DNA of 64,000 bases from assembly GCA_031409655.1 (NCBI GenBank), contig JANNXQ010000195.1:57251-121250 (forward strand). The letters run 5' to 3'. This document shows, in pieces, positions 1 through 64,000 of this stretch. Numbering within the stretch: position 1 is the first letter of the stretch; every line of letters starts with the position of its first letter. Source of the stretch: Chthoniobacteraceae bacterium. GTDB taxonomy: Bacteria > Verrucomicrobiota > Verrucomicrobiia > Chthoniobacterales > Chthoniobacteraceae. The notes under the pieces are model-generated. The model worked only from the letters and a program-made list of their open reading frames with translations, did no database searches and was not told where the DNA came from. Position numbers and translations under genes: made by a program.

Positions 1-1662
1 CAGCGCGGTGAAACGCCCCTGTCCATTGGGCTGCCCCGGCGGCAAGTCGAAAGTCGGATCGTGCGCGCCGGTCGGCTCCAGTCGCAAGAGCCCGCCGCGG
101 CTGCGGTAGTCGAAAAACGCCGCCAGGATTCCGCCGTCGGCCTGCAAGGCGATCGCCTCCACCGCCGAGGTCAGCACCGCGCTCGGCTTGAAGGTAGGAT
201 CGACCCGCCCTGTCGGGAGCAGCCGCACGAGGCTCGCGCGCGGCACGCCATTCACCCCCTCGAATGAGCCGCCCACGAGCAGGCGCCCATCGGCATCGAG
301 CTGCAGGCACGTGGGCTGGTTCGCGGCCGACGTCGGGATGGTCGGCATCTCCCAGGCAGGATCCGCCGTCCCATCCGCACGCAAATGCGCCACCCGAGTG
401 TTCGGGGCGCCGTGGTAGATCGAACCGTCGGGGGCGACGATCATTTTCCGGATGCCGCTCGCCACCGTGGGTTGGAAGGTCGGATCGAGCGTGCCATCGG
501 CGAGCAGCCGCGCGAGAAAGCGCCGCGGCACGCCGCCGACGGTGCCGAAAACTCCCGCAAAGACGATCCGGCCATCCGGCTGCGCGCCGACCCCGTACAC
601 GGGGCCATTGGGCCCGGGCGTCGGCGGGTGGAAGGCGGCGTCTAGCGTGCCATCGGACGCCAGCCGCACAAAGCTGGCTCGCTCCAGCGTGAGGCTTTGC
701 CCGGCGAGGATCAGCGTGCCGTCGGTATACACCGCCATCGACTGGGCGAAGCCGGCATAGTGGAAGATGGTGAAAGTCGGATCGAGCTGCCCATCCGCAT
801 TCAAGCGCACGACCGCGTGCGGCGCGTCCACCGTGCCCGGCGCCACCGTGAAAGTGCCCGCGACCACGACTTTGCCATCCCGCTGCGCCACCAGCGCGTC
901 GATGTGCGGATTCACCCCGAGCCCCGCGGTCCCGGCAAACGAGCCTGGATCGTCGATGTCGTAGATGGTCACCAAGGCGCTCGGGACCGGATCGAGGCTG
1001 GCCCCGCCGGCGCCGCCGCCGAGCGAGATGAAAAACACTTCATCGCCCTCGTTCACACCGTCGGTGGCGATCGGGATCGCCACCGTCTGCTCCGTCACTC
1101 CGTCTTCAAAAATGAGCGTGCCCGTGGTCGCTGCGAAATCCGCGCCCGCCTTCGCCGAGCCGTCGGCAGTCTCGAATTGCACCGTGCTGCGCCCTTCGGT
1201 GCCGAGCGTGCGTCGCACTTTCAGCGTGATCGCGCCCGCGCCTTCGCGCACCGCCGCCGGCTCCGTCTCCCACGCGAGATGGCCGGGCCGCGCGTCGTCT
1301 TCGATCGTCACGATGACTGACGGGCGCAATCCCGCGGCCGGTTCCGCGCCGAGCACGACATAGAAGCTGCGCGCGCCTTCGATGGTCGCATTGTCGGCGA
1401 TGGGGATCTCGATTTCGTGCAGCACCTCGCCCGGCCCGAAAGTGAGCGTGCCCGAGCGCGCGGTGTAATCGACGCCCTCACGCGCCTCGCGGTCGAGCGT
1501 GTAGTAATCCACCGTGAGCGTCCCCGCAGTGCCGCCGCGGCGGACCACCTCCAGGCGCGCGCTGCCGCCCGCTTCACTCACGTGATGGCCGGCCCACACG
1601 AAACTCGCTGTGCCCGCTCCCGGCAGATCGAGCGGCCCGCCGCCCACCCCCAGGACCGCCGT
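1..1662 (-). CDS. In-frame continuation of the delta-60/Calx-beta surface protein beyond the TAG at 1663-1665; runs off the window start
   Basis: Scanned by hand: no stop in this frame from 1662 to 1. Translates TAVLGVGGGPLDLPGAGTASFVW...AREGVDYTARSGTLTFGPGE (Calx-beta) and QPDGRIVFAG...RLLADGTLDPTF (delta-60 repeats). Confidence 0.85.
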
Positions 1663-4518
1663 CTACTCGCTCGTGGCCACGACCCTCGCCCCGCTGCGCA
1701 GCAGCGTGAGCACGCCGCTGGGCGAGTAGCCGCGGACCTCATAGGCGGGGTCCACCGTGCCATCCGCCCGCAAACGCAGCAGGCCCGCCGCGCCCGTGAC
1801 GATCGCCCCATCGCGCTCGAGGAAAAGGCTCGCAAGCGGCAGCGCATTCACCACCGGCAGCGCCGCGGCGTCGAAGCTCCGATCGAGCTGGCCGTCGGGT
1901 GCGAAACGCACGAGCGCGCGTGTGCCGCCGGCGCGCAGCGTGAATTCGCCAGCCGCGAGCAGGCGGCCATCGGGCTCCAGCGCGAGGGCGTGGGCGGTGC
2001 AGACGTTTTCATTCAGCCGCGCGTCGGTGACAAAGCTCGCATCGAACTCCCCGCCTGGATGCAGCCGCGCCACGCCAGGCAGCACGCGATCGCCCAGCCG
2101 CAGACTCCCGCCCCCGACCACCACGCGCCCATCGGGTTGCACCGCCAGGGCTTCGATGAAGCCCGTGATCGCGCAGGTGAAAGTGGGATCGAGCGACCCA
2201 TCGGCCCGCAGGCGCGCGAGCGTCGTCTGCGTGTTGCTTCCGGGCGCGAACAAGCTGCTCACCACGAGCACTCGCCCGTCGAGTTGCAGGGCCATCTTCT
2301 GCACGCTATCGCCGATCGAGGCTGGCGCAAAGCTCGGGTCGCGCGCTCCATCGGGGAGCAGCCGCGTGAGTTCCTGCTGGTAGGAGCGCAAGCCCGACGC
2401 CACCACCAGCAGCCGGCCATCGGGCTGCGCGACGATCTGCGCCACGCGCGCCGTGAGCGGAAACTGCACCAGGCCCGGGACGAACGGGAGCCCCCCCGGG
2501 GAACCCGGAAGCGGAAACTGCGCATCGAAGGTCTCGTCCGGCGTTCCATCCGCCAGCAGCCGCACCAGCGAGTGCCGCACGAGGCCGCCGTAGCGGGTGA
2601 ACCTTCCGCCCACGATCACGCGGCCATCGGGCAACTCCACCGCTGCGGCGATCGAGCCGTAGATGTCATCGAGCGAGCCGGTCGGGGCAAAGCCCGGATC
2701 GCGCGAACCGGCGCTGTCATTGTCGCGGATCGTCACCACCGCCATGGTCGCCGCGCCGAGCGTCGCGCCACCGGTGGGCGAAGAGAGCGTCACGGTGAAA
2801 GTCTCGGAGCCTTCGCGCAGCCCATCGTCGAAGATCGGCACGCGCACCGTCTTCACATTCTCGCCATCGGCCAGCGTGAGCGTGCCCCGCGCGGCCGCGT
2901 AGTCCACGCCTTCGGTGGCGGTGCCGGAGGTCGGGGTGAAATCGACAGCGACGCTCCCCACTGTGTGGCCATTGCGCGTGGCGGTGAGTTCGATTTCTCC
3001 CGCTCCTTCCGTCGTCTCGATCGCCGAGACCCGCCACTCGATGACCCCCGGCCGGTCGTCATCCACGATCGTCGCGGTAGCCGTGGACTCGAAGCCGAGG
3101 GTCGCGCCGCCGGTCGGCGAGTGCAGCGTCACGAGCACCGTTTCGTCCGGCTCGGTGAGCGTATCGTCGAAGATCGGAATGGTGATCGTGTGCACGGTCT
3201 CTCCCGGCGCAAAGACCAGCGTGTCGCCGAGTGCGCCGAAGTCACCCGCGCCCGCCGTGCCGCCGGTCACTGCATATGCCACCGAAACCGTGCCCGCATT
3301 TCCTCCCTCGCGCACCACCGCGACCGTGAGCGACCCGGCCGCTTCCGGCGCCGCATAGACGGGCCACGCCATGCGGAGAGTCCCTGCGCCCGGCAGTGGC
3401 GCAGCGCCCCCGAGCACGCGTGCGAGCACGTTTCCCGTAATGGAATCGGCGGCCACCACGACCCGCCCTGCCACATCCAGCGCGAGCGTCTTGAGCTCTG
3501 GCGTGGCCGCGACATCGCCTACAAAAGTGCCGTCGTGCGTGCCATCGCGCAGCAGCCGGACCATTCCCAGATGCGACCCCGCCGCGATGATCGCGCCGTC
3601 CGGCTGGAGCGCCAGCTTGCGATAGATGCCCGCCGTGAGAAACGAGCTCAGGGCAAAGGTGGGATCAAACGCTCCGCCCGGCAGAAGACGATACACACCC
3701 TGCGATGCGGCGATCAGCATGCGCCCGTCAGGCAGGGCCGTGAAGCTCCGTACATAGTCCACCCTGTCCAGGCAGAAGGTGGGATCGTGCGTGCCATCGC
3801 GGCGCAGGCGCACCATGCCCGAGGCCGCGACGCCCGGTGGCTGGAGGTTAAATCCCGCGACGAGGATGCGGCCATCGGGCAGCACCTCGAGCCCCGTGAA
3901 CCCCGGCGCCGAGAGCTGCGCGTCGAACGAGCGATCCACGCGCCCATCCGCAAAGAGGCGATCCACCGTGCGATCCACCTCCTCGCCGCGCCGGAGGAAA
4001 CGCCCCGCGATGACGATGCGCCCATCCGCCTGCACGGCCACCTTCGTCACATCGCTATAGAGGGGGCCCAGCTCGATTTCCGCGTCGAAGGCCGCATCCA
4101 CCGCGCCATTGGCCAGCAGCCGCACCAGCATGGGACGGGCAACTTCGGAGAAGCGGGTGAACGCACCCGCGACCAGCACTTTTCCATCGCGCAGCGGGAA
4201 CGCCTCCACTCCGAGGTGCACATCCGGCCCTGTGCCCGCATCGAAGCTCGCATCGCGCGCCCCGTCCGGCATTAGCCGCGCGACTCGTCCGCACGGCGCT
4301 CCATCGTACGCCGTGAACGAACCCGCGATCAGTGATTTCCCATCCGGCAGCGCGGCGATCGTCCTCACCGAGTCGTTCGGCCCTCCGCCGACTTGAAACG
4401 TCGCATCCCGCGCTCCCGGCGCCGCATTCCCGACCGCCCCGCACAGGATCCCCAGACAGACCGCGGCCCCCCGGATCATCCGCGCAGCATTTCGAGCGAT
4501 TTGGGGGGCCGGCGACAC
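1663..4518 (-). CDS. Large secreted protein with delta-60 beta-propeller repeats and Calx-beta domains (N-terminal part, stops at in-frame TAG)
   Basis: Signal-peptide-like N-terminus; repeated 'QPDG(R/K)..V.G...RL..DG..D.SF' units; Calx-beta motifs 'GTLTLADGENVKTVRVPIFDDGLREGSETFTVTLS'. Start could be ATG 4479. Confidence 0.88.
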   Translation of the reverse strand: MSPAPQIARNAARMIRGAAVCLGILCGAVGNAAPGARDATFQVGGGPNDSVRTIAALPDGKSLIAGSFTAYDGAPCGRVARLMPDGARDASFDAGTGPDVHLGVEAFPLRDGKVLVAGAFTRFSEVARPMLVRLLANGAVDAAFDAEIELGPLYSDVTKVAVQADGRIVIAGRFLRRGEEVDRTVDRLFADGRVDRSFDAQLSAPGFTGLEVLPDGRILVAGFNLQPPGVAASGMVRLRRDGTHDPTFCLDRVDYVRSFTALPDGRMLIAASQGVYRLLPGGAFDPTFALSSFLTAGIYRKLALQPDGAIIAAGSHLGMVRLLRDGTHDGTFVGDVAATPELKTLALDVAGRVVVAADSITGNVLARVLGGAAPLPGAGTLRMAWPVYAAPEAAGSLTVAVVREGGNAGTVSVAYAVTGGTAGAGDFGALGDTLVFAPGETVHTITIPIFDDTLTEPDETVLVTLHSPTGGATLGFESTATATIVDDDRPGVIEWRVSAIETTEGAGEIELTATRNGHTVGSVAVDFTPTSGTATEGVDYAAARGTLTLADGENVKTVRVPIFDDGLREGSETFTVTLSSPTGGATLGAATMAVVTIRDNDSAGSRDPGFAPTGSLDDIYGSIAAAVELPDGRVIVGGRFTRYGGLVRHSLVRLLADGTPDETFDAQFPLPGSPGGLPFVPGLVQFPLTARVAQIVAQPDGRLLVVASGLRSYQQELTRLLPDGARDPSFAPASIGDSVQKMALQLDGRVLVVSSLFAPGSNTQTTLARLRADGSLDPTFTCAITGFIEALAVQPDGRVVVGGGSLRLGDRVLPGVARLHPGGEFDASFVTDARLNENVCTAHALALEPDGRLLAAGEFTLRAGGTRALVRFAPDGQLDRSFDAAALPVVNALPLASLFLERDGAIVTGAAGLLRLRADGTVDPAYEVRGYSPSGVLTLLRSGARVVATSE

Positions 4519-4609
4519 CGCCGGAGGATGTCCGCTGCCTCCGCGTGAGTCAATTCAATGCGTGGCACTCAATCCCCCTCGCGATGGGAGCGCGGCGAAA
4601 GGCGTGAGA

Positions 4610-4660
4610 CTTAACCGACTCTTAACAATTTTCCCCGCCCGGCGAAGCCGACTCTTAACA
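4610..4660 (+). promoter_or_regulatory. Direct-repeat boxes, candidate OmpR/PhoB-family regulator site
   Basis: CTTAAC at 4610, 4621 and 4654 (offsets 11 and 33 bp); CCGACTCTTAACA exactly duplicated at 4615 and 4648; lies between divergent genes. Confidence 0.55.
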
Positions 4661-4746
4661 GTGGTGGCGTCTATTGTTTGCAAGCAACCGCGGCAACTCG
4701 CGGCCCGCTGTGCGAAAAACCCGATAACTCCAAAAACAATCCGACA

Positions 4747-5346
4747 ATGAAAACGACTGCAAAACTCCTCCTCCCGATCCTAGCGTTCAGCGCCTCGATC
4801 ATCTGCGCCAGTGCGCAAGAAAAGAAAGACGAACAGAATTCTGATCGCCGCCGTGGCGGTGACCGCGGCAGCTTCAATCCCGACGAATTCCGCAAGCAAA
4901 TGTCCGAGCGGCTCAAGACCTCGCTCAAAGTCACCGACGATGAATGGGCCGTCATTTCTCCTCTCATCGAGAAAGTGCAGACCAAAATGCGGGAGTCGAT
5001 GGGCAGCCGCGGCTTCGGTGGTGGAGGCCCGGGAGGGCAGGGTGGCCCCGGTGGTGGCGGCGATCGTCGTCGCGGTGAAGGTGGCGGTAGCCCGACTGCG
5101 GGAGCGCCCGGCGGTGGTGGCGACAGTCAGCGTCCTGATCGGGCCGCTTCGCCGGAACGCGATGCTCTCCGCACCGCGCTCGAAGATGAGAAGACCTCGC
5201 CGGAGGATATTCAAGCCAAGCTCACGGCGCTGCGCGAAGTGCGGAAGAAGTCCGAAGCCGATCTCAATGCCGCTCGCGAAGAGCTCCGCAAGGTGCTCTC
5301 CGTCCGTCAGGAAGCCGCGCTCGTCGGCATGGGGATGCTCGAATAG
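4747..5346 (+). CDS. Periplasmic helical protein with Gly-rich linker (Spy/CpxP-like architecture), first gene of T2SS operon
   Basis: Sec signal MKTTAKLLLPILAFSASIICASA; helical segments ending 'LRKVLSVRQEAALVGMGMLE'; 6 bp upstream of gspE. Confidence 0.7.
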   Translation: MKTTAKLLLPILAFSASIICASAQEKKDEQNSDRRRGGDRGSFNPDEFRKQMSERLKTSLKVTDDEWAVISPLIEKVQTKMRESMGSRGFGGGGPGGQGGPGGGGDRRRGEGGGSPTAGAPGGGGDSQRPDRAASPERDALRTALEDEKTSPEDIQAKLTALREVRKKSEADLNAAREELRKVLSVRQEAALVGMGMLE

Positions 5347-5352
5347 CTCTTC

Positions 5353-7065
5353 ATGATCGGGACCCCTCCAGTCTCTGTGAGTGCATCCAGCCAGGCTCTT
5401 CTGGCGTCCATGGTGGAGCGGCAACAGCTCTCCGCCATGGACGCCGAAGCGCTGGAGCGCGAGTGCGCGCTCGGCTTCCGGGCAGATACGGAAGAGGCCG
5501 TGCTGCGCTGGCTGGCCCAGGAGTACGGTCTCGGCTTCACCGCGCTGGAGGGCATCGAGCCAGATCGCGCGCTGCTCGCCAAATTCTCCGCGCGCATCCT
5601 GCTCAAGGAAGAGCTGCTCCCGCTCTCCGAGAAAGATGGCGTGGTCGAGGTGGCCGCGAGCCGGCTCTTCGCGACGCCAGGACTCGATAGTCTGCGCGCG
5701 GTTTCCGATCTGAAGTTTCAGCCGATCCTCGCGCCGAGCGAAGCGCTCCAGCGGGAGATCAAAAAGCACCTCGGCGTCGGCGCCGATACGCTCAATCTGC
5801 TCGAACAGGAGGAAGGCTTCCAAGTCGTCTCCGAAGATCGCGAAGATTCTGGCGATCTCGACAAAGCCGCGGAAGACGCGTCGATCATCCGTTTCGTCAA
5901 CCAAGTGCTCGGCGACGCCATCTCGCTGCGGGCTTCGGATATTCACGTCGAGCCTTTCGAGCACGAGCTGCGCATCCGTTATCGCATCGACGGGCTTTTG
6001 CAGGAAGTGCCCGTGCCCACGCAGATCAAGCGCTTCCAGCCGGCGATCGTTTCGCGCATCAAAATCTTGAGCAATCTCGATATCGCGGAGAAGCGCGTGC
6101 CGCAGGACGGTCGCATCAAGATCCGCGTGAAAGCGACGGAGGTGGACATCCGCGTTTCGGTGATCCCGATGCTCCATGGCGAAGCGGTGGTGCTGCGTTT
6201 GCTCCGCCAGGAGGCTGGGGTGCTCGGCCTCGATAGTCTCGGGATGGCCGAGCGGGAGCGCGGGCTTTTCTCCCAAGTCCTCGAAATGCCGCACGGCATC
6301 GCGCTCGTCACTGGTCCCACCGGCAGCGGCAAGACGACCACGCTCTACAGCGCGCTCCATCAGATCAATGATGCGGTACGCAAGATCATCACCATCGAAG
6401 ACCCGGTGGAATATCAGCTCAAGGGGATCAACCAGATCCAGGTCGCGGAAAAGGCCGGGCTGACTTTTGCCCGCGGACTCCGCGCGATTTTGCGCCACGA
6501 CCCGGATGTCGTGCTCATCGGAGAAATTCGCGACCGCGAGACCGCGCAGATCGCCGTGCAGGCATCGCTCACGGGGCACATGGTCTTTTCCACGCTCCAC
6601 ACCAATGACGCGCCCGGCGCGCTGACGCGGCTCGTGGACATGGGCGTGGAGCCGTATCTGGTCGCCTCCTCGCTCGAGGCCGTGATCGCGCAACGTCTCG
6701 TCCGTGTGCTCTGCCCGGATTGCAAAGAGCTGGATACCACCGCGCGGACCTCGGCGCTTCGCGAGCGCGTCGAAGCGCTGCGCTACGCGAATATCTACGC
6801 CGCGAAGGGTTGCCGCAGTTGCCGCATGACTGGCTACAGCGGACGCCGTGCGGTCTTCGAACTCATGACCATGAGCCCGACGATCCGCGAGATCCTGCTC
6901 CGCGGGGGTTCGAGCATTGAGATCAAAAACGCCGCCCGCCGCGAAGGAATGCGCACGCTGCTCGAAGACGGCTGGCGGGTGGTGAAAGACGGCACCACCA
7001 CGCCTTCCGAAGTGATGCGTGTCTCGAAGGACGAAGGCAGCGACGGCTTTGCCGTCGGAACATGA
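5353..7065 (+). CDS. gspE: Type II secretion ATPase GspE/PilB family
   Basis: ASDIHVEP, Walker A GPTGSGKTT, TIEDPVEY, LRHDPDVVLIGEIRD, TGHMVFSTLHTN, tetracysteine CPDC..CRSC. Confidence 0.95.
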   Translation: MIGTPPVSVSASSQALLASMVERQQLSAMDAEALERECALGFRADTEEAVLRWLAQEYGLGFTALEGIEPDRALLAKFSARILLKEELLPLSEKDGVVEVAASRLFATPGLDSLRAVSDLKFQPILAPSEALQREIKKHLGVGADTLNLLEQEEGFQVVSEDREDSGDLDKAAEDASIIRFVNQVLGDAISLRASDIHVEPFEHELRIRYRIDGLLQEVPVPTQIKRFQPAIVSRIKILSNLDIAEKRVPQDGRIKIRVKATEVDIRVSVIPMLHGEAVVLRLLRQEAGVLGLDSLGMAERERGLFSQVLEMPHGIALVTGPTGSGKTTTLYSALHQINDAVRKIITIEDPVEYQLKGINQIQVAEKAGLTFARGLRAILRHDPDVVLIGEIRDRETAQIAVQASLTGHMVFSTLHTNDAPGALTRLVDMGVEPYLVASSLEAVIAQRLVRVLCPDCKELDTTARTSALRERVEALRYANIYAAKGCRSCRMTGYSGRRAVFELMTMSPTIREILLRGGSSIEIKNAARREGMRTLLEDGWRVVKDGTTTPSEVMRVSKDEGSDGFAVGT

Positions 7066-7143
7066 TCATGGACGCCACACCTTACATTCCATCGGGACCA
7101 CTCCCGTCGTTCCGAGACTTCGCGCGCGCCGACGAAGCAGAAA

Positions 7144-7278
7144 TCCGGGGAGCATCCGCGTCTCGCGTGTCGGTTTCGGCGTCTTGCCGGAACGAACTTC
7201 CCGATGAGTCCGCTCTGGCAGAAACGTCACTTGATGAAGAGACGGTGGCCTGTTCTGCGGGCGCGGATGCTCCCCGGA
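7144..7278. repeat. REPIN/MITE-like palindromic element, copy 1
   Basis: Perfect 17-bp inverted ends TCCGGGGAGCATCCGCG (7144-7160) / CGCGGATGCTCCCCGGA (7262-7278); left arm closely matches the element at 10708-10889. Confidence 0.85.
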
Positions 7279-7321
7279 GTTCCGAGTCCGCACCTCAAGA
7301 GCCCGCCGAATAGTCCACCCG

Positions 7322-8566
7322 ATGGCCGTCTTCGAATACAAAGCAGTGCAGGCGAACGGCACGTCGATCCTCGGCACGATCGACGCCTCCGGTCGCCAGG
7401 ATGCGGTGCGGATGATCGAAGAGCGGGGACTCACGCCGGTGCGCATCACCGAAAGCGTCGCGACTGCGAAGAACGGAGCGCGCGGCGCGAAGCCGACGGG
7501 CGCAGGCCAATTCGCCTGGCAGTCGAACCGCGTTCCCTTCGCCGCGCTCGAAGATTTCACCCGCTCCCTCTCCAGCCTGCTCTCCGCCAATGTTCCGCTG
7601 AGTCGCGCGCTTACCATCTTGTACAAAGAGACGTCGCATCCCGTCGCGGCCGTGAAGTGGCGCGAACTGCACGATCTCGTCATCGACGGGGTCCCGCTTG
7701 CGGAAGCGATGAACCGTTCGCCGGACGTCTTCCCGCGCGTCTATGTCGCGATGGTCGAAGCGGGTGAGGCCGGCGGCTTTCTCGATGTGGTGCTCGCACA
7801 GATCGCCGACTTTCAAGCGCAGGAAAAAGAGATGCGCGCCAAGGTGATGGCCGCCCTGATGTATCCCGCCGTGCTGCTCTGCCTCGCCGTCGCGGTGCTC
7901 ATCTTCCTCCTCGTCTTTTTCATCCCACGCTTTCAGACACTCTTCGCCGGCTTCGATGCGGCGCTGCCGGCGCTCACCCAGATCATCGTCGGGATCAGTA
8001 ATTTTGTGCGCAGCTACGGCTTCTATTTGCTCGCGGCGATCGTGGCCGCGATCTACTTCGGGCGCGCCTGGTTTGCGCGCGAAAGCAGTCGGCGGCTCTG
8101 GGAATCGTGGCTCCTGCGCACGCCGGTCGTCGGCCCCCTCATGGCGCAGATCGCCATGGCGCGTTTTTGCCGGATGCTCGGCACGCTGCTTGGCGCCGGA
8201 GTCTCGCTGATCAGCGCACTTTCCGTCGCGCGCCGTTCGCTCGGCTACCAGACGCTCATCGACCTCGTCACGGATTCCACGGAGCGCGTGAAAAAAGGCG
8301 AGGCGCTCGGCGCGAGTCTGGCGGGATGCAAAGCGCTCTTTGGCGGCTCGACGCTCGAGATGATCGCCGTCGCGGAGGAAAGCGGGCGCCTCGACAAGGA
8401 ACTGGTGCGGCTCGCGGGCGTCACCGAGATCACCCTCGATCGTCAGCTCAAGACCGCCGTCGCGCTGGCCGAACCGCTCATGCTCTTCGTCATTGCCGGA
8501 TTCATCGGCACGATCTTCGTCGGGATGGTCATCCCGATCTTTACCATTCAGGACTACATCAAGTGA
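7322..8566 (+). CDS. gspF: Type II secretion inner-membrane platform protein GspF/PilC
   Basis: MAVFEYKA start, 'FPRVYVAMVEAGEAGG.L..VL', 'ALMYP', 'MIAVAEESGRLD', 'LAEPLMLFVI'. Confidence 0.95.
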   Translation: MAVFEYKAVQANGTSILGTIDASGRQDAVRMIEERGLTPVRITESVATAKNGARGAKPTGAGQFAWQSNRVPFAALEDFTRSLSSLLSANVPLSRALTILYKETSHPVAAVKWRELHDLVIDGVPLAEAMNRSPDVFPRVYVAMVEAGEAGGFLDVVLAQIADFQAQEKEMRAKVMAALMYPAVLLCLAVAVLIFLLVFFIPRFQTLFAGFDAALPALTQIIVGISNFVRSYGFYLLAAIVAAIYFGRAWFARESSRRLWESWLLRTPVVGPLMAQIAMARFCRMLGTLLGAGVSLISALSVARRSLGYQTLIDLVTDSTERVKKGEALGASLAGCKALFGGSTLEMIAVAEESGRLDKELVRLAGVTEITLDRQLKTAVALAEPLMLFVIAGFIGTIFVGMVIPIFTIQDYIK

Positions 8567-8580
8567 TCACCTTTCCACTC

Positions 8581-9128
<548 letters not shown>

Positions 9129-9132
<4 letters not shown>

Positions 9133-9620
9133 CTGAGTCGCGCCGCACCTCCGCTTTCACGCTCGTCGAGCTCATCGTCGTCATGGCGTTGCTCGCGATC
9201 GTGCTGGCCTTGTCGGCGCCGTCGCTGGCGCGTTCGATGCGCCAGCGAAACCTCGAAGCGGAAGCCGCGCGCTTCCTCGCCGCCACGGAGTATGGCCGCA
9301 ATGAAGCCGTCTCGCAGGGCGTCCCGATGGTCCTGTGGATCGACGAAAAGACGCGGCGCTTCGGCGTCGAGGCGCGCTCGGGATTCACCGGCGATCCGGC
9401 GCGCGCTCGGGAGTTCGAGTTGCATCCGGAAGTGGAGATCGAGACCGAGAAAGTGATCGCGCGGACGGCGAAGGTGCAGCCCATCGAATTCGCGCCCGAT
9501 GGCGCGCCGGCCACGACGAACATCGAGGCGGTACAGCTCAAAGACCGTTTCGCGTCCGTCGTGACCATCGCCCAGACCACTGATGGTTGGGGTTACGAGA
9601 TCCTGAAGGAGGTCCGATGA
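9129..9620 (+). CDS. gspH: Minor pseudopilin GspH/FimT-like
   Basis: A/FTLVELIVVMALLAIVLALSAPSL; ATGA overlap with gspG stop. Confidence 0.85.
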
Positions 9621-9997
9621 ACCGCCGCGAGCACGGCTTCACCTTCGTCGAGATTCTCGCGGCGTTGCTTTTCCTCGGGATCGTGATGCCAGTGGTGATC
9701 GGCGCGCTGCAGGTTGCGAATCGCGCGGCGGTGCTTTCCGAGCGCGCCGGGGTGGCGGTGCAGCTTGCGGAAAACAAGCTGGCAGAACTCCAACTCGGCG
9801 ACGCCTGGGACTCGTCCTCCTCGACGGGAGAGTTCGGAGAGGATTGGCCGGGTTACCGTTGGGAACTCACGAAAGCGGATTGGGAAAACGGCGTCATGAC
9901 GGAGCTGCAACTCGCGGTCCTCTTTAGTGTGCAGGGTCGCGAGCAGGACGTGCGGCTGAGTACCCTGGTCAGCGAATCGCTCTCGGAGGAACCATGA
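9617..9997 (+). CDS. gspI: Minor pseudopilin GspI-like
   Basis: MNRREHG/FTFVEILAAL; AAGGAGG RBS; ATGA overlap; 'AVQLAENKLAELQL'. Confidence 0.85.
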   Translation: MNRREHGFTFVEILAALLFLGIVMPVVIGALQVANRAAVLSERAGVAVQLAENKLAELQLGDAWDSSSSTGEFGEDWPGYRWELTKADWENGVMTELQLAVLFSVQGREQDVRLSTLVSESLSEEP

Positions 9998-10653
9998 GAC
10001 GCACCGCGTTCACGCTCCTGGAACTAATCATGGCCCTCGCGGCCTCGGCGGTCATTCTGGCCGCGATCTACGGCGTCTTTTCCCGCGCGGTGCATCTCCG
10101 CGATGCGGCCACGACCCGCGTCCGCGAAGCGCGCATCCGGGGCCACGCCGCGACGATGATTCGCGACGATCTGCGGAATGCGCTCATCTCGGGATCGACG
10201 ACGGCGACCGCGCTCGGCTCGATGCTCACGGGATCGCCGGAGGGCAAGGAGTCGAGCTTCCCCGGCTACCTCGCTTTCACCACGACCACTGGGCGCGACG
10301 CGGATGAAACGCCGACGGCGGACGTGCAGCGGATCGAGTACTACATCGCGAATGATCCCGAAGCCGTGGATCGCAACTCGGGAATGCTCGTGCGGACAGT
10401 GGAACGCACGCTCCTCGCGCAGACTCCGGAGACGCCGCCTGAGACGCCGCTGCTCCATGGCGTTGAGAAGATGGAGGTCGAATTTTACGACGGCACCAGC
10501 TGGCAGAATGCGTGGGAGATCACGGAGACGGAGAAGACCCTGCCGGAAGCGGTGCGGGTGCGTCTTCAGCCCGCGACCAGCGCCCGCGGGGAACGCGTGT
10601 CACCGATCGAGATCGTCGTCCCGTGGACCACCCATTCGTGGATCGAGTCATGA
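9994..10653 (+). CDS. gspJ: Minor pseudopilin GspJ-like
   Basis: MRRTA/FTLLELIMAL; 'FYDGTSWQNAW...LPEAVRVRL' GspJ-type C-terminus. Confidence 0.85.
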   Translation: MRRTAFTLLELIMALAASAVILAAIYGVFSRAVHLRDAATTRVREARIRGHAATMIRDDLRNALISGSTTATALGSMLTGSPEGKESSFPGYLAFTTTTGRDADETPTADVQRIEYYIANDPEAVDRNSGMLVRTVERTLLAQTPETPPETPLLHGVEKMEVEFYDGTSWQNAWEITETEKTLPEAVRVRLQPATSARGERVSPIEIVVPWTTHSWIES

Positions 10654-12284
10654 GAATGCGCACTTCAGCGAATCTCGCGAATGGCCGTGAAAGGAAGAGT
10701 GCGTCGTGCGCGGAACTCCGGGGAGCATACGCGTCCCGCGTGTTGGTTTCGGCGTCCCGCCGAAACGGACTTCCCTCCGCGCTCTGCCAGATGGGGGTTC
10801 TCGCGGAGACCGTGCGCGGGTGGAAAGTTCGTCGCGGCGGGACGCCGCGACCAACACGCGAGACGCGTATGCTCCCCGGAGTTCCGCGCCCCACGCCCCC
10901 TCTGGTCCGAGCCTCCGTGCTCATCGTCGTTCTTTGGGCGACGCTCGGGTTGGTCAGCGTGGCGCTTCTTTTCGGACATTCCATGACGATGACTTATCGC
11001 GGTGCGGACAATGAACTCGCCGGACGCCAGGCCGCGCAGGCGATCGACGGAGCCGCGCGTTACGCCGAGACGCTGCTGAAAAATGCCGTGATCCCCGGTG
11101 TCCTTCCGGAAGCCGCCGAATATCTCAGCGATACGATCCCGGTGGGTGAGGCGACCTTCTACATGATCGGACGCAGCCTGGATCCGGGCAATGGAACGAC
11201 GCGCTCCTTCGGGCTCATCGACGAGTCCGGGAAGATCGACTTGAACGTCGATGCCACGGCTCAGGATCAAGCCAAGGCAGTCGCCGACCTCAACGCGATG
11301 CTCAAGCAACTGCCGGGGATGACGGACGAACTGGCGGATGCAATCAAGGACTGGCAGGACGCCGACGAAGACGTCTCCGAGTCTGGTGCGGAAACCGAGA
11401 CTTACTCGCGATTCACTCCCGCTTACTCCTGCAAGAATGGCCCATTCGAATCCATCGAGGAACTCGCGCTGCTCAACGGGGCGACGCGCGAAATCCTCTA
11501 CGGCGAAGACACGAATCTGAATGGCGTGCTCGACGACAATGAGAACGATGGCGATGCCTCCGAGCCAGCGGACAACGCGGACGGCAAACTCGACCTCGGA
11601 ATTTTCGAATACGTTACCGTCTTCAACCGTGAATCGAACAAGTACACCAATAGCAGTGGGACGAGCGTCGCGCGGATCGACATCAGGGACATCCCGCAAG
11701 CGACCCAGGATCTCACTACTTTGATCGACGAGAAACTCGGCAGCGGGCGCGCGCAACGCATCATCTCATTGGTGGGTGCGCAGCCGCCCTTGGATAGCGT
11801 GCTGGAGTTTTACCTCCGCTGCAAAGGGAGCGCGGGCGTGCTTGCGGAAGATGAGTTTGGTCTGCTGGTCGATGCCCTCACCACGACGACCGGGGAATAT
11901 CGATCCGGGCTCATCAATGTGAACACTGCGAGTGAGGCCGTGCTCACTTGCCTTCCAGGGATTGGCGACAAGGCGGCGGATGTTGTTTCCAAACGGCTGA
12001 GTCGGGTCACGCAGGATACAAATATCGCGTGGATCGTCGAGGTCATCGGGGATCCGGGCGCTAAACTCGCGGGGCCGCACATCACCGGATACTCTTCGCA
12101 AGTCACGGCCGACATCGCCGCCGTCGGACGGAAGGGGCGCGGCTATCGTCGTGAGAAGGTGGTCATCGACCAGAGCACGGGGACGCCGCGGATCGTCTAT
12201 CGGCGGAATCTCGCGCCGCTCGGGTGGGCGCTGGGCAGCGAAATCCGCGAGGAACTCGCGCAACTCAAGGAGCAGGCGCAATGA
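10650..12284 (+). CDS. gspK: Minor pseudopilin GspK-like with palindromic element in its leader
   Basis: 'RA/SVLIVVLW', 'IDESGKIDLN', 'ADAIKDWQDAD', 'KNGPFESIEEL', 'INVNTAS..VL..LPG'; ATG 10650 overlaps gspJ stop (ATGA). Confidence 0.88.
   Translation: MRMRTSANLANGRERKSASCAELRGAYASRVLVSASRRNGLPSALCQMGVLAETVRGWKVRRGGTPRPTRETRMLPGVPRPTPPLVRASVLIVVLWATLGLVSVALLFGHSMTMTYRGADNELAGRQAAQAIDGAARYAETLLKNAVIPGVLPEAAEYLSDTIPVGEATFYMIGRSLDPGNGTTRSFGLIDESGKIDLNVDATAQDQAKAVADLNAMLKQLPGMTDELADAIKDWQDADEDVSESGAETETYSRFTPAYSCKNGPFESIEELALLNGATREILYGEDTNLNGVLDDNENDGDASEPADNADGKLDLGIFEYVTVFNRESNKYTNSSGTSVARIDIRDIPQATQDLTTLIDEKLGSGRAQRIISLVGAQPPLDSVLEFYLRCKGSAGVLAEDEFGLLVDALTTTTGEYRSGLINVNTASEAVLTCLPGIGDKAADVVSKRLSRVTQDTNIAWIVEVIGDPGAKLAGPHITGYSSQVTADIAAVGRKGRGYRREKVVIDQSTGTPRIVYRRNLAPLGWALGSEIREELAQLKEQAQ
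10708..10889. repeat. REPIN/MITE-like palindromic element, copy 2 (long inverted arms)
   Basis: About 65-bp inverted arms starting GCGCGGAACTCCGGGGAGCATACGCGTC and ending GACGCGTATGCTCCCCGGAGTTCCGCGC; each arm holds an internal hairpin. Confidence 0.9.
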
Positions 12285-13693
12285 ACTTCTCGCTCGAAGA
12301 TTTGAAGAAGCGTCTGCAAGTGCGTTCGGTGCTCGCCTTGAGCATCGAGTCCGGGCGCATCGCGGTCGCCGTCGTGCGCCATGATGCCGGCCGCCAGCGC
12401 GTGTTGCGTTCCTTTGCTCTCTCGACGGGCGCGGACGGGCTGCTCGCTGATCCGGAAAAGGCGGGGCGTGATCTAGCCGCGCATCTCGACACGGCTGGCG
12501 TGAAGGAAAGGCGCAGCGTCGTCTGCATTCCAGCGAGTTGGGCACTCATCGCGACCACCGACGTGCCCGCGATGGCGGAGGACGAATTGCGCGGCTACCT
12601 CGAACTGCGGGCGGAGCGCGAGTTCCCGATTCCCGTGGCCGATCTGCGGATCGCGCACTGTGGCTACGCGCTGCCGGATGGCGCGCAACGCGCGACCGTC
12701 GCCGGCTTGCCCGCGAAGCGCATGGAAGCCGTGGAGCGTTTCCTCGCGGCAGCGGGTTGTCGTGCTGCCTCCGTGTCTCTGGGACTCGATGGCTGCGTGC
12801 CGCGCGAACCCGCCGAGGCGGCGCTGCACTTCATCGCGAATGGGACGCATGTCGATCTCGTGATCGCCGCCGGCGGCGGCATTGCGGCGGTGCGCACCCT
12901 ACCCGGGGCTGGGGGAGCGAGCGCGCTGCCCTTCGATGCGGAAGGCTTTTCGCGGGAAGTCCGCATCACCCTTGGGCGTCTGCCAGAAGCGGTCCGCCAG
13001 CAGGTGCGCGAGGCCCGTTTCGGCGGCACGCCCGCGACGGCCGAGGAACTCTGCATCGAGATCCGCCAGCAGCTCCGGCGCATGGGCATCGACAGCCGGC
13101 TCGAGCGCCCGGAGCCGGCCGACGCAGATCAACCCGGTGCGGCGATCGAAGCCGCGGGCCAATTTTTCCGGCACGCACCTGCAGCCTTCGAATTCCTCGC
13201 GCCGCAAGTCAGCCGCTGGCAGACGGTCTTTCGCCAGTTTGACGATCGCCGTCGTCGCTGGGTCGTCGCGGCGCTGATCGCGGCGATCGTTCTCCCGGTG
13301 GTTGTCTATTTCATCCGCTCGCGCATCGAGAGCAGCCGGGCGGCGGCGTGGCGCGGGATGAGCGCAAATGTCGCGGAACTCGAGGAGATCCAAGGGCGCA
13401 TCCGGCAGTTCCGCCCGTGGTTTGAGCCAGCGCCGCAAGCTTTGCAGGCGATCGAAAGTGTCATCTCGGCATTTCCTGAAGGCGGCGAAGTCTGGGCGAA
13501 GAGCGTGCAACTCAGTGACGTGAATAAGGTGACGTGCAGCGGCTTTGCGAAAAACCAGCCGGCGCTCATGGCCACCCTCGATCGGCTCCGGAAAGGACCC
13601 AGCGCCAGCGAGGTGCAGGTGCAGCAAGTGCGCGGCGAAAATCCGATCCAGTTTTCTTTCACCTACAAATGGACTCCCCGCGATGCAAAGTAA
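12281..13693 (+). CDS. GspL / PilM-PilN-like alignment protein
   Basis: Actin-like N-terminal region, single TM (WVVAALIAAIVLPVVVYFI), PilN-like C-terminus; position after gspK with ATGA overlap. Confidence 0.7.
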   Translation: MNFSLEDLKKRLQVRSVLALSIESGRIAVAVVRHDAGRQRVLRSFALSTGADGLLADPEKAGRDLAAHLDTAGVKERRSVVCIPASWALIATTDVPAMAEDELRGYLELRAEREFPIPVADLRIAHCGYALPDGAQRATVAGLPAKRMEAVERFLAAAGCRAASVSLGLDGCVPREPAEAALHFIANGTHVDLVIAAGGGIAAVRTLPGAGGASALPFDAEGFSREVRITLGRLPEAVRQQVREARFGGTPATAEELCIEIRQQLRRMGIDSRLERPEPADADQPGAAIEAAGQFFRHAPAAFEFLAPQVSRWQTVFRQFDDRRRRWVVAALIAAIVLPVVVYFIRSRIESSRAAAWRGMSANVAELEEIQGRIRQFRPWFEPAPQALQAIESVISAFPEGGEVWAKSVQLSDVNKVTCSGFAKNQPALMATLDRLRKGPSASEVQVQQVRGENPIQFSFTYKWTPRDAK

Positions 13694-14225
13694 GAACCGC
13701 GAGACATTCCTAAAGATCGGCGTTGGCGTGGTGGTCGGCCTCTTCCTGCTCGATCGAGTGGTGCTCGGGCCGGGCATCGAGAGCTGGAAGGCGCAGGGTG
13801 AGCGGCTCGCGGAACTCAAAGTGAAAGTGGAGCGCGGCCGGCAATTACTGGAGCGCGAGAAGTCGATTCGCGGACGTTGGAACGAAATGCAGCGCACCGA
13901 TTTGCCCGAGGATGATTCGCTGGCGGAGAACGAAGTCTTCACTTCCATCGCGCGCTGGGCCAGCGCGAGCCGCGTGGGCATCACGAATCTCACGCCGCAT
14001 CGCGGAAATCACGATGGTAGCTACGACACCTTTGAATGGCGCGCCTCGGCAACCGGCGATCAGGCCGCACTCGGCCGCTTGATCTATGAGATCGAAAGTG
14101 ACGGGCTGCCAGTTCGGGTCGAAGAGTGTGAGATGAACACGCGCGACACCAAAGGCCAGCAGCTTGGGCTCTCCCTGCGGTTCAGTGCCGTGCGCATTAA
14201 TGAAGCGAAAAGGAGTGCGCGATGA
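13683..14225 (+). CDS. GspM / PilO-like protein
   Basis: N-terminal TM, coiled coil, ferredoxin-like C-terminus 'ATGDQAALGRLIYEIES..PVRVE'; operon position. Confidence 0.65.
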   Translation: MQSKNRETFLKIGVGVVVGLFLLDRVVLGPGIESWKAQGERLAELKVKVERGRQLLEREKSIRGRWNEMQRTDLPEDDSLAENEVFTSIARWASASRVGITNLTPHRGNHDGSYDTFEWRASATGDQAALGRLIYEIESDGLPVRVEECEMNTRDTKGQQLGLSLRFSAVRINEAKRSAR

Positions 14226-14788
14226 AGAAGCTGATCGCCCTCTTCCTGCTGCTCGCGCCGACGTTCACTCAAGCGGCGGAAAAGCCCGCGGGCTACGACA
14301 CCTTTCAGCTCATCCGCACACGCCCGATCTTCGATCCAAATCGCAAGCCGCCGAAGAAGGAGTCCGACCAGCCGCGCGCGGTGACCCCGTCCCGGCCGAA
14401 GTCGGTGCATCTCGCGCTCACGGGGACGATGGTCACGGAGGCGCGGAAGCTCGCGTTTTTCACCGGCTCGCGTTCCGAGTTTAATAAGATCGTCAGCGTG
14501 GGGGAGAAGCTCGGGGACTACACCGTCGCGACGATTACGGCCAGCGAGGTGAAATTGGACCAGGCGGGCAAGCCGACCGTGGTCACCATGGGCAAGCGTC
14601 TGCAGCTCGAAGGCACGGAAGCAGACGCCGTGGAACCTGAGCCCGCGCCCGCTGCACCGGCGGGCACCAGCGCCACGCCCGCGGCTGATGGCAGTGCCGC
14701 GCCCGCCGCCAGTCCACCGAGCGGCGGGAGCCCGAGCGACATTTTGAAACGCATGATGGAACGCCGCGCCAAGGAGATAAAAAAATGA
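14222..14788 (+). CDS. GspC/PilP-like T2SS accessory protein
   Basis: Signal peptide, 'RPIFDPNR', 'LALTGTM...AFF...VSVGEKLGDYTVATIT..EVKL' (HR-domain-like); directly before secretin. Confidence 0.55.
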   Translation: MKKLIALFLLLAPTFTQAAEKPAGYDTFQLIRTRPIFDPNRKPPKKESDQPRAVTPSRPKSVHLALTGTMVTEARKLAFFTGSRSEFNKIVSVGEKLGDYTVATITASEVKLDQAGKPTVVTMGKRLQLEGTEADAVEPEPAPAAPAGTSATPAADGSAAPAASPPSGGSPSDILKRMMERRAKEIKK

Positions 14789-16434
14789 AAGACCCTCTAG
14801 CCATGAAACAAATCCACCCACACCGCTATCATGGATCGGAAGGCCGCACCCTATTTCTCCTCCTCCTCACGGCGCTGCTCGCCTGGACGCAGCCCGTCCA
14901 AGCGCAGGCGCCGCCGTTGCCGACTGCCCCAGACCCGAAGCCAAGTTTTGAAGTCGATCCACTCCGGGCACCTTCGAAGGCGATGCCCGTCCGCTCGGCG
15001 GTGGGTGCCGCGGCGGTGACCCCGCCGCAACCGAAGCAGGAGATCATGCTCAACTTCCAGGGAGCCTCGCTCAGCGACGTGCTCAACTATCTGAGTGAGG
15101 CGGCGGGTTTCGTCATCATCCAGGAGGCGCCGCTGACTGGCACGGTGAACATCGTCAGCCGTCAGCCCATCGGTCCGGAGGAGGCGGTCGATCTCCTCAA
15201 TACGGTGCTCGTGGAGAAAGGCTTCATCGCCATCCGCAACGGCCGCATTTTGAAAATCGTGAACCGCAAAGATGCGCAGAAGCGCGACCTGCCAGTGCAG
15301 ACCGGGAGCGACCCGGAGAAGATCCCGCGCAAGGATGAGATGGTGACGCAGATCCTGCCGCTGCGTTTCGGCGACGCGGCGAAGCTCGTGGAAAATCTCA
15401 AGCCGCTGTTACCCGATACCGCGACCATTAGCTCGAACGAAGGCAGTAACGCGATCTTGATGACTGATACGCAGACCAATATCCGGCGTATCGCCGAGAT
15501 CATCAAAGCGATCGACACCTCAGTAGCCAGCATCTCGACGATCAAGGTCTATCCGCTGCAGTTTGCAAATGCGAAGGAGCTGGCCACGGTGGTGACGCAG
15601 CTCTTCCAGACGAATGCGACGAGCGGCAGCAGCCGGAGCCGCGACCGCGGGAGTAGTGGATTTCCGTTTCCCTTTCCTGGCAGTGATCGTGGCGGGGACC
15701 GAGGTGGCTCCAGTGGCGGGGACAGTGAAGCCCGCCAGGCGGGGTCGCGGGTCCTCGCGGTCGCGGACGATCAGAGTAATTCACTCATCGTCAGTGCGCC
15801 GGAGGATGTGATCCCGTCGATCACCGAGATCGTGACGCGGATCGACACGAGCATCACGGCAGTGACGGAGACGCGCATCTTCACTTTGAAACATGCCGAT
15901 GCCACCGAGTTGGCGGAGATCCTGACCAATCTGTACAGCGACACTGGCAGCCAAAGTAATCGCAGCAGCAGCTCCAGTCGGGGCGGCAGAGATAGCGGCT
16001 CCAGTGGCGGGCCCGGTTTTCCGTTTGGAATGTTTGGTGGCGGATCGTCTTCGTCGCGATCGAGTTCCAGTGGCGACCAGAGCCAGCGTTCGCTCCAAGA
16101 GTCGAAGGTCGTGGCCGTGGGTGATCCGCGCACGAACTCCGTGCTCGTGATCGCCGCGCGCGACACCCTCATGGAGATCGCCGAGATGATCGGGCGGCTC
16201 GATGCCACCGATGCCAAGAAGCAGCGCGTCTTCGTGCATTCCCTCGAACACGCCGACGCCGAGAGCGTCGCCAATGTCCTGCGCGGCATGCTCGGCGATC
16301 AGACGGCGACGCAGAGTTCAGCGCAGAGCGGGGCCGCGCGACTGACCGAGCGCAGCGCGAACGGTGCGGCCATGGAATCGTCCTCCCAAGGAGTCGGCAG
16401 CGCGGGCGGAGGGCGCTCCTCCGGCGGACGATGA
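14785..16434 (+). CDS. Secretin N-terminal (N0/N1-N3-type) domains only
   Basis: 'IMLNFQGASLSDVLNYLSEAAG', repeated 'VYPLQFANAKELA', 'IFTLKHADATELA', 'VHSLEHADAESVA'; no secretin barrel. Confidence 0.9.
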   Translation: MKDPLAMKQIHPHRYHGSEGRTLFLLLLTALLAWTQPVQAQAPPLPTAPDPKPSFEVDPLRAPSKAMPVRSAVGAAAVTPPQPKQEIMLNFQGASLSDVLNYLSEAAGFVIIQEAPLTGTVNIVSRQPIGPEEAVDLLNTVLVEKGFIAIRNGRILKIVNRKDAQKRDLPVQTGSDPEKIPRKDEMVTQILPLRFGDAAKLVENLKPLLPDTATISSNEGSNAILMTDTQTNIRRIAEIIKAIDTSVASISTIKVYPLQFANAKELATVVTQLFQTNATSGSSRSRDRGSSGFPFPFPGSDRGGDRGGSSGGDSEARQAGSRVLAVADDQSNSLIVSAPEDVIPSITEIVTRIDTSITAVTETRIFTLKHADATELAEILTNLYSDTGSQSNRSSSSSRGGRDSGSSGGPGFPFGMFGGGSSSSRSSSSGDQSQRSLQESKVVAVGDPRTNSVLVIAARDTLMEIAEMIGRLDATDAKKQRVFVHSLEHADAESVANVLRGMLGDQTATQSSAQSGAARLTERSANGAAMESSSQGVGSAGGGRSSGGR

Positions 16435-17870
16435 ATCCAAACCTGATCACTCCCATGCCCAAAAATTTCTCTCTCATTGCCGCTCTGTGCTTTCTGCACG
16501 TCTTCGCGCTCCTCGCTCCGCAGCTCAGCGCGCAAGTGAGCCGCGCCGGCAGTTCCGGGCGCACGACTTCGAGCTCACGGAGCAGTACGGGACGCTCGGT
16601 TTCATCCTCTGGCAGTCGCAGCAGCACCGGACAGCGCCAGTATCGCAGTAATACCGAGCTCGGCGACGCGATGATCACCATCGATCCCGAGACGCGTTCG
16701 CTCGTCATCGTGACCGATGAAGACACGCACAACGAGATGTTGAACGTGATCAAGACGCTCGATAAGCCCAAGCCGCAGGTGCTCATCAAAGTCGTCTTTC
16801 TGGAAGTAACGTATAACAAGGGTTCCGACATCGGCGTCGAAGGCACCTACACCTTCAATCTTGAAGGAGGGAAGACTGCGACCACGGGAACGCGCACCAC
16901 CACGAATACCCAGGTCTCCGGCACGAAAACGACGACCACCTCGCTCGCGGAAACGCTGGGCTCCGCTGCCGCGCTCGGGCGGGCGGTCACCGGTGGGAGT
17001 GGATTCAATATTCCCGTCGCGGGCGTGAACGCGACGGGACTCATCGTGCGGGCGATCGGTGACGATTTCTCCGCGACCGTCCGGGCGCTTTCGACGCAGG
17101 GTAAGGTCGAGGTGCTCTCGCGGCCTTCCATTATGGCGCGGAATAATCAGGAGGCCGTCATTGTGGTCGGTTCCGAGATCCCATTCATCACCAACAGCCG
17201 GATCGACAATACCGGCAATACCATCAACACCGTCACCTATGACGATATTGGCATTATCCTCCGTGTTACTCCCTTCATTACTTCCGAAGGCACCGTGGAG
17301 ATGATCGTCGCACCGGAGATTTCCTCGCTCACCGATCAGACCGTGCCGATCTCCAATACGGTGAACTCTCCGGTGATCTCGAAGCGCTCTGCGGAAACCG
17401 TCGTGGTCACGCCGAATGGCAAGACCGTGGTCATCGGTGGCCTCATGCAGACCCAGCGGATCGATTCCGTGCAAAAAATTCCGATCCTCGGTGATATTCC
17501 GATTCTCGGTTTCCCTTTCCGCCGCACCATCAAGAGCGACGAGAAGAAGGAACTCATGATTTTCCTCACGCCCACCATCGTCAGCGACCCCCGCGAGGTC
17601 GATGCGGTGAATGTGGACGAACTCGGAAAGACGGAACTCGTGGATCGGGCGTTTTCGGAAAAGGAAAAGTCGAAATTCCTCCAAGGCCTGCCCCTCATGC
17701 CGGAACCGGAATATGAGCCGGAGATAACGCCGGCTCCGCGAGCCACTGCCGTGCGGCGGACCTCCCCGAGTAAGTTGCCGACGGTGAAAGCGAGCAAGCC
17801 TGCTCCCGCTTCCGAGCCTGACGTGCGCAAGCCCGCGGCTGTCATTCGCGCCAAAGCCACGCCATTCTAA
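16431..17870 (+). CDS. gspD: Secretin core (GspD C-terminal barrel) with its own signal peptide
   Basis: 'LDKPKPQVLIKVVFLEV', 'VLSRPSIMARNNQEAVIVVGSEIPF', 'GIILRVTP', 'KIPILGDIPILGFPFR..KKELMIFLTP'. Confidence 0.92.
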   Translation: MNPNLITPMPKNFSLIAALCFLHVFALLAPQLSAQVSRAGSSGRTTSSSRSSTGRSVSSSGSRSSTGQRQYRSNTELGDAMITIDPETRSLVIVTDEDTHNEMLNVIKTLDKPKPQVLIKVVFLEVTYNKGSDIGVEGTYTFNLEGGKTATTGTRTTTNTQVSGTKTTTTSLAETLGSAAALGRAVTGGSGFNIPVAGVNATGLIVRAIGDDFSATVRALSTQGKVEVLSRPSIMARNNQEAVIVVGSEIPFITNSRIDNTGNTINTVTYDDIGIILRVTPFITSEGTVEMIVAPEISSLTDQTVPISNTVNSPVISKRSAETVVVTPNGKTVVIGGLMQTQRIDSVQKIPILGDIPILGFPFRRTIKSDEKKELMIFLTPTIVSDPREVDAVNVDELGKTELVDRAFSEKEKSKFLQGLPLMPEPEYEPEITPAPRATAVRRTSPSKLPTVKASKPAPASEPDVRKPAAVIRAKATPF

Positions 17871-17890
17871 AGCCCTAAACCAACGATCCT

Positions 17891-18553
17891 ATGAATACGA
17901 ATTCGTCTCTTTCCCGGCGTCATTTCCTCTCAGGTGTCGGCGGTGCTGCCGCACTTTTTGCGGTGCCCGGCGCGTTTGCGGAGGCACTCGTCCAGACTCC
18001 GCGTCAAACCGAGGGTCCTTTCTATCCCGACAAGCTTCCGCTCGATACGGACAATGACCTGCTGATTCTAAACGATGCTCTCACCTCCGCGGTTGGTGAG
18101 GTGGCTTACTTGAGTGGGCGGATTCTCAGTCCGAGCGGTGAACCGGTGCGCAACGCGGTGGTCGAGATCTGGCAGTGCGACGCGAGCGGCGTCTATATTC
18201 ACAGCAAGTCCGGCGGGTCGGCCGCGAAGCGGGACGCGAGTTTTCAGGGCTTCGGTCGCTTCGTCACGGGGAGCACAGGGGAGTATCTTTTCCGCACGAT
18301 CAAGCCCGTGCCTTACGTCCCGCGCACTCCGCATATTCACTTCAAAGTCAAAGCGCGGGGGAAAGAGCTGCTCACGACGCAATGCTATATCAAAGGTCAT
18401 CCGGGTAATGAAAAAGATGGCCTCTGGAAGAGGACGGGTGACGAGAAGATGCGGAGCTTGGTGACGGTGGACTTCGCCCCGCTGCCAGGAGCGAAGGCTG
18501 GAGAACTTGCCGCGCGGTTCGATCTGGTCCTTGGCGTGACGCCGGAGGCTTGA
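17891..18553 (+). CDS. Tat-exported intradiol ring-cleavage dioxygenase-like protein
   Basis: SRRHFL Tat motif; 'TEGPFYP', 'VEIWQCDASGVY', 'TIKPVPY..RTPHIHFKV' (Tyr/Tyr/His/His iron ligands). Confidence 0.9.
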   Translation: MNTNSSLSRRHFLSGVGGAAALFAVPGAFAEALVQTPRQTEGPFYPDKLPLDTDNDLLILNDALTSAVGEVAYLSGRILSPSGEPVRNAVVEIWQCDASGVYIHSKSGGSAAKRDASFQGFGRFVTGSTGEYLFRTIKPVPYVPRTPHIHFKVKARGKELLTTQCYIKGHPGNEKDGLWKRTGDEKMRSLVTVDFAPLPGAKAGELAARFDLVLGVTPEA

Positions 18554-18605
18554 ACGGCACGGAAGGCAGCCCCTGAGCGGCGCTAGTCCGGAAGTAGTCA
18601 GGCTG

Positions 18606-21600
18606 CTAGCCGCGCGTCGCGAGTTTTGCGCCAGCCTGTTCGAGCCAAGCCGCGTCGGGCATGGCGTAGGGGCGGAAGGTTTCGAGGGTGCCTTCCTGTT
18701 CGTTGGCGAGCAGGGCGCGGTGCAGGCCGAGGGTGGCGGCTTTCGGCGTATCGATGAGGCTCGCGGAGTCGTTGGCGCTCATTTGGAAGATGACCCGCAT
18801 TTCAAATTCGCTCAGCGCCTTCCGGCTCATTGCGCGGTTTACGTTGTTAAACGTATCGACGGTCGCGAAGAGATGCAGCCCGTGCGCGCTGCCTTCGGTG
18901 ATGAGTTCGTTGAACTGGGCGCCGGGGTTGCCGGTGCTCTCTTCGTCGCCGGACGAAAAGCTGAAGTCATCTTCATGCCGGAGCTTCTTGAACTTCTGCA
19001 GGCCATGGATGAACAGGAAGACCGCAGGCTCGTTGCGGGAGGATTCTCCGGCGGCGTTGCGAGTCTTCAGATCCGCGGCGAGTCCACCCATCACCTCGGC
19101 AGCATCGTGACCCCGCGCCAGCGTCAGGCGGCCGGGAAGGGCGGCGGCGAGTTGGTCGATAAAGGTGGCTTCGGGCGTCTCGGGATTCGCACCGTGGAGC
19201 AGGATGAACCTCGCGGTCCCGGCGGGATACTGCGCGGCGAGTGCGACGATGGAGACGCCGATCAAAGTCAGCGCGTCGTCGTCGCGCTGACCGACAAGGA
19301 GCAGGTGATTGCCGCTCTGCCGCTGAAAGACCGCTTCGGTCGGACCTTTGATGGAATTGGGCGCGCCGAGCCAGCAGCGACCCACCGCGGGCGCGGTAGT
19401 CGGTTTCGATTCGAGGGCCGCGCGCAAGCGTTCATTCTCGCGGATGTCGGCCGGTGAATTACCTTCGAAAACGATCGGGCCTGGGTGCTGATCGTGATGC
19501 TGCTCGGCGAGTGCGCGCACCTTGTCGAGCCACTGATCGCGCTCTTCATCCGGCAGCCACACGACCTGGAAGGGGCTGTTCCCCTCGACCGCACCGGAGG
19601 CGTCGTTGTAGATGCCTTCGCCCGGTCGCGAGAGGAGGCGCGGCGCGGAATTATTGTCATCCATGATGAGATAGGCGTCGGCTTCGTTGCATTGCAGGGC
19701 CACGCGGATGGCCATCTGACCGAGCGTTGCGCGGGCGAGCGTGTAAGCACCGCCCAGGGTCTGCGAGCCGAGGATCACATGGATGCCAAAGGCGCGGCCC
19801 TGACGCACGATGCGATCGAAGAGCAGCGCGGCGCCTTGCGAGACGTTGTCGTCCTCAACGAAGAACTCCTGGAATTCATCGATCATCAGCAGCGAGCGCG
19901 GCATCGGTTCGGCCCCACCCTCGCGCTTGTAGCCCGCGAGATCCTGCACGCCGAGTTTGCGGAAAATGTCTCCGCGCCGTTTCAACTCATCGTCCACGCG
20001 TTGCAGCACACTGAGCGCAAATTCCCGGTCGCTTTCAATGGCCACGACGCGCGCATGCGGAAGGCGTTTCGTGGCGTAGCACTTAAATTCCACGCCTTTC
20101 TTAAAGTCGATGAGGTAAAACTCCACCTGCTCGGGACTGCACGCGAGGGCGAGGTTCGTGATGATGACGTGGAAGAGCGTGGATTTTCCTGAGCCCGTCT
20201 TGCCGGCGAAAAGCGCATGCTGGCGCGTGCCTTTGCCGATCGCGAGATACTGCAATTTCGTCGCCCCGGTGCGGCCCACGGCGATGCGCAGTTCGGTGGT
20301 CGTGTCGTGCGTCCACATCTCCTCGGGCTTCGGCGCGATCTGGAGGAAAGGCACCTCGACGCGATTCGAGTCGATGCTGGCTTTGCCGATCTTATGGACG
20401 AGCGCAACGGCGAGATCGGCGTCGGGAGGGGCATCGAGCGCGGCCGTGGCCGTGATCGCGGAGTGCGTGGTCTGGACCACGAGCGCGTCGCCCTGACGGC
20501 GGAGGCAGACGCTGCTCTTGCGGAGTTCAGCGGCGACGAAACCATCCGGCATCGACTGCCGCGGATCCCAATGGATGAGCGTGAAGACGCCGCAGCGCGG
20601 ACCGCTGGCGGCGATGCTTTGCAGACGTTTCACCGCGGACTCGCTGAAGCTTGCGGGGAAATCCGCGACGACGAGAAAGTGATATTTCTCCGCCACGCTG
20701 CCTGCCTTGGCATTGTACTCCGTAATCGTGGCGAACTCATTGCGGAGATACATCTGGATGACTTTCTCGATGTGTTCATTGAGGTCGTCGAGCCGCTCTT
20801 CGATTTGCTCGCGCTGCGTCCAGATGCGGCGGTTGATGAGGCTTTCCTCGTGATCCCCGAGATGCATGAGTCCGGCGAAGTTTTGGCCGAGCCCGACGGG
20901 ATCGATGATCGTGAAGCTGAGCTTCCCCGGCGGCGTGGTGGCGAGCAGGCGGAGGATGGAGTTGTTGATCGTCCCGACGACCGAGGGCTCGCTCGAGTCG
21001 TTCGTTTCAAAGAGGAGCGAACCTTCTGCCGGGAAAGAGAGGGCGAGGGGAATGGAGACGCGGGGCCCGCCGGGCAGGCCGAGGCGGGGATCCTTGGGGC
21101 CGGGCGAAGCGGCCTGCGTGAGGTCGAGTTCCAGCGCGCCAAATTTCACCGCGGGAGCGAAAGCCGTCGGTGCCTTCCATGCTTCCACCATCTCCGAATC
21201 CCACGCTGGGAAGCGCCCCTCGGTCCCCGCTTTTATCTCCTCGATCGCGGCATGCACCGGGAGGATCTCGCGCTGCCAGTCCGCTTCGAGCGCGCCCCAG
21301 CGGGCGGCTTCATCGGCAGCAAAGGCCGCGAGGTCCGCCGCGTGCGCTTCGCTGAGCGTCGTGCGCCGGGTGTCGCTGGCGCTCTGGATCTCGCCGAGCG
21401 CCGCGGTGCGTCCCTCCGCGAGCGTCGTGATTTTCGGCGCGAGCATCTGTTCATTGCGGGCAAAGGCACCGGGGAGTTGCTGCCGGAGTTTTTCCCGCCG
21501 AGCGGCGGCAAATTCACGCTCGAGGTCATCGGCGCGATTCCACTCCTCCTGGATTCCCTGCGCGAGGGCATCGTGCTCCTCCTGGAGGCGCTGCCGCTCC

Positions 21601-22511
21601 GCTGCGTGATGCGCCGTGGCCTCCGCGGCACTCGCATCATGCGCCCGCACGGCCATCCCGAGCGCACCCGCCAGCTCCGAAGCCGTGGCTTTCGACTGAC
21701 TGAGCCCGATCCGGTGAATGAGGACGACGAGGATGATCGCAACGAGCGTCGCTCCACCAGCGATCATCGGCGCGTCGGGATTTGCCCGCAGGACGAGCCA
21801 GACGATCAACCCCACGACGGCCAGGATCGGGAGCACCGCCGGGAGCGGCGCGTAGCTAAAGAGACGCGGCAGGGCGAAGCGGCGGAACTGGCCCAGCTTC
21901 TCCTCCGCGACCGCGAGCTGACTCTTGAGTTCAGTGAGTGAAGCCTGGTGATCGCCCGTGCCGATGGGCCCGCCCGCCGGCGCCGTGCGTTCACTGCGCA
22001 GCATCTTCTGAAAGGAACTGCAGCCGCCAAAAGCATTCCACGCGCGCTGCTCGAGCTTGCCATGCGCCGTGCGCTGCTCGCCGAGCCGCGCGACGAATTC
22101 CGCAAAATTCCCGTCCTCCGCCTTCAAGTCCACCGGCAGCGCCTTTTCCGCGCGGAAGTGCCGCATTTGCAGCCCGGTGAGGTACTTCTCCTTTTCATGC
22201 TGCGCCCGGGTCTTGAGCTTTTGCATGCTGTTCGTGTGCTTCTGCTGGATGCCCATCCGCCGTTCCTCGTGAAAGGCCCGGACGCGCGTTTCCTCCGCCG
22301 TCACGCCCTCCTCGGTCTCGGCGACCTGCGCCGCGAGCCGGGTCTCGAGGGCCGCGAGCGCCTCCCGGTTTCGCCGATTCAGCGCGGAACGGCGGATGTT
22401 CAGGTCGCGCGTCAGTTGCTCCTCGCGTTGGGCAAACTCCGCCGCGGTCAGTTTCAGTTTTCCGAAGAGGTCGAGACTCCGGGTGACTCGTAGGTCGATG
22501 TCGCTATTCAC
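18606..22511 (-). CDS. FtsK/SpoIIIE-domain membrane ATPase (EccC/EssC-like)
   Basis: Coiled coils, two TM helices, Walker A AGKTGSGKST, 'FYLIDFKKGVEF', Walker B LLMIDEFQ, 'RQGRAFGIHVILGSQ'; degenerate ATPase-like domains on both sides. GTG 22511 overlaps upstream stop. Confidence 0.92.
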   Translation of the reverse strand: MNSDIDLRVTRSLDLFGKLKLTAAEFAQREEQLTRDLNIRRSALNRRNREALAALETRLAAQVAETEEGVTAEETRVRAFHEERRMGIQQKHTNSMQKLKTRAQHEKEKYLTGLQMRHFRAEKALPVDLKAEDGNFAEFVARLGEQRTAHGKLEQRAWNAFGGCSSFQKMLRSERTAPAGGPIGTGDHQASLTELKSQLAVAEEKLGQFRRFALPRLFSYAPLPAVLPILAVVGLIVWLVLRANPDAPMIAGGATLVAIILVVLIHRIGLSQSKATASELAGALGMAVRAHDASAAEATAHHAAERQRLQEEHDALAQGIQEEWNRADDLEREFAAARREKLRQQLPGAFARNEQMLAPKITTLAEGRTAALGEIQSASDTRRTTLSEAHAADLAAFAADEAARWGALEADWQREILPVHAAIEEIKAGTEGRFPAWDSEMVEAWKAPTAFAPAVKFGALELDLTQAASPGPKDPRLGLPGGPRVSIPLALSFPAEGSLLFETNDSSEPSVVGTINNSILRLLATTPPGKLSFTIIDPVGLGQNFAGLMHLGDHEESLINRRIWTQREQIEERLDDLNEHIEKVIQMYLRNEFATITEYNAKAGSVAEKYHFLVVADFPASFSESAVKRLQSIAASGPRCGVFTLIHWDPRQSMPDGFVAAELRKSSVCLRRQGDALVVQTTHSAITATAALDAPPDADLAVALVHKIGKASIDSNRVEVPFLQIAPKPEEMWTHDTTTELRIAVGRTGATKLQYLAIGKGTRQHALFAGKTGSGKSTLFHVIITNLALACSPEQVEFYLIDFKKGVEFKCYATKRLPHARVVAIESDREFALSVLQRVDDELKRRGDIFRKLGVQDLAGYKREGGAEPMPRSLLMIDEFQEFFVEDDNVSQGAALLFDRIVRQGRAFGIHVILGSQTLGGAYTLARATLGQMAIRVALQCNEADAYLIMDDNNSAPRLLSRPGEGIYNDASGAVEGNSPFQVVWLPDEERDQWLDKVRALAEQHHDQHPGPIVFEGNSPADIRENERLRAALESKPTTAPAVGRCWLGAPNSIKGPTEAVFQRQSGNHLLLVGQRDDDALTLIGVSIVALAAQYPAGTARFILLHGANPETPEATFIDQLAAALPGRLTLARGHDAAEVMGGLAADLKTRNAAGESSRNEPAVFLFIHGLQKFKKLRHEDDFSFSSGDEESTGNPGAQFNELITEGSAHGLHLFATVDTFNNVNRAMSRKALSEFEMRVIFQMSANDSASLIDTPKAATLGLHRALLANEQEGTLETFRPYAMPDAAWLEQAGAKLATRG

Positions 22512-22713
22512 AATCGATGCGGACCTTTCGCAAAAGCCCATCCAGTTCCTCGATCACCGCCGCCGCGCGGGCCAGGTGATGCGGGAGATCCTCCAGATAG
22601 GTGTGTTCAAATTCCCGAGCCTTCACGTCCCGCCACGATTCCTTCGTCTGCTCCCACTCGGCCTTCAGCTCCTTCGCCGCCTGCAGCAGATTCGACGCGC
22701 TCGCCCGGCTCAT
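22504..22713 (-). CDS. Small WXG100-like protein (WxD variant)
   Basis: 69 aa, helical, 'ESWRDVKAREF'; overlaps both neighbours. Confidence 0.7.
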   Translation of the reverse strand: MSRASASNLLQAAKELKAEWEQTKESWRDVKAREFEHTYLEDLPHHLARAAAVIEELDGLLRKVRIDCE

Positions 22714-23222
22714 GATCCGGCGGCCTCCGGCGGGGGCCCCGCGAGCTTCGGCGCCGTCTCCGCGTAAGCTTCCAGCGTCTTCTGCGCCTGCACCAGAAAG
22801 GCGATTCCCTTCGGCAGATCGAAATCGAGCACGAAGCGCAAACTCTCGATTCGTTTCAGCAGCGGCTCCGCAGAGGCGTCAAAATCCCGGGTCCACTTCT
22901 TCACCAGGCGCATCTTTTTCTCCGCGTGATCCAGCGCCTCCTTCGCCTTGCGCACCGCATTCTGCTGCGCCGAGATGTTGTCACGCAGATTGGAAAGTTT
23001 CGCACTTAGCAGCTCCTGCTGCGCCGCATCCAGGAGCTTCCGCTGCTTCCGGATTTCCTGCTCCCAGTGGGTCCGCCGATCATTCTGCAGCCACCCGCGC
23101 GTCCGCCGCACCTCGTCGCCCACCTCATCCACGCTGCGATGCGCGTGACCGAGAAAGATGATGAGATTTGCCCGGAACGCCTCCAGCGCGTCGAGCGACG
23201 TGACATGCGCCTGCGGTGCCAT
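22710..23222 (-). CDS. Helical coiled-coil protein of the WXG100/FtsK module
   Basis: 170 aa, all-helical pattern; 3 bp from upstream stop and ATGA overlap downstream. Confidence 0.8.
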   Translation of the reverse strand: MAPQAHVTSLDALEAFRANLIIFLGHAHRSVDEVGDEVRRTRGWLQNDRRTHWEQEIRKQRKLLDAAQQELLSAKLSNLRDNISAQQNAVRKAKEALDHAEKKMRLVKKWTRDFDASAEPLLKRIESLRFVLDFDLPKGIAFLVQAQKTLEAYAETAPKLAGPPPEAAGS

Positions 23223-23225
23223 GGC

Positions 23226-23498
23226 CTAGCGCTGATCCAGATATTCCTCGATGCGTTGCGCCTTGCGCAGGAGGTAGGGTGTGTGTTTTTCCGACACCTC
23301 GACGAATTTTTTCAGCACCTTCATCGTCGTCAGGAATTCCTCCGCAAACTTCTCCGCATCCTGATCCTGCCAGGTGCTCCCGAGCGCCGCAAAGCGCGCC
23401 TGCAAAGCCCCCGCCCGGACCTGCACGTCGTCATTGAAGCGCTTCAGCTCTTTGGCGAAGCGCCGCACTTCCTCCGGGTCCATGATCGCTTGAGCCAT
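23226..23498 (-). CDS. WXG100/ESAT-6-like protein (W-Q-D variant)
   Basis: 90 aa MAQAIMDPEEVRRFAKELKRF...LGSTWQDQDAEKFAEEF...IEEYLDQR; Trp43 between two amphipathic helices. Confidence 0.9.
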   Translation of the reverse strand: MAQAIMDPEEVRRFAKELKRFNDDVQVRAGALQARFAALGSTWQDQDAEKFAEEFLTTMKVLKKFVEVSEKHTPYLLRKAQRIEEYLDQR

Positions 23499-23678
23499 AG
23501 GGAATATTGCTGGGGTTTTAGGATTCGCTCCAAGGCTACTCGCAGCGTGAGCGCCCGGGATCTTTGCAGGTGGGGAATCTCTATGAACTCCCTGCGAAAC
23601 GCAACGCGCGAGAGCCGCGAGCGGATTGTTGGTTGTCGAAAGGGCAAGACCGGCGATTTTCCCGCCCTTGGAAATTGC

Positions 23679-26423
23679 ATGATCGACGTCCTCTACCAGC
23701 GCGGCCTCGAACTTCCGGCCCACGGGCTCTGGCTCGATCCGTGGGAGGCGCGGCCGTTTGCTTTTGTCTCCCATGCGCACAGCGATCACACCGCGCGGCA
23801 CGCGGAGATCATCGCCAGTGTGGGCACGGCGCGGTTGATGCAGGCGCGCCTGGGTGGCGTGCGGCGGGAGCAAGTGCTGGAGTTTGGGGAGCGGCGGGAG
23901 TTTGGGAATTTCGCGATCACGCTCTTGCCGGCGGGACATATCTTTGGCTCGGCGCAGGCGTTCATCGAGAGCGCGGCGGGGACGCTTTTGTACACCGGTG
24001 ATTTCAAGCTGCGTCACGGACTCTCCGCGGAACCCGCCGAATGGCGGCAGGCAGACACCTTGATCATGGAGACGACCTACGGCCTGCCGAAGTATCGGAT
24101 GCCGCCGACGGAGGAGGTGCTCGCGCGAATGATCGCGTTTTGCCAGGAAACGCTGGAGGACGGTGCGGTGCCGGTGCTGCTCGGGTATTCGCTGGGCAAG
24201 TCGCAGGAGATCCTCTGCGCGTTGCTCGCGGCGGGGCTGACGCCGATGCTGCACGGGGCGGTGTGGAAGATGACGGAGATCTACCGGCAGCTTCGGCCAG
24301 GTTTCCCGACTGGTTACGAACCTTATGCGGCTGGTGAAGTCGCGGGGAAGGTGCTGGTCTGCCCGCCGAGTGCGAATCGGACGGTGATGGTCACGCGGAT
24401 CAAGAATAGGCGGGTGGCCTCGCTGACGGGTTGGGCGCTCGATCCGGGGGCGAAGTATCGGCTGCAATGCGATGCCGCTTTTCCACTCACGGATCACGCG
24501 GACTATCCGGACCTGCTCCGCTACGTGGAACTCGTGCAGCCAAAGCGCGTGCTCACTTTGCATGGCTTTGCGGCGGCGTTTGCGCGGGACCTGCGGGCGC
24601 GGGGAGTGGAAGCGTGGGCCTTGAGCGAGGATAACCAACTGGAACTCGCCTTACCCACGGAGGAGAAGCAGCCGCGGATTTCGCAGATGGCGCGGATTTC
24701 TGAAACGAGCGCCGCACCCGTGTTCTCGGGGCCATCCGCGGTGTCCTTTTCAGCGGTCGCGGAGTTTGCGGCTTTTGCCGAAGCTGGCGAACGCATCGCC
24801 TCGACGACGAGCAAGCTCAAGAAGACGGCCGTGCTCAGCGAGTATCTTCGTTCGCTGGACGCCGCGGCGTTGCCGATCGCGGCGGTCTATCTCACCGGCC
24901 ACGCCTTTGCGCAGGCGGAGGCGAAGGCGCTGCAAGTGGGCGGCGCGGTGATCCGGCAGGCGCTCCTGACCGTGAGTGGCTTGAGCGCAGGGGAGTTTCG
25001 GACTATCTCGCGCACCCACGCAGATGCGGGGAAGACGGCTTACGAAGTGCTCCTCGAGCGCACGACTCCGCAGCCGTTTAGCCTCGTCCAGTCGCGGGAG
25101 TTTTTCGCCGCGCTCCAGGCCGCGCGCGGTCCTTTGGCAAAAGGCGAACTCCTGCAGGCGCGCCTCGCGACCCTCGCGCCGCTGGCCGCGAGCTACGTCG
25201 TCCGGATCGTCACCGGCGACCTGCGCATTGGGTTGAAAAGCGGGCTGGTGGAGGAGGCTATCGCCGCGGCGTTTGACGAGCCAGCGAGCAGCGTGCGCCA
25301 GGCCCACATGCTCACGGGCGATCTCGGCGAAGTGGCCACGCGGGCGGCGCAGCACACGCTCGGCGAGGCGACGTTGCGCCTCTTTCATCCGATCCAGTGC
25401 ATGCTCGCCAGTCCTGAGCCGACGGCGGCGGCGATCTGGGCGCGGCTTTCCGAACTCGATCCCCAGAGCATCACTTCGCCCGCCTGGGCCGAGGAAAAAT
25501 ACGACGGCATCCGCGCGCAGCTTCATGTCGCCGGTGGGCGGGTGGAAATTTTTTCGCGCGATCTCCGCCCCTTGACTGGCGAGTTCGCCGATCTCGCGAG
25601 CGTGGCCGGCCAGTTTGCTCGCCCGGCGATTCTCGATGGTGAACTGCTCGCTTTCGATGACGGTCGGCGGCTCACCTTTTTCGATCTGCAAAAGCGGCTC
25701 GGACGCAAGACGGAGAACGATCTTTTCCTCGCGGCGAGCGCTGTGCCGGTGATCTTCAAAGCCTTCGACTTGCTCTTTCTCGACGGCACGGCGCTGCTCG
25801 ATCGCCCCTTGCACGAACGTCGCACTTTGCTCGAAAGCCTCGCCCTCCCGCCGCGACTCGAGGTCGCGCCCAGATTCGCGGTGGCCTCGGCGGACGAGGT
25901 GGAGGCGGCTTTTGCCGCAGCGCGCAAGCGGGGTCACGAAGGGCTCATCGTCAAAGAATGCGCGAGCCTCTACACGCCGGGGCGGCGGGGTCAGGCTTGG
26001 CTGAAGTTTAAAAAGGAACTCGCCACGCTCGACGTCGTGGTCGTGGGCGCGGAGCAGGGCCATGGCAAACGCAGCCACGTGCTGAGTGACTACACTTTTG
26101 CCGTCCGCGACGATGCCACCGGCGGGCTGCTCACGATCGGGAAGGCCTACTCCGGCCTCACCGACCTGGAGATCGAGGAACTCACGGAACACTTCACGGC
26201 CACGACAGTCGCGCGTCGGGGGAAGTTCCGCGAAGTGCATCCCGAGATCGTCCTGGAGATCGCCTTCGATTCCATCCAGCCAAGCGCGCGGCACGCCAGT
26301 GGACTTGCGATGCGCTTCCCGAGGATCAAAGGCATCCGCCGGGATAAGACGCCCGCGGAGATCGATACGCTGAGTGCGGCGCGGATGCTGGTGGCGGGGC
26401 AAAGGACGAAGGATGAAGGATGA
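23679..26423 (+). CDS. MBL/beta-CASP nuclease fused to ATP-dependent DNA ligase
   Basis: 'SHAHSDH', 'AGHIFGSA', 'YTGDF', 'METTYG', 'TDHADY'; then 'EEKYDGIRAQ', 'LDGEL', 'FDLL', 'EGLIVK', 'WLKFK', 'MRFPRI'. Confidence 0.93.
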   Translation: MIDVLYQRGLELPAHGLWLDPWEARPFAFVSHAHSDHTARHAEIIASVGTARLMQARLGGVRREQVLEFGERREFGNFAITLLPAGHIFGSAQAFIESAAGTLLYTGDFKLRHGLSAEPAEWRQADTLIMETTYGLPKYRMPPTEEVLARMIAFCQETLEDGAVPVLLGYSLGKSQEILCALLAAGLTPMLHGAVWKMTEIYRQLRPGFPTGYEPYAAGEVAGKVLVCPPSANRTVMVTRIKNRRVASLTGWALDPGAKYRLQCDAAFPLTDHADYPDLLRYVELVQPKRVLTLHGFAAAFARDLRARGVEAWALSEDNQLELALPTEEKQPRISQMARISETSAAPVFSGPSAVSFSAVAEFAAFAEAGERIASTTSKLKKTAVLSEYLRSLDAAALPIAAVYLTGHAFAQAEAKALQVGGAVIRQALLTVSGLSAGEFRTISRTHADAGKTAYEVLLERTTPQPFSLVQSREFFAALQAARGPLAKGELLQARLATLAPLAASYVVRIVTGDLRIGLKSGLVEEAIAAAFDEPASSVRQAHMLTGDLGEVATRAAQHTLGEATLRLFHPIQCMLASPEPTAAAIWARLSELDPQSITSPAWAEEKYDGIRAQLHVAGGRVEIFSRDLRPLTGEFADLASVAGQFARPAILDGELLAFDDGRRLTFFDLQKRLGRKTENDLFLAASAVPVIFKAFDLLFLDGTALLDRPLHERRTLLESLALPPRLEVAPRFAVASADEVEAAFAAARKRGHEGLIVKECASLYTPGRRGQAWLKFKKELATLDVVVVGAEQGHGKRSHVLSDYTFAVRDDATGGLLTIGKAYSGLTDLEIEELTEHFTATTVARRGKFREVHPEIVLEIAFDSIQPSARHASGLAMRFPRIKGIRRDKTPAEIDTLSAARMLVAGQRTKDEG
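24671..24741. repeat. 9-bp-period repeat/hairpin in nuclease-ligase linker
   Basis: CGCGGATTT-CGCAGATGG-CGCGGATTT; CCGCGGAT (24672) pairs with ATCCGCGG (24734). Confidence 0.5.
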
Positions 26424-26502
26424 AGAAGGTGGGCCTTTGGCGCAGAATGGATCTCTAATTCCCACTTTCGGTTTCATCCTTCATCCTTCATCCTTCATCC
26501 TT
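26402..26502. repeat. Heptamer inverted tandem repeat (AAGGATG)n ... (TTCATCC)n
   Basis: Left arm 26402-26425 supplies the ligase TKDEG and its TGA; right arm 26473-26502 ends just before the next ATG. Confidence 0.9.
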
Positions 26503-26505
26503 CCG

Positions 26506-27297
26506 ATGGATCGCCTCCTGATCGCGTCCACTTTCTGTTTCCTGTTAGGGTTTGCTTACACCATGCACGCCTTGGGAGCCCGCGTGTACCGGCCTTCCCG
26601 GTTAAACTTCTTCGCCATCCTCGGCGGCTTTCTTTTTCAGACCATGTGGCTCTCGCAGCGCGGCCAGTTGCTCGGCCGCTGCCCGCTCACAAACTTCTTC
26701 GAGGTCCTCATCTTCCTCGCCTGGTCCATGGTCTTGCTCTACCTCGCGATCGGCACCTCCTACCGCCTGTCCCTGCTCGGCGTCTTCACCTCGCCGCTCG
26801 TTTTCCTTTTTCAACTTGGCGCGATGCTCATGGTCCCGGATCATCTGGCAAAGCCGCGCGGCGGGCTCAATCCCTGGCTCGAAGTCCACGCCGCGATCTC
26901 GGTCATCGCCTACGGAGCCTTTGCCCTGGCGGGCGTTGCGGGACTCATGTTTCTCGTCCAGGAGCGGCAACTGAAGACGCGGAAACTGCACTCGATCTTC
27001 CACCATTTACCGCCCATCCACGACCTCGCCATCGCCAATGGGCGCTTGCTCCTGACGGGCTTTGGCCTGCTGGCGATCGGCATCGGCGCGGGCTTTTCCA
27101 TGGGGAATCTCATGGCGCATCGCGGGGCTCTCTACTGGTCCGTGGGCGTCTGGATGCTGTATGGGTTCGTCGTCGCCGCGTGGTGGCTGCGCAAGATCAG
27201 CGGGCGGCGCATGGCGTGGCTTTCCGTGAGCGCGTTTGCCTTCGCGCTCCTGACCCTTGGGGGGCTAATCTCCCTCGGCAAACCGGGTTCCTTCTGA
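26506..27297 (+). CDS. CcsA/HemX-like cytochrome c assembly membrane protein
   Basis: Multiple TMs, 'RCPLTNFFE', 'WLEVHAAISVIAYGAF', 'QERQLK', 'LPPI'; directly upstream of hemA. Confidence 0.8.
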   Translation: MDRLLIASTFCFLLGFAYTMHALGARVYRPSRLNFFAILGGFLFQTMWLSQRGQLLGRCPLTNFFEVLIFLAWSMVLLYLAIGTSYRLSLLGVFTSPLVFLFQLGAMLMVPDHLAKPRGGLNPWLEVHAAISVIAYGAFALAGVAGLMFLVQERQLKTRKLHSIFHHLPPIHDLAIANGRLLLTGFGLLAIGIGAGFSMGNLMAHRGALYWSVGVWMLYGFVVAAWWLRKISGRRMAWLSVSAFAFALLTLGGLISLGKPGSF

Positions 27298-27300
27298 CTG

Positions 27301-28377
27301 ATGGAAATCCTCTGCCTCGGCCTCAGCCATCACACTGCGCCCATCGAAGTGCGCGAGAGATTTGCCGTGCCGGACGCCGAACTGGGCCCGGCCGCGGCGC
27401 AGCTCGCGAAGGCGACTGGGGTCAGCGAGGCGGTGATCGTCTCGACCTGCAATCGCGTGGAATACTACGTCGCCGCGGAGGACGCTGCGGCGGGGTTCGA
27501 TGCCGTCCGGAATTTCGTCGCAGCGCGCGTGGCGACGCCGGAGGGCGAGGCCTTTTTCCGCCACGCGACGGGGCAGAGCATCCGCCACCTTTTCCGCGTC
27601 GTCGGTGGCTTGGAGTCGATGGTGCTCGGTGAGACCGAGATCCTCGGCCAGGTGAAAAAAGCCTATCTGGCCGCGCAGACCGGCGGCGCCACTTCGCGGC
27701 ATCTGAACAAGCTTTTCCAACGCGCCTTCAACGTCGCCAAAGAGGTGCGCACAAATACGAACATCACGCGCGGCAGCGTCAGCGTCGGCAGCGCCGCGGT
27801 GGAGCTGGCGGAGAAAATTTTTGGCAAGCTCCAGCACTGCCACGTCATGATCCTCGGCGCGGGCGAGACCAGCGAACTGACGGCCGGCGCGCTCCATGCG
27901 CGGGGTGTGAAGTCGATCTTCGTCGCGAATCGGAGTTACGATCGGGCCGCTGCACTCGCGGAGAAAATGGGTGGTAAGGCGATTCACTTCGATGGCTGGC
28001 AGGCGGAGTTTCACGACGTGGATATTCTCATCGGCTCGACCGCCGCGCCGCATCACGTCCTTACGGCTGCTCAGCTCGCACCCATCATGCGCCAGCGCCC
28101 GGATCGTCCGCTTTTTTGCATCGACCTCGCCGTGCCGCGCGACATCGACCCCGCAGCCAATGACCTCGACGGAGTTTATGTTTATGACATCGATTCGCTC
28201 CAGGCCATCGCCAGCCACTCGATGAATATCCGCCGCCAGGAAGTGACGATCTGCGAACAAATGATCGAGCGGCACGTCGTGGAGTTTGGTGAATGGCTCG
28301 CTGGCGGCAGCACCCAGGCGGGATTGCGCTACTCCAGTGCGGTGAGCGGCAGTGCTCCGGAGGGCGTGAAACCGTGA
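27301..28377 (+). CDS. hemA: Glutamyl-tRNA reductase
   Basis: 'GLSHHTAPIEVRE', catalytic STCNRVE, 'SMVLGETEILGQVK', 'GAGE', 'DLAVPRDID'. Confidence 0.96.
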   Translation: MEILCLGLSHHTAPIEVRERFAVPDAELGPAAAQLAKATGVSEAVIVSTCNRVEYYVAAEDAAAGFDAVRNFVAARVATPEGEAFFRHATGQSIRHLFRVVGGLESMVLGETEILGQVKKAYLAAQTGGATSRHLNKLFQRAFNVAKEVRTNTNITRGSVSVGSAAVELAEKIFGKLQHCHVMILGAGETSELTAGALHARGVKSIFVANRSYDRAAALAEKMGGKAIHFDGWQAEFHDVDILIGSTAAPHHVLTAAQLAPIMRQRPDRPLFCIDLAVPRDIDPAANDLDGVYVYDIDSLQAIASHSMNIRRQEVTICEQMIERHVVEFGEWLAGGSTQAGLRYSSAVSGSAPEGVKP

Positions 28378-28430
28378 GGCAGGAGAAGTGTGAGGGATTT
28401 GAGGCGCCGCGCGTGCTTTGCGGGACGGAG

Positions 28431-28528
28431 AAACGCCAAACTTCAAACTTCAAATTTCAAACGCCAAACGGTGGGCGTGCGTGCTCTGGAAAATTTGGCG
28501 TTTGGCGTTTGGCGTTTGAAGTTTGGCG
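28431..28528. repeat. Heptamer inverted tandem repeat (AAACGCC/AAACTTC)n ... (GTTTGGC/GTTTGAA)n
   Basis: Read directly between hemA and hemC. Confidence 0.9.
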
Positions 28529-28573
28529 CTCCTTTGTCGGGTTCTCGGCGCCGGGGCATTTGCTTTTCCGCCC

Positions 28574-29506
28574 ATGAACACCTTCCACCTTGGCACCCGC
28601 GGTTCCGCCCTCGCCCTGGCCCAAGCCGAACTCACGGAACGCGCCCTCGCCCTCGCCCTCCCGCAGCTCCCGACCGAGCGGAAAATCTTCATTACGCGCG
28701 GCGACAAGAAGCTCGATCTGAGCCTTCTCAAAGCGAACGAGGCCGGCGGCAAAGGCCTTTTCACCAAGGAACTCGAAGACGCGCTGCTCCGGGGCGAGAT
28801 CGATGTTGCCGTGCATTCGCTCAAGGATCTGCCTGGCCATAATCCGCCGGGACTCGACATCACCGCCGTGCTCCCGCGGGCCCCGACCGCGGATGTGCTC
28901 ATCGCCAAAACCGCCGGAGGTTTCGACGCGCTGCCCCACGGCGCGCGCCTTGGCACCAGCAGCGTCCGCCGCGCGCGGCAACTCCGCTGGCTGCGCCCCG
29001 ATCTCCAGATCCAGGAATGGCGCGGCAATGTGCAGACGCGCCTGCGCAAACTCGCGGCGGCGGAAGACATCGCTGGCATTCTCCTCGCGCAGGCTGGCCT
29101 GGAGCGCCTCGGCTTCGACTTAAAGGATGGGGCCCTCGTCTTTGAGGAAACAGTCTTCCACATTGATCCACTCGGCGGGCGATTGCTGCCGGCGATCGGG
29201 CAGGGAGCCATTGCCCTTCAAAGCCGGGCTGATCGCCCCGAAGTCCGCGCGATTTTGGAAAAGATCGATCACCGCGAAACGCACATCGCCATCCGCGCCG
29301 AACGCGAATTGCAGCGCCTGCTTTCCGGCGACTGCGCCATGCCCGTCGGTGCTCTCACGACCCTGCGCGGCGACCGGCTCCATTTGCGCGCGATCCTTTT
29401 CCCCGCCGACGAAGCGCACTCCCCGAAGCTCGCGGAGGCGGAGGGCGCAGCCACCACGCCGGAGTCGGTCGCGGCCGCGGTCTTCGCGCAACTCGAGGCG
29501 AAGTAG
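28574..29506 (+). CDS. hemC: Hydroxymethylbilane synthase (porphobilinogen deaminase)
   Basis: 'GTRGSALALAQ', 'GKGLFTKELE', 'AVHSLKD', 'GTSSVRR', 'RGNVQTRL', cofactor Cys in GDCAMP. Confidence 0.96.
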   Translation: MNTFHLGTRGSALALAQAELTERALALALPQLPTERKIFITRGDKKLDLSLLKANEAGGKGLFTKELEDALLRGEIDVAVHSLKDLPGHNPPGLDITAVLPRAPTADVLIAKTAGGFDALPHGARLGTSSVRRARQLRWLRPDLQIQEWRGNVQTRLRKLAAAEDIAGILLAQAGLERLGFDLKDGALVFEETVFHIDPLGGRLLPAIGQGAIALQSRADRPEVRAILEKIDHRETHIAIRAERELQRLLSGDCAMPVGALTTLRGDRLHLRAILFPADEAHSPKLAEAEGAATTPESVAAAVFAQLEAK

Positions 29507-29515
29507 CGCGCCTGG

Positions 29516-32500
29516 CTACGGCGTCCAGGTAGTCTTCACGCGGAGGAACTGTTCCGGCACGGCGCTGAGTAAGTGGGTCGTGCGGATCGTGACGCGATCG
29601 AATGCGCCCTGATCGACAACACTCGTTTCTACGGTCGCGCCGGGCGAGGGATCCCAGACCATCAACGCGGTGGACACTTCCACCGTGTAAGTAAGATCAT
29701 AGGCATTCTTGCGGCGGGAGTAAGTCAGGGTCGGATAACCCCCCTCGATCGCGACGAAAGGCGCCAAGGCCGTGCTGCTCCGGTGCGGGTCGCCGTCGAA
29801 GGCGTATTCGAGCAGGTTCGTCCAGCCATCGCGCTCGGCGTCGGCGTTGATTCCGCTGATCGCGTCATTCAGCAATTCAGCCGCGCTGAATTTGGTGGAT
29901 TGCCAGACCTCGAAGGTCGGCGGCGTGCTCGAGAAGTTGAGCACGAGATTGTTGCCGCTGACCGTGAGGATAAAGCCACCGACGAAGAGGTCGTTGTTAT
30001 TCGCGAAGTTTGTCGTCTGGAGCAGGAACTTGGAGCGATCGAAGCCCACAATGCCTCCAGAGGCAGTCGCGATGATCCAGGAGTTGTTCGCCGCATTGTT
30101 AAAGGTCGGGACGACGCCGGGCACGTTTGCGGCCGTGAGGCCGGTGATATCGATCACGAAACGCTCGCTGGACGTCGCGGTGATCGTGAGCGGCCCGTTG
30201 ATGTTGTGCCAATCGCTGCCGGAGGGGCCGCCTTGAGTGTCATTGGCGTGATTGATTTGCCACTGATAGGCACCACCGGGGGCGTAGGTGGCCGCACCGG
30301 TGGTCATCTTTCCGACGAATGAGCCAGGGGCGAAGGTGGCGCCTTGCTGGATGGTAAGCGCGCCTGCGAGCGTGCCCGTTCCGGTGAAAGTGCCACCCTC
30401 GAGGGTTGTCGGTCCGGAGAAGGTCGCACCAGTGGGGAAGGTCAGGGTTCCGGTCCCCGTTTTGATGATGGCTCCAGTGCCGGTGATGGTGCCGGAAAGA
30501 TTGCCGCTGCCGAGAGTGAGGCTGGCGCTGCCGAGTTGCACGGCGCCGCCGCCGGTGAGTGCGGCGATCGTTTGGTCGAAGTCATTCAGGTCGAGCGTGG
30601 TGCCTGGGAGGAAGCCGATGACGGAGCCAGCGGGCAGCGTATTGACCGCCCCTGCTTGCAATGTTCCGGCGGTGATCGCGAGCGGCCCGGAGTAAGTATT
30701 GGCCCCGGAGAAAATCATCATCCCCGTGCCGATCTTCTCCAGGCTCATGATACCGCCGTAGCCACCGTTATTCGCAATCGCGCCGCTGAAATCGACGGTC
30801 GTCCCAGACTCCGCCCGCAATTGCAGCAGACGGTGGCGATTGTCGCCGCTCGTTCCGAGCAAAAGGTTTCCGGAAAAGACGGCGTTGCCTGCGGTGATCG
30901 CGTCGGGAGCGATGCTGTTGCCGACGATCGCCGCGCCCCCGCTGCCGGAGAGCACATCGATGGCGCGCGGGATGGTGATGGAGCCGGTGCTGTTACTGGC
31001 AAAGACGCCGGTACTCGCATTGCCGCTGCGTCCTCCGAGCAAGACGTAAGCTCCCTCCGCAGCGCCGAGCCCAGCTCCGTTGTTGGTCAGCAGCGCGCCT
31101 TCCGCAAGGATGAGTCCGCCGGTGAAGGTGTTGTTGCCGGTGAGTTCGAGGATGCCATTCCCGGTCTTTAGTAAGTCGGAATACAACCCACCCGAGATCG
31201 CTCCGGACAGACGCGCAAAGTCACTCGTCGAGTCGGGATTATCGATCACGCAAATTTCCCGTGCGCGATAGTTCGGGAGCACGCTGGGGCTGGTGAGGTT
31301 GAGATTGTCGATGAAGGTGATGCGGCGGTCGGCGCGGGCTGAGCCAAGGATCAGGGCGTGGCTGGGATCAATAAAGTACGGTTGCTCCCAAGTAAGGGTA
31401 CTCACGCCGGCACCGTTGAAATCCACGGATGCGTGGGCCCCCACGGCGGCAAAGCCTCCGCTGCCTTTGTCTTCCTTCGAGAGCCCCGTAACGATCGGCG
31501 TGCCGGTGTCGTCCCCGCGCCAATTCAGGTTCCCATTGGCGATCCCGAGCGTGGGGTTGTAGGTGCCGCCGCCGATCAACTCGATGACGCCGCCGCGGAG
31601 TTCGACCCGGCCGCCTGGCAGGCTGGTGCCAGGCGTGGCGCGGATGGTGCCGGCATTGATCGTGAACGGACGGAGTAACGTGGAGTTGGCGGGATGGGTC
31701 AGAATCAGCGTGCCTTCGCCGGCTTTGGTCACGGCATTCGTCGCGGTGGAGACGCCGACGGCGAGCGAGGCTTCAATCGTCAGCGCGGCACTCTGCACAT
31801 GGATGTAACGGGCGCCACCGGGACCGGTCAGTCCCCCGGTGCCGCCTCCGGTATTCGTGATGGCGTAGTCGGTGTTGCCGCGGAGGAGAAGGCCATTGGT
31901 GGAAAGGGAGCCCGTCGAAGTAATGGCGAGACTTTGCCCAGGGGCGCTCGGCGCGAGGACGAGGGAGTTCAGCGAGAAGGTGAGGGCACTCGCGATGGTC
32001 CCGGAGCCCGCGAGGAGCGCGTTACCGGTCGGCGAGGACGAGGCGGGGAAAGAGGCGGTGGCGGCTGCGCCGATACCATTCGCGCCATGGGTGGCGAAGC
32101 CCGCGCCATGCACGGTGGCCCAGCCGACGGAGCTATCTGCCGAGACATTGCTCCGCGAGAGCAGGTTATTAAAGAGAAACGGCAGGCCGAAGACGATCCG
32201 CGGTACGTTGCCTGATTGGCCGAGAGTGAGCGTCGCGCCCGCGGTATTTGTGGCGGTGAAATCCACGGTGGTCCGGGGCGCGCTGGCGCTGTCCCGCGAG
32301 TAGTTCGCGATATTCAACACCGTAGCCGCCGTGACCCCGGCGCGATGGACCACTCCCACCTTGAGCGCTCCGGCCCGGGTTTGGGTGGCGCTGCCGAGTT
32401 GCAGGCGGGCGACCGTTTCCGTAGTCCCCGCAGTATGACCGATTAGTTGGAACTCGCCGCCGCCGCCGACCTCGATGCCAGTCGCTCCGCTGTCGCGCAG

Positions 32501-33511
32501 TCGATTGGTGATGTTGAGCGTCGCATTATCGAGCACAAAACTTCCGCCCTGGAGCACGACGGCGGCGGCGGTCGAGGTCGCCAGAGAGGTGTTCCCGCTA
32601 AAGATCAGCGTGGCTCCGCGACCGGCCACGACATCGCCATTCACGGCGAGCGGACCACTGAAAGTTTGCGTGCTCGTCCCGCGGATCACCACTGCGCCCG
32701 CGTTGGTGCCGGGGGCTGTGGCCGAGTTACCCAGGCTGCCGGCAAAGGTCGCGTCGTCGAGCATGAGGAGGAGAATGTTTTGGCCATTTCCCGTCGTCGC
32801 ATCGCGGGCGAGGACTGCGCCGCTGTTCCCGGATAGTTCGCCGCTGCTCAGCTCGGAGTTACAGCCGAGCGTCGAGGAGCCGTTCAAGGTGATGCGATTG
32901 GCGCGCAGCGCAGTGCGTCCGGTATCGCCGTCGTTGCTGAAGCGCAGGTCGCCGCCGATCAGAGTAAAGCCGCCGTGGAAAGTATTCCCTGAAGGCGTGC
33001 CCGGAGCCGGACTACCCAGGCGATAAGGACTTGGCCCTGATCTCGTGATCAGCCCCGCACCGCTCAAGGCACCATTCAAAACCACGCTCCCCAAACCAGT
33101 CCCGGCGAAGGTCATCGGCTTCGCCACATCCAGCGCGGCGTCGATCGTAAAAGCCCCCGAGCGATTCTGCGAGATCTGCGCACCGAGACCGCCAAAGCGC
33201 AGCGCATTCCCCGCGATCTTCTGCGCTACGCTGCTCGTGCTATTGAGTTGCAGACCGCCTAGTAAGAACGGCGCGGGTGCGAGGTCATTGGTCGTTGTGT
33301 AAGTCGCGGCGCCGCTTCCGCCAAAATCTAGCACGGTGCTAGTGCCACTGATGGGGACGGAGGCTGGCGACCAATCTCCGCCCACGCTCCAGTTGTCCGT
33401 TACGTTACTCCAAAGGCTCGTCGCGCTGTGGGCGCGCAGCACTGCCGACCAGAGCAAGACCATCTGCAGTAAGGATCGGGTGAGACGTGAAACTCTCGAT
33501 GAGGACAACAT
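29516..33511 (-). CDS. Large secreted beta-helical protein with passenger-associated repeats, no autotransporter barrel
   Basis: Repeated 'K.G.GTL.L.G.NT..G...I..GTL'; signal peptide; C-terminal 'NLLEYAF...FLRVK' domain. Confidence 0.88.
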   Translation of the reverse strand: MLSSSRVSRLTRSLLQMVLLWSAVLRAHSATSLWSNVTDNWSVGGDWSPASVPISGTSTVLDFGGSGAATYTTTNDLAPAPFLLGGLQLNSTSSVAQKIAGNALRFGGLGAQISQNRSGAFTIDAALDVAKPMTFAGTGLGSVVLNGALSGAGLITRSGPSPYRLGSPAPGTPSGNTFHGGFTLIGGDLRFSNDGDTGRTALRANRITLNGSSTLGCNSELSSGELSGNSGAVLARDATTGNGQNILLLMLDDATFAGSLGNSATAPGTNAGAVVIRGTSTQTFSGPLAVNGDVVAGRGATLIFSGNTSLATSTAAAVVLQGGSFVLDNATLNITNRLRDSGATGIEVGGGGEFQLIGHTAGTTETVARLQLGSATQTRAGALKVGVVHRAGVTAATVLNIANYSRDSASAPRTTVDFTATNTAGATLTLGQSGNVPRIVFGLPFLFNNLLSRSNVSADSSVGWATVHGAGFATHGANGIGAAATASFPASSSPTGNALLAGSGTIASALTFSLNSLVLAPSAPGQSLAITSTGSLSTNGLLLRGNTDYAITNTGGGTGGLTGPGGARYIHVQSAALTIEASLAVGVSTATNAVTKAGEGTLILTHPANSTLLRPFTINAGTIRATPGTSLPGGRVELRGGVIELIGGGTYNPTLGIANGNLNWRGDDTGTPIVTGLSKEDKGSGGFAAVGAHASVDFNGAGVSTLTWEQPYFIDPSHALILGSARADRRITFIDNLNLTSPSVLPNYRAREICVIDNPDSTSDFARLSGAISGGLYSDLLKTGNGILELTGNNTFTGGLILAEGALLTNNGAGLGAAEGAYVLLGGRSGNASTGVFASNSTGSITIPRAIDVLSGSGGAAIVGNSIAPDAITAGNAVFSGNLLLGTSGDNRHRLLQLRAESGTTVDFSGAIANNGGYGGIMSLEKIGTGMMIFSGANTYSGPLAITAGTLQAGAVNTLPAGSVIGFLPGTTLDLNDFDQTIAALTGGGAVQLGSASLTLGSGNLSGTITGTGAIIKTGTGTLTFPTGATFSGPTTLEGGTFTGTGTLAGALTIQQGATFAPGSFVGKMTTGAATYAPGGAYQWQINHANDTQGGPSGSDWHNINGPLTITATSSERFVIDITGLTAANVPGVVPTFNNAANNSWIIATASGGIVGFDRSKFLLQTTNFANNNDLFVGGFILTVSGNNLVLNFSSTPPTFEVWQSTKFSAAELLNDAISGINADAERDGWTNLLEYAFDGDPHRSSTALAPFVAIEGGYPTLTYSRRKNAYDLTYTVEVSTALMVWDPSPGATVETSVVDQGAFDRVTIRTTHLLSAVPEQFLRVKTTWTP

Positions 33512-33591
33512 AGGACGGATGCATGAAGCCGCTCGCGCGAATCTACGAGGACAGGCTGGAAGCCTGCGCCACGACTTGGGGGGCTGCGCTC

Positions 33592-34671
33592 TTACTCGAT
33601 GCGCTTCGCCATCGCCTGCGCAGTGAGGCAGAGCTCGGCGGCGCGGAAGGCGTGCTCCTGGGTCATCGCGTTTTCGGTCCGGTTCAGGCAGTCGAGGATG
33701 AGCTGGCCGAAAAAGGGGAACCCCACTTCGCCATGGCAGCGGATGTGGTGCTCACCTTTGCCATCCACGAGATAAAGCTGATCACCCTCCGTCTCGCGCG
33801 CCACGTCGAGATACTTGCGCAACTCGATGTAACCTTCAGTGCCGAGGATGAAGGCGCGGCCATCACCCCAGGTGCTGAGGCCCTGCGGATTCAGCCAGTC
33901 GATGCGGATGTAATTCGTCGCGCCATTGTCCGCCAGGAGGTTCGCTTCACCCCAATCTTCGAACTCGGGATACTGTTTGTGATGATAGTTCGCCACGGCC
34001 GCGTGGACGACTTTTACGTTCTTCGCGCCGGTCCAGGAGAGGAATTGCTCGAAGTGATGTGAGCCGATGTCGGTGAGGATGCCGCCCGTTTTTTCCTGCG
34101 ACCAAAACCACGCGGGCCGGCTCGCTGGCGCGCTGCGATGCGGCCCGATCCCGAGCACCTGCACCACCCGCCCGATCGCGCCTTGCTCGATGAGTTGCCC
34201 CGCGCGCACCGCGCACTCCACGTGCAGTCGTTCGCTGAAATAGACCATGTACTTCCGCTTCGTCGCTGCCACCGCCGCGCGTGCCGCCGCGAGTTGGTCG
34301 AGCGTCGTGAAGGGTGTCTTGTCGGTGAAATAGTCTTTGCCCGCCGCCATCACGCGCAGTCCCAATGGCCCGCGCTCGCTCGGCACTGCCGCCCCGGCGA
34401 CGAGCTTGATCTCATCTTTCTCCAGCACCGCTGCCTCGCTCGAGAGCGGCTGCACGCCGGGAAAGGCGGCGCAGAATTTCTCCACCTTCACCGGGTCGGG
34501 ATCATAGACGTAGCGCAGCTCGCCGCCTGCTTCGGTGAGACCTTTGCACTGGCCGTAGATGTGTCCGTGATCGAGGGCGATCGCGGCGAAAGGAAATTCG
34601 CCCTTCTCCACGACGGGCGACGGTTTGCCCTCGGGCGCGTAGTTCATGCCGTCTGCTTTTTGGTGAGCCAT
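33592..34671 (-). CDS. Gfo/Idh/MocA family oxidoreductase
   Basis: 'LDHGHIYG', 'DYFTDKTP', 'GGILTDIGSH'. Confidence 0.9.
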   Translation of the reverse strand: MAHQKADGMNYAPEGKPSPVVEKGEFPFAAIALDHGHIYGQCKGLTEAGGELRYVYDPDPVKVEKFCAAFPGVQPLSSEAAVLEKDEIKLVAGAAVPSERGPLGLRVMAAGKDYFTDKTPFTTLDQLAAARAAVAATKRKYMVYFSERLHVECAVRAGQLIEQGAIGRVVQVLGIGPHRSAPASRPAWFWSQEKTGGILTDIGSHHFEQFLSWTGAKNVKVVHAAVANYHHKQYPEFEDWGEANLLADNGATNYIRIDWLNPQGLSTWGDGRAFILGTEGYIELRKYLDVARETEGDQLYLVDGKGEHHIRCHGEVGFPFFGQLILDCLNRTENAMTQEHAFRAAELCLTAQAMAKRIE

Positions 34672-34780
34672 AGAGAGCGTACCTTGCCGGAGCGCCCGCC
34701 GTCCTTCCACGGAAATTTCGCGCATCCTCGCGGCAATCGCCGCCTGCCGCGCCCGACTGATGGCGCCGGGTTTTGGTTAA

Positions 34781-34896
34781 AAACGCAGAGGCGCGGAGTC
34801 GCAGAGGTCGCAGAGCAGAAGGCCGGTGAGGAAGGCTCGCGCGGTTTGCTGCGGTGATATTCTGACCGCCTGCGCGGCCTCAGAGTCTCTGCGTTT
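34781..34896. repeat. Short-period CGCAGAG-type repeat hairpin
   Basis: AAACGCAGAG (34781) pairs with CTCTGCGTTT (34887); several CGC(A/G)GAG units in the left arm. Confidence 0.7.
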
Positions 34897-34934
34897 CAAA
34901 ATCCTTACCGCCCCTTCCGCTTCAGAGATCCGGT

Positions 34935-35471
34935 TTACAGCCCCTCGGGATGGCGCGCCGTAAAGCCCGCAGGCGACCGTGGCTCCACCCGCCAGCGGGG
35001 ACCTTCGTCGCCGCGACGGCCGGTCGTATCCAGCCGCAGTCCGGCGACGGTGGCGAAGGTGTGGCCTTTTCTTGCATACACGGTGATCCAACGGCCGGGA
35101 CCGGGATTGCCAAATTGCGCGAGTTCGCGCGAGGCGGCGGGTCGCTCGATGGCGTCGGCGTGGTGGAGGAGGAAGGAGACCGTGCCCGAGCAATCGTACC
35201 CTTTGTCGTAAAAGCTGCCGTGACCGCCGCCCCAGACGTAGGGCTTGCGGGTCAGGTGATTGGTCGCCCAGATCGCCCGTTTCACCGGCAGCGGCGCATT
35301 TTCCGGCGCGTAGGCGATGCCGCCGCGGACGATGGCTCGGCTGCCGGGCACGGTCGGGCCTTTGTTTGGCGGCGTAGCGGAAGTGTAGGCCGCATCGCCG
35401 GAAGGCGGGACGGCGAAAAGCACAGTGGCTGCGGTGAGGAGCGAGAGCGGAGAGAAGCGCTTCCAGTTCAT
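34935..35471 (-). CDS. NlpC/P60-like peptidoglycan endopeptidase
   Basis: Signal peptide, 'PYVWGGGH', 'GYDCSG', 'GHTF'. Confidence 0.85.
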   Translation of the reverse strand: MNWKRFSPLSLLTAATVLFAVPPSGDAAYTSATPPNKGPTVPGSRAIVRGGIAYAPENAPLPVKRAIWATNHLTRKPYVWGGGHGSFYDKGYDCSGTVSFLLHHADAIERPAASRELAQFGNPGPGRWITVYARKGHTFATVAGLRLDTTGRRGDEGPRWRVEPRSPAGFTARHPEGL

Positions 35472-35572
35472 GCCATCGTCGCAGGTGCAGAAACTGCACC
35501 GTATCCGGAGAAAAGTTTGAATTTCCATAATCACTCCGCGAAGCCGCGCCCCCGCCGAAGCCACCAACCCGC

Positions 35573-36571
35573 ATGCTCGTCGATCTTCTTGAATACCTGA
35601 TCACCCCCTGCTCCTGGCAGGCGCGGTCGGTCGGTTTCCTCACCTCCAGCCTCCAGGTGCAGGCCCGCTACCGCCGCTGCCGCCGCGCCTGGCAGCCGCA
35701 TCTCGATCGCACCCGGAGCGTCATCCTCGACGCCGCGCAGTCCTGCGCGCAGCGGCGCAAAGTAGTGATTCTTGGTGCCGGTCTGCTCCACGACATCCCG
35801 CTGCGCGAACTCTCCGCGCTCTTCCGCGAAGTCGTCCTCGTGGACCTCGTCTTCCCCTGGTCCAGCCGTCTCACCGCTGCCCGCTTCCGCAATGTCCGCT
35901 GCCTCGCCACCGACATCACCGGCACCATCGACGCCCTCGCTGAAGCCGCCCGCGATCCCGCGCTGCCGCTCCCACACTCCGCGCCCACTTTATTTCAAAA
36001 CGACCCCGACCTCGACCTCACCGTCTCCGTCAATCTCCTCTCGCAACTACCCTTTATTCCCAAGCGCTACCTCCAGCGCAAAAGTTTCCGCCCAGCGCGC
36101 AGCGAAGCCTCCCTGCAAACGTGGTCGCGCCACCTTCAAGACGCCCACCTCGCCTACCTGCAAAGTCTGCCCGGTCACATCACCCTGATCACCGACATCG
36201 CAGGCACTCGGCACACCCGCGACGGAGCCATCGTCGAGCGCTGGGACAATCTCCACGGCCTGGAACTACCCACCCCAAGCGCGACATGGGAATGGCCCCT
36301 CGCCCCAGCGCCGGAGTCCGATCCGGAATTCGACCATGTCGTGAAGGTCGCCGCATTTTCCGAGTGGAAGAGCACCCGATGCGAGAGATTGATCTGTCGC
36401 GCGGCGCCAGTAGAACGCCCGCGCACCATCCTTTGTGAAATGGGGCGGCGTCCTTTGGCGTTCGCCGTTCGCCGTTTGGAGTTTGGTGTTAGGAGTTTGA
36501 AGTTTAGCCCCGCGCAATGGCCTCGCGATTCTCACCCGCCATCCGAAGCGACGGCGCCTGCGGCGGGCTAA
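35573..36571 (+). CDS. Hypothetical protein (methyltransferase-like fold possible) with repeat-derived C-terminal tail
   Basis: 'VVILGAGLLHDIP', 'VVLVD', 'SVNLLSQLP'; last codons run through a heptamer repeat. Confidence 0.65.
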   Translation: MLVDLLEYLITPCSWQARSVGFLTSSLQVQARYRRCRRAWQPHLDRTRSVILDAAQSCAQRRKVVILGAGLLHDIPLRELSALFREVVLVDLVFPWSSRLTAARFRNVRCLATDITGTIDALAEAARDPALPLPHSAPTLFQNDPDLDLTVSVNLLSQLPFIPKRYLQRKSFRPARSEASLQTWSRHLQDAHLAYLQSLPGHITLITDIAGTRHTRDGAIVERWDNLHGLELPTPSATWEWPLAPAPESDPEFDHVVKVAAFSEWKSTRCERLICRAAPVERPRTILCEMGRRPLAFAVRRLEFGVRSLKFSPAQWPRDSHPPSEATAPAAG

Positions 36572-36589
36572 ACTCCAAACACCAAAGGA
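36451..36589. repeat. Heptamer inverted tandem repeat (GTTTGGA-type)n ... (AAACTCC/AAACACC)n
   Basis: TCCTTTGG...CCAAAGGA outer and AGTTTAGCCC...GGGCTAAACT inner inverted pairs. Confidence 0.8.
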
Positions 36590-36749
36590 TGATACTGCTC
36601 CATTTTCCCAAAACTCGATGCGGGGCAGGAGAGCGCCTGAAAGGTGACCCAGCGGCGTTCCCGATCGGGCGGGCGATCGGGGCAGCATGCGGGGCCGCCT
36701 TCCGGCATTTTGCTTGAAAGGGGAGGCGGGCGCTTCTCCACTGCGGGTC

Positions 36750-37541
36750 ATGAATCGGCTGCAAAAAATTCTCGATGTGAAGCGGGCGGAAGTTGCGCGG
36801 TTGCTCCCGCGTGCGGAAAAGCTGCGCGTGGCGGCTTTGCAGCGGGATGATTTCCGGCCCTTCGCGGCAGTGCTCGATCGCGGGCCAGAGGCGCTGGGGC
36901 TAATCGCGGAGGTGAAGAAGGCGAGCCCGAGTGCGGGGGTGATTGCGGCGGATTTTGATCCGGTGGCCATTGCGCAAGGGTATGAAGCGGCGGGGGCGCA
37001 CTGCCTTTCGGTGCTCACGGATGAGCAGTTTTTCCAGGGGCATCTGAGCTATCTCACGTGCATCCGGCAGGCCGTGGCGTTGCCTTGTTTGCGGAAGGAT
37101 TTCATCATTCACGATGTGCAAATCTACGAGGCAGCGGTGGCGGGAGCGGATGCCATCCTGCTCATCGTCGCGGCGCTCACGCAGGCGGAACTCGAGGCGC
37201 TGAATCGCACGGCGGAAGTGTGTCAGCTCGATGTGCTGGTGGAAGTTCACACGCGCGAGGAACTCGATCGCGCGCTGGATCTCGGGGTGCGCCTGCTTGG
37301 GATCAATAATCGCAACCTCACCACTTTCACCGTGGATCTCGCGACGACGGAGGTGCTGAGTGAGGAAGTCCCGGATGAGGTGATCCTCGTCTCGGAGAGC
37401 GGGCTGAAGACGCGCGCGGATACTCAGCGGGCTTTCGCGGCGGGGTGTAATGCGATCCTCGTCGGCGAGAGTCTCATGCGGACGGGGGATGTCGCGGGGC
37501 AGGTGGCGGAACTGCTCGGCGTGAGCACCGGTCCGGCGTAG
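36750..37541 (+). CDS. trpC: Indole-3-glycerol phosphate synthase
   Basis: 'IAEVKKASPSAG', 'LSVLTD', 'LRKDFI', 'GINNRNL', 'VSESG', 'LVGESLM'. Confidence 0.97.
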   Translation: MNRLQKILDVKRAEVARLLPRAEKLRVAALQRDDFRPFAAVLDRGPEALGLIAEVKKASPSAGVIAADFDPVAIAQGYEAAGAHCLSVLTDEQFFQGHLSYLTCIRQAVALPCLRKDFIIHDVQIYEAAVAGADAILLIVAALTQAELEALNRTAEVCQLDVLVEVHTREELDRALDLGVRLLGINNRNLTTFTVDLATTEVLSEEVPDEVILVSESGLKTRADTQRAFAAGCNAILVGESLMRTGDVAGQVAELLGVSTGPA

Positions 37542-37548
37542 GCAGGAG

Positions 37549-37592
37549 TCTTCTTCTTCCTCTGCTTCCCATTGGGGAGGAAGAGGAAGAGG
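37549..37592. repeat. Purine/pyrimidine hairpin between convergent trpC and rarA (possible terminator)
   Basis: TCTTCTTCTTCCTCTGCTTCCC ... GGGAGGAAGAGGAAGAG. Confidence 0.5.
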
Positions 37593-37599
37593 GTGAGCG

Positions 37600-38949
37600 C
37601 TACGCTCCTTTCGTCCCAGCGTTCTCGAAAAGCGCTCGCCAGTATTCCAGCCGTTCCTTCACGCGCTTTTCGTGGCCTTGATCGCCGGGTTCGTAGTAGC
37701 GGCGGCCTTGGGGGAGATAAGCTTGCGGGACATACGCGCCCTCGAAGTTGTGGCTGTACTGGTAGCCTTCGTGGCCGAAGGCCTTCTTCGCGCGCTGGCT
37801 CCCGCCGTCGCGGAGATGGCGCGGCACGGCGAGGGTCACGCCTTCCGCAACTTCCTTTTTTGCAGCAAGGATGGCGGCGTAGGCGCGGTTTGATTTCGGC
37901 GCGGTGGCGAGATAGACGGTGGCGTGGGCGAGGGGAATCTGCGCTTCGGGAAGGCCGATAGATTCCACCGCCTGCTGCGCGGCGACGGCAAGGATGAGGC
38001 CCTGCGGATCGGCCATGCCGATGTCTTCGCTGGCCGAGATGACGAGGCGGCGCGCGATGAAGCGGATGTCTTCTCCCGCGTGCAACATTTTCGCGAGCCA
38101 GTAGAGGGCGGCGTCCGGGTCGCTGCCGCGGATGCTCTTTATAAATGCGCTGATGGTGTCGTAGTGCTGGTCGCCGTCGGCGTCATAGACGACGGCCTTT
38201 TTCTGGATGGATTCCTCGGCGATCGCGCGGTCGATGCGGATCACGCCATCGGCACCGGGCGGGGTGGTGACGACGGCGATCTCGAGCGCATTCAGGCAGC
38301 GGCGGGCGTCACCATCGGCCGTGATGGCGAGATGCATGAGGGCGTCGGCGGCGATCTCGATGCGCTCCTGGCCGAAGCCGCGCGTTTCGTCGGCCAGCGC
38401 GCGCTTTTGCAAGGCGAGGAGACTCTCGGGAGCGAGCGGCTCGAGTTGGAAGACTTGCGAGCGCGAGACGAGCGGGCTGTTGATGTAGAAGAAAGGATTG
38501 TGCGTCGTGGCGCCGATAAGCCGCACGGTGCCGCGCTCGACATCGGGGAGGAGCACGTCCTGCTGGGCCTTGTTCCAGCGGTGGATTTCGTCGATGAAAA
38601 GGATCGTCTTCACGCCGCTGGTTACACGATTCGCAGCGGTGGCGATGACGCGGCGGAGATCGGCCACATTGCTCTCCACGCCGCTGAGCCGCTCGAAGCG
38701 CGAACTGGTGGCCTGCGCGATGATCTCGGCGAGCGTCGTCTTCCCCGTGCCCGGCGGGCCGAAGAGGATGATCGAGGAAATGCGGTCCGCCTCGATCGCG
38801 CGCCGCAGCAGTTTGCCGGGACCGAGGATGTGCTCCTGCCCGGCATACTCGTCGAGCGTGCGCGGGCGCATGCGCTGGGCGAGGGGCGCGGCGGCGTTCG
38901 TCGCCGGGGTGGGCTCGGAAGGTGTGGGGTTGGAAAACAGGTCCGACAT
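37600..38949 (-). CDS. rarA: Replication-associated recombination protein A (MgsA)
   Basis: 'PLAQRMRPRTL', GPPGTGKTT, 'FIDEIHR', 'HYDTISAFIKSIRGSDPDAA', 'ASEDIG.ADP', 'APKSN'. Confidence 0.96.
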   Translation of the reverse strand: MSDLFSNPTPSEPTPATNAAAPLAQRMRPRTLDEYAGQEHILGPGKLLRRAIEADRISSIILFGPPGTGKTTLAEIIAQATSSRFERLSGVESNVADLRRVIATAANRVTSGVKTILFIDEIHRWNKAQQDVLLPDVERGTVRLIGATTHNPFFYINSPLVSRSQVFQLEPLAPESLLALQKRALADETRGFGQERIEIAADALMHLAITADGDARRCLNALEIAVVTTPPGADGVIRIDRAIAEESIQKKAVVYDADGDQHYDTISAFIKSIRGSDPDAALYWLAKMLHAGEDIRFIARRLVISASEDIGMADPQGLILAVAAQQAVESIGLPEAQIPLAHATVYLATAPKSNRAYAAILAAKKEVAEGVTLAVPRHLRDGGSQRAKKAFGHEGYQYSHNFEGAYVPQAYLPQGRRYYEPGDQGHEKRVKERLEYWRALFENAGTKGA

Positions 38950-39082
38950 CGCGGAGACGGTAAGCTGCGGAATCGCAGATGACGAACCCGAAGCCAAGCG
39001 ACGCTCAGCTTCCAGCAAGGAATGGCAGGACTGGGAGCGCGGGAACGTGTAACTTCAGGGAAACAAAAAGAAGGAGTCCTCA

Positions 39083-39526
39083 ATGAAATCAATTCTCGTC
39101 CCCGTGGATTTTTCTGACGCCACGCCCCAAGTCATCGAAACGGCCACGCAGATGGCGCGCGCTTTCGGCGGGCGGATCGTGCTCCTGCATGTCGTCGAGC
39201 CGGAGCCGGATTTTGTAGGCTTCGAGCCCGGGCCCGTCCCGCTGCGGATGAGCGTGGCGCGTGATTTTAAGGAAGAGCATCTGAAGCTCGAGGAGCTCAA
39301 AAAATCCCTCGCCACCTCGGGGCTCGAAGTCATGGCCCTGCAGATCCGCGGTTCCACGGCGGACAAAATCCTGCACGAAGCCACGACGCAGGAAGCCGAC
39401 CTCATCATTATGGGTTCGCACGGCCACGGCGCGCTCTACGAGATCCTCGTGGGCAGCGTGACGACCGGGGTGCTGAAGAGCGCGCAGTGCCCGGTGGTCG
39501 TGGTGCCAGTGCGGCGGAAGGAATAG
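39083..39526 (+). CDS. Universal stress protein
   Basis: 'ILVPVDFS', 'LIIMGSHG', 'GSVT..VL..AQCPVVVVP'; AAGGAG RBS. Confidence 0.95.
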   Translation: MKSILVPVDFSDATPQVIETATQMARAFGGRIVLLHVVEPEPDFVGFEPGPVPLRMSVARDFKEEHLKLEELKKSLATSGLEVMALQIRGSTADKILHEATTQEADLIIMGSHGHGALYEILVGSVTTGVLKSAQCPVVVVPVRRKE

Positions 39527-39602
39527 TGAATGGTGATCGGGGATGGGTCAGGGGATGAGCGCACGCTTGCGGCTGCGGAGGCAGCCCGCTACGGCGTACG
39601 CC

Positions 39603-40472
39603 ATGCGCCCGTTCCTCCTCCTCGCCTTCATCGCGTCCACTGCTTTTGCGGCAGAAGACTATCCCCTCGGCCCCGACTCGCAGCCGCGCGAGGTGCCGCA
39701 CGGCGCGGTGAAAAAGATGCCAGCGTTTGAGACCAGTGCGGTCTTCCCGGGCACCACGCGGGACTGGTGGCTCTACGTCCCGGCGCAATACCGGGCCGAC
39801 AAACCGGCGTGCGTCATGGTCTTCTTCGACGGCGGCGGTTACGTGAAGATGGATGGCTCCTCGCGCGTGCCTGTGGTCTTCGACAATCTCATCGCCGCGA
39901 AGCAAATGCCGGTGACGATCGGCGTCTTCATCCAGCCCGGTTCCTTCAAGGCCGGCGCGGTGGCCGGTGCGAAGGATCGCTCGAATCGCAGCTTTGAATA
40001 CGACTCGCTGGGCGACGCCAACGCGCGCTTCATCCTCGATGAAGTGATGGCCGCGGTGGCGAGGGATTACAACCTGACCAAGGACCCCGCCGGCTGGGCA
40101 ATCGCCGGTGCCTCGAGCGGAGGCATCGCGGCTTTCACCGTCGCGTGGGAGCGGCCGGAGCGCTTCAGCAAAGTGGTGAGCTGGATCGGCAGCTTCACCA
40201 ACATCCGCGGTGGCTACGTCTATCCCGCACTCATTCGGCAAACGAAGGCCAAGCCAAAGCCCCTGCGCGTCTTCCTCCAGGACGGCAGTGCCGACCTCGA
40301 CAACCTCCACGGCAACTGGCCGCTCTCGAACCAAGACCTGGCTGCCGCGCTGAAATTTGCGGGCTACGACTACCGCTTCGAATTCGGCACCGGCGGCCAC
40401 AGCCCGAAGCATGGTGGTTCGATTTTCCCCGACACCCTGCGCTGGCTCTGGCGGGATTTTCCGAAGGAGTGA
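39603..40472 (+). CDS. Secreted Fes-like esterase (alpha/beta hydrolase)
   Basis: Signal peptide, 'YVPAQY', 'NRSFEYD', nucleophile GASSGG, 'GGHS'. Confidence 0.9.
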   Translation: MRPFLLLAFIASTAFAAEDYPLGPDSQPREVPHGAVKKMPAFETSAVFPGTTRDWWLYVPAQYRADKPACVMVFFDGGGYVKMDGSSRVPVVFDNLIAAKQMPVTIGVFIQPGSFKAGAVAGAKDRSNRSFEYDSLGDANARFILDEVMAAVARDYNLTKDPAGWAIAGASSGGIAAFTVAWERPERFSKVVSWIGSFTNIRGGYVYPALIRQTKAKPKPLRVFLQDGSADLDNLHGNWPLSNQDLAAALKFAGYDYRFEFGTGGHSPKHGGSIFPDTLRWLWRDFPKE

Positions 40473-40593
40473 GGGTCACAATCCGGGGAAGTCCGGCGCC
40501 GGAAGACTGGTCCCGTTGCTTGACTCTCGCCGGGGCGTTTTGCAGCCCTTTTAAGAACTTCCAAAGGCGCGGCTCGATCGCCATTTTTCCAGG

Positions 40594-41037
40594 ATGAAGC
40601 GGTTTGTCTCCATCCTGATTGTCGGCGGCGCGTGTGCCTACATCGGTTATCTCTATTGGACGGATTACCGCTCCGAGGTCGAGGCCTTCATCCAACCGGT
40701 GATCGCCGCGGTGGCCGGTCAGTCGCCTGCGGAACCGACGCCGATTCCAGAGCCTGCGCCAGTTCCTCAGTTACCGCCCCGCGAGGCCGTGCGCCGGGTT
40801 GCGCCGCCGGGTGTCTTCTACATGCTCGAGCGGGTGAAGATGACGAAGGACTTCGCCGTCCTGGCGATCGTGCCCGGGGAGGAAGTGCGGCTCATGCAGC
40901 GCCTCCCAAAGGGCCGGCTGCGCGTGACGACGGGTCGCTACGACTTTGAGGTGAACGAATCGCAGGTGACCCAGGACTATGATCTGGCGCAAGCCGTGGC
41001 TCGCAATCCCAGCATCGCGGAGACGCTGAAACGGTGA
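40594..41037 (+). CDS. Hypothetical membrane-anchored protein
   Basis: N-terminal TM, Pro-rich linker, fits the gap before dprA. Confidence 0.7.
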   Translation: MKRFVSILIVGGACAYIGYLYWTDYRSEVEAFIQPVIAAVAGQSPAEPTPIPEPAPVPQLPPREAVRRVAPPGVFYMLERVKMTKDFAVLAIVPGEEVRLMQRLPKGRLRVTTGRYDFEVNESQVTQDYDLAQAVARNPSIAETLKR

Positions 41038-41067
41038 TCATTTACAGGACATGAAGCGCGCCGCTCA

Positions 41068-42165
41068 ATGACCGAGACCGAAGCCTGCATCGCACTGAAC
41101 ATGGTGCCGAAACTCGGCCCGGTGAAGATGCGCAATCTGCTCGAGGCTTTTGCGACGCCGGAGCGGATCCTCCTCGCGAGAGCGGCGGAGTTGCGGACCA
41201 TCAAAGGCGTCGGCGACGAGTTGGCGTCGGCGATTGCGGCTTGGGAGAGTCATGTGGATCTCGCGGCGGAGCTGGACCGCGTCCGGGATTTTGGAGCGAA
41301 AGTGATCACGCAATCTTCGACCGAATATCCGCGCCAACTCCGTCAGATTCACAACCCGCCCATCTTACTCTATGTCTGGGGCGAACTGACTCCGGCGGAT
41401 CATCGCGCGATCAGCATCGTCGGCTCGCGCAAGACCTCTCACTACGGGCTCGAGTGCGCAAAGAAGATCGCCTACCAGCTCGCCTACTCCGGACTCACCG
41501 TCGTCAGCGGATTGGCGCGGGGTATCGACACCGCCGCCCATCAAGGCGCGCTCGCGGCGAAAGGCCGGACGGTCGGGGTGATCGGCTCGGGACTCATGGA
41601 TTTCTATCCGCCGGAAAATCTCGGGCTCGCTGAGAAGATCACGGCCTCCGGTGCGGTCGTCTCGGAGTTTCCCATGACCTTCCCGCCGAATCCGCAGACC
41701 TTCCCTTACCGGAACCGCATCGTCGCTGGCTGGGGAGAAGGCTTGCTCGTCGTCGAGGCGGGCCTGAACAGCGGCGCCCTCATCACCGCCGGACAGGCCC
41801 TCGAGCAAGGCCGGCTCGTCTATGCGATCCCCGGCCAGATCGACAAGCCGACCGCCGCCGGCTCGAACCGCCTCATCCAGCAAGGTGCCAAGCTCGTCAC
41901 CGGAGCCCACGACATCTTCGACGATCTCACCGCCCTTTTTCCCGAGCGCCCGACCCCGGAAGTCACCGTGGCGGCGCGCCTCGATCGCCTCTCCGAAGAC
42001 GAACGGACGATCCTCGAAGCGGTGGAGAAAGACGAAATTGGGCTCGACGCCATCGTTGCAAAATCCGGCCTCCCCATCCAGCGGGTCTCGTCCGGCCTGC
42101 TCGCTCTCGAAATGAAGCGCCTGGTCAAACAGTTGCCGGGTCAGCAGTTCGTGCGGCTCGCTTGA
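41068..42165 (+). CDS. dprA: DNA-processing protein DprA
   Basis: 'IVGSRK', 'VVSGLARGIDTAAH', 'FPYRNRIVAG', 'VVEAG..SGALITA', C-terminal winged helix. Confidence 0.96.
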   Translation: MTETEACIALNMVPKLGPVKMRNLLEAFATPERILLARAAELRTIKGVGDELASAIAAWESHVDLAAELDRVRDFGAKVITQSSTEYPRQLRQIHNPPILLYVWGELTPADHRAISIVGSRKTSHYGLECAKKIAYQLAYSGLTVVSGLARGIDTAAHQGALAAKGRTVGVIGSGLMDFYPPENLGLAEKITASGAVVSEFPMTFPPNPQTFPYRNRIVAGWGEGLLVVEAGLNSGALITAGQALEQGRLVYAIPGQIDKPTAAGSNRLIQQGAKLVTGAHDIFDDLTALFPERPTPEVTVAARLDRLSEDERTILEAVEKDEIGLDAIVAKSGLPIQRVSSGLLALEMKRLVKQLPGQQFVRLA

Positions 42166-43323
<1,158 letters not shown>

Positions 43324-43530
43324 GCCGACAGGAAGGGGGTGGGAGTCCGGAGTGGGTGCGACGAGGGCGAAGACCCTCGCAAAGTTGAGAGGAGTTGACC
43401 GTGCGTTTAGAGGGCCCTACTCCCCGATGGGAGGATTTCCAAACCAATGCGCTGATCGATTCTGCGGATTCAGGCTGTTTTGAGCATGGAGAAGGGATTT
43501 AAGAAGTTATGGAGGGGATGGTGGATGTGA

Positions 43531-43546
43531 CGGCATGTGAGTTGCT
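43531..43546 (+). promoter_or_regulatory. Sigma54 (-24/-12) promoter candidate
   Basis: CGGCATGTGAGTTGCT versus consensus TGGCACG-N4-TTGCW, exact GG-N10-GC spacing, upstream of the pilin cassette. Confidence 0.65.
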
Positions 43547-43627
43547 TATTTTGACCGAGTGGCACTCCGCCGTCCCTCTCATCCAAATTTTCCAGCCGCG
43601 CATTTCGACCGGCCTGCTGCCTTGGCG

Positions 43628-44089
43628 ATGCAACGCAGCATGTCCCCTGGCGCCTTCTCCATCGTCCAGGCGCTTATGGCGATGGCGATCGTCGTCATTG
43701 CTGGCATGGCGTCCGTCCAGACGCTCGTCCTCACGAACCGCAAGGCCGCCTCAATGCGCACGTTGAACAACGCGCGAGCCATTGTACAACGAAACATCGA
43801 TACCGTCCTCGGTGTCCCCTTCAGTGCGACTCAGCAACACCCAGCATTCGCGCTGACTTCCGCACTCGGTTCCGCTTACGACGAAGACAGCGACGGTGAT
43901 TTCAACGTGAAAATCACCCAGCAGAGCAACGGCACGACTGGCCCGGTCAACGGCACCCTCACCCGCATCGTCACCGCCGAGGCCAACTCTGCCGGCGTAG
44001 ATATCCGTCGAATCACCTTTCGCATTGATTACACCGTCCGTTCGCGGGCGATGTCCTTCTCCATGACTACGCTCCGCGCCACTGATTGA
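43628..44089 (+). CDS. Type IV pilin-like protein (PilV-like)
   Basis: GA/FSIVQALMAMAIVVIAG pilin helix (Gln at +5); alternative GTG start 43559. Confidence 0.75.
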   Translation: MQRSMSPGAFSIVQALMAMAIVVIAGMASVQTLVLTNRKAASMRTLNNARAIVQRNIDTVLGVPFSATQQHPAFALTSALGSAYDEDSDGDFNVKITQQSNGTTGPVNGTLTRIVTAEANSAGVDIRRITFRIDYTVRSRAMSFSMTTLRATD

Positions 44090-44090
44090 T

Positions 44091-44966
44091 ATGAGACTTC
44101 GCCACTCCTCCGAAGGTCGTGCGGGCTTCACCCTGGTTGAAGTCCTCGTTGGCATGACCATCGGCGTGCTCGTGAGCCTAGGGGTCTTTGCCTTCATCGA
44201 CACCAGTTCGATGCTCACGGCCCGCAACCTCTCGGTGAATCTCACAAGCGACTCAATCCGTGGCTCCCTGGATCGCGTCGAACAATTGATCCAGTCGGCC
44301 GACACCATGCCCGTGCTCGTCAATACGTCGGGCACGACGAGTGCCGGTCCGGCTGCCGGAGTGCGGTTCGATCGCTATGTCGGAGGCACCTACGTGGTCA
44401 ACCCTCCTGCAACCACCCTGGCATCGGGAGTCTCCAGCCTCTCTTTAGTATTTTCGACGAGTAGCGTCTCCTCAGCCGTGAATCCGACTCAAGGAGATAT
44501 CCTCCGGATTGATGGGACGCCGGCAACCCTGCGGCCAAAAATTGGCGCGCCCCCATTCACGTCATCCATTCCCGCGCTCGGACGGCGTTCTTTCACCGTT
44601 CCACTTACCGGCTCACTCGGAACCGCCGTGAGTTCCTCTTCGGGAATACGGGCAAAGCTGGTCCGCGATGTTGCGGTGATTGTGATGCCGACCGCATCGG
44701 GAAAGCAACTGCGCTACTACGCGGATTTCGGCGCGACGGCCGATCTCAACGACGTTACAAAGTATGTCGTGATCACCGATCAAGTGGGGCTGCAGACGAT
44801 TGATGCAACTCCGTTTTCCCTCGAAACCATTGGGGGAAAAAGCTTCGTAAAAATGTCACTCCGCGTCCGCGCTAGTAACTTCGATCGCCGACTTTCTGGC
44901 AAGCAAGCCGATCAATTCAACACAATTTCCCAAGTGGATACCTTCATGCGGCCAAAAATAGAATAA
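44091..44966 (+). CDS. Type IV pilin-like protein (PilW-like)
   Basis: RAG/FTLVEVLVGMTIGVLVSLGVF. Confidence 0.85.
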   Translation: MRLRHSSEGRAGFTLVEVLVGMTIGVLVSLGVFAFIDTSSMLTARNLSVNLTSDSIRGSLDRVEQLIQSADTMPVLVNTSGTTSAGPAAGVRFDRYVGGTYVVNPPATTLASGVSSLSLVFSTSSVSSAVNPTQGDILRIDGTPATLRPKIGAPPFTSSIPALGRRSFTVPLTGSLGTAVSSSSGIRAKLVRDVAVIVMPTASGKQLRYYADFGATADLNDVTKYVVITDQVGLQTIDATPFSLETIGGKSFVKMSLRVRASNFDRRLSGKQADQFNTISQVDTFMRPKIE

Positions 44967-44969
44967 CCT

Positions 44970-46778
44970 GTGCAAATGAATGCCAAGAATACCTCCAACA
45001 CGCACGGAAACGCGTTGATCGTTGCTCTCGTCATGGTCGTGGCGATTTCCGGCTTCGTCGCCGTGGCATATGAGGCGACCGACCGCTCGGCCCGTCTCGC
45101 CGATCGCAGTCGCGACTTTGCGGCCGCTCAGGCACTCGCAGAAGGAGCCGTCGAATATGGTTTTGGCGTCTGGAAGGGGCAACTGGCGGCGGTCAATGGT
45201 CCGGTTTCGAGTTCGGCATTTGCCACAATCAGTAGCGCCGCCCCGTCAGTTGTTGGATTTAGCTACGCGGCGCCTTTGGAAATAGACACTGTTGACGCCT
45301 ACGGAGCGATCACCGCCGCCTTGTCCCCGGTGATGGTGGATATGGCCAACTATCCTGGATGGCGGGGGCGCACTTACAACTATTGCGCCCGGGCTATCGT
45401 CCAGCAAAACCAACAGGCCACAAGTGGGCGACCCATCGTTATCGGCGTAAAGCGCAATTTCCAATACTCGGAGGTGCCGCTCTTCCAGGCGATGTATTTC
45501 TACGAACATGACTTTGAGATCTATAAGCCGGCCGATATGATCATCAGCGGCCTTGTTCATACGAACTCCAACGCCTATGTCAGCGGCCAAAACGGGAGTA
45601 ATCTCACCTTCCAAAGCAATGTTTCGTTCGTTGGAGACTACTCTGAAAATGCCCCTCCCACCGGGGCATTGTGGTCTTCCCCGACTGGTTTGCTTCCGCC
45701 CATCTTCCCAAATGGAAAAGCCAATCAACTCAGTGAAGTGCCCCGGATGGAGCCTTTGGGAACTGATCCGATCGGCGTTCTCAATACGGCTGATGCCAAC
45801 CCAAACAACGACAGCTTTCGGGAAATCATTGAGCCGCCTAATAGTTCCTTTTCCGACCCTTCGGAGATCGCCACTCGCCGCCTGTATCACAAGGCTGGGC
45901 TCCGGGTGAACATTAACAGTGGGACGATCACCGTTACCGGGGCAAACGGCCTCACTTTGAGTGCTGCGAAACAGACGGAAGTTCGGAATGCCGTGAGTGC
46001 TTCCGCGACAATCTTCGATCAACGCGAAGGCCGGAATGTGGATGTCCGTTCGGTGGACGTCGGGGCGGTGCGGACGGCTTTGAGCAGCGGGGTCAGTGGT
46101 TTCAATGGCGTCTTTTACATCAACGACACTACTCCGACCTCGGGATCTGACCCGGAACCGAAGACCGTGCGATTGAAAAACGGGGGCGTGCTCCCTGACG
46201 CGGGGCTGACGGTGGTCAGCGAAAACCCGATCTACATTCAAGGCGACTATAATACCGGGACGACTGCTGATCCGAATGCCGTGCCCTCAAACAATGGCGG
46301 CAATCCAAGTAACACCGACAGCCCCACAGTGGCAGGCTACACTCGGAAACCGGCCGCCGTCATCGGTGATGCGGTCATGTTGCTTTCGAACTCCTGGTCG
46401 GACGGTAACTCATCGCTGGCGCTCAGCAATCGAGTGGCTACGCACACGACATTCAATACGGCGATAATTTCGGGGTTCATGCCTTCCGGATACCAGCCCG
46501 CCAGCGGGAGTCAATATGGCTATTCCGGGGGAGCCAATAACTTTCCTAGATTCCTGGAGACTTGGACTAACCAATCCTGTACTTATTTTGGTTCGATGGT
46601 GGAGCTTTTTCAAAGCAAGACATTCACGGGCCGTTGGGATACTGGCGTGATTTATCGGCCTCCGCAACGTCGCTGGAACTATGACACGAGCTTTAGCAAT
46701 GAGCCGCCGCCCGGTTCGGTGAGTGGGACGGCTTGGGCTCGTGGCTCCTGGGCCAAGCTCTATCCTCCGAATTTATGA
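44970..46778 (+). CDS. PilX-like pilin with large beta-rich C-terminal domain
   Basis: HG/NALIVALVMVVAI (no Glu5, PilX/GspK type); 'GLVHTNSN', 'SENPIYIQGDYN', 'GGANNFPRFLETW', 'YRPPQRRWNYD'. Confidence 0.8.
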   Translation: MQMNAKNTSNTHGNALIVALVMVVAISGFVAVAYEATDRSARLADRSRDFAAAQALAEGAVEYGFGVWKGQLAAVNGPVSSSAFATISSAAPSVVGFSYAAPLEIDTVDAYGAITAALSPVMVDMANYPGWRGRTYNYCARAIVQQNQQATSGRPIVIGVKRNFQYSEVPLFQAMYFYEHDFEIYKPADMIISGLVHTNSNAYVSGQNGSNLTFQSNVSFVGDYSENAPPTGALWSSPTGLLPPIFPNGKANQLSEVPRMEPLGTDPIGVLNTADANPNNDSFREIIEPPNSSFSDPSEIATRRLYHKAGLRVNINSGTITVTGANGLTLSAAKQTEVRNAVSASATIFDQREGRNVDVRSVDVGAVRTALSSGVSGFNGVFYINDTTPTSGSDPEPKTVRLKNGGVLPDAGLTVVSENPIYIQGDYNTGTTADPNAVPSNNGGNPSNTDSPTVAGYTRKPAAVIGDAVMLLSNSWSDGNSSLALSNRVATHTTFNTAIISGFMPSGYQPASGSQYGYSGGANNFPRFLETWTNQSCTYFGSMVELFQSKTFTGRWDTGVIYRPPQRRWNYDTSFSNEPPPGSVSGTAWARGSWAKLYPPNL

Positions 46779-47380
46779 AAAGACTATTTCTGCCGCTGGC
46801 CTTTGTGCTCCTCGCGTGTGATCTCAACGGATCGACGGTGGACCTGACACCTCGCTACATCGATACCGAAATTGATGGGATCAAATCTCGGCGCCTGTAT
46901 TTCACCGAAGACGCCAAGAAAATCGGGATCAGTTTGGACCGCGAGACGGAAGTTGCGGCAGATTCCAGTGGGGGCGTGATTTTTCGGTTTCCAAAGGTGG
47001 CCGATGCGAGTTTCCGGATGACGCGTTCAACAATCGGCGCGGACCAGCCGATGAGTGAGGGCTCTCTCGAACAGTATCGAACCACCGCAATATCGCTCGT
47101 TCCTTCGGGAGCAACGGACGTTGTCATTACCGAGGAGACCGCGAACCCGTTGCCAATCAATCGGTGGGTCAGTCATCGTTTCGTCGCCAGTTATCGGATT
47201 GGCGCTGTGGTCATGAAGCAGAGCGTGACCTTCCTGAACCTCAACCCCGAAACGCAGATTATGCTCTTGACGAGCGCTTTCGGAAAAAGCTTTACCGAGG
47301 CGGCGGACCGCTCGTTTCAGATCATCCGGAGTTGGCACGAGGTGCTTCCGGAAGACGAGTCGCGGGTGACGATAAACTAA
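46775..47380 (+). CDS. Exported hypothetical protein (possible lipoprotein)
   Basis: MKRLFLPLAFVLLAC; ATGA overlap with upstream stop. Confidence 0.7.
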   Translation: MKRLFLPLAFVLLACDLNGSTVDLTPRYIDTEIDGIKSRRLYFTEDAKKIGISLDRETEVAADSSGGVIFRFPKVADASFRMTRSTIGADQPMSEGSLEQYRTTAISLVPSGATDVVITEETANPLPINRWVSHRFVASYRIGAVVMKQSVTFLNLNPETQIMLLTSAFGKSFTEAADRSFQIIRSWHEVLPEDESRVTIN

Positions 47381-47408
47381 ACGCCATTTCACGGCGTTAG
47401 TCGTCAAG

Positions 47409-48158
47409 TTATCCGACGGTTTCCCGGGCGGACGCGATGACGTATTCCCGATTCAGTCGGGTAATGACGGTCGCGGGGATCTCCGCGGGGCAGACCGCTT
47501 CGCATTCGAGGTGATTCGAGCAATTGCCGAAGCCCTCCGCGTCCATCTTGCGGACCATTGAAAGGGCGCGTTTGTTGCGTTCAGGTTGACCTTGGGGAAG
47601 GAGCGCCAGGTGGGAGACCTTGGCACCCACGAAGAGCATCGCGGAGCTGTTCGGGCACGCTGCGACGCAGGCCCCGCAACCGATGCAGGCCGCCGCTTCC
47701 ATGGCGGCGTCGGCGTTCGATTTTGGGATGAGGAGACTGTTCGCGTCCTTGGCCGATCCGGTGCGGGCCGTGATGAAGCCGCCCGCCCGCTGGATGCGGT
47801 CGAAAGCGCTGCGATCGACGATCAGATCGCGGACGATTGGAAACGCCCGACCGCGGAATGGTTCGACGTAGATGGTGTCATCGTCCTTAAACTTCCGCAT
47901 GTAGAGTTGGCAGGTTGTGGTCTCACTCGGGCCGTGCGGAACGCCATTGATGCTGAGTGAGCAACTGCCGCAGATTCCTTCCCGGCAGTCGTGGTCGAAG
48001 GCAATGGGATCGATTCCTTTGGCGAGGAGATCCTCATTCACGATATCAAGCATCTCCAGGAAGGAACTATCGGCGGGAATGTCGCGCGCTTCGATATCGG
48101 CCAGTTTGCCCTCGGCGTTGGCTGACTTTTGACGCCAGACTTTCAGGTGGAGATTCAT
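47409..48158 (-). CDS. sdhB: Succinate dehydrogenase/fumarate reductase Fe-S subunit
   Basis: 'CREGICGSC', 'CIGCGACVAAC', 'CSNHLECEAVCP'. Confidence 0.96.
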   Translation of the reverse strand: MNLHLKVWRQKSANAEGKLADIEARDIPADSSFLEMLDIVNEDLLAKGIDPIAFDHDCREGICGSCSLSINGVPHGPSETTTCQLYMRKFKDDDTIYVEPFRGRAFPIVRDLIVDRSAFDRIQRAGGFITARTGSAKDANSLLIPKSNADAAMEAAACIGCGACVAACPNSSAMLFVGAKVSHLALLPQGQPERNKRALSMVRKMDAEGFGNCSNHLECEAVCPAEIPATVITRLNREYVIASARETVG

Positions 48159-48171
48159 AAGTCTCGGAATG

Positions 48172-50091
48172 CTATTTGTAACTGCGCACGGAAGGTTTCA
48201 CGCTCTCGAAGATCAGTGGCTCGGCGTGACGCTCAGCCTTCACGCCTTCGCCCTTAAACTCCCAAGCGGCTACATGCTGAAAGTGCTCGTCGTCGCGTTT
48301 TGCTTCGCCGTCTGGGTATTGGTACTCTTCTCGGAAGTGGCCGCCGCAAGACTCGCGTCGCTCGAGGGCGTCGAGGCACATGAGTTCCCCAAACTCGAGA
48401 AAGTCAGCCACGCGGCCCGCCTTTTCCAAGGAGACGTTCAAGGATTCGTTTTCGCCTGGGACATTGACATTCTTCCAGAATTCCTCCCGCAACGGCCCGA
48501 TCTGAGCAATCGCCCGTTGGAGGCTTTGTTCGCTGCGGGCCATGCCGCAGTAGTCCCAGACGATGCGTCCGAGCTCGCGGTGAAAGTGATCGACGCTGCG
48601 CTTGCCTTTGATCCCGAGCAGGCGCTGGGTGCGTTCGCGGACGGCAGCTTCGGTTTGCTGAAACTCGGGCCGATTAGTCGAGGGACGTTTGCCGATCTCT
48701 GGAGCGAGGTAGGCACCAATGGTGTTCGGGAGGACGAAGTATCCGTCGGCGAGACCTTGCATCAGGGCACTCGCGCCGAGTCGGTTGGCCCCGTGGTCGC
48801 TGAAGTTGGCCTCGCCCATGACGAAGAGTCCGGGGATCGTGGACATCAGGTTGTAGTCCACCCACAAACCGCCCATGGTGTAATGCACCGCTGGATAGAT
48901 GCGCATCGGCATCTGATAGGCATCTTCGTTGGTGATCTGGTGATACATATCAAAGAGATTGCCGTAGCGTTCTTTGATCGCGGGTTGGCCGAGTCGTTTG
49001 ATGGCGTCGTTAAAGTCGAGATAGACGCCCAGTCCTCCGGGACCGACGCCCCGGCCGTCATCGCACGCTTCCTTTGCCGAACGCGAGGCAATGTCGCGAG
49101 GAGCGAGGTTGCCGAAGCTGGGATACTTTCTTTCGAGGAAGTAATCGCGGTCCGTTTCGGGGATCTCGCCTGGGACGCGGCTGTCGGCTTTCTTCTTGGA
49201 AACCCAGACGCGGCCATCATTGCGCAGCGACTCGGACATGAGGGTGAGTTTTGACTGGTAGTCGCCGCTCACCGGGATGCACGTCGGATGAATCTGCGTG
49301 TAACAAGGATTGGCAAAGAAGGCCCCGCGCTTATGCGCCCGCCAGCCCGCGGTGACGTTGCAGCCTTTCGCGTTGGTCGACAGATAAAAGACATTGCCGT
49401 AACCTCCGGTCGCGAGAGCAACGGCGTCAGCCGCGTATGACTTAATGTCTCCCGTGACCATGTCGCGCACGACGATGCCCTTCGCGTGGCCATCCACGAT
49501 GACGACATCGAGCATCTCGGTGCGGGGAAACATCTCCACTGATCCCTCGGAGATTTGCCGGTTCAGCGCCGAGTAAGCGCCGAGGAGAAGTTGTTGTCCG
49601 GTCTGCCCGCGGGCGTAAAAAGTCCGCGAGACCTGCGCACCGCCGAAGCTGCGATTAGCGAGCAATCCGCCATATTCGCGGGCAAATGGCACCCCCTGCG
49701 CCACGCACTGGTCGATGATCGAAACGCTGACCTCGGCGAGGCGATGCACGTTGGCCTCGCGGGCGCGGAAGTCGCCTCCTTTGATCGTGTCGTAGAAGAG
49801 TCGGTAAACGCTGTCCCCGTCGTTCTGATAATTCTTCGCCGCATTGATGCCGCCCTGCGCCGCGATCGAGTGCGCCCTTCTCGGTGAATCCTGGTAGCAG
49901 AAGCACTTCACCTTATAACCCATTTCGCCGAGCGATGCGGCGGCACTCGCGCCCGCAAGTCCGGAACCCACAACGATAATCTCATACTTCCGCCGATTGG
50001 CGGGACTGATCAGCTTGGAGTTAAACTTGTGGCTCTCCCATTTCTTTTCGAGCGGCCCACTAGGAATCTTGGAATCGAGGGGTGTGATCAT
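48172..50091 (-). CDS. sdhA: Succinate dehydrogenase/fumarate reductase flavoprotein
   Basis: 'VVGSGLAG', '[13 protein letters not shown]', 'HYTMGG', 'HGANRLG', 'ESCGGHFR'. Confidence 0.96.
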
Positions 50092-50768
50092 TAGTGGAGA
50101 TAACCAGTCAACACAGCGACCGGAATGGAGACGTAACCAATGAAAAGCGCCCAAGCCCAGACCGGCGCAAGTTTCTTCCAGAAACCGTTCAGATTCTTGC
50201 TGGTGAGTCCGAGGGTCTGCGGAAAACTGCCGATGCCATGGCTAAGGTGCTGGCAGAGGAGGAACATGCCGACGACGTAGAAGCCCGAGGCCCACTTGTT
50301 TTGGAAGCCAAGGATCATCATCCGGTACACATCGTGCCGACCCTGCGCGTCGTGCAGCGCGGCAAAGGAGGGATCGATGCGGTGCGCGGTGTAGTGCAGC
50401 AGGTGAAAGACGATGAAGCAGACGAGAATCAGGCCGCTGACGATCATCGTGCGGGAGGCCCGGGTGCTCGCGCGGTAGCCAGAAACGGCGTACTTCACCG
50501 GTCGAGCGAGGCGATTTTCCCGAGTGAGCTGGATGGTGAAAACAATGTGCGCGACGACCATCGCCAGCAGCCCAAAGCGGATGACCCAAAGAATCTCACC
50601 AAGGCCTTTTAAAAACGCGGCGTACTTATTGATCGCCTCTGGGCCGAGAAAGATTTGCAGATTGCCGACCATGTGACCGGTGACAAATCCGACGAGGGCC
50701 AGCCCAGTCAGGGCTACGATCCATTTGCGACCGACGGAGGAGGAGAGAAACGAAGCGATGGGATTCAA
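50091..50768 (-). CDS. sdhC: Succinate dehydrogenase cytochrome b subunit
   Basis: '[13 protein letters not shown]', 'HMVGNL', 'FHLLH', 'HLSHG'; upstream of sdhA. Confidence 0.93.
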
Positions 50769-50795
50769 GGAAGCGCGTGAGAGGTTCGAGGAAGT

Positions 50796-51179
50796 TTACG
50801 TATCGGGAAACTCGGACGGACTCCTGCCAAGGGCGACAATCGAACAGGCGACAATGGCCCGCAGATGCAGGTCCGCCGCCGCTTCGATAAGATCTTCGCT
50901 CTCTGAGCCGGGGTTCAGCCAAAGCTCTTTCGGTTGTTTCTCGGCAATGGCTGGGAGGAGTTGGAGACCCACCGCCGGAGGCACATACAGGCTCACAAAG
51001 TCAATGGTTTGATCTATCGCAGCCAAGGTGTGATACGCGCGCAGTCCCTCGATGGTTGCCTCCTTCGGATTCACCGGGAAGACCGTGTATCCCGAGTCCT
51101 GATACGCGCGGACTGCCTTGTTTCCGTATTTGCGACGGTCGTTGGAAGCGCCTATGACGGCGACGGAGGATTCGGACAT
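50796..51179 (-). CDS. CoA-binding protein
   Basis: 'VAVIGAS.DRRKYG', 'FPVNP', 'LWLNPG'. Confidence 0.9.
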   Translation of the reverse strand: MSESSVAVIGASNDRRKYGNKAVRAYQDSGYTVFPVNPKEATIEGLRAYHTLAAIDQTIDFVSLYVPPAVGLQLLPAIAEKQPKELWLNPGSESEDLIEAAADLHLRAIVACSIVALGRSPSEFPDT

Positions 51180-51266
51180 GTGGGTGACGGCAGGATAGGT
51201 AGATGCCGGTGCGGCGCGGTGGGAAGAAAGAAATCGAACGAATCCCGCAGACTCGCGAGTGCGGCG

Positions 51267-51875
51267 TCACTCGGCCCGATAGTGGACGCTGAGCGTCCGG
51301 AAGATCAGGGCTTCCTGCTTGGCCGAGAAGAAGTTCAGCTCGACGCTGGCACCGTTCTGATTCCATTTCCATTTCACGGCGCGCTGGACGGTTTCGCCTG
51401 CGGGTTCGGTCTTGTCGGCGATGAGTTGCCCTGGCCCGAATTTCTTTTCCAGCCAGACCCGCAGCTCTTCCATGAAGCTGTCGTATTTCGCCTGGTCCCA
51501 GTCATCCTTCTGATACTGCAACTCGACCTCCACCAACGCCCCAGTCCGGAAGAAAAAGACCGCGCGCTTGAGGCCGTTTTTCAGTCCCTCGACATCCCAG
51601 GCGTCACGACCTTCGATCTTGCGGCGCTGGATGATCGTGGCCTTGGCAGCCTTGAGCAGTGTTTCCATCCGCTCCGCCGTCTCGCCCCAGGCGAGGCCAA
51701 AGGGGGGCTTGATCGTCTCGAAGGCGGGGGCGCGGTCGGCGGGAAGGAGAAAAGCACCCGCGAGGATCGGCAGAACTCGGAGTCTGACCCTCGAAAACCG
51801 ACAAAAAGTCCAGAGCCTGAAAATCGTGAAACGAGCGCCGCCAGCGGTCTTCTCCGTATCCCGAGCTTCAATCAT
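51267..51875 (-). CDS. Hypothetical exported protein (start uncertain)
   Basis: 'PPFGLAWGE', 'LVEVELQY', 'WKW'; co-oriented with neighbours. Confidence 0.7.
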   Translation of the reverse strand: MIEARDTEKTAGGARFTIFRLWTFCRFSRVRLRVLPILAGAFLLPADRAPAFETIKPPFGLAWGETAERMETLLKAAKATIIQRRKIEGRDAWDVEGLKNGLKRAVFFFRTGALVEVELQYQKDDWDQAKYDSFMEELRVWLEKKFGPGQLIADKTEPAGETVQRAVKWKWNQNGASVELNFFSAKQEALIFRTLSVHYRAE

Positions 51876-51924
51876 TTGGAAATTGCTTCGCCATGCGGAA
51901 TGCGGATTTCGAGCTTCACCTCGC

Positions 51925-53709
51925 CTAAATCTTCTTGGCCGTGCTCTGGATATACACTTCCCGCAGGAGCTTGAAGTCCACTTCGACCGGCGAGTGCGTC
52001 ATGAGGTCCGTGCCGCGGTTGTTTTTCGGGAAAGCGACCACATCGCGGATGTTGTCGGTGCCGCAGATGAGCATGATCAGGCGATCAAGCCCGAGCGCGA
52101 TGCCGCCATGGGGCGGCGCGCCGAAGCTGAACGCCTTGAGGAGGTGGCCAAATTTCACCTGCTGCTCCTCGGGTGTGACGCCGAGCGCGGCAAATATCCG
52201 CGCCTGCAAATCCCGCTCGTGGATGCGGATCGAACCGCCTCCGAGTTCCACGCCATTGAGTACCACGTCGTAGGCGACGGCGCGCACTTTGCCAAAATCC
52301 CCGGCGTCGAGCAGCAGCACATCGTCCGCCTTTGGACGGGTGAAGGGATGATGCACGGCGACCCAGTGATTGTCCTCGGGCGAGAAGGCGAGCAGCGGAA
52401 AATCGACGACCCAGAGGAAGTTGAGTTCGTCCTTCGTCGCCTCGATCAGACCGAGCAATTCCGCGCAGCGCAGGCGCACGCGACCGAGGACGGCGCAGAC
52501 GGCGTCCAGCTTGAGATCGGCTCCGAAAAAGAGGACGTCGCCTTCCTGAAAATTCAGGCGCGCGGTGATCGCGGCGCGTTCTCCTTCGCTGAAGAATTTC
52601 ACGATCGGCGATTCCCATTCACCGCCCACGCTCCACTTGATGTAGGCGAGCCCCTTCGCGCCGAACTCCGTCTTCACCCACTCCTCCCATTTCTTGAGCT
52701 GTTCCTTGCTCAGCAAGGCGGCGGCGCCTTTCGCGTTCAGCGCCTTGATCACGCCGCCGCCATCGGCCACGGACCGGAACACTTTGAACTGCGACTCGCG
52801 GAAGATGTCCGCCAGTTCGACGAGTTCGAGGCTGAAACGCAGGTCAGGTTTGTCCGAGCCGTAGCGGTTCATCGCGTCCGCATAGGTCATGCGCGGGAAG
52901 GGCGTCGGGATGTCCACGCCGCGGGCTTCGCGGAAAATGCGCGCGAGCATTCCTTCCACGAGCGTCTGGATTTCCACTTCGGTGACGAACGACGCCTCGA
53001 TGTCGATCTGCGTGAACTCCGGCTGGCGGTCCGCGCGTAGATCCTCGTCGCGGAAGCACCGCGCAATTTGGAAATACTTATCGAGCCCCCCGACCTGCAA
53101 GAGCTGCTTGTACTGCTGCGGGGCTTGGGGCAGTGCGTAAAAGGAACCTGGCGTGAGCCGCGACGGGACGAGGAAGTCGCGCGCCCCTTCCGGCGTCGGG
53201 TTTGAGAGGATCGGCGTTTCGATTTCGAGGAAGCCGGCTTCGTCGAGAAAGTCGCGCGTGCTTTTGACCACGCGATGACGCACGCGCAGATTTCGCTGCA
53301 TGGGCGCGGTCCGGAGATCGAGGTAGCGGTATTCGAGCCGCAGATCCTCGTTCACCTTCGGATCATCGAGCGGGAAGGGGGGCACCTCGGCTTTGTTCAG
53401 GACGGAGAGTTCGCTGGCGATGATCTCGACATCGCCAGTGCTGAGCTTGCCGTTCTCCGTGCCGGGGAGCCGCGCGGCGACGAGGCCCACGATGCGGATC
53501 ACGTCCTCACCGCGCAGTCCATGGGATGCTTCGGCGACCTGCGGATGCTCTTCGGGACGGAAGACCACCTGGGTGAGACCTTCGCGATCGCGCAGGTCGA
53601 TGAAGATCACGCCGCCGTGATCGCGCCGCGAATTCACCCAGCCGGCGAGGGTGACGGTCTGGCCGATCTGTTCTTTGCGGAGGCTGTTGCAGTGGGTGGT
53701 GCGGTACAT
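51925..53709 (-). CDS. aspS: Aspartate--tRNA ligase
   Basis: 'RRDHGGVIFIDLRD', 'RYLDLR', 'TPEGARDFLVPSR', 'FRDEDLRADRQPEFTQ', 'PPHGGIALGLDR'. Confidence 0.98.
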   Translation of the reverse strand: MYRTTHCNSLRKEQIGQTVTLAGWVNSRRDHGGVIFIDLRDREGLTQVVFRPEEHPQVAEASHGLRGEDVIRIVGLVAARLPGTENGKLSTGDVEIIASELSVLNKAEVPPFPLDDPKVNEDLRLEYRYLDLRTAPMQRNLRVRHRVVKSTRDFLDEAGFLEIETPILSNPTPEGARDFLVPSRLTPGSFYALPQAPQQYKQLLQVGGLDKYFQIARCFRDEDLRADRQPEFTQIDIEASFVTEVEIQTLVEGMLARIFREARGVDIPTPFPRMTYADAMNRYGSDKPDLRFSLELVELADIFRESQFKVFRSVADGGGVIKALNAKGAAALLSKEQLKKWEEWVKTEFGAKGLAYIKWSVGGEWESPIVKFFSEGERAAITARLNFQEGDVLFFGADLKLDAVCAVLGRVRLRCAELLGLIEATKDELNFLWVVDFPLLAFSPEDNHWVAVHHPFTRPKADDVLLLDAGDFGKVRAVAYDVVLNGVELGGGSIRIHERDLQARIFAALGVTPEEQQVKFGHLLKAFSFGAPPHGGIALGLDRLIMLICGTDNIRDVVAFPKNNRGTDLMTHSPVEVDFKLLREVYIQSTAKKI

Positions 53710-53791
53710 GGCGGGCCGCGGAATGTAGCGGGTATGACGGGCGAGGGGAGAAATTTTTCCAAGGGCTCAGACCATGGCGAAGGGCAATCTT

Positions 53792-53870
53792 TCGACCTCG
53801 ACCTCATCCTCCTACTCGACTCCCTGGAATTGCGGATTCGAGGACGAGGACGAGGACGAGTAGGAATAGG
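53792..53870. repeat. Hexamer inverted tandem repeat (CTCGAC)n ... (GAGGAC)n
   Basis: Read directly in the divergent aspS/hpnH gap. Confidence 0.75.
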
Positions 53871-53939
53871 AGAACGATGGAAGTCCCGCACTTTCCCTTC
53901 CCCTCCCGCTCGCCCGCCATGTAGCGTTCCGTTTGTTCC

Positions 53940-55199
53940 ATGCGTTTTCCACTCGCGCTCACGGCTAAAATCGCCGCCTACATCATCGGAAAAAAGATCC
54001 GCGGGGTGGAGAAATTTGCGACGGTGCTGCAGCTCGAGCCGCTGCATACCTGCAATCTCACCTGCACTGGTTGCGGTCGCATCCGCGAGTACTCCACATC
54101 GATCAAGGACGTCATGCCGCTCGCGGATTGTCTCGGTGCAGCGGCGGAGTGCGATGCGCCGATGATCTCCATCTGCGGAGGCGAGCCGCTCATTTATCCG
54201 CACATCGAGCCGCTCGTCGCCGGACTGCTCGCGCAGCGGCGGATCGTCTATCTTTGCACCAATGCCACGGCAATGCGCCGGAAGATGCGCGACTATCTCG
54301 CCGCGCTCTACCTGCGCCGACGCTGGTCGGTGGAGGAACTCATGCAGGTGCTCGTCTCGGAGGAGTTGATGACGGCGGCCCAGAGGGAGGAAGTCCGCAA
54401 TCCGAAATCTGGAGTACGCGAGACGGTGATCGCCCCCAGCCCGTGGTTCTATTGGAACGTGCATCTCGATGGGCTCGAGGCGACGCATGATCTCATCGTC
54501 GAGCGCGACGGCGTCTTCCGCGAAGCCATCGCCGCCATCCGCATGGCGAAGCTCCTCGGCTATCAGGTCGCCACAAATACCACCGTCTATCGCGAGACCG
54601 ACCCGCAGGAGATCGAGCGCATGTTCATCTTCCTCGGCTCGCTCGGCGTCGATGGTCACACCATCTCGCCCGGCTACGAATACGACGCGGCGAAGCGGGA
54701 CATGGTCGGACGGCTCGGCATTCAGCCAGAGGAGTTTTTCCTGACGCGCGATGCGACCCGGCGGAAGTTTGCGCGGGCCGTCGAGTGGGGGAAAAAGTTC
54801 CCGATCCTCGGCACCCCCGTGTATCTCGAGTTCCTCGCCGGGATGCGCGATCTCACGTGCTCCGCGTGGGCCATCCCCACCCGCAATGTGCGCGGCTGGA
54901 AAGGCCCGTGCTACCTCATCACCGACGGCCACTACCGCACCTACCTTGAGCTGCTCGAACGCACGGATTGGTCGCGGTTCGGCGTCGTCGATGGAGTGGC
55001 GCGCGATCCTCGTTGCGAGAATTGCATGGTCCACTGCGGCTACGAACCCACCGCGAGCCTGGGCCTCCAGGCGCAGCCTGGGGATCTTTGGAAGACGATC
55101 ACGTTCAACTTCGGCGCGCGGCCTGAGCCGCAGTCTGCGGATGGGATCGAGGCGTTCAACGGACGCCACCCCGCGACCACAGAACCCGCCCTGCGTTAA
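53940..55199 (+). CDS. hpnH: Hopanoid radical SAM protein HpnH
   Basis: 'LEPLHTCNLTCTGCGRI', 'GGEPL', 'CTNA', 'SPGY.Y', 'W.IPTRN..GWKGPCYL', 'CENCMVHCGYE'. Confidence 0.88.
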   Translation: MRFPLALTAKIAAYIIGKKIRGVEKFATVLQLEPLHTCNLTCTGCGRIREYSTSIKDVMPLADCLGAAAECDAPMISICGGEPLIYPHIEPLVAGLLAQRRIVYLCTNATAMRRKMRDYLAALYLRRRWSVEELMQVLVSEELMTAAQREEVRNPKSGVRETVIAPSPWFYWNVHLDGLEATHDLIVERDGVFREAIAAIRMAKLLGYQVATNTTVYRETDPQEIERMFIFLGSLGVDGHTISPGYEYDAAKRDMVGRLGIQPEEFFLTRDATRRKFARAVEWGKKFPILGTPVYLEFLAGMRDLTCSAWAIPTRNVRGWKGPCYLITDGHYRTYLELLERTDWSRFGVVDGVARDPRCENCMVHCGYEPTASLGLQAQPGDLWKTITFNFGARPEPQSADGIEAFNGRHPATTEPALR

Positions 55200-55365
55200 C
55201 CGCATTTCCGGGCCAAGGCAGCGCCGCGTCGCAGACGGCGCGCTGGCGGGAGGTCGCTGGATTCAAAAACAACGCGAGGGCGCGTGCCCTGCCGATTTGG
55301 GAATTGCCGGAATAGCCTGGCGGCGGGTAGAAAGTCGCAGTCCCTTCCCCCCCGGAGAACAACCA

Positions 55366-56805
55366 ATGAGCGAAATGAATCCCCCCTGTGGCCACTTGGT
55401 GTTCACCTTAGCCGTCTGCTTACTTCTTGGTGCGGCGGGAGATGCATCGCGTGCTCGTGAGGCAGTCGCTCAGCAATTGCCTGGGCCCACCGGTGCCAGC
55501 AACAGCTCCAATGGGACGCTCGACCCGCTCGCGAGCTTCGTCTGGAGCGGCCTACCGGCCAGCGCGACGATCGATACCTTTGTCACACCGACCGTGACTG
55601 CGAAAGATCAGCAGGGCGCAACACTGACGAGCTATACCGATCCGACCACTCTGGAGATGTGGCTCGGATTCACCCCATTCGCGGTGGGTACCTCGAACGC
55701 CGCCAACACGACCAACCGCATCTACAACACCGCCTTCCACGACTCGCGAGCGACGCTCCTCTACACGGCCAGCGAGCTCGGGCCGGCAAAATGGCTGGGC
55801 GGATTTGTCCTCGCTCTGGGGACGGCCGGTGGGCAGGCGATGTCGAACCTCACCGTCCGCGTGAAACCGACGACGCTCACGACGCTCGATGGCGCGACTT
55901 GGGATGACGCAGGCTGGCAGACGCTCTTCACCACTTCAAGCGGCGCTGCCGCCAACACGAACTATCAATTCACCCAGCCTACCTATCACGATGGCGTTAG
56001 GAATATGTTGGTGGATATCAGCTTCAACAACGCCAGCGCGAACACCGCGGGCACGGTGCGTTCCAGCCCCACCTCCTATACGACCGTGATGAACGGCACA
56101 AGCAACAGCCTGCACGGCAATCCGCTGAACTGGGCCGGCGCGGGTGGCCCCACGCCCCAGTATTCGACCGAGCGGCCCTTCATCGGATTCTATGTCGCAA
56201 AGTCCATCGGTCCCCTGGCCTCCTCTCCAGTGGTTTTTTTGGACGGAACGTGGACGGGGATGGTGTCTTTCCCCGTCACCACATCGGGAGGGGCATGGCT
56301 GCGGGCCGAATCGCCCTCGGGCGTCGTGGGCTTTAGCAGTCGCGTAGGCTTGACCACCACGGTGTCAAACGGCGCCACGGATCTGCTGTTCTCCGATAAC
56401 TTTGAATCGGGAGTCCTCAGTAGCCCCTGGGACACCACCGGCGGCAGCGGTACGTCGCGCGTGGAAGTATCATCGGCCAATGCGCCCCGTGGCGGCTACC
56501 ACCTGCAATTCGACAGCAACACGCCGGGCAGTTCCTTCTCCCGCAGCCAGGCCGCGGTGACGGTGAACTTGGCCAATCGATCGAACGTCAGCGTGTTTTA
56601 TTACGCCAAATCCTTTGCCGAGGAAATTCAATCGGCCCCGGCGCTGCAGCCCTTCGGTGCGAGCGTGAATTTCGATGGCATCGCCATCAGCGCGGACGGC
56701 ACGAACTGGTATCTCGCGCGAAGTCTCGTGGGCTTGTCCTCCGCCTACGGCTCCAACGGCACATTCGTCTCGCTCGACCCGATCATGCAGCAGTATGGCC
56801 TGTAG
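55366..56805 (+). CDS. Large secreted Ser/Thr-rich protein, N-terminal part (stops at in-frame TAG)
   Basis: GGAG RBS, signal peptide, beta-rich domains 'FSDNFESG...W', 'FDGIAISADGTNW'. Confidence 0.8.
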   Translation: MSEMNPPCGHLVFTLAVCLLLGAAGDASRAREAVAQQLPGPTGASNSSNGTLDPLASFVWSGLPASATIDTFVTPTVTAKDQQGATLTSYTDPTTLEMWLGFTPFAVGTSNAANTTNRIYNTAFHDSRATLLYTASELGPAKWLGGFVLALGTAGGQAMSNLTVRVKPTTLTTLDGATWDDAGWQTLFTTSSGAAANTNYQFTQPTYHDGVRNMLVDISFNNASANTAGTVRSSPTSYTTVMNGTSNSLHGNPLNWAGAGGPTPQYSTERPFIGFYVAKSIGPLASSPVVFLDGTWTGMVSFPVTTSGGAWLRAESPSGVVGFSSRVGLTTTVSNGATDLLFSDNFESGVLSSPWDTTGGSGTSRVEVSSANAPRGGYHLQFDSNTPGSSFSRSQAAVTVNLANRSNVSVFYYAKSFAEEIQSAPALQPFGASVNFDGIAISADGTNWYLARSLVGLSSAYGSNGTFVSLDPIMQQYGL

Positions 56806-58578
56806 TACAATTCAGCCTTCCGGATCAAATTCGTGCAATACGACGATCAGGCGATCCCCAACGATGGCCTCGCGATTGATGACGTCACGGTGCGGGCCAA
56901 TGCCGCGACTTCGGTGATCGTCGAGCTTCCCCCGACCCTGCCGGAAGGCAGCGTGAATATTCCCGTAACCGTGCGATTGCCGACGCCAGCGACGGCGGCC
57001 ACCAACATAACCCTCAGTTCGATTGCGCCTGCCCGGCTCGTCGTGCCGACCAGCGCCTCCGTGCCGATCGGCGCCCGTACGGTGGGCATTCTGGTTTCCA
57101 CCCCCGACAACTCCTACTTTGATGGCGGTAAGTCCGTCTATGTCGTTGCCAGTGGGGCCAGCGGTGGTTTCGGCACCAGCGTCACTTACACCCGCATCCT
57201 CGACAATGAGCAGGGCGCGCTCTCTGTAACGCTGCCAGCCTCCGTGACCGAAGGCGGCGCGAATGCGACGGGCACCGTGTCGATGACGCCGCTGCCACTG
57301 AATAACGTGGTCGTCGCGCTCTCGAGCAGCCATCCCGCCGAGGCGACAGTGTCGGCGAGCGTGACGATCAACGCGGGTGCCACGTCTGCAAATTTCGCGG
57401 TGACGCCGGTGAACGACACCCGCATCGACGGCACTCAAGCCGTGACCATCTCCGCCAGTGGCGCAGGCGTGAGCAGCGCCGCGGCGAGCATCGCCGTGCA
57501 GGACAATGAGAGCACCGCGCTGACCCTCACGATCCCCGCCGAAGTGCGGGAAGGCGGCCCCGCGGGAGCTGGCCTCGTCTCCATCGCCGGCACTCTTACC
57601 GCGGATCTCGTCGTGAATCTTTTCTCCGACAACAGCGCCGAAGCGACCGTGCCCGCGACGACGACCATCCTCGCCGGCCAGACTTCCGCGCCATTCGCCA
57701 TCGCCGCGGTGGACGATGCGGTGGCCGATGGCGCACGGGCAGTGAACGTCTCGGCCAACGCCGTGGGCTTCGATCAAAGCATCGCCGCGCTGACCGTGGT
57801 GGACAATGACGCCGCCTCCTTTGCCTGGGCGCCGGTGCCTGTGGCGCAGGTCGATGGCGCGGGCTTTGCCGTCACGCTCACGGCGCGCGATCTCGCGGGC
57901 CAGCCGCAGATTTACTTCAACGGCTCGGCCACCCTCGCCGCGCTGGCGGGCACGACGCCGCTGCCAACGACCCCCGCGACGGCCACGGGTTTCGTCGATG
58001 GCGTTTGGTCGGGCCAGCTCGCCGTCGCTGGCACCGCTGCGTCCGTCGTGCTCACCGCGCAGAGCGGCGCGGCCGCCGGGGTCAGTAATCCTTTCACCCT
58101 CCTGCCCGCCTCCGGCAGCGACCTCGACGCCGACGGCATGGACGACGCCTACGAAGTCGCGAACGGCCTCGACCCCTTTGACAACGGCACCAACGATCCG
58201 TTCCGCGGTCCACTCGGCGACCTCGACGGCGACGGCCTGAAGAACCTGCTCGAATACGCCTTCAATATGGCCGCGAACGCGCCCGACACCACGGGTCTCC
58301 CGACCGTCGCTGCGCTCGTGAATCCCGCCGACAACGAGACTTACCCGGTGCTCACCCATCGGCGCAGGATCGCGCCGGGCGCGCTCTGGTACTCCATCGA
58401 GGCCTCAACCGACGGGTCTGCGTGGTTGGTTCCTGTGCCGGCGCAGATCGAGCAGGTCGGCACAGCAGTGCCAGTCGGCGACGGCATCACGGAGACCGTG
58501 CATTTCCGCCTCAAGCCTTCACTCGACGATTCGTCCGGTCCGCGCTTCCTGCGGTTGAAGGTGAGCGTCGCTCCGTAG
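56806..58578 (+). CDS. In-frame continuation of the same protein: Ig/Calx-beta-like repeats and C-terminal 'NLLEYAF...FLRLK' domain
   Basis: Same frame (56833-56806 = 27 bp); YNSAFRIKFVQYDD...DGLAIDDVTV continues the domain; 'EATVPATTTILAGQTSA' repeats; DxDxDG motifs. Confidence 0.8.
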   Translation, partial: YNSAFRIKFVQYDDQAIPNDGLAIDDVTVRANAATSVIVELPPTLPEGSVNIPVTVRLPTPATAATNITLSSIAPARLVVPTSASVPIGARTVGILVSTPDNSYFDGGKSVYVVASGASGGFGTSVTYTRILDNEQGALSVTLPASVTEGGANATGTVSMTPLPLNNVVVALSSSHPAEATVSASVTINAGATSANFAVTPVNDTRIDGTQAVTISASGAGVSSAAASIAVQDNESTALTLTIPAEVREGGPAGAGLVSIAGTLTADLVVNLFSDNSAEATVPATTTILAGQTSAPFAIAAVDDAVADGARAVNVSANAVGFDQSIAALTVVDNDAASFAWAPVPVAQVDGAGFAVTLTARDLAGQPQIYFNGSATLAALAGTTPLPTTPATATGFVDGVWSGQLAVAGTAASVVLTAQSGAAAGVSNPFTLLPASGSDLDADGMDDAYEVANGLDPFDNGTNDPFRGPLGDLDGDGLKNLLEYAFNMAANAPDTTGLPTVAALVNPADNETYPVLTHRRRIAPGALWYSIEASTDGSAWLVPVPAQIEQVGTAVPVGDGITETVHFRLKPSLDDSSGPRFLRLKVSVAP

Positions 58579-58618
58579 CGGGGCTGGGGCATTTACGGCC
58601 TCCGCGCGCGGCTGGCCA

Positions 58619-60442
58619 TTACGCCTTGCGGCCAAACTTTTTCTCCAGCTCGCCGTAGGATACCTGGATCATCGTCGGGCGGCCGTGCGGGCAGCAGTAG
58701 GGCAGTTCGCAGGCGAGGAGATCCTGGATCAGTCGCACGAGTTCCGGTTCGCGCAGGACGTCGTTTGCTTTCACGGCGTGGCGGCAGACGGTCTTGGCGA
58801 TCATGTCTTCGCCGAGGCGCAGACGGGTATTCTGCGCGGAGATGTCGCGGAGTTCGTCGATGATATCGCGCACGAGTTGCGCGGGATCGTCGCCGCGGAG
58901 GAAGGTGGGGAGCGTGTCGATCTTGAAGGTGCCGCTGCCAAAAGGTTCGAGCACGATCCCGGCGCGATTGAGCACCTCGGTGTGCCGTTCGATCCAATCC
59001 GCATCGCGCGGCGTGACTTGCAAGGCCAGCGGCACGAGCAGTCGCTGCGCCGGCACCCCGGCCTGCTCCATACGCTTGCGCATCTCTTCAAAAAGAATGC
59101 GTTCATGCGCCGCATGCTGATCGACGAGCACGAGCCCATTCGTATTCTCCATGAGCACGTAGAGCTTGCCGAGCACCCCGAGGATTTTGAAATCGCGAGA
59201 GGGGGGCGAGTTGAGAGTTGAGGGTTGAGCGTTGAGAGCCGCCAGGCTTGCCGCCGGTTCGGTGGTGACGGTTGTCGCAGGTTCGTTTGGAGTTTGGAGT
59301 TTGGAGTTTGGAGTTTGAAGTTCTCCCCGCTCCTGCGCCGGCTGCGCCATCCAGTCCTTCCGCAGCGCGAGCTGCTCACTCTGCGGGATCAGCGTCGGCG
59401 TCTCTTCCGGCACCACCAGCACCGCGCGAAAGTTCTGCGCCCACGCCCCGCGATCACTCTCGATCGCCCGCCGCACCGCTTCAGCCACTGCCTCCCGCAC
59501 CCAGCTCGCGTCGCGGAAGCGCACCTCGCGTTTCGCCGGATGCACATTCACATCCACGGTTGCGGGATCCATCTCGATGAAAAGGAACGTCACCGGATGC
59601 TGCCCTTTCATGAGCGCCGTGTGGTAGCCCTCGCGCAGCGCGTGACTGAGCGTGGGATTTTCCACCGCGCGTCCATTGACGAAGACGATCTGCTGCTGTC
59701 GCGTCGAACGGCTCACGCCCGCGCGCCCAATGCAGCCCCGGATGGCGATGCCTTCTGCGACGAATTCCGGCACCTCGAGCAACTCTGCCGACAGCGCCGC
59801 GCCGCAGAGATCACGAATGCGTTCGCGGAGCGTCTGTCCCGAGGGCAGCTGATAGACCACCCGCTCATCATTCACAAAAACAAAGCCGACCTGCGGATGG
59901 CCGATCGCCTGGAGATGCAGGTGATGTTCGACGTGGCTGGACTCGGTGTTTTCCGTGCGGAGAAATTTTTGCCGCGCGGGCAGATTGTAGAAAAGCTGAC
60001 GCACTTCGATCTGCGTGCCCGGCGCATCGCCGCCGTCGCGGACGGTCTCGATCTTGCCGCCATTCACGATCACCTCGGTGCCGACGAGGGCGTCGCGTTC
60101 GCGAGTCGAGAGGCGGAAGCGCGAGACGCTGGCGATGCTCGGGAGCGCCTCGCCGCGAAAGCCCAGGGTGTGAATGGAGGCGAGGTCGTGCCCTGAGCGG
60201 ATCTTGCTGGTGGCGTGACGCTCGAGGCAGAGCAGCGCGTCGTCGCGATCCATGCCGCTGCCATCATCCACCACCCGGATCGAGCTGCTCCCACCGCGCC
60301 GGATGGCCACCTCGATCCGCGTCGCGCCGGCATCGAGCGCATTCTCGACGAGCTCTTTGACCACCGAGGCCGGCCGCTCCACGACCTCGCCCGCCGCCAC
60401 CTGGCTGGCGACGTCTTCGGCGAGGAGATGGATGCGGGACAT
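58619..60442 (-). CDS. mutL: DNA mismatch repair protein MutL
   Basis: 'AAGEVVERPASVVKELVENALDAG', 'GFRGEAL', 'DVNVHPAK', endonuclease DQHAAHERILFE, 'CPHGRP'. Confidence 0.98.
   Translation of the reverse strand: MSRIHLLAEDVASQVAAGEVVERPASVVKELVENALDAGATRIEVAIRRGGSSSIRVVDDGSGMDRDDALLCLERHATSKIRSGHDLASIHTLGFRGEALPSIASVSRFRLSTRERDALVGTEVIVNGGKIETVRDGGDAPGTQIEVRQLFYNLPARQKFLRTENTESSHVEHHLHLQAIGHPQVGFVFVNDERVVYQLPSGQTLRERIRDLCGAALSAELLEVPEFVAEGIAIRGCIGRAGVSRSTRQQQIVFVNGRAVENPTLSHALREGYHTALMKGQHPVTFLFIEMDPATVDVNVHPAKREVRFRDASWVREAVAEAVRRAIESDRGAWAQNFRAVLVVPEETPTLIPQSEQLALRKDWMAQPAQERGELQTPNSKLQTPNEPATTVTTEPAASLAALNAQPSTLNSPPSRDFKILGVLGKLYVLMENTNGLVLVDQHAAHERILFEEMRKRMEQAGVPAQRLLVPLALQVTPRDADWIERHTEVLNRAGIVLEPFGSGTFKIDTLPTFLRGDDPAQLVRDIIDELRDISAQNTRLRLGEDMIAKTVCRHAVKANDVLREPELVRLIQDLLACELPYCCPHGRPTMIQVSYGELEKKFGRKA
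59208..59322. repeat. Two heptamer tandem arrays in the MutL linker: (GTTGAGN)x4 and (GTTTGGA)x4-5
   Basis: Translate as ALNAQPSTLNS and ELQTPNSKLQTPN. Confidence 0.85.
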
Positions 60443-60455
60443 GGGCGGGGCTGAA

Positions 60456-60570
60456 GAATTGCAGATTGAAGATTGAAAATTGAAGATTGGAAATTTTCTG
60501 AGCGTCCTCCGGAACGCAATCGGCGGCGAGCCTGCAAATTTTCAATTTTCAATTTTCAATCCCCAATCTC
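60456..60570. repeat. Heptamer inverted tandem repeat (GATTGAA)n ... (TTCAATT)n
   Basis: Read directly in the divergent mutL/erpA gap. Confidence 0.9.
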
Positions 60571-60613
60571 TCCCCCTCGACACCTTCTCTGCTGTCATCT
60601 ACTTTTCTTCCGA

Positions 60614-60961
60614 ATGATTACCATCACCGACAGCGCCGTCCGCCAGCTCCATGTGATCGTCGAAGAGAAGGGCGAACCGGGAAAGGGCCTGCGCATCCTC
60701 GTGGAGCACGGCGGCTGTGCGGGGATGCAATACGGGATGGGACTCGATGAGCCGAAGGACGGAGACGAAATCGTCGAGCGCGAAGGCGTGCGCGTGCTGA
60801 TCGACCCGGAAAGCCTGCGCCATCTGGATGGCTCCACCATTGACTACTGCGACGACCTCGCCGGCGCGGGCTTTCGCATCCAGAACCCGAAGGCCGTGCG
60901 GAGCTGTGGGTGCGGCACGTCCTTTGAGACCTCGGACTCCACCGCAAGCGCCGCGCCCTAG
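60614..60961 (+). CDS. A-type Fe-S carrier (ErpA/IscA/HesB family)
   Basis: 'ITITDSA', 'GGCAGMQY', 'NPKAVRSCGCGTSF'. Confidence 0.95.
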   Translation: MITITDSAVRQLHVIVEEKGEPGKGLRILVEHGGCAGMQYGMGLDEPKDGDEIVEREGVRVLIDPESLRHLDGSTIDYCDDLAGAGFRIQNPKAVRSCGCGTSFETSDSTASAAP

Positions 60962-60993
60962 AGCCGCGGTCCAAATTTTGCATCGCGAACGGC

Positions 60994-62493
60994 ATGGCTG
61001 AAGATTTTTACGGATACGACGAAGAGCAATCCGCACCCAAGAAGAAGGACAACCTCTTCCTGTGGACGGTCTTCATTCTGGTGCTCATCGGCGTCGCGTT
61101 TGCCTGCTGGCTTGGCAGCTTCTACGTCTTCGGTCATCCTGAGCAGCCGCGCGCTTATCGACTCTTGCAGAAGATCAAGCCGCTCCCGCCGCCGATCCGC
61201 TTCGAGGTCACGGCGGCACCGGCCGGCGACTTTTTGAATGCGCAGAAACTCTTCGAGCGATTCAGCAAATTCACGCGCCTCGAACTCGAGCGCGAGAACG
61301 CCAACCTGCTCCGCGATTACATCAAAAATTACAAGGAGACCAAGAAGCTCGTGACCTACGCCACGGGCCGTTACAACATCATCGACACCTACGAACTGAC
61401 CGCGAAGGACTTCTTCACCACCGGCGTGGTCAGCCTCGCGCAGTCGGTGGATTATCCGCAGACGCTCATCGAGCACGTCTATACCGCGCCGGCGGAGAAT
61501 GTGCCCGCGCTGCGCCAGATGCTGCAGCGTGGGCTGGATATGAAAGTGGCGCGCACGGATGATTGCGCCTCGGTGATTCACGCCGCGCGCACCCCGGATG
61601 GGCGGATGAAATTCACGGTGCTCTCGATCCTCTACGGCACCTACGGCGTGAAGCAGGGGACGGGCATGTTCAGCCTCGAACCGCCGACCGAATTGCACAT
61701 GGAGGCCGGGTTGCCGATCATCCAGGGACCGGCCTTGCAGGATGCGATGAAATCCTACGCGGAATACCGGCGGAAGAATCCGATCGCGGGCACGGACATC
61801 GCGGGGAATAGCACCGCGCCGCCGCCGTCCGGGAACGAAATCGTCCGGGTGCCCACGTCCGAGCCGGGAACCGCCGTGCCAGAGCGCGGCATGCCTTCCG
61901 CCACGCCGTTGCCGGTGCCGCCGCGCGCCGTCGCCGTCGCGCGGCCAGTGGCGACACCGGCGCCGCTCGCGATGCTGGCCACGCCAAAGCCAGTCGCGCC
62001 CGTCCCGGTGGCGACGCCCATGCCGGCCGCCACCGCCAGCACCTCGCGGGTGTCGCCCGGTGGCGTGCCGCTGCAGCCTTTCAATCCCCCCGGGGCCGAA
62101 GTCGTCGCGCGCCCGGATCCTTCCAAAGTGCCGAGCGCGGGCGCGACCTGGCGCACCTATCCCGTCGGCCAGGCGCCGCCGGCGCGGATCATGTCGCCCG
62201 AGGATGCGGGATCGCTCGCCGGTCGCGGAATGATCAACGAACCGCTCTACCTGCGCGGAAGCTTCCGCGTCACCGCCACGGGCTCGAATCGCGCGGTGCT
62301 CCGGGATTCCTCGGTCACGGACGAGCAGTCACCGCGCATCGTGGCCGAGTACCCCGCGGGCTTCGTCGCGCCCAAGGAGAAGGAAGTCTTCGTCCGCGAT
62401 GGCGCGCGCCCTTTCCTGATCTACGACGTGCGGCGCGGGGCCGACAACGTGATCACGATCTACGTGCGCGAGATCACCCAGCAGACGCCGTAG
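60994..62493 (+). CDS. Hypothetical membrane-anchored protein with Pro/Ala/Thr-rich linker
   Basis: TM 'LFLWTVFILVLIGVAFACW'; ATP(L/A/K/M)P-type repeats. Confidence 0.8.
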   Translation: MAEDFYGYDEEQSAPKKKDNLFLWTVFILVLIGVAFACWLGSFYVFGHPEQPRAYRLLQKIKPLPPPIRFEVTAAPAGDFLNAQKLFERFSKFTRLELERENANLLRDYIKNYKETKKLVTYATGRYNIIDTYELTAKDFFTTGVVSLAQSVDYPQTLIEHVYTAPAENVPALRQMLQRGLDMKVARTDDCASVIHAARTPDGRMKFTVLSILYGTYGVKQGTGMFSLEPPTELHMEAGLPIIQGPALQDAMKSYAEYRRKNPIAGTDIAGNSTAPPPSGNEIVRVPTSEPGTAVPERGMPSATPLPVPPRAVAVARPVATPAPLAMLATPKPVAPVPVATPMPAATASTSRVSPGGVPLQPFNPPGAEVVARPDPSKVPSAGATWRTYPVGQAPPARIMSPEDAGSLAGRGMINEPLYLRGSFRVTATGSNRAVLRDSSVTDEQSPRIVAEYPAGFVAPKEKEVFVRDGARPFLIYDVRRGADNVITIYVREITQQTP

Positions 62494-62508
62494 AGCGCGC
62501 GGCGCGGC

Positions 62509-62976
62509 TCAGTGCCAATGCTGGAGTTCGACGATGTTGCCTTCAGGATCAGCCATGTAGTTGAGCGTGAGCCGGCCCGCTCCCTGGATGTCGAGGGTCA
62601 CGACCTTGCCGACATCGCGCCCGCCGCGCGCGAGGATTTCCGCGCGCTTGGCCTCCACGTCTTCCACTTCAAAGGCGAGATGCGCGAAGCCCGGGCGGTT
62701 CAGCGCAGTGGGCAGGGACGGCTCATTGGTCTCGTATTGAAAGATCTCCAGCGTCGGCCCGTTTTCGCCGTGCCCAGGCAGGCGGACGTGCTGGCCGCGG
62801 ATCCGCGCGCCCGGCAGCGCGGTGAGTTCGTCGATGTGCGGGCCGTGATGATCGCGCTCGCTGCTCACCGGTACGCAGCCAAAGACCTCGACGTAAAAGG
62901 CAAGCAGCGCGCGCCAGTCGTTTGCGATGAGATTGGTGTGAGCGTAGCGGAGGTGGGTGGTTTTCGGAGTTTCCAT
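62509..62976 (-). CDS. VOC/glyoxalase family protein
   Basis: 'HTNLIA..FY.EVFG', 'LEIFQY', 'GFAHLAFEVEDV', 'DPEGNIVEL'. Confidence 0.92.
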   Translation of the reverse strand: METPKTTHLRYAHTNLIANDWRALLAFYVEVFGCVPVSSERDHHGPHIDELTALPGARIRGQHVRLPGHGENGPTLEIFQYETNEPSLPTALNRPGFAHLAFEVEDVEAKRAEILARGGRDVGKVVTLDIQGAGRLTLNYMADPEGNIVELQHWH

Positions 62977-63076
62977 GTGATGAAAATGCGGAGGTGCTGA
63001 TGTGTCTTAGCAATCTTCCAATTTTGAAAGGTTTGCGTCCGCGGACGGATCGGATATTCCTCGGGTCGTCACGGAG

Positions 63077-64000
63077 ATGAAACTATCTGTCCTCTCAGTC
63101 GCGTTAATTTCACTCGGCTTCGCGCCGGCGCAGGCGGTGCAGCTTTCCAAGGATGATGTGACGCAGATCATCGCGCAGGCTGTGACGGAGGCGACGCGGA
63201 TCAATCCGCAGGCAATCATCGCCGTCACGGATCGCGAGGGGTTTGTCCTCGGCGTGTGGGATCTGCAGAGTCGCCTGCCAAATCCGCTGCCGGCAAATCC
63301 ACTAGAGCCGCCTTCCAGCACGCGAATCCTCGGCCTGCTCGGGGGCGCGATCACGCGCGCCGGCACGGCGGCATTTCTCAGCAGCAATGAGCAAGCTTTC
63401 ACGTCCCGCACGGCGGGTTACATCATCCAGCAACATTTCCCCGTGGGGGTGCGCAACACTCCGCCGGGGCCGCTCGTCGGGGTGGGCCTTTCGAGCCTCT
63501 TTTTTTCGGACATCAATCGGCTGAAGCGCATCCCTGCAGGGTTCGATTCCTTCGATCTCCACGATCCGGCGGCGCCGCTCAGCGACAAGCGCATCTCCAC
63601 TGGCGTGCGCGGGGAACCTGCGCCTTTCGGTTCGCTGAATGACTCCCCAGGCGGCGTGCCGCTCTACAAAGAGGGACAGCTCGTCGGTGGCATCGGCGTG
63701 ACGGGCGATGGCGCGCCGACGGACCTGGCCCCGGCGGCGGCGTTTTTTTTGCGGGAGACGCAGCGCACTGTTTCCTCGGGTTTCGTGGCAACGACGAAAC
63801 GCGATGCGGATGAAGAGGTGGCGCTGGCCGGGCAGACGGGCTTTCGCCCTTCGCGGGACATCATCGCGAGTAACGTGCTCATCGCTGGCATCCGCATCCC
63901 TTACGTGCAGCCGCACATCGACGATGTGCATGATGTCCACGATGTCCCGCCGCTCGGGAACCTGCCCGGCCGGACGGTGGCCGGATTCCCGATCCAAGCA
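63077..64000 (+). CDS. Secreted GlcG/HbpS-like heme-binding protein (partial, runs off window)
   Basis: Hand-translated: MKLSVLSVALISLGFAPAQA, 'IAVTDREG', 'AITRAGTAAFLSS', 'PGGVPLYKEGQLVGGIGVTGDG'; GGAG RBS. Confidence 0.75.
   Translation, partial: MKLSVLSVALISLGFAPAQAVQLSKDDVTQIIAQAVTEATRINPQAIIAVTDREGFVLGVWDLQSRLPNPLPANPLEPPSSTRILGLLGGAITRAGTAAFLSSNEQAFTSRTAGYIIQQHFPVGVRNTPPGPLVGVGLSSLFFSDINRLKRIPAGFDSFDLHDPAAPLSDKRISTGVRGEPAPFGSLNDSPGGVPLYKEGQLVGGIGVTGDGAPTDLAPAAAFFLRETQRTVSSGFVATTKRDADEEVALAGQTGFRPSRDIIASNVLIAGIRIPYVQPHIDDVHDVHDVPPLGNLPGRTVAGFPIQA

Follow-up and report, generated by a model that had tools for sequence, protein, structure and literature searches.

Is a WXG100 protein that is encoded together with an EccC-type ATPase in an outer-membrane bacterium part of a secretion system, or does the pair serve another purpose inside the cell? 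T7SSa, the ESX type, comprises EccB, EccC, EccD, EccE and MycP, and T7SSb comprises EsaA, EssA, EssB, EssC and EsaB/YukD. The window, that is, the whole stretch of 64,000 nucleotides analysed here, comes from a soil/freshwater-type bacterium and carries the following features.

23226..23498, minus strand: gene A, 90-aa WXG100 protein of the WxD type, HP0062-like
22710..23222, minus strand: gene B, 170-aa long helical hairpin of a family without a name
22504..22713, minus strand: gene C, 69-aa helical protein with W27-R-D29, WXG100-like candidate
18606..22511, minus strand: gene D, 1301-aa EccC/EssC-like ATPase
23499..23678, no strand assigned: intergenic stretch from gene A to a divergent MBL-fold/ATP-dependent DNA ligase gene, presumed promoter region by its position

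A preliminary description of the window had proposed four coupled minus-strand genes, and all four ORFs are found at these positions. A 3-bp gap separates A from B, B and C share an ATGA overlap, and C and D overlap by 8 bp when D starts at GTG 22511, where the orthologue matches begin; the alternative start is ATG 22541. The GC content of the unit is similar to that of its flanks. Pfam matches identify the divergent neighbour of A as a ligase. Because the intergenic stretch between the two contains no sigma-70 consensus, the promoter of A is placed by position only, and terminator-like sites occur at chance level. D is separated from the secretin genes by a gene for a TAT-signal dioxygenase-like protein (17891-18553).

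The product of gene A is a WXG100 protein. It scores 38.6 bits against PF06013 (cut-off 27.3, E 1.3e-9), which confirms the proposed 90-aa WXG100 hairpin with a central W-Q-D, and 30.6 against the stricter TIGR03930, under the cut-off of 44.85. No other PF06013 match occurs in the genome. The resemblance to HP0062 proposed in that description also stands, with HP0062 being the best PDB match of A (3FX7, E 3.7e-6) and W43 of A followed by x-D (W43-Q-D45) as in HP0062. Residues W43, D45, Y86 and L87 are invariant in 60 sequences, and the C-terminus, IEEYLxQR, is highly conserved. All 64 extracted orthologues are 90 aa long and stand alone, with no toxin fusion.

The other two small proteins are less readily classified. 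Gene C encodes 69 aa with W-R-D, as had been reported of it as a WxD protein, but its assignment to WXG100 is softer: profile searches, Pfam included, returned no family match, and in hhalign the WxD motifs of C and A align at E 0.03, with weak reciprocal HMM matches. In the Atlas its nearest named cluster is WXG100 at 0.79, which is a lead only. W20, W27, D29, F35 and C68 are invariant in 60 sequences. The 170-aa product of gene B is helical, as first described, and takes the form of an antiparallel two-helix hairpin in an AF2 model with helices at residues 2-77 and 80-156 (pLDDT 88.6). No Pfam or NCBIfam family scores above cut-off for B, and Foldseek gave nothing at E<=0.001, only generic coiled coils. 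For B, the Atlas shows a 353-aa Imm33-like cluster at 0.83. Among 73,431 ORFs of the genome there is no second A-, B- or C-like ORF.

Gene D encodes a three-domain ATPase with a single intact site. The PF01580 match (residues 733-917) and two hydrophobic segments within residues 217-274 agree with the earlier account of a ~1300-aa FtsK/SpoIIIE ATPase with two TMs, to which the domain layout can now be added. A helical stalk spans residues 1 to ~430 and carries a two-helix membrane hairpin (217-274) mid-stalk; it is followed by a degenerate D1 (~455-715), by D2 (~735-1010) with GKTGSGKST, MIDEFQ and RQGR, and by a degenerate D3 (~1040-1295). Sequence and model together indicate three ATPase-fold domains, and just the central one carries Walker motifs and is predicted to be active. 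D3 matches D2 in hhalign with a probability of 96%, D1 gives no profile match to D2, and D1 is taken as a probable ATPase-fold domain from the model (pLDDT 71, pTM 0.40) and the fold match. A single Walker A is present in 67/67 orthologues. The best match of D is T. curvata EccC (4NH0), both by sequence (E 6.5e-31) and by fold (927 columns, E 3e-20). Since D belongs to the FtsK/SpoIIIE family, and TcpA and FtsK motor domains match it, although more weakly than EccC does, it might be a DNA translocase, or a coupling unit for conjugation, that is assisted by the small proteins. We consider this highly improbable, as the genome encodes a separate canonical FtsK, the three-domain layout is that of EccC and not of FtsK, no relaxase or conjugation gene recurs nearby, and the partner is a WXG100 protein.

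The four-gene arrangement is not due to chance, since the order recurs in genome and metagenome loci and dN/dS is low. A-B-C-D order is found in 62/65 genome loci that extend 1300 bp or more upstream (63 after HMM rescue of L081) and in 39/43 metagenome loci that extend 1500 bp or more downstream, so that the proposed synteny survey finds the genes conserved together. The relatives of the unit are Verrucomicrobiota; the genomes compared are metagenome bins, and a B orthologue is present in the cultured Chthoniobacter flavus. All-against-all clustering of 6690 ORFs from 80 loci revealed no conserved fifth gene: apart from the unit and its shadow frames, no real gene recurs in over 9 loci, and the downstream neighbours (54 of 90 scanned, E<=1e-25) are varied housekeeping genes or unnamed. 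No cargo or immunity gene was found in the neighbourhood, and no VWA, kinase or phosphatase gene beside the unit. With a single copy, a conserved A and varied housekeeping neighbours, the locus is unlike a polymorphic toxin locus. Signs of mobility are mixed: neighbours vary and spread across the phylum is patchy (10/300 genomes), yet the unit is single-copy in 26/36 family genomes, where A is 73-92% identical, and its GC content resembles the flanks.

The membrane scaffold of a type VII system appears to be missing. Profiles for EccB and EccD/YukD (PF05108, PF08817) found nothing in the genome, and those for EsaA, EssA, EssB and EsaB/YukD (TIGR03929, PF10661, PF10140, PF08817) likewise, while controls matched in both sets; the EccE profile PF11203 matched nothing even in the controls. 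These genome searches would miss an unlinked membrane partner of unrecognised type, or cargo unlike A, B or C. The stripped-down T7-like unit in a diderm that had been suggested is thus upheld by four conserved genes and by canonical T7SS membrane parts not found genome-wide, in a genome that is 94.9% complete. Such a unit may be a true minimal type VII exporter, in which six copies of D form a 12-helix pore that moves an A-B-C rod, alone or together with unlinked cargo, to the periplasm. The core that T7SS share is WXG100 plus EccC/EssC (PMC11217815), EccC is the best match of D by sequence and fold, and such units have been termed a minimal or stand-alone secretion system (PMC4978471, PMC11090510). 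The membrane hairpin is present in 61/67 near full-length D orthologues, about 90%, the window copy included, and EccC helices line the ESX-5 pore (bioRxiv 10.64898/2026.07.31.742005). Against this, the scaffold subunits were not found in the genome, and no cargo was seen fused to B in the best 150 of 2654 cluster representatives, all of 109-244 aa, nor among longer proteins, the latter being weak evidence by the search tool's own note.

A further argument against export comes from the hairpin itself, which is cleanly deleted in 6/67 orthologues (five by hydropathy, and L018 by segment length) and absent in 2/34 tested metagenome loci. On a quick tree, made without a root test, the rows that lack the hairpin are dispersed, with 6 label changes, 5 of them forced by starred branches and one forced change being the TerY-P pair described below. 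The hairpin has been lost independently at least four times, and its clean deletion is reported here for the first time. The hairpin-less loci retain A-B-C and Walker A, and in 5/5 genomes searched the hairpin-less copy is the only copy found. A hairpin-less D (L053) and a hairpin-bearing D (L038) differ by one 48-aa in-frame gap and are otherwise identical at 1097/1242 positions (88%). Pairwise dN/dS between these two loci is 0.01-0.11 for all four genes, a comparison that spans both branches and is compatible with recent decay of the hairpin-less copies. Conservation in the hairpin region is also among the lowest within D (0.44, against 0.83-0.96 for D2), whereas in ESX-5 even subtle changes to the pore helices of EccC affect secretion (bioRxiv 10.64898/2026.07.31.742005). 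With the hairpin cleanly lost while the operon stays intact and single-copy, and with its sequence poorly conserved, we regard a minimal exporter as unlikely.

A second route of export would hand cargo in two steps to the adjacent type II secretion system, as had been raised for the convergent secretin operon, given that the window holds a full gsp cluster whose end is 736 bp away from D. Linkage was surveyed in 80 + 28 + 80 loci with the window's gspF/G/J/K/D proteins as queries. Matches to gspF lie within 8 kb in 5/80 genome loci, but all on other sides or strands; neither secretin ORF has a match in the 80 genome loci, a distant secretin match appears in 1/28 further loci, and gsp genes occur in 0/24 close metagenome loci with 6 kb downstream. 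Linkage of the unit to the T2SS was therefore rejected, and the hand-off, for which relatives offer no conserved neighbour, is barely credible. Secretins are encoded in 60/61 related genomes, with five secretins in the window's genome, and absent linkage still allows the use of an unlinked one.

Two distant loci of the same phylum (L086 and L087) point in another direction. They lie in TerY-P islands, as in CoCoNuT extensions (PMC11090510), with a coiled-coil nuclease in the slot of B together with a kinase, a phosphatase, a helicase and a methylase, and their ATPases have no TM helices. B gives no significant match to single nuclease-carrier sequences; profile against profile, hhalign gives E 1.5e-3 local and 1.9e-4 global at 17-23% probability, both being coiled coils. 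B stops after its hairpin and carries no nuclease. The profile match lends weak support to the view, new here, that B likely corresponds to the stalk that carries the coiled-coil nuclease in the relatives, minus the nuclease. The whole unit could, by extension, be an intracellular anti-phage or abortive-infection module, whose motor senses infection and frees the rod, which would then either damage the membrane or switch on an unlinked effector. Patchiness across the phylum (10/300 genomes) would suit such a role. Next to the cargo-less form, however, no defence gene is found repeatedly, PADLOC matches are limited to the ATPase domain or the coiled coil, and the unit is single-copy and evolves slowly within the family, all of which make a defence module quite unlikely.

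Our tentatively favoured reading is that a type VII-related motor grips and remodels an A-B-C rod on the cytoplasmic side of the inner membrane, where the D hairpin would be an optional anchor and not a pore. Of the three options first put forward, which were export to the periplasm, hand-off to the secretin operon and action inside the cell, the last fits best because the membrane hairpin is dispensable, and the hand-off fails for want of linkage in relatives. The rod may consist of A and C aligned lengthwise on the long hairpin B, as Lap proteins are on the LXG domain. D would form a ring in which D3 binds the conserved C-terminal helix of A, in the manner of EccC and its signal peptide (cf. 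the title of 4N1A), and D2 hydrolyses ATP. The motor might then thread or release the rod at or into the inner membrane. The purpose, in the weakest step of the scheme, could be upkeep of the cell envelope or the cell's own stress response, a role proposed because the unit carries no toxin. Set against a cytoplasmic motor, ~90% of orthologues keep the hairpin and the ESX-5 pore is a hexamer of two-helix subunits.

A wider claim, somewhat doubtful at present, is that PVC bacteria have domesticated a type VII-derived motor, which now has neither pore nor toxin and which assembles a WXG100 rod of three proteins at the inner membrane or inserts it there; if so, the EccC-WXG100 core has a secretion-independent function. 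The four-gene form offers the simplest setting in which to ask whether WXG100 and an EccC-type ATPase alone secrete, and the natural hairpin-bearing and hairpin-less alleles, at 88% identity with a 48-aa difference, could distinguish a pore from a role inside the cell. As a module the unit is common, and it has been noted in print before. Its description as uncharacterised holds in that our literature search found no experimental test of WXG100 plus an EccC-type ATPase alone as a secretor, but the idea has been in print since 2012 and the class is published, verrucomicrobia included (PMC3482391, PMC11090510, PMC4978471); the available portions of PMC11217815, PMC3935865 and PMC10632474 mention no such unit in diderms.

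The unit resembles T7SSa and T7SSb in combining a WXG100 protein with a three-domain ATPase of the EccC/EssC type that has two TM helices. It differs in that D2, not D1, is intact, in the TM hairpin lying mid-way along a long stalk and being dispensable, in the lack of FHA domains and of scaffold subunits among those searched for, and in its diderm host. Helicobacter pylori HP0062 (3FX7/2GTS) shares the WxD-type WXG100 hairpin and an FtsK/SpoIIIE-domain gene partner, HP0066, although its similarity to A is only about E 4e-6; the cluster has been termed a minimal T7SS set, and a table links it to a nuclease and a DnaK homologue (PMC3397514, PMC4978471). In the LXG-Lap1-Lap2 tripartite export signal, Lap proteins lie along the LXG domain (Klein et al. 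2024, PMC10801868). Here too the operon places a small helical protein on either side of a long helical one, an arrangement that would suit a rod built in the same way. In contrast, B has no PF04740 match, a profile absent from the genome, and no toxin domain, the best 150 of its 2654 cluster representatives are 109-244 aa long, and the A-B-C complex is putative.

The EssC-like extension of CoCoNuT/TerY-P systems has an ATPase without TM helices and a coiled coil that is joined to a D-ExK nuclease, with a DNA-mimic-like gene coming next, in VWA-flanked defence islands (Bell 2024, PMC11090510). Both share three ATPase domains with only D2 active, a long N-terminal coiled coil, two WXG100-like proteins (one motif-less) and a coiled-coil protein in the same operon. 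The present unit differs in having no nuclease fusion, immunity-like gene, kinase, phosphatase or VWA flank, the nuclease arrangement being confined to the distant L086 and L087, and D usually has the hairpin, with two hydrophobic segments in the window copy and TM-less forms in 6/67 orthologues. Closest in definition is the class of Zhang et al. (2012; PMC3482391, Table 1 note 6), a solo WXG with a distinct YueA-like ATPase of three HerA/FtsK domains, only the middle one active, in hosts that include verrucomicrobia, where such units are termed mobile T7SS versions. That note gives no B, C or hairpin, and the present unit is single-copy and resident in 26/36 family genomes. What the two share is a stand-alone WXG protein, as A is, a three-domain ATPase in which only D2 is intact and predicted to be active, as in D, and a verrucomicrobial host.

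The unit of four coupled minus-strand genes, A to D, is real, conserved and a member of a class known computationally. The four ORFs are present in the window sequence as the preliminary description had them. Between them lie a 3-bp gap, an ATGA overlap and, with GTG as the start of D, an 8-bp overlap; both the W-Q-D and W-R-D motifs are found. The naming of A (90 aa) as a WXG100 protein holds, with a score above the Pfam cut-off, and HP0062, to which it had been likened, is its closest solved relative. Family profile searches gave no match above cut-off for B (170 aa) or C (69 aa). In D (1301 aa) the FtsK/SpoIIIE match spans 733-917, EccC/EssC models also match under their cut-offs, and the top PDB sequence match is T. 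curvata EccC. The unit resembles its flanks in GC content. Its neighbours are a convergent dioxygenase-like gene, beyond which lies the end of the gsp cluster of type II secretion (T2SS), and, on the other side, a divergent gene for a DNA ligase. The unit and features around it are as follows:

14785-16434 (+), first ORF of a split T2SS secretin, with N0 and several Secretin_N domains
16431-17870 (+), second ORF of the secretin, joined by an ATGA overlap, with one N domain, the secretin core and a signal-peptide-like stretch at its start
18606-23498 (-), genes A to D
23679-26423 (+), DNA ligase ORF of 914 aa, a metallo-beta-lactamase-fold RNase-like domain fused to an ATP-dependent DNA ligase
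29516-33511 (-), 1331-aa autotransporter-like surface protein with passenger-associated transport repeats (PF12951)

B is predicted to fold as a single long two-helix hairpin, and a fold search with this model returned generic matches only. The model of D (residues 102-1301; pLDDT 71, pTM 0.40, domain D2 partly poor) has a helical stalk, within which the second membrane helix continues into a 136-residue helix, followed by three alpha/beta domains; over 927 columns these domains of the model are alignable to the cytoplasmic part of EccC, which likewise has three domains. The Walker A motif is confined to D2 in 67/67 orthologues. Profile comparison finds D3 homologous to D2 (probability 96%) and detects no homology of D1 to D2. 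That D, with its FtsK/SpoIIIE match, serves DNA translocation is very improbable.

D relatives were confirmed in genome contigs 203 times; the best 80 of these, a non-random sample chosen by similarity to D, nearly all carry the label Verrucomicrobiota. Judged by the best matches, the host would belong in or close to Chthoniobacteraceae. A, B and C stand in the same order in 62/65 loci having at least 1300 bp upstream; HMM search recovered C in one locus (L081) and left another (L074) without A. Of the 43 metagenome loci, selected by A, that extend 1500 bp or more downstream, 39 have matches to B, C and D. A occurs in 26/36 family genomes, always in single copy at 73-92% identity, and as a single-protein query in only 10/300 genomes sampled across the phylum; look-alikes of B and C also occur in Planctomycetota in the Atlas. 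The operon can be split: L182 and L192 have A and B and no C or D match within 7 kb downstream. At L018:7305-11063 a hairpin-less D has A, B and C all absent within 8 kb upstream. At L089:697-2741 (-) and L090:481-2683 (+), diverged A-B-C genes precede a Ser/Thr kinase gene, and no ATPase gene is adjacent. Seven records labelled Acidobacteriota or Bifidobacteriaceae (L029, L032, L040, L054, L062, L069, L080) nest among verrucomicrobial rows in the D tree; their labels may be wrong, or the bins mixed.

The membrane hairpin of D (residues 217-274) is optional. Its hydrophobic segment is absent in five of 67 near full-length orthologues (rows of at least 1230 aa), and the stretch is shortened in the same way in a sixth; the hairpin is missing in 2/34 tested metagenome loci too. 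The D protein of hairpin-less L053 differs from that of L038 by one 48-aa in-frame gap spanning the hairpin, and the rest is identical at 1097/1242 positions. Because the hairpin-less rows are nested in a quick tree, their state is read as loss; that tree, made without a root test, requires at least four separate events, the TerY-P pair described below apart. Hairpin-less rows retain A-B-C and Walker A, and in 5/5 genomes the hairpin-less D is the only copy found. Pairwise dN/dS, in which the time after hairpin loss is not separable, is 0.01-0.11 in the closest pair and higher, up to about 0.47, for L069 vs L077. In ESX-5 the pore is made of EccC helices, and these helices withstand little change (bioRxiv 10.64898/2026.07.31.742005; PMC8232910). 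No description of such hairpin loss was found in the portions of the literature searched. True export through a pore made of D only is a possible but rather unlikely reading.

The search for canonical parts was extended from the window to the 94.9% complete genome: EccB, EssB, YukD-like, EsaA-N and EssA, as well as LXG, had no match there, with a positive control for each. The EccE profile (PF11203) matched none of its controls. HMM search found no second copy of A, B or C among 73,431 ORFs, and no recurrent further gene stands beside the unit among the loci compared. By the features tested, the unit is not a canonical type VII secretion system. The proposed linkage to T2SS did not survive comparison. 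Matches to gspF occur in 5/80 loci, on other sides or strands; no secretin match occurs in those 80, and one distant match in 28 further loci. The 24 close loci that extend 6 kb downstream yield no gsp match, and 60/61 related genomes have secretins. The T2SS beside the unit is incidental, and a hand-off of cargo to it is scarcely credible. The best secretin matches of several relatives sit in similarly short frames (450-580 aa), and the secretin split may be conserved.

A distant TerY-P form occurs in two genomes of the phylum sample (L086:6713-19502; L087:5272-11375), with VWA genes, A, a 436-442-aa coiled-coil protein, a small gene, a C-sized gene and a TM-less D. The island in L086 additionally holds a phosphatase (PP2C), a kinase and an SF1 helicase, with an Eco57I-like methylase on its upstream side. 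The C-terminal part of the coiled-coil protein is nuclease-like, a reading drawn from a visible D...ExK pattern and from Bell 2024 (PMC11090510); Pfam gave no nuclease match. In the four-gene unit its slot is filled by B. A profile of B (141 rows) aligns end to end with the first 205 residues of the nuclease-like protein (120 rows), at a local E of 1.5e-3, a global E of 1.9e-4 and a probability of 17-23%, with reversed and stalk controls at E 0.025-0.23; this is only suggestive of a relation between B and the nuclease-like protein's coiled-coil carrier. Each of the best 150 among 2654 B-like representatives is a short protein. One Atlas match for B (P0002; score 0.83) is a cluster of 433 members of ~353 aa, 64% Imm33-like and mostly from Planctomycetota, possibly a B-like carrier fused to another domain. 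Intracellular defence is an unlikely role for the unit.

EccC is known to bind a secretion signal, which offers an analogy for D binding its partners. In the best-supported reading, in which we infer the A-B-C complex, the D ring, the binding site and the purpose alike, D would be a ring motor on the cytoplasmic side of the inner membrane. It would bind a rod composed of A, B and C and either remodel this rod or deliver it at the membrane, in a role that serves the cell's own envelope. LXG-Lap complexes (PMC10801868) are the analogy for such a rod.

The interest of the unit rests on its testable hairpin loss and cargo-less features; in the portions of the literature searched, we found no experimental test of the class in a diderm. 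HP0062/HP0066 is termed a minimal set in Uchiyama 2016 (PMC4978471). Bell 2024 (PMC11090510) describes a TM-less, nuclease-bearing form and attributes stand-alone copies to Anantharaman 2012. Zhang 2012 (PMC3482391) lists, in Table 1 note 6, WXG domains that occur solo together with an ATPase of three domains, the middle one active, and gives verrucomicrobia and other diderms as hosts of this class.
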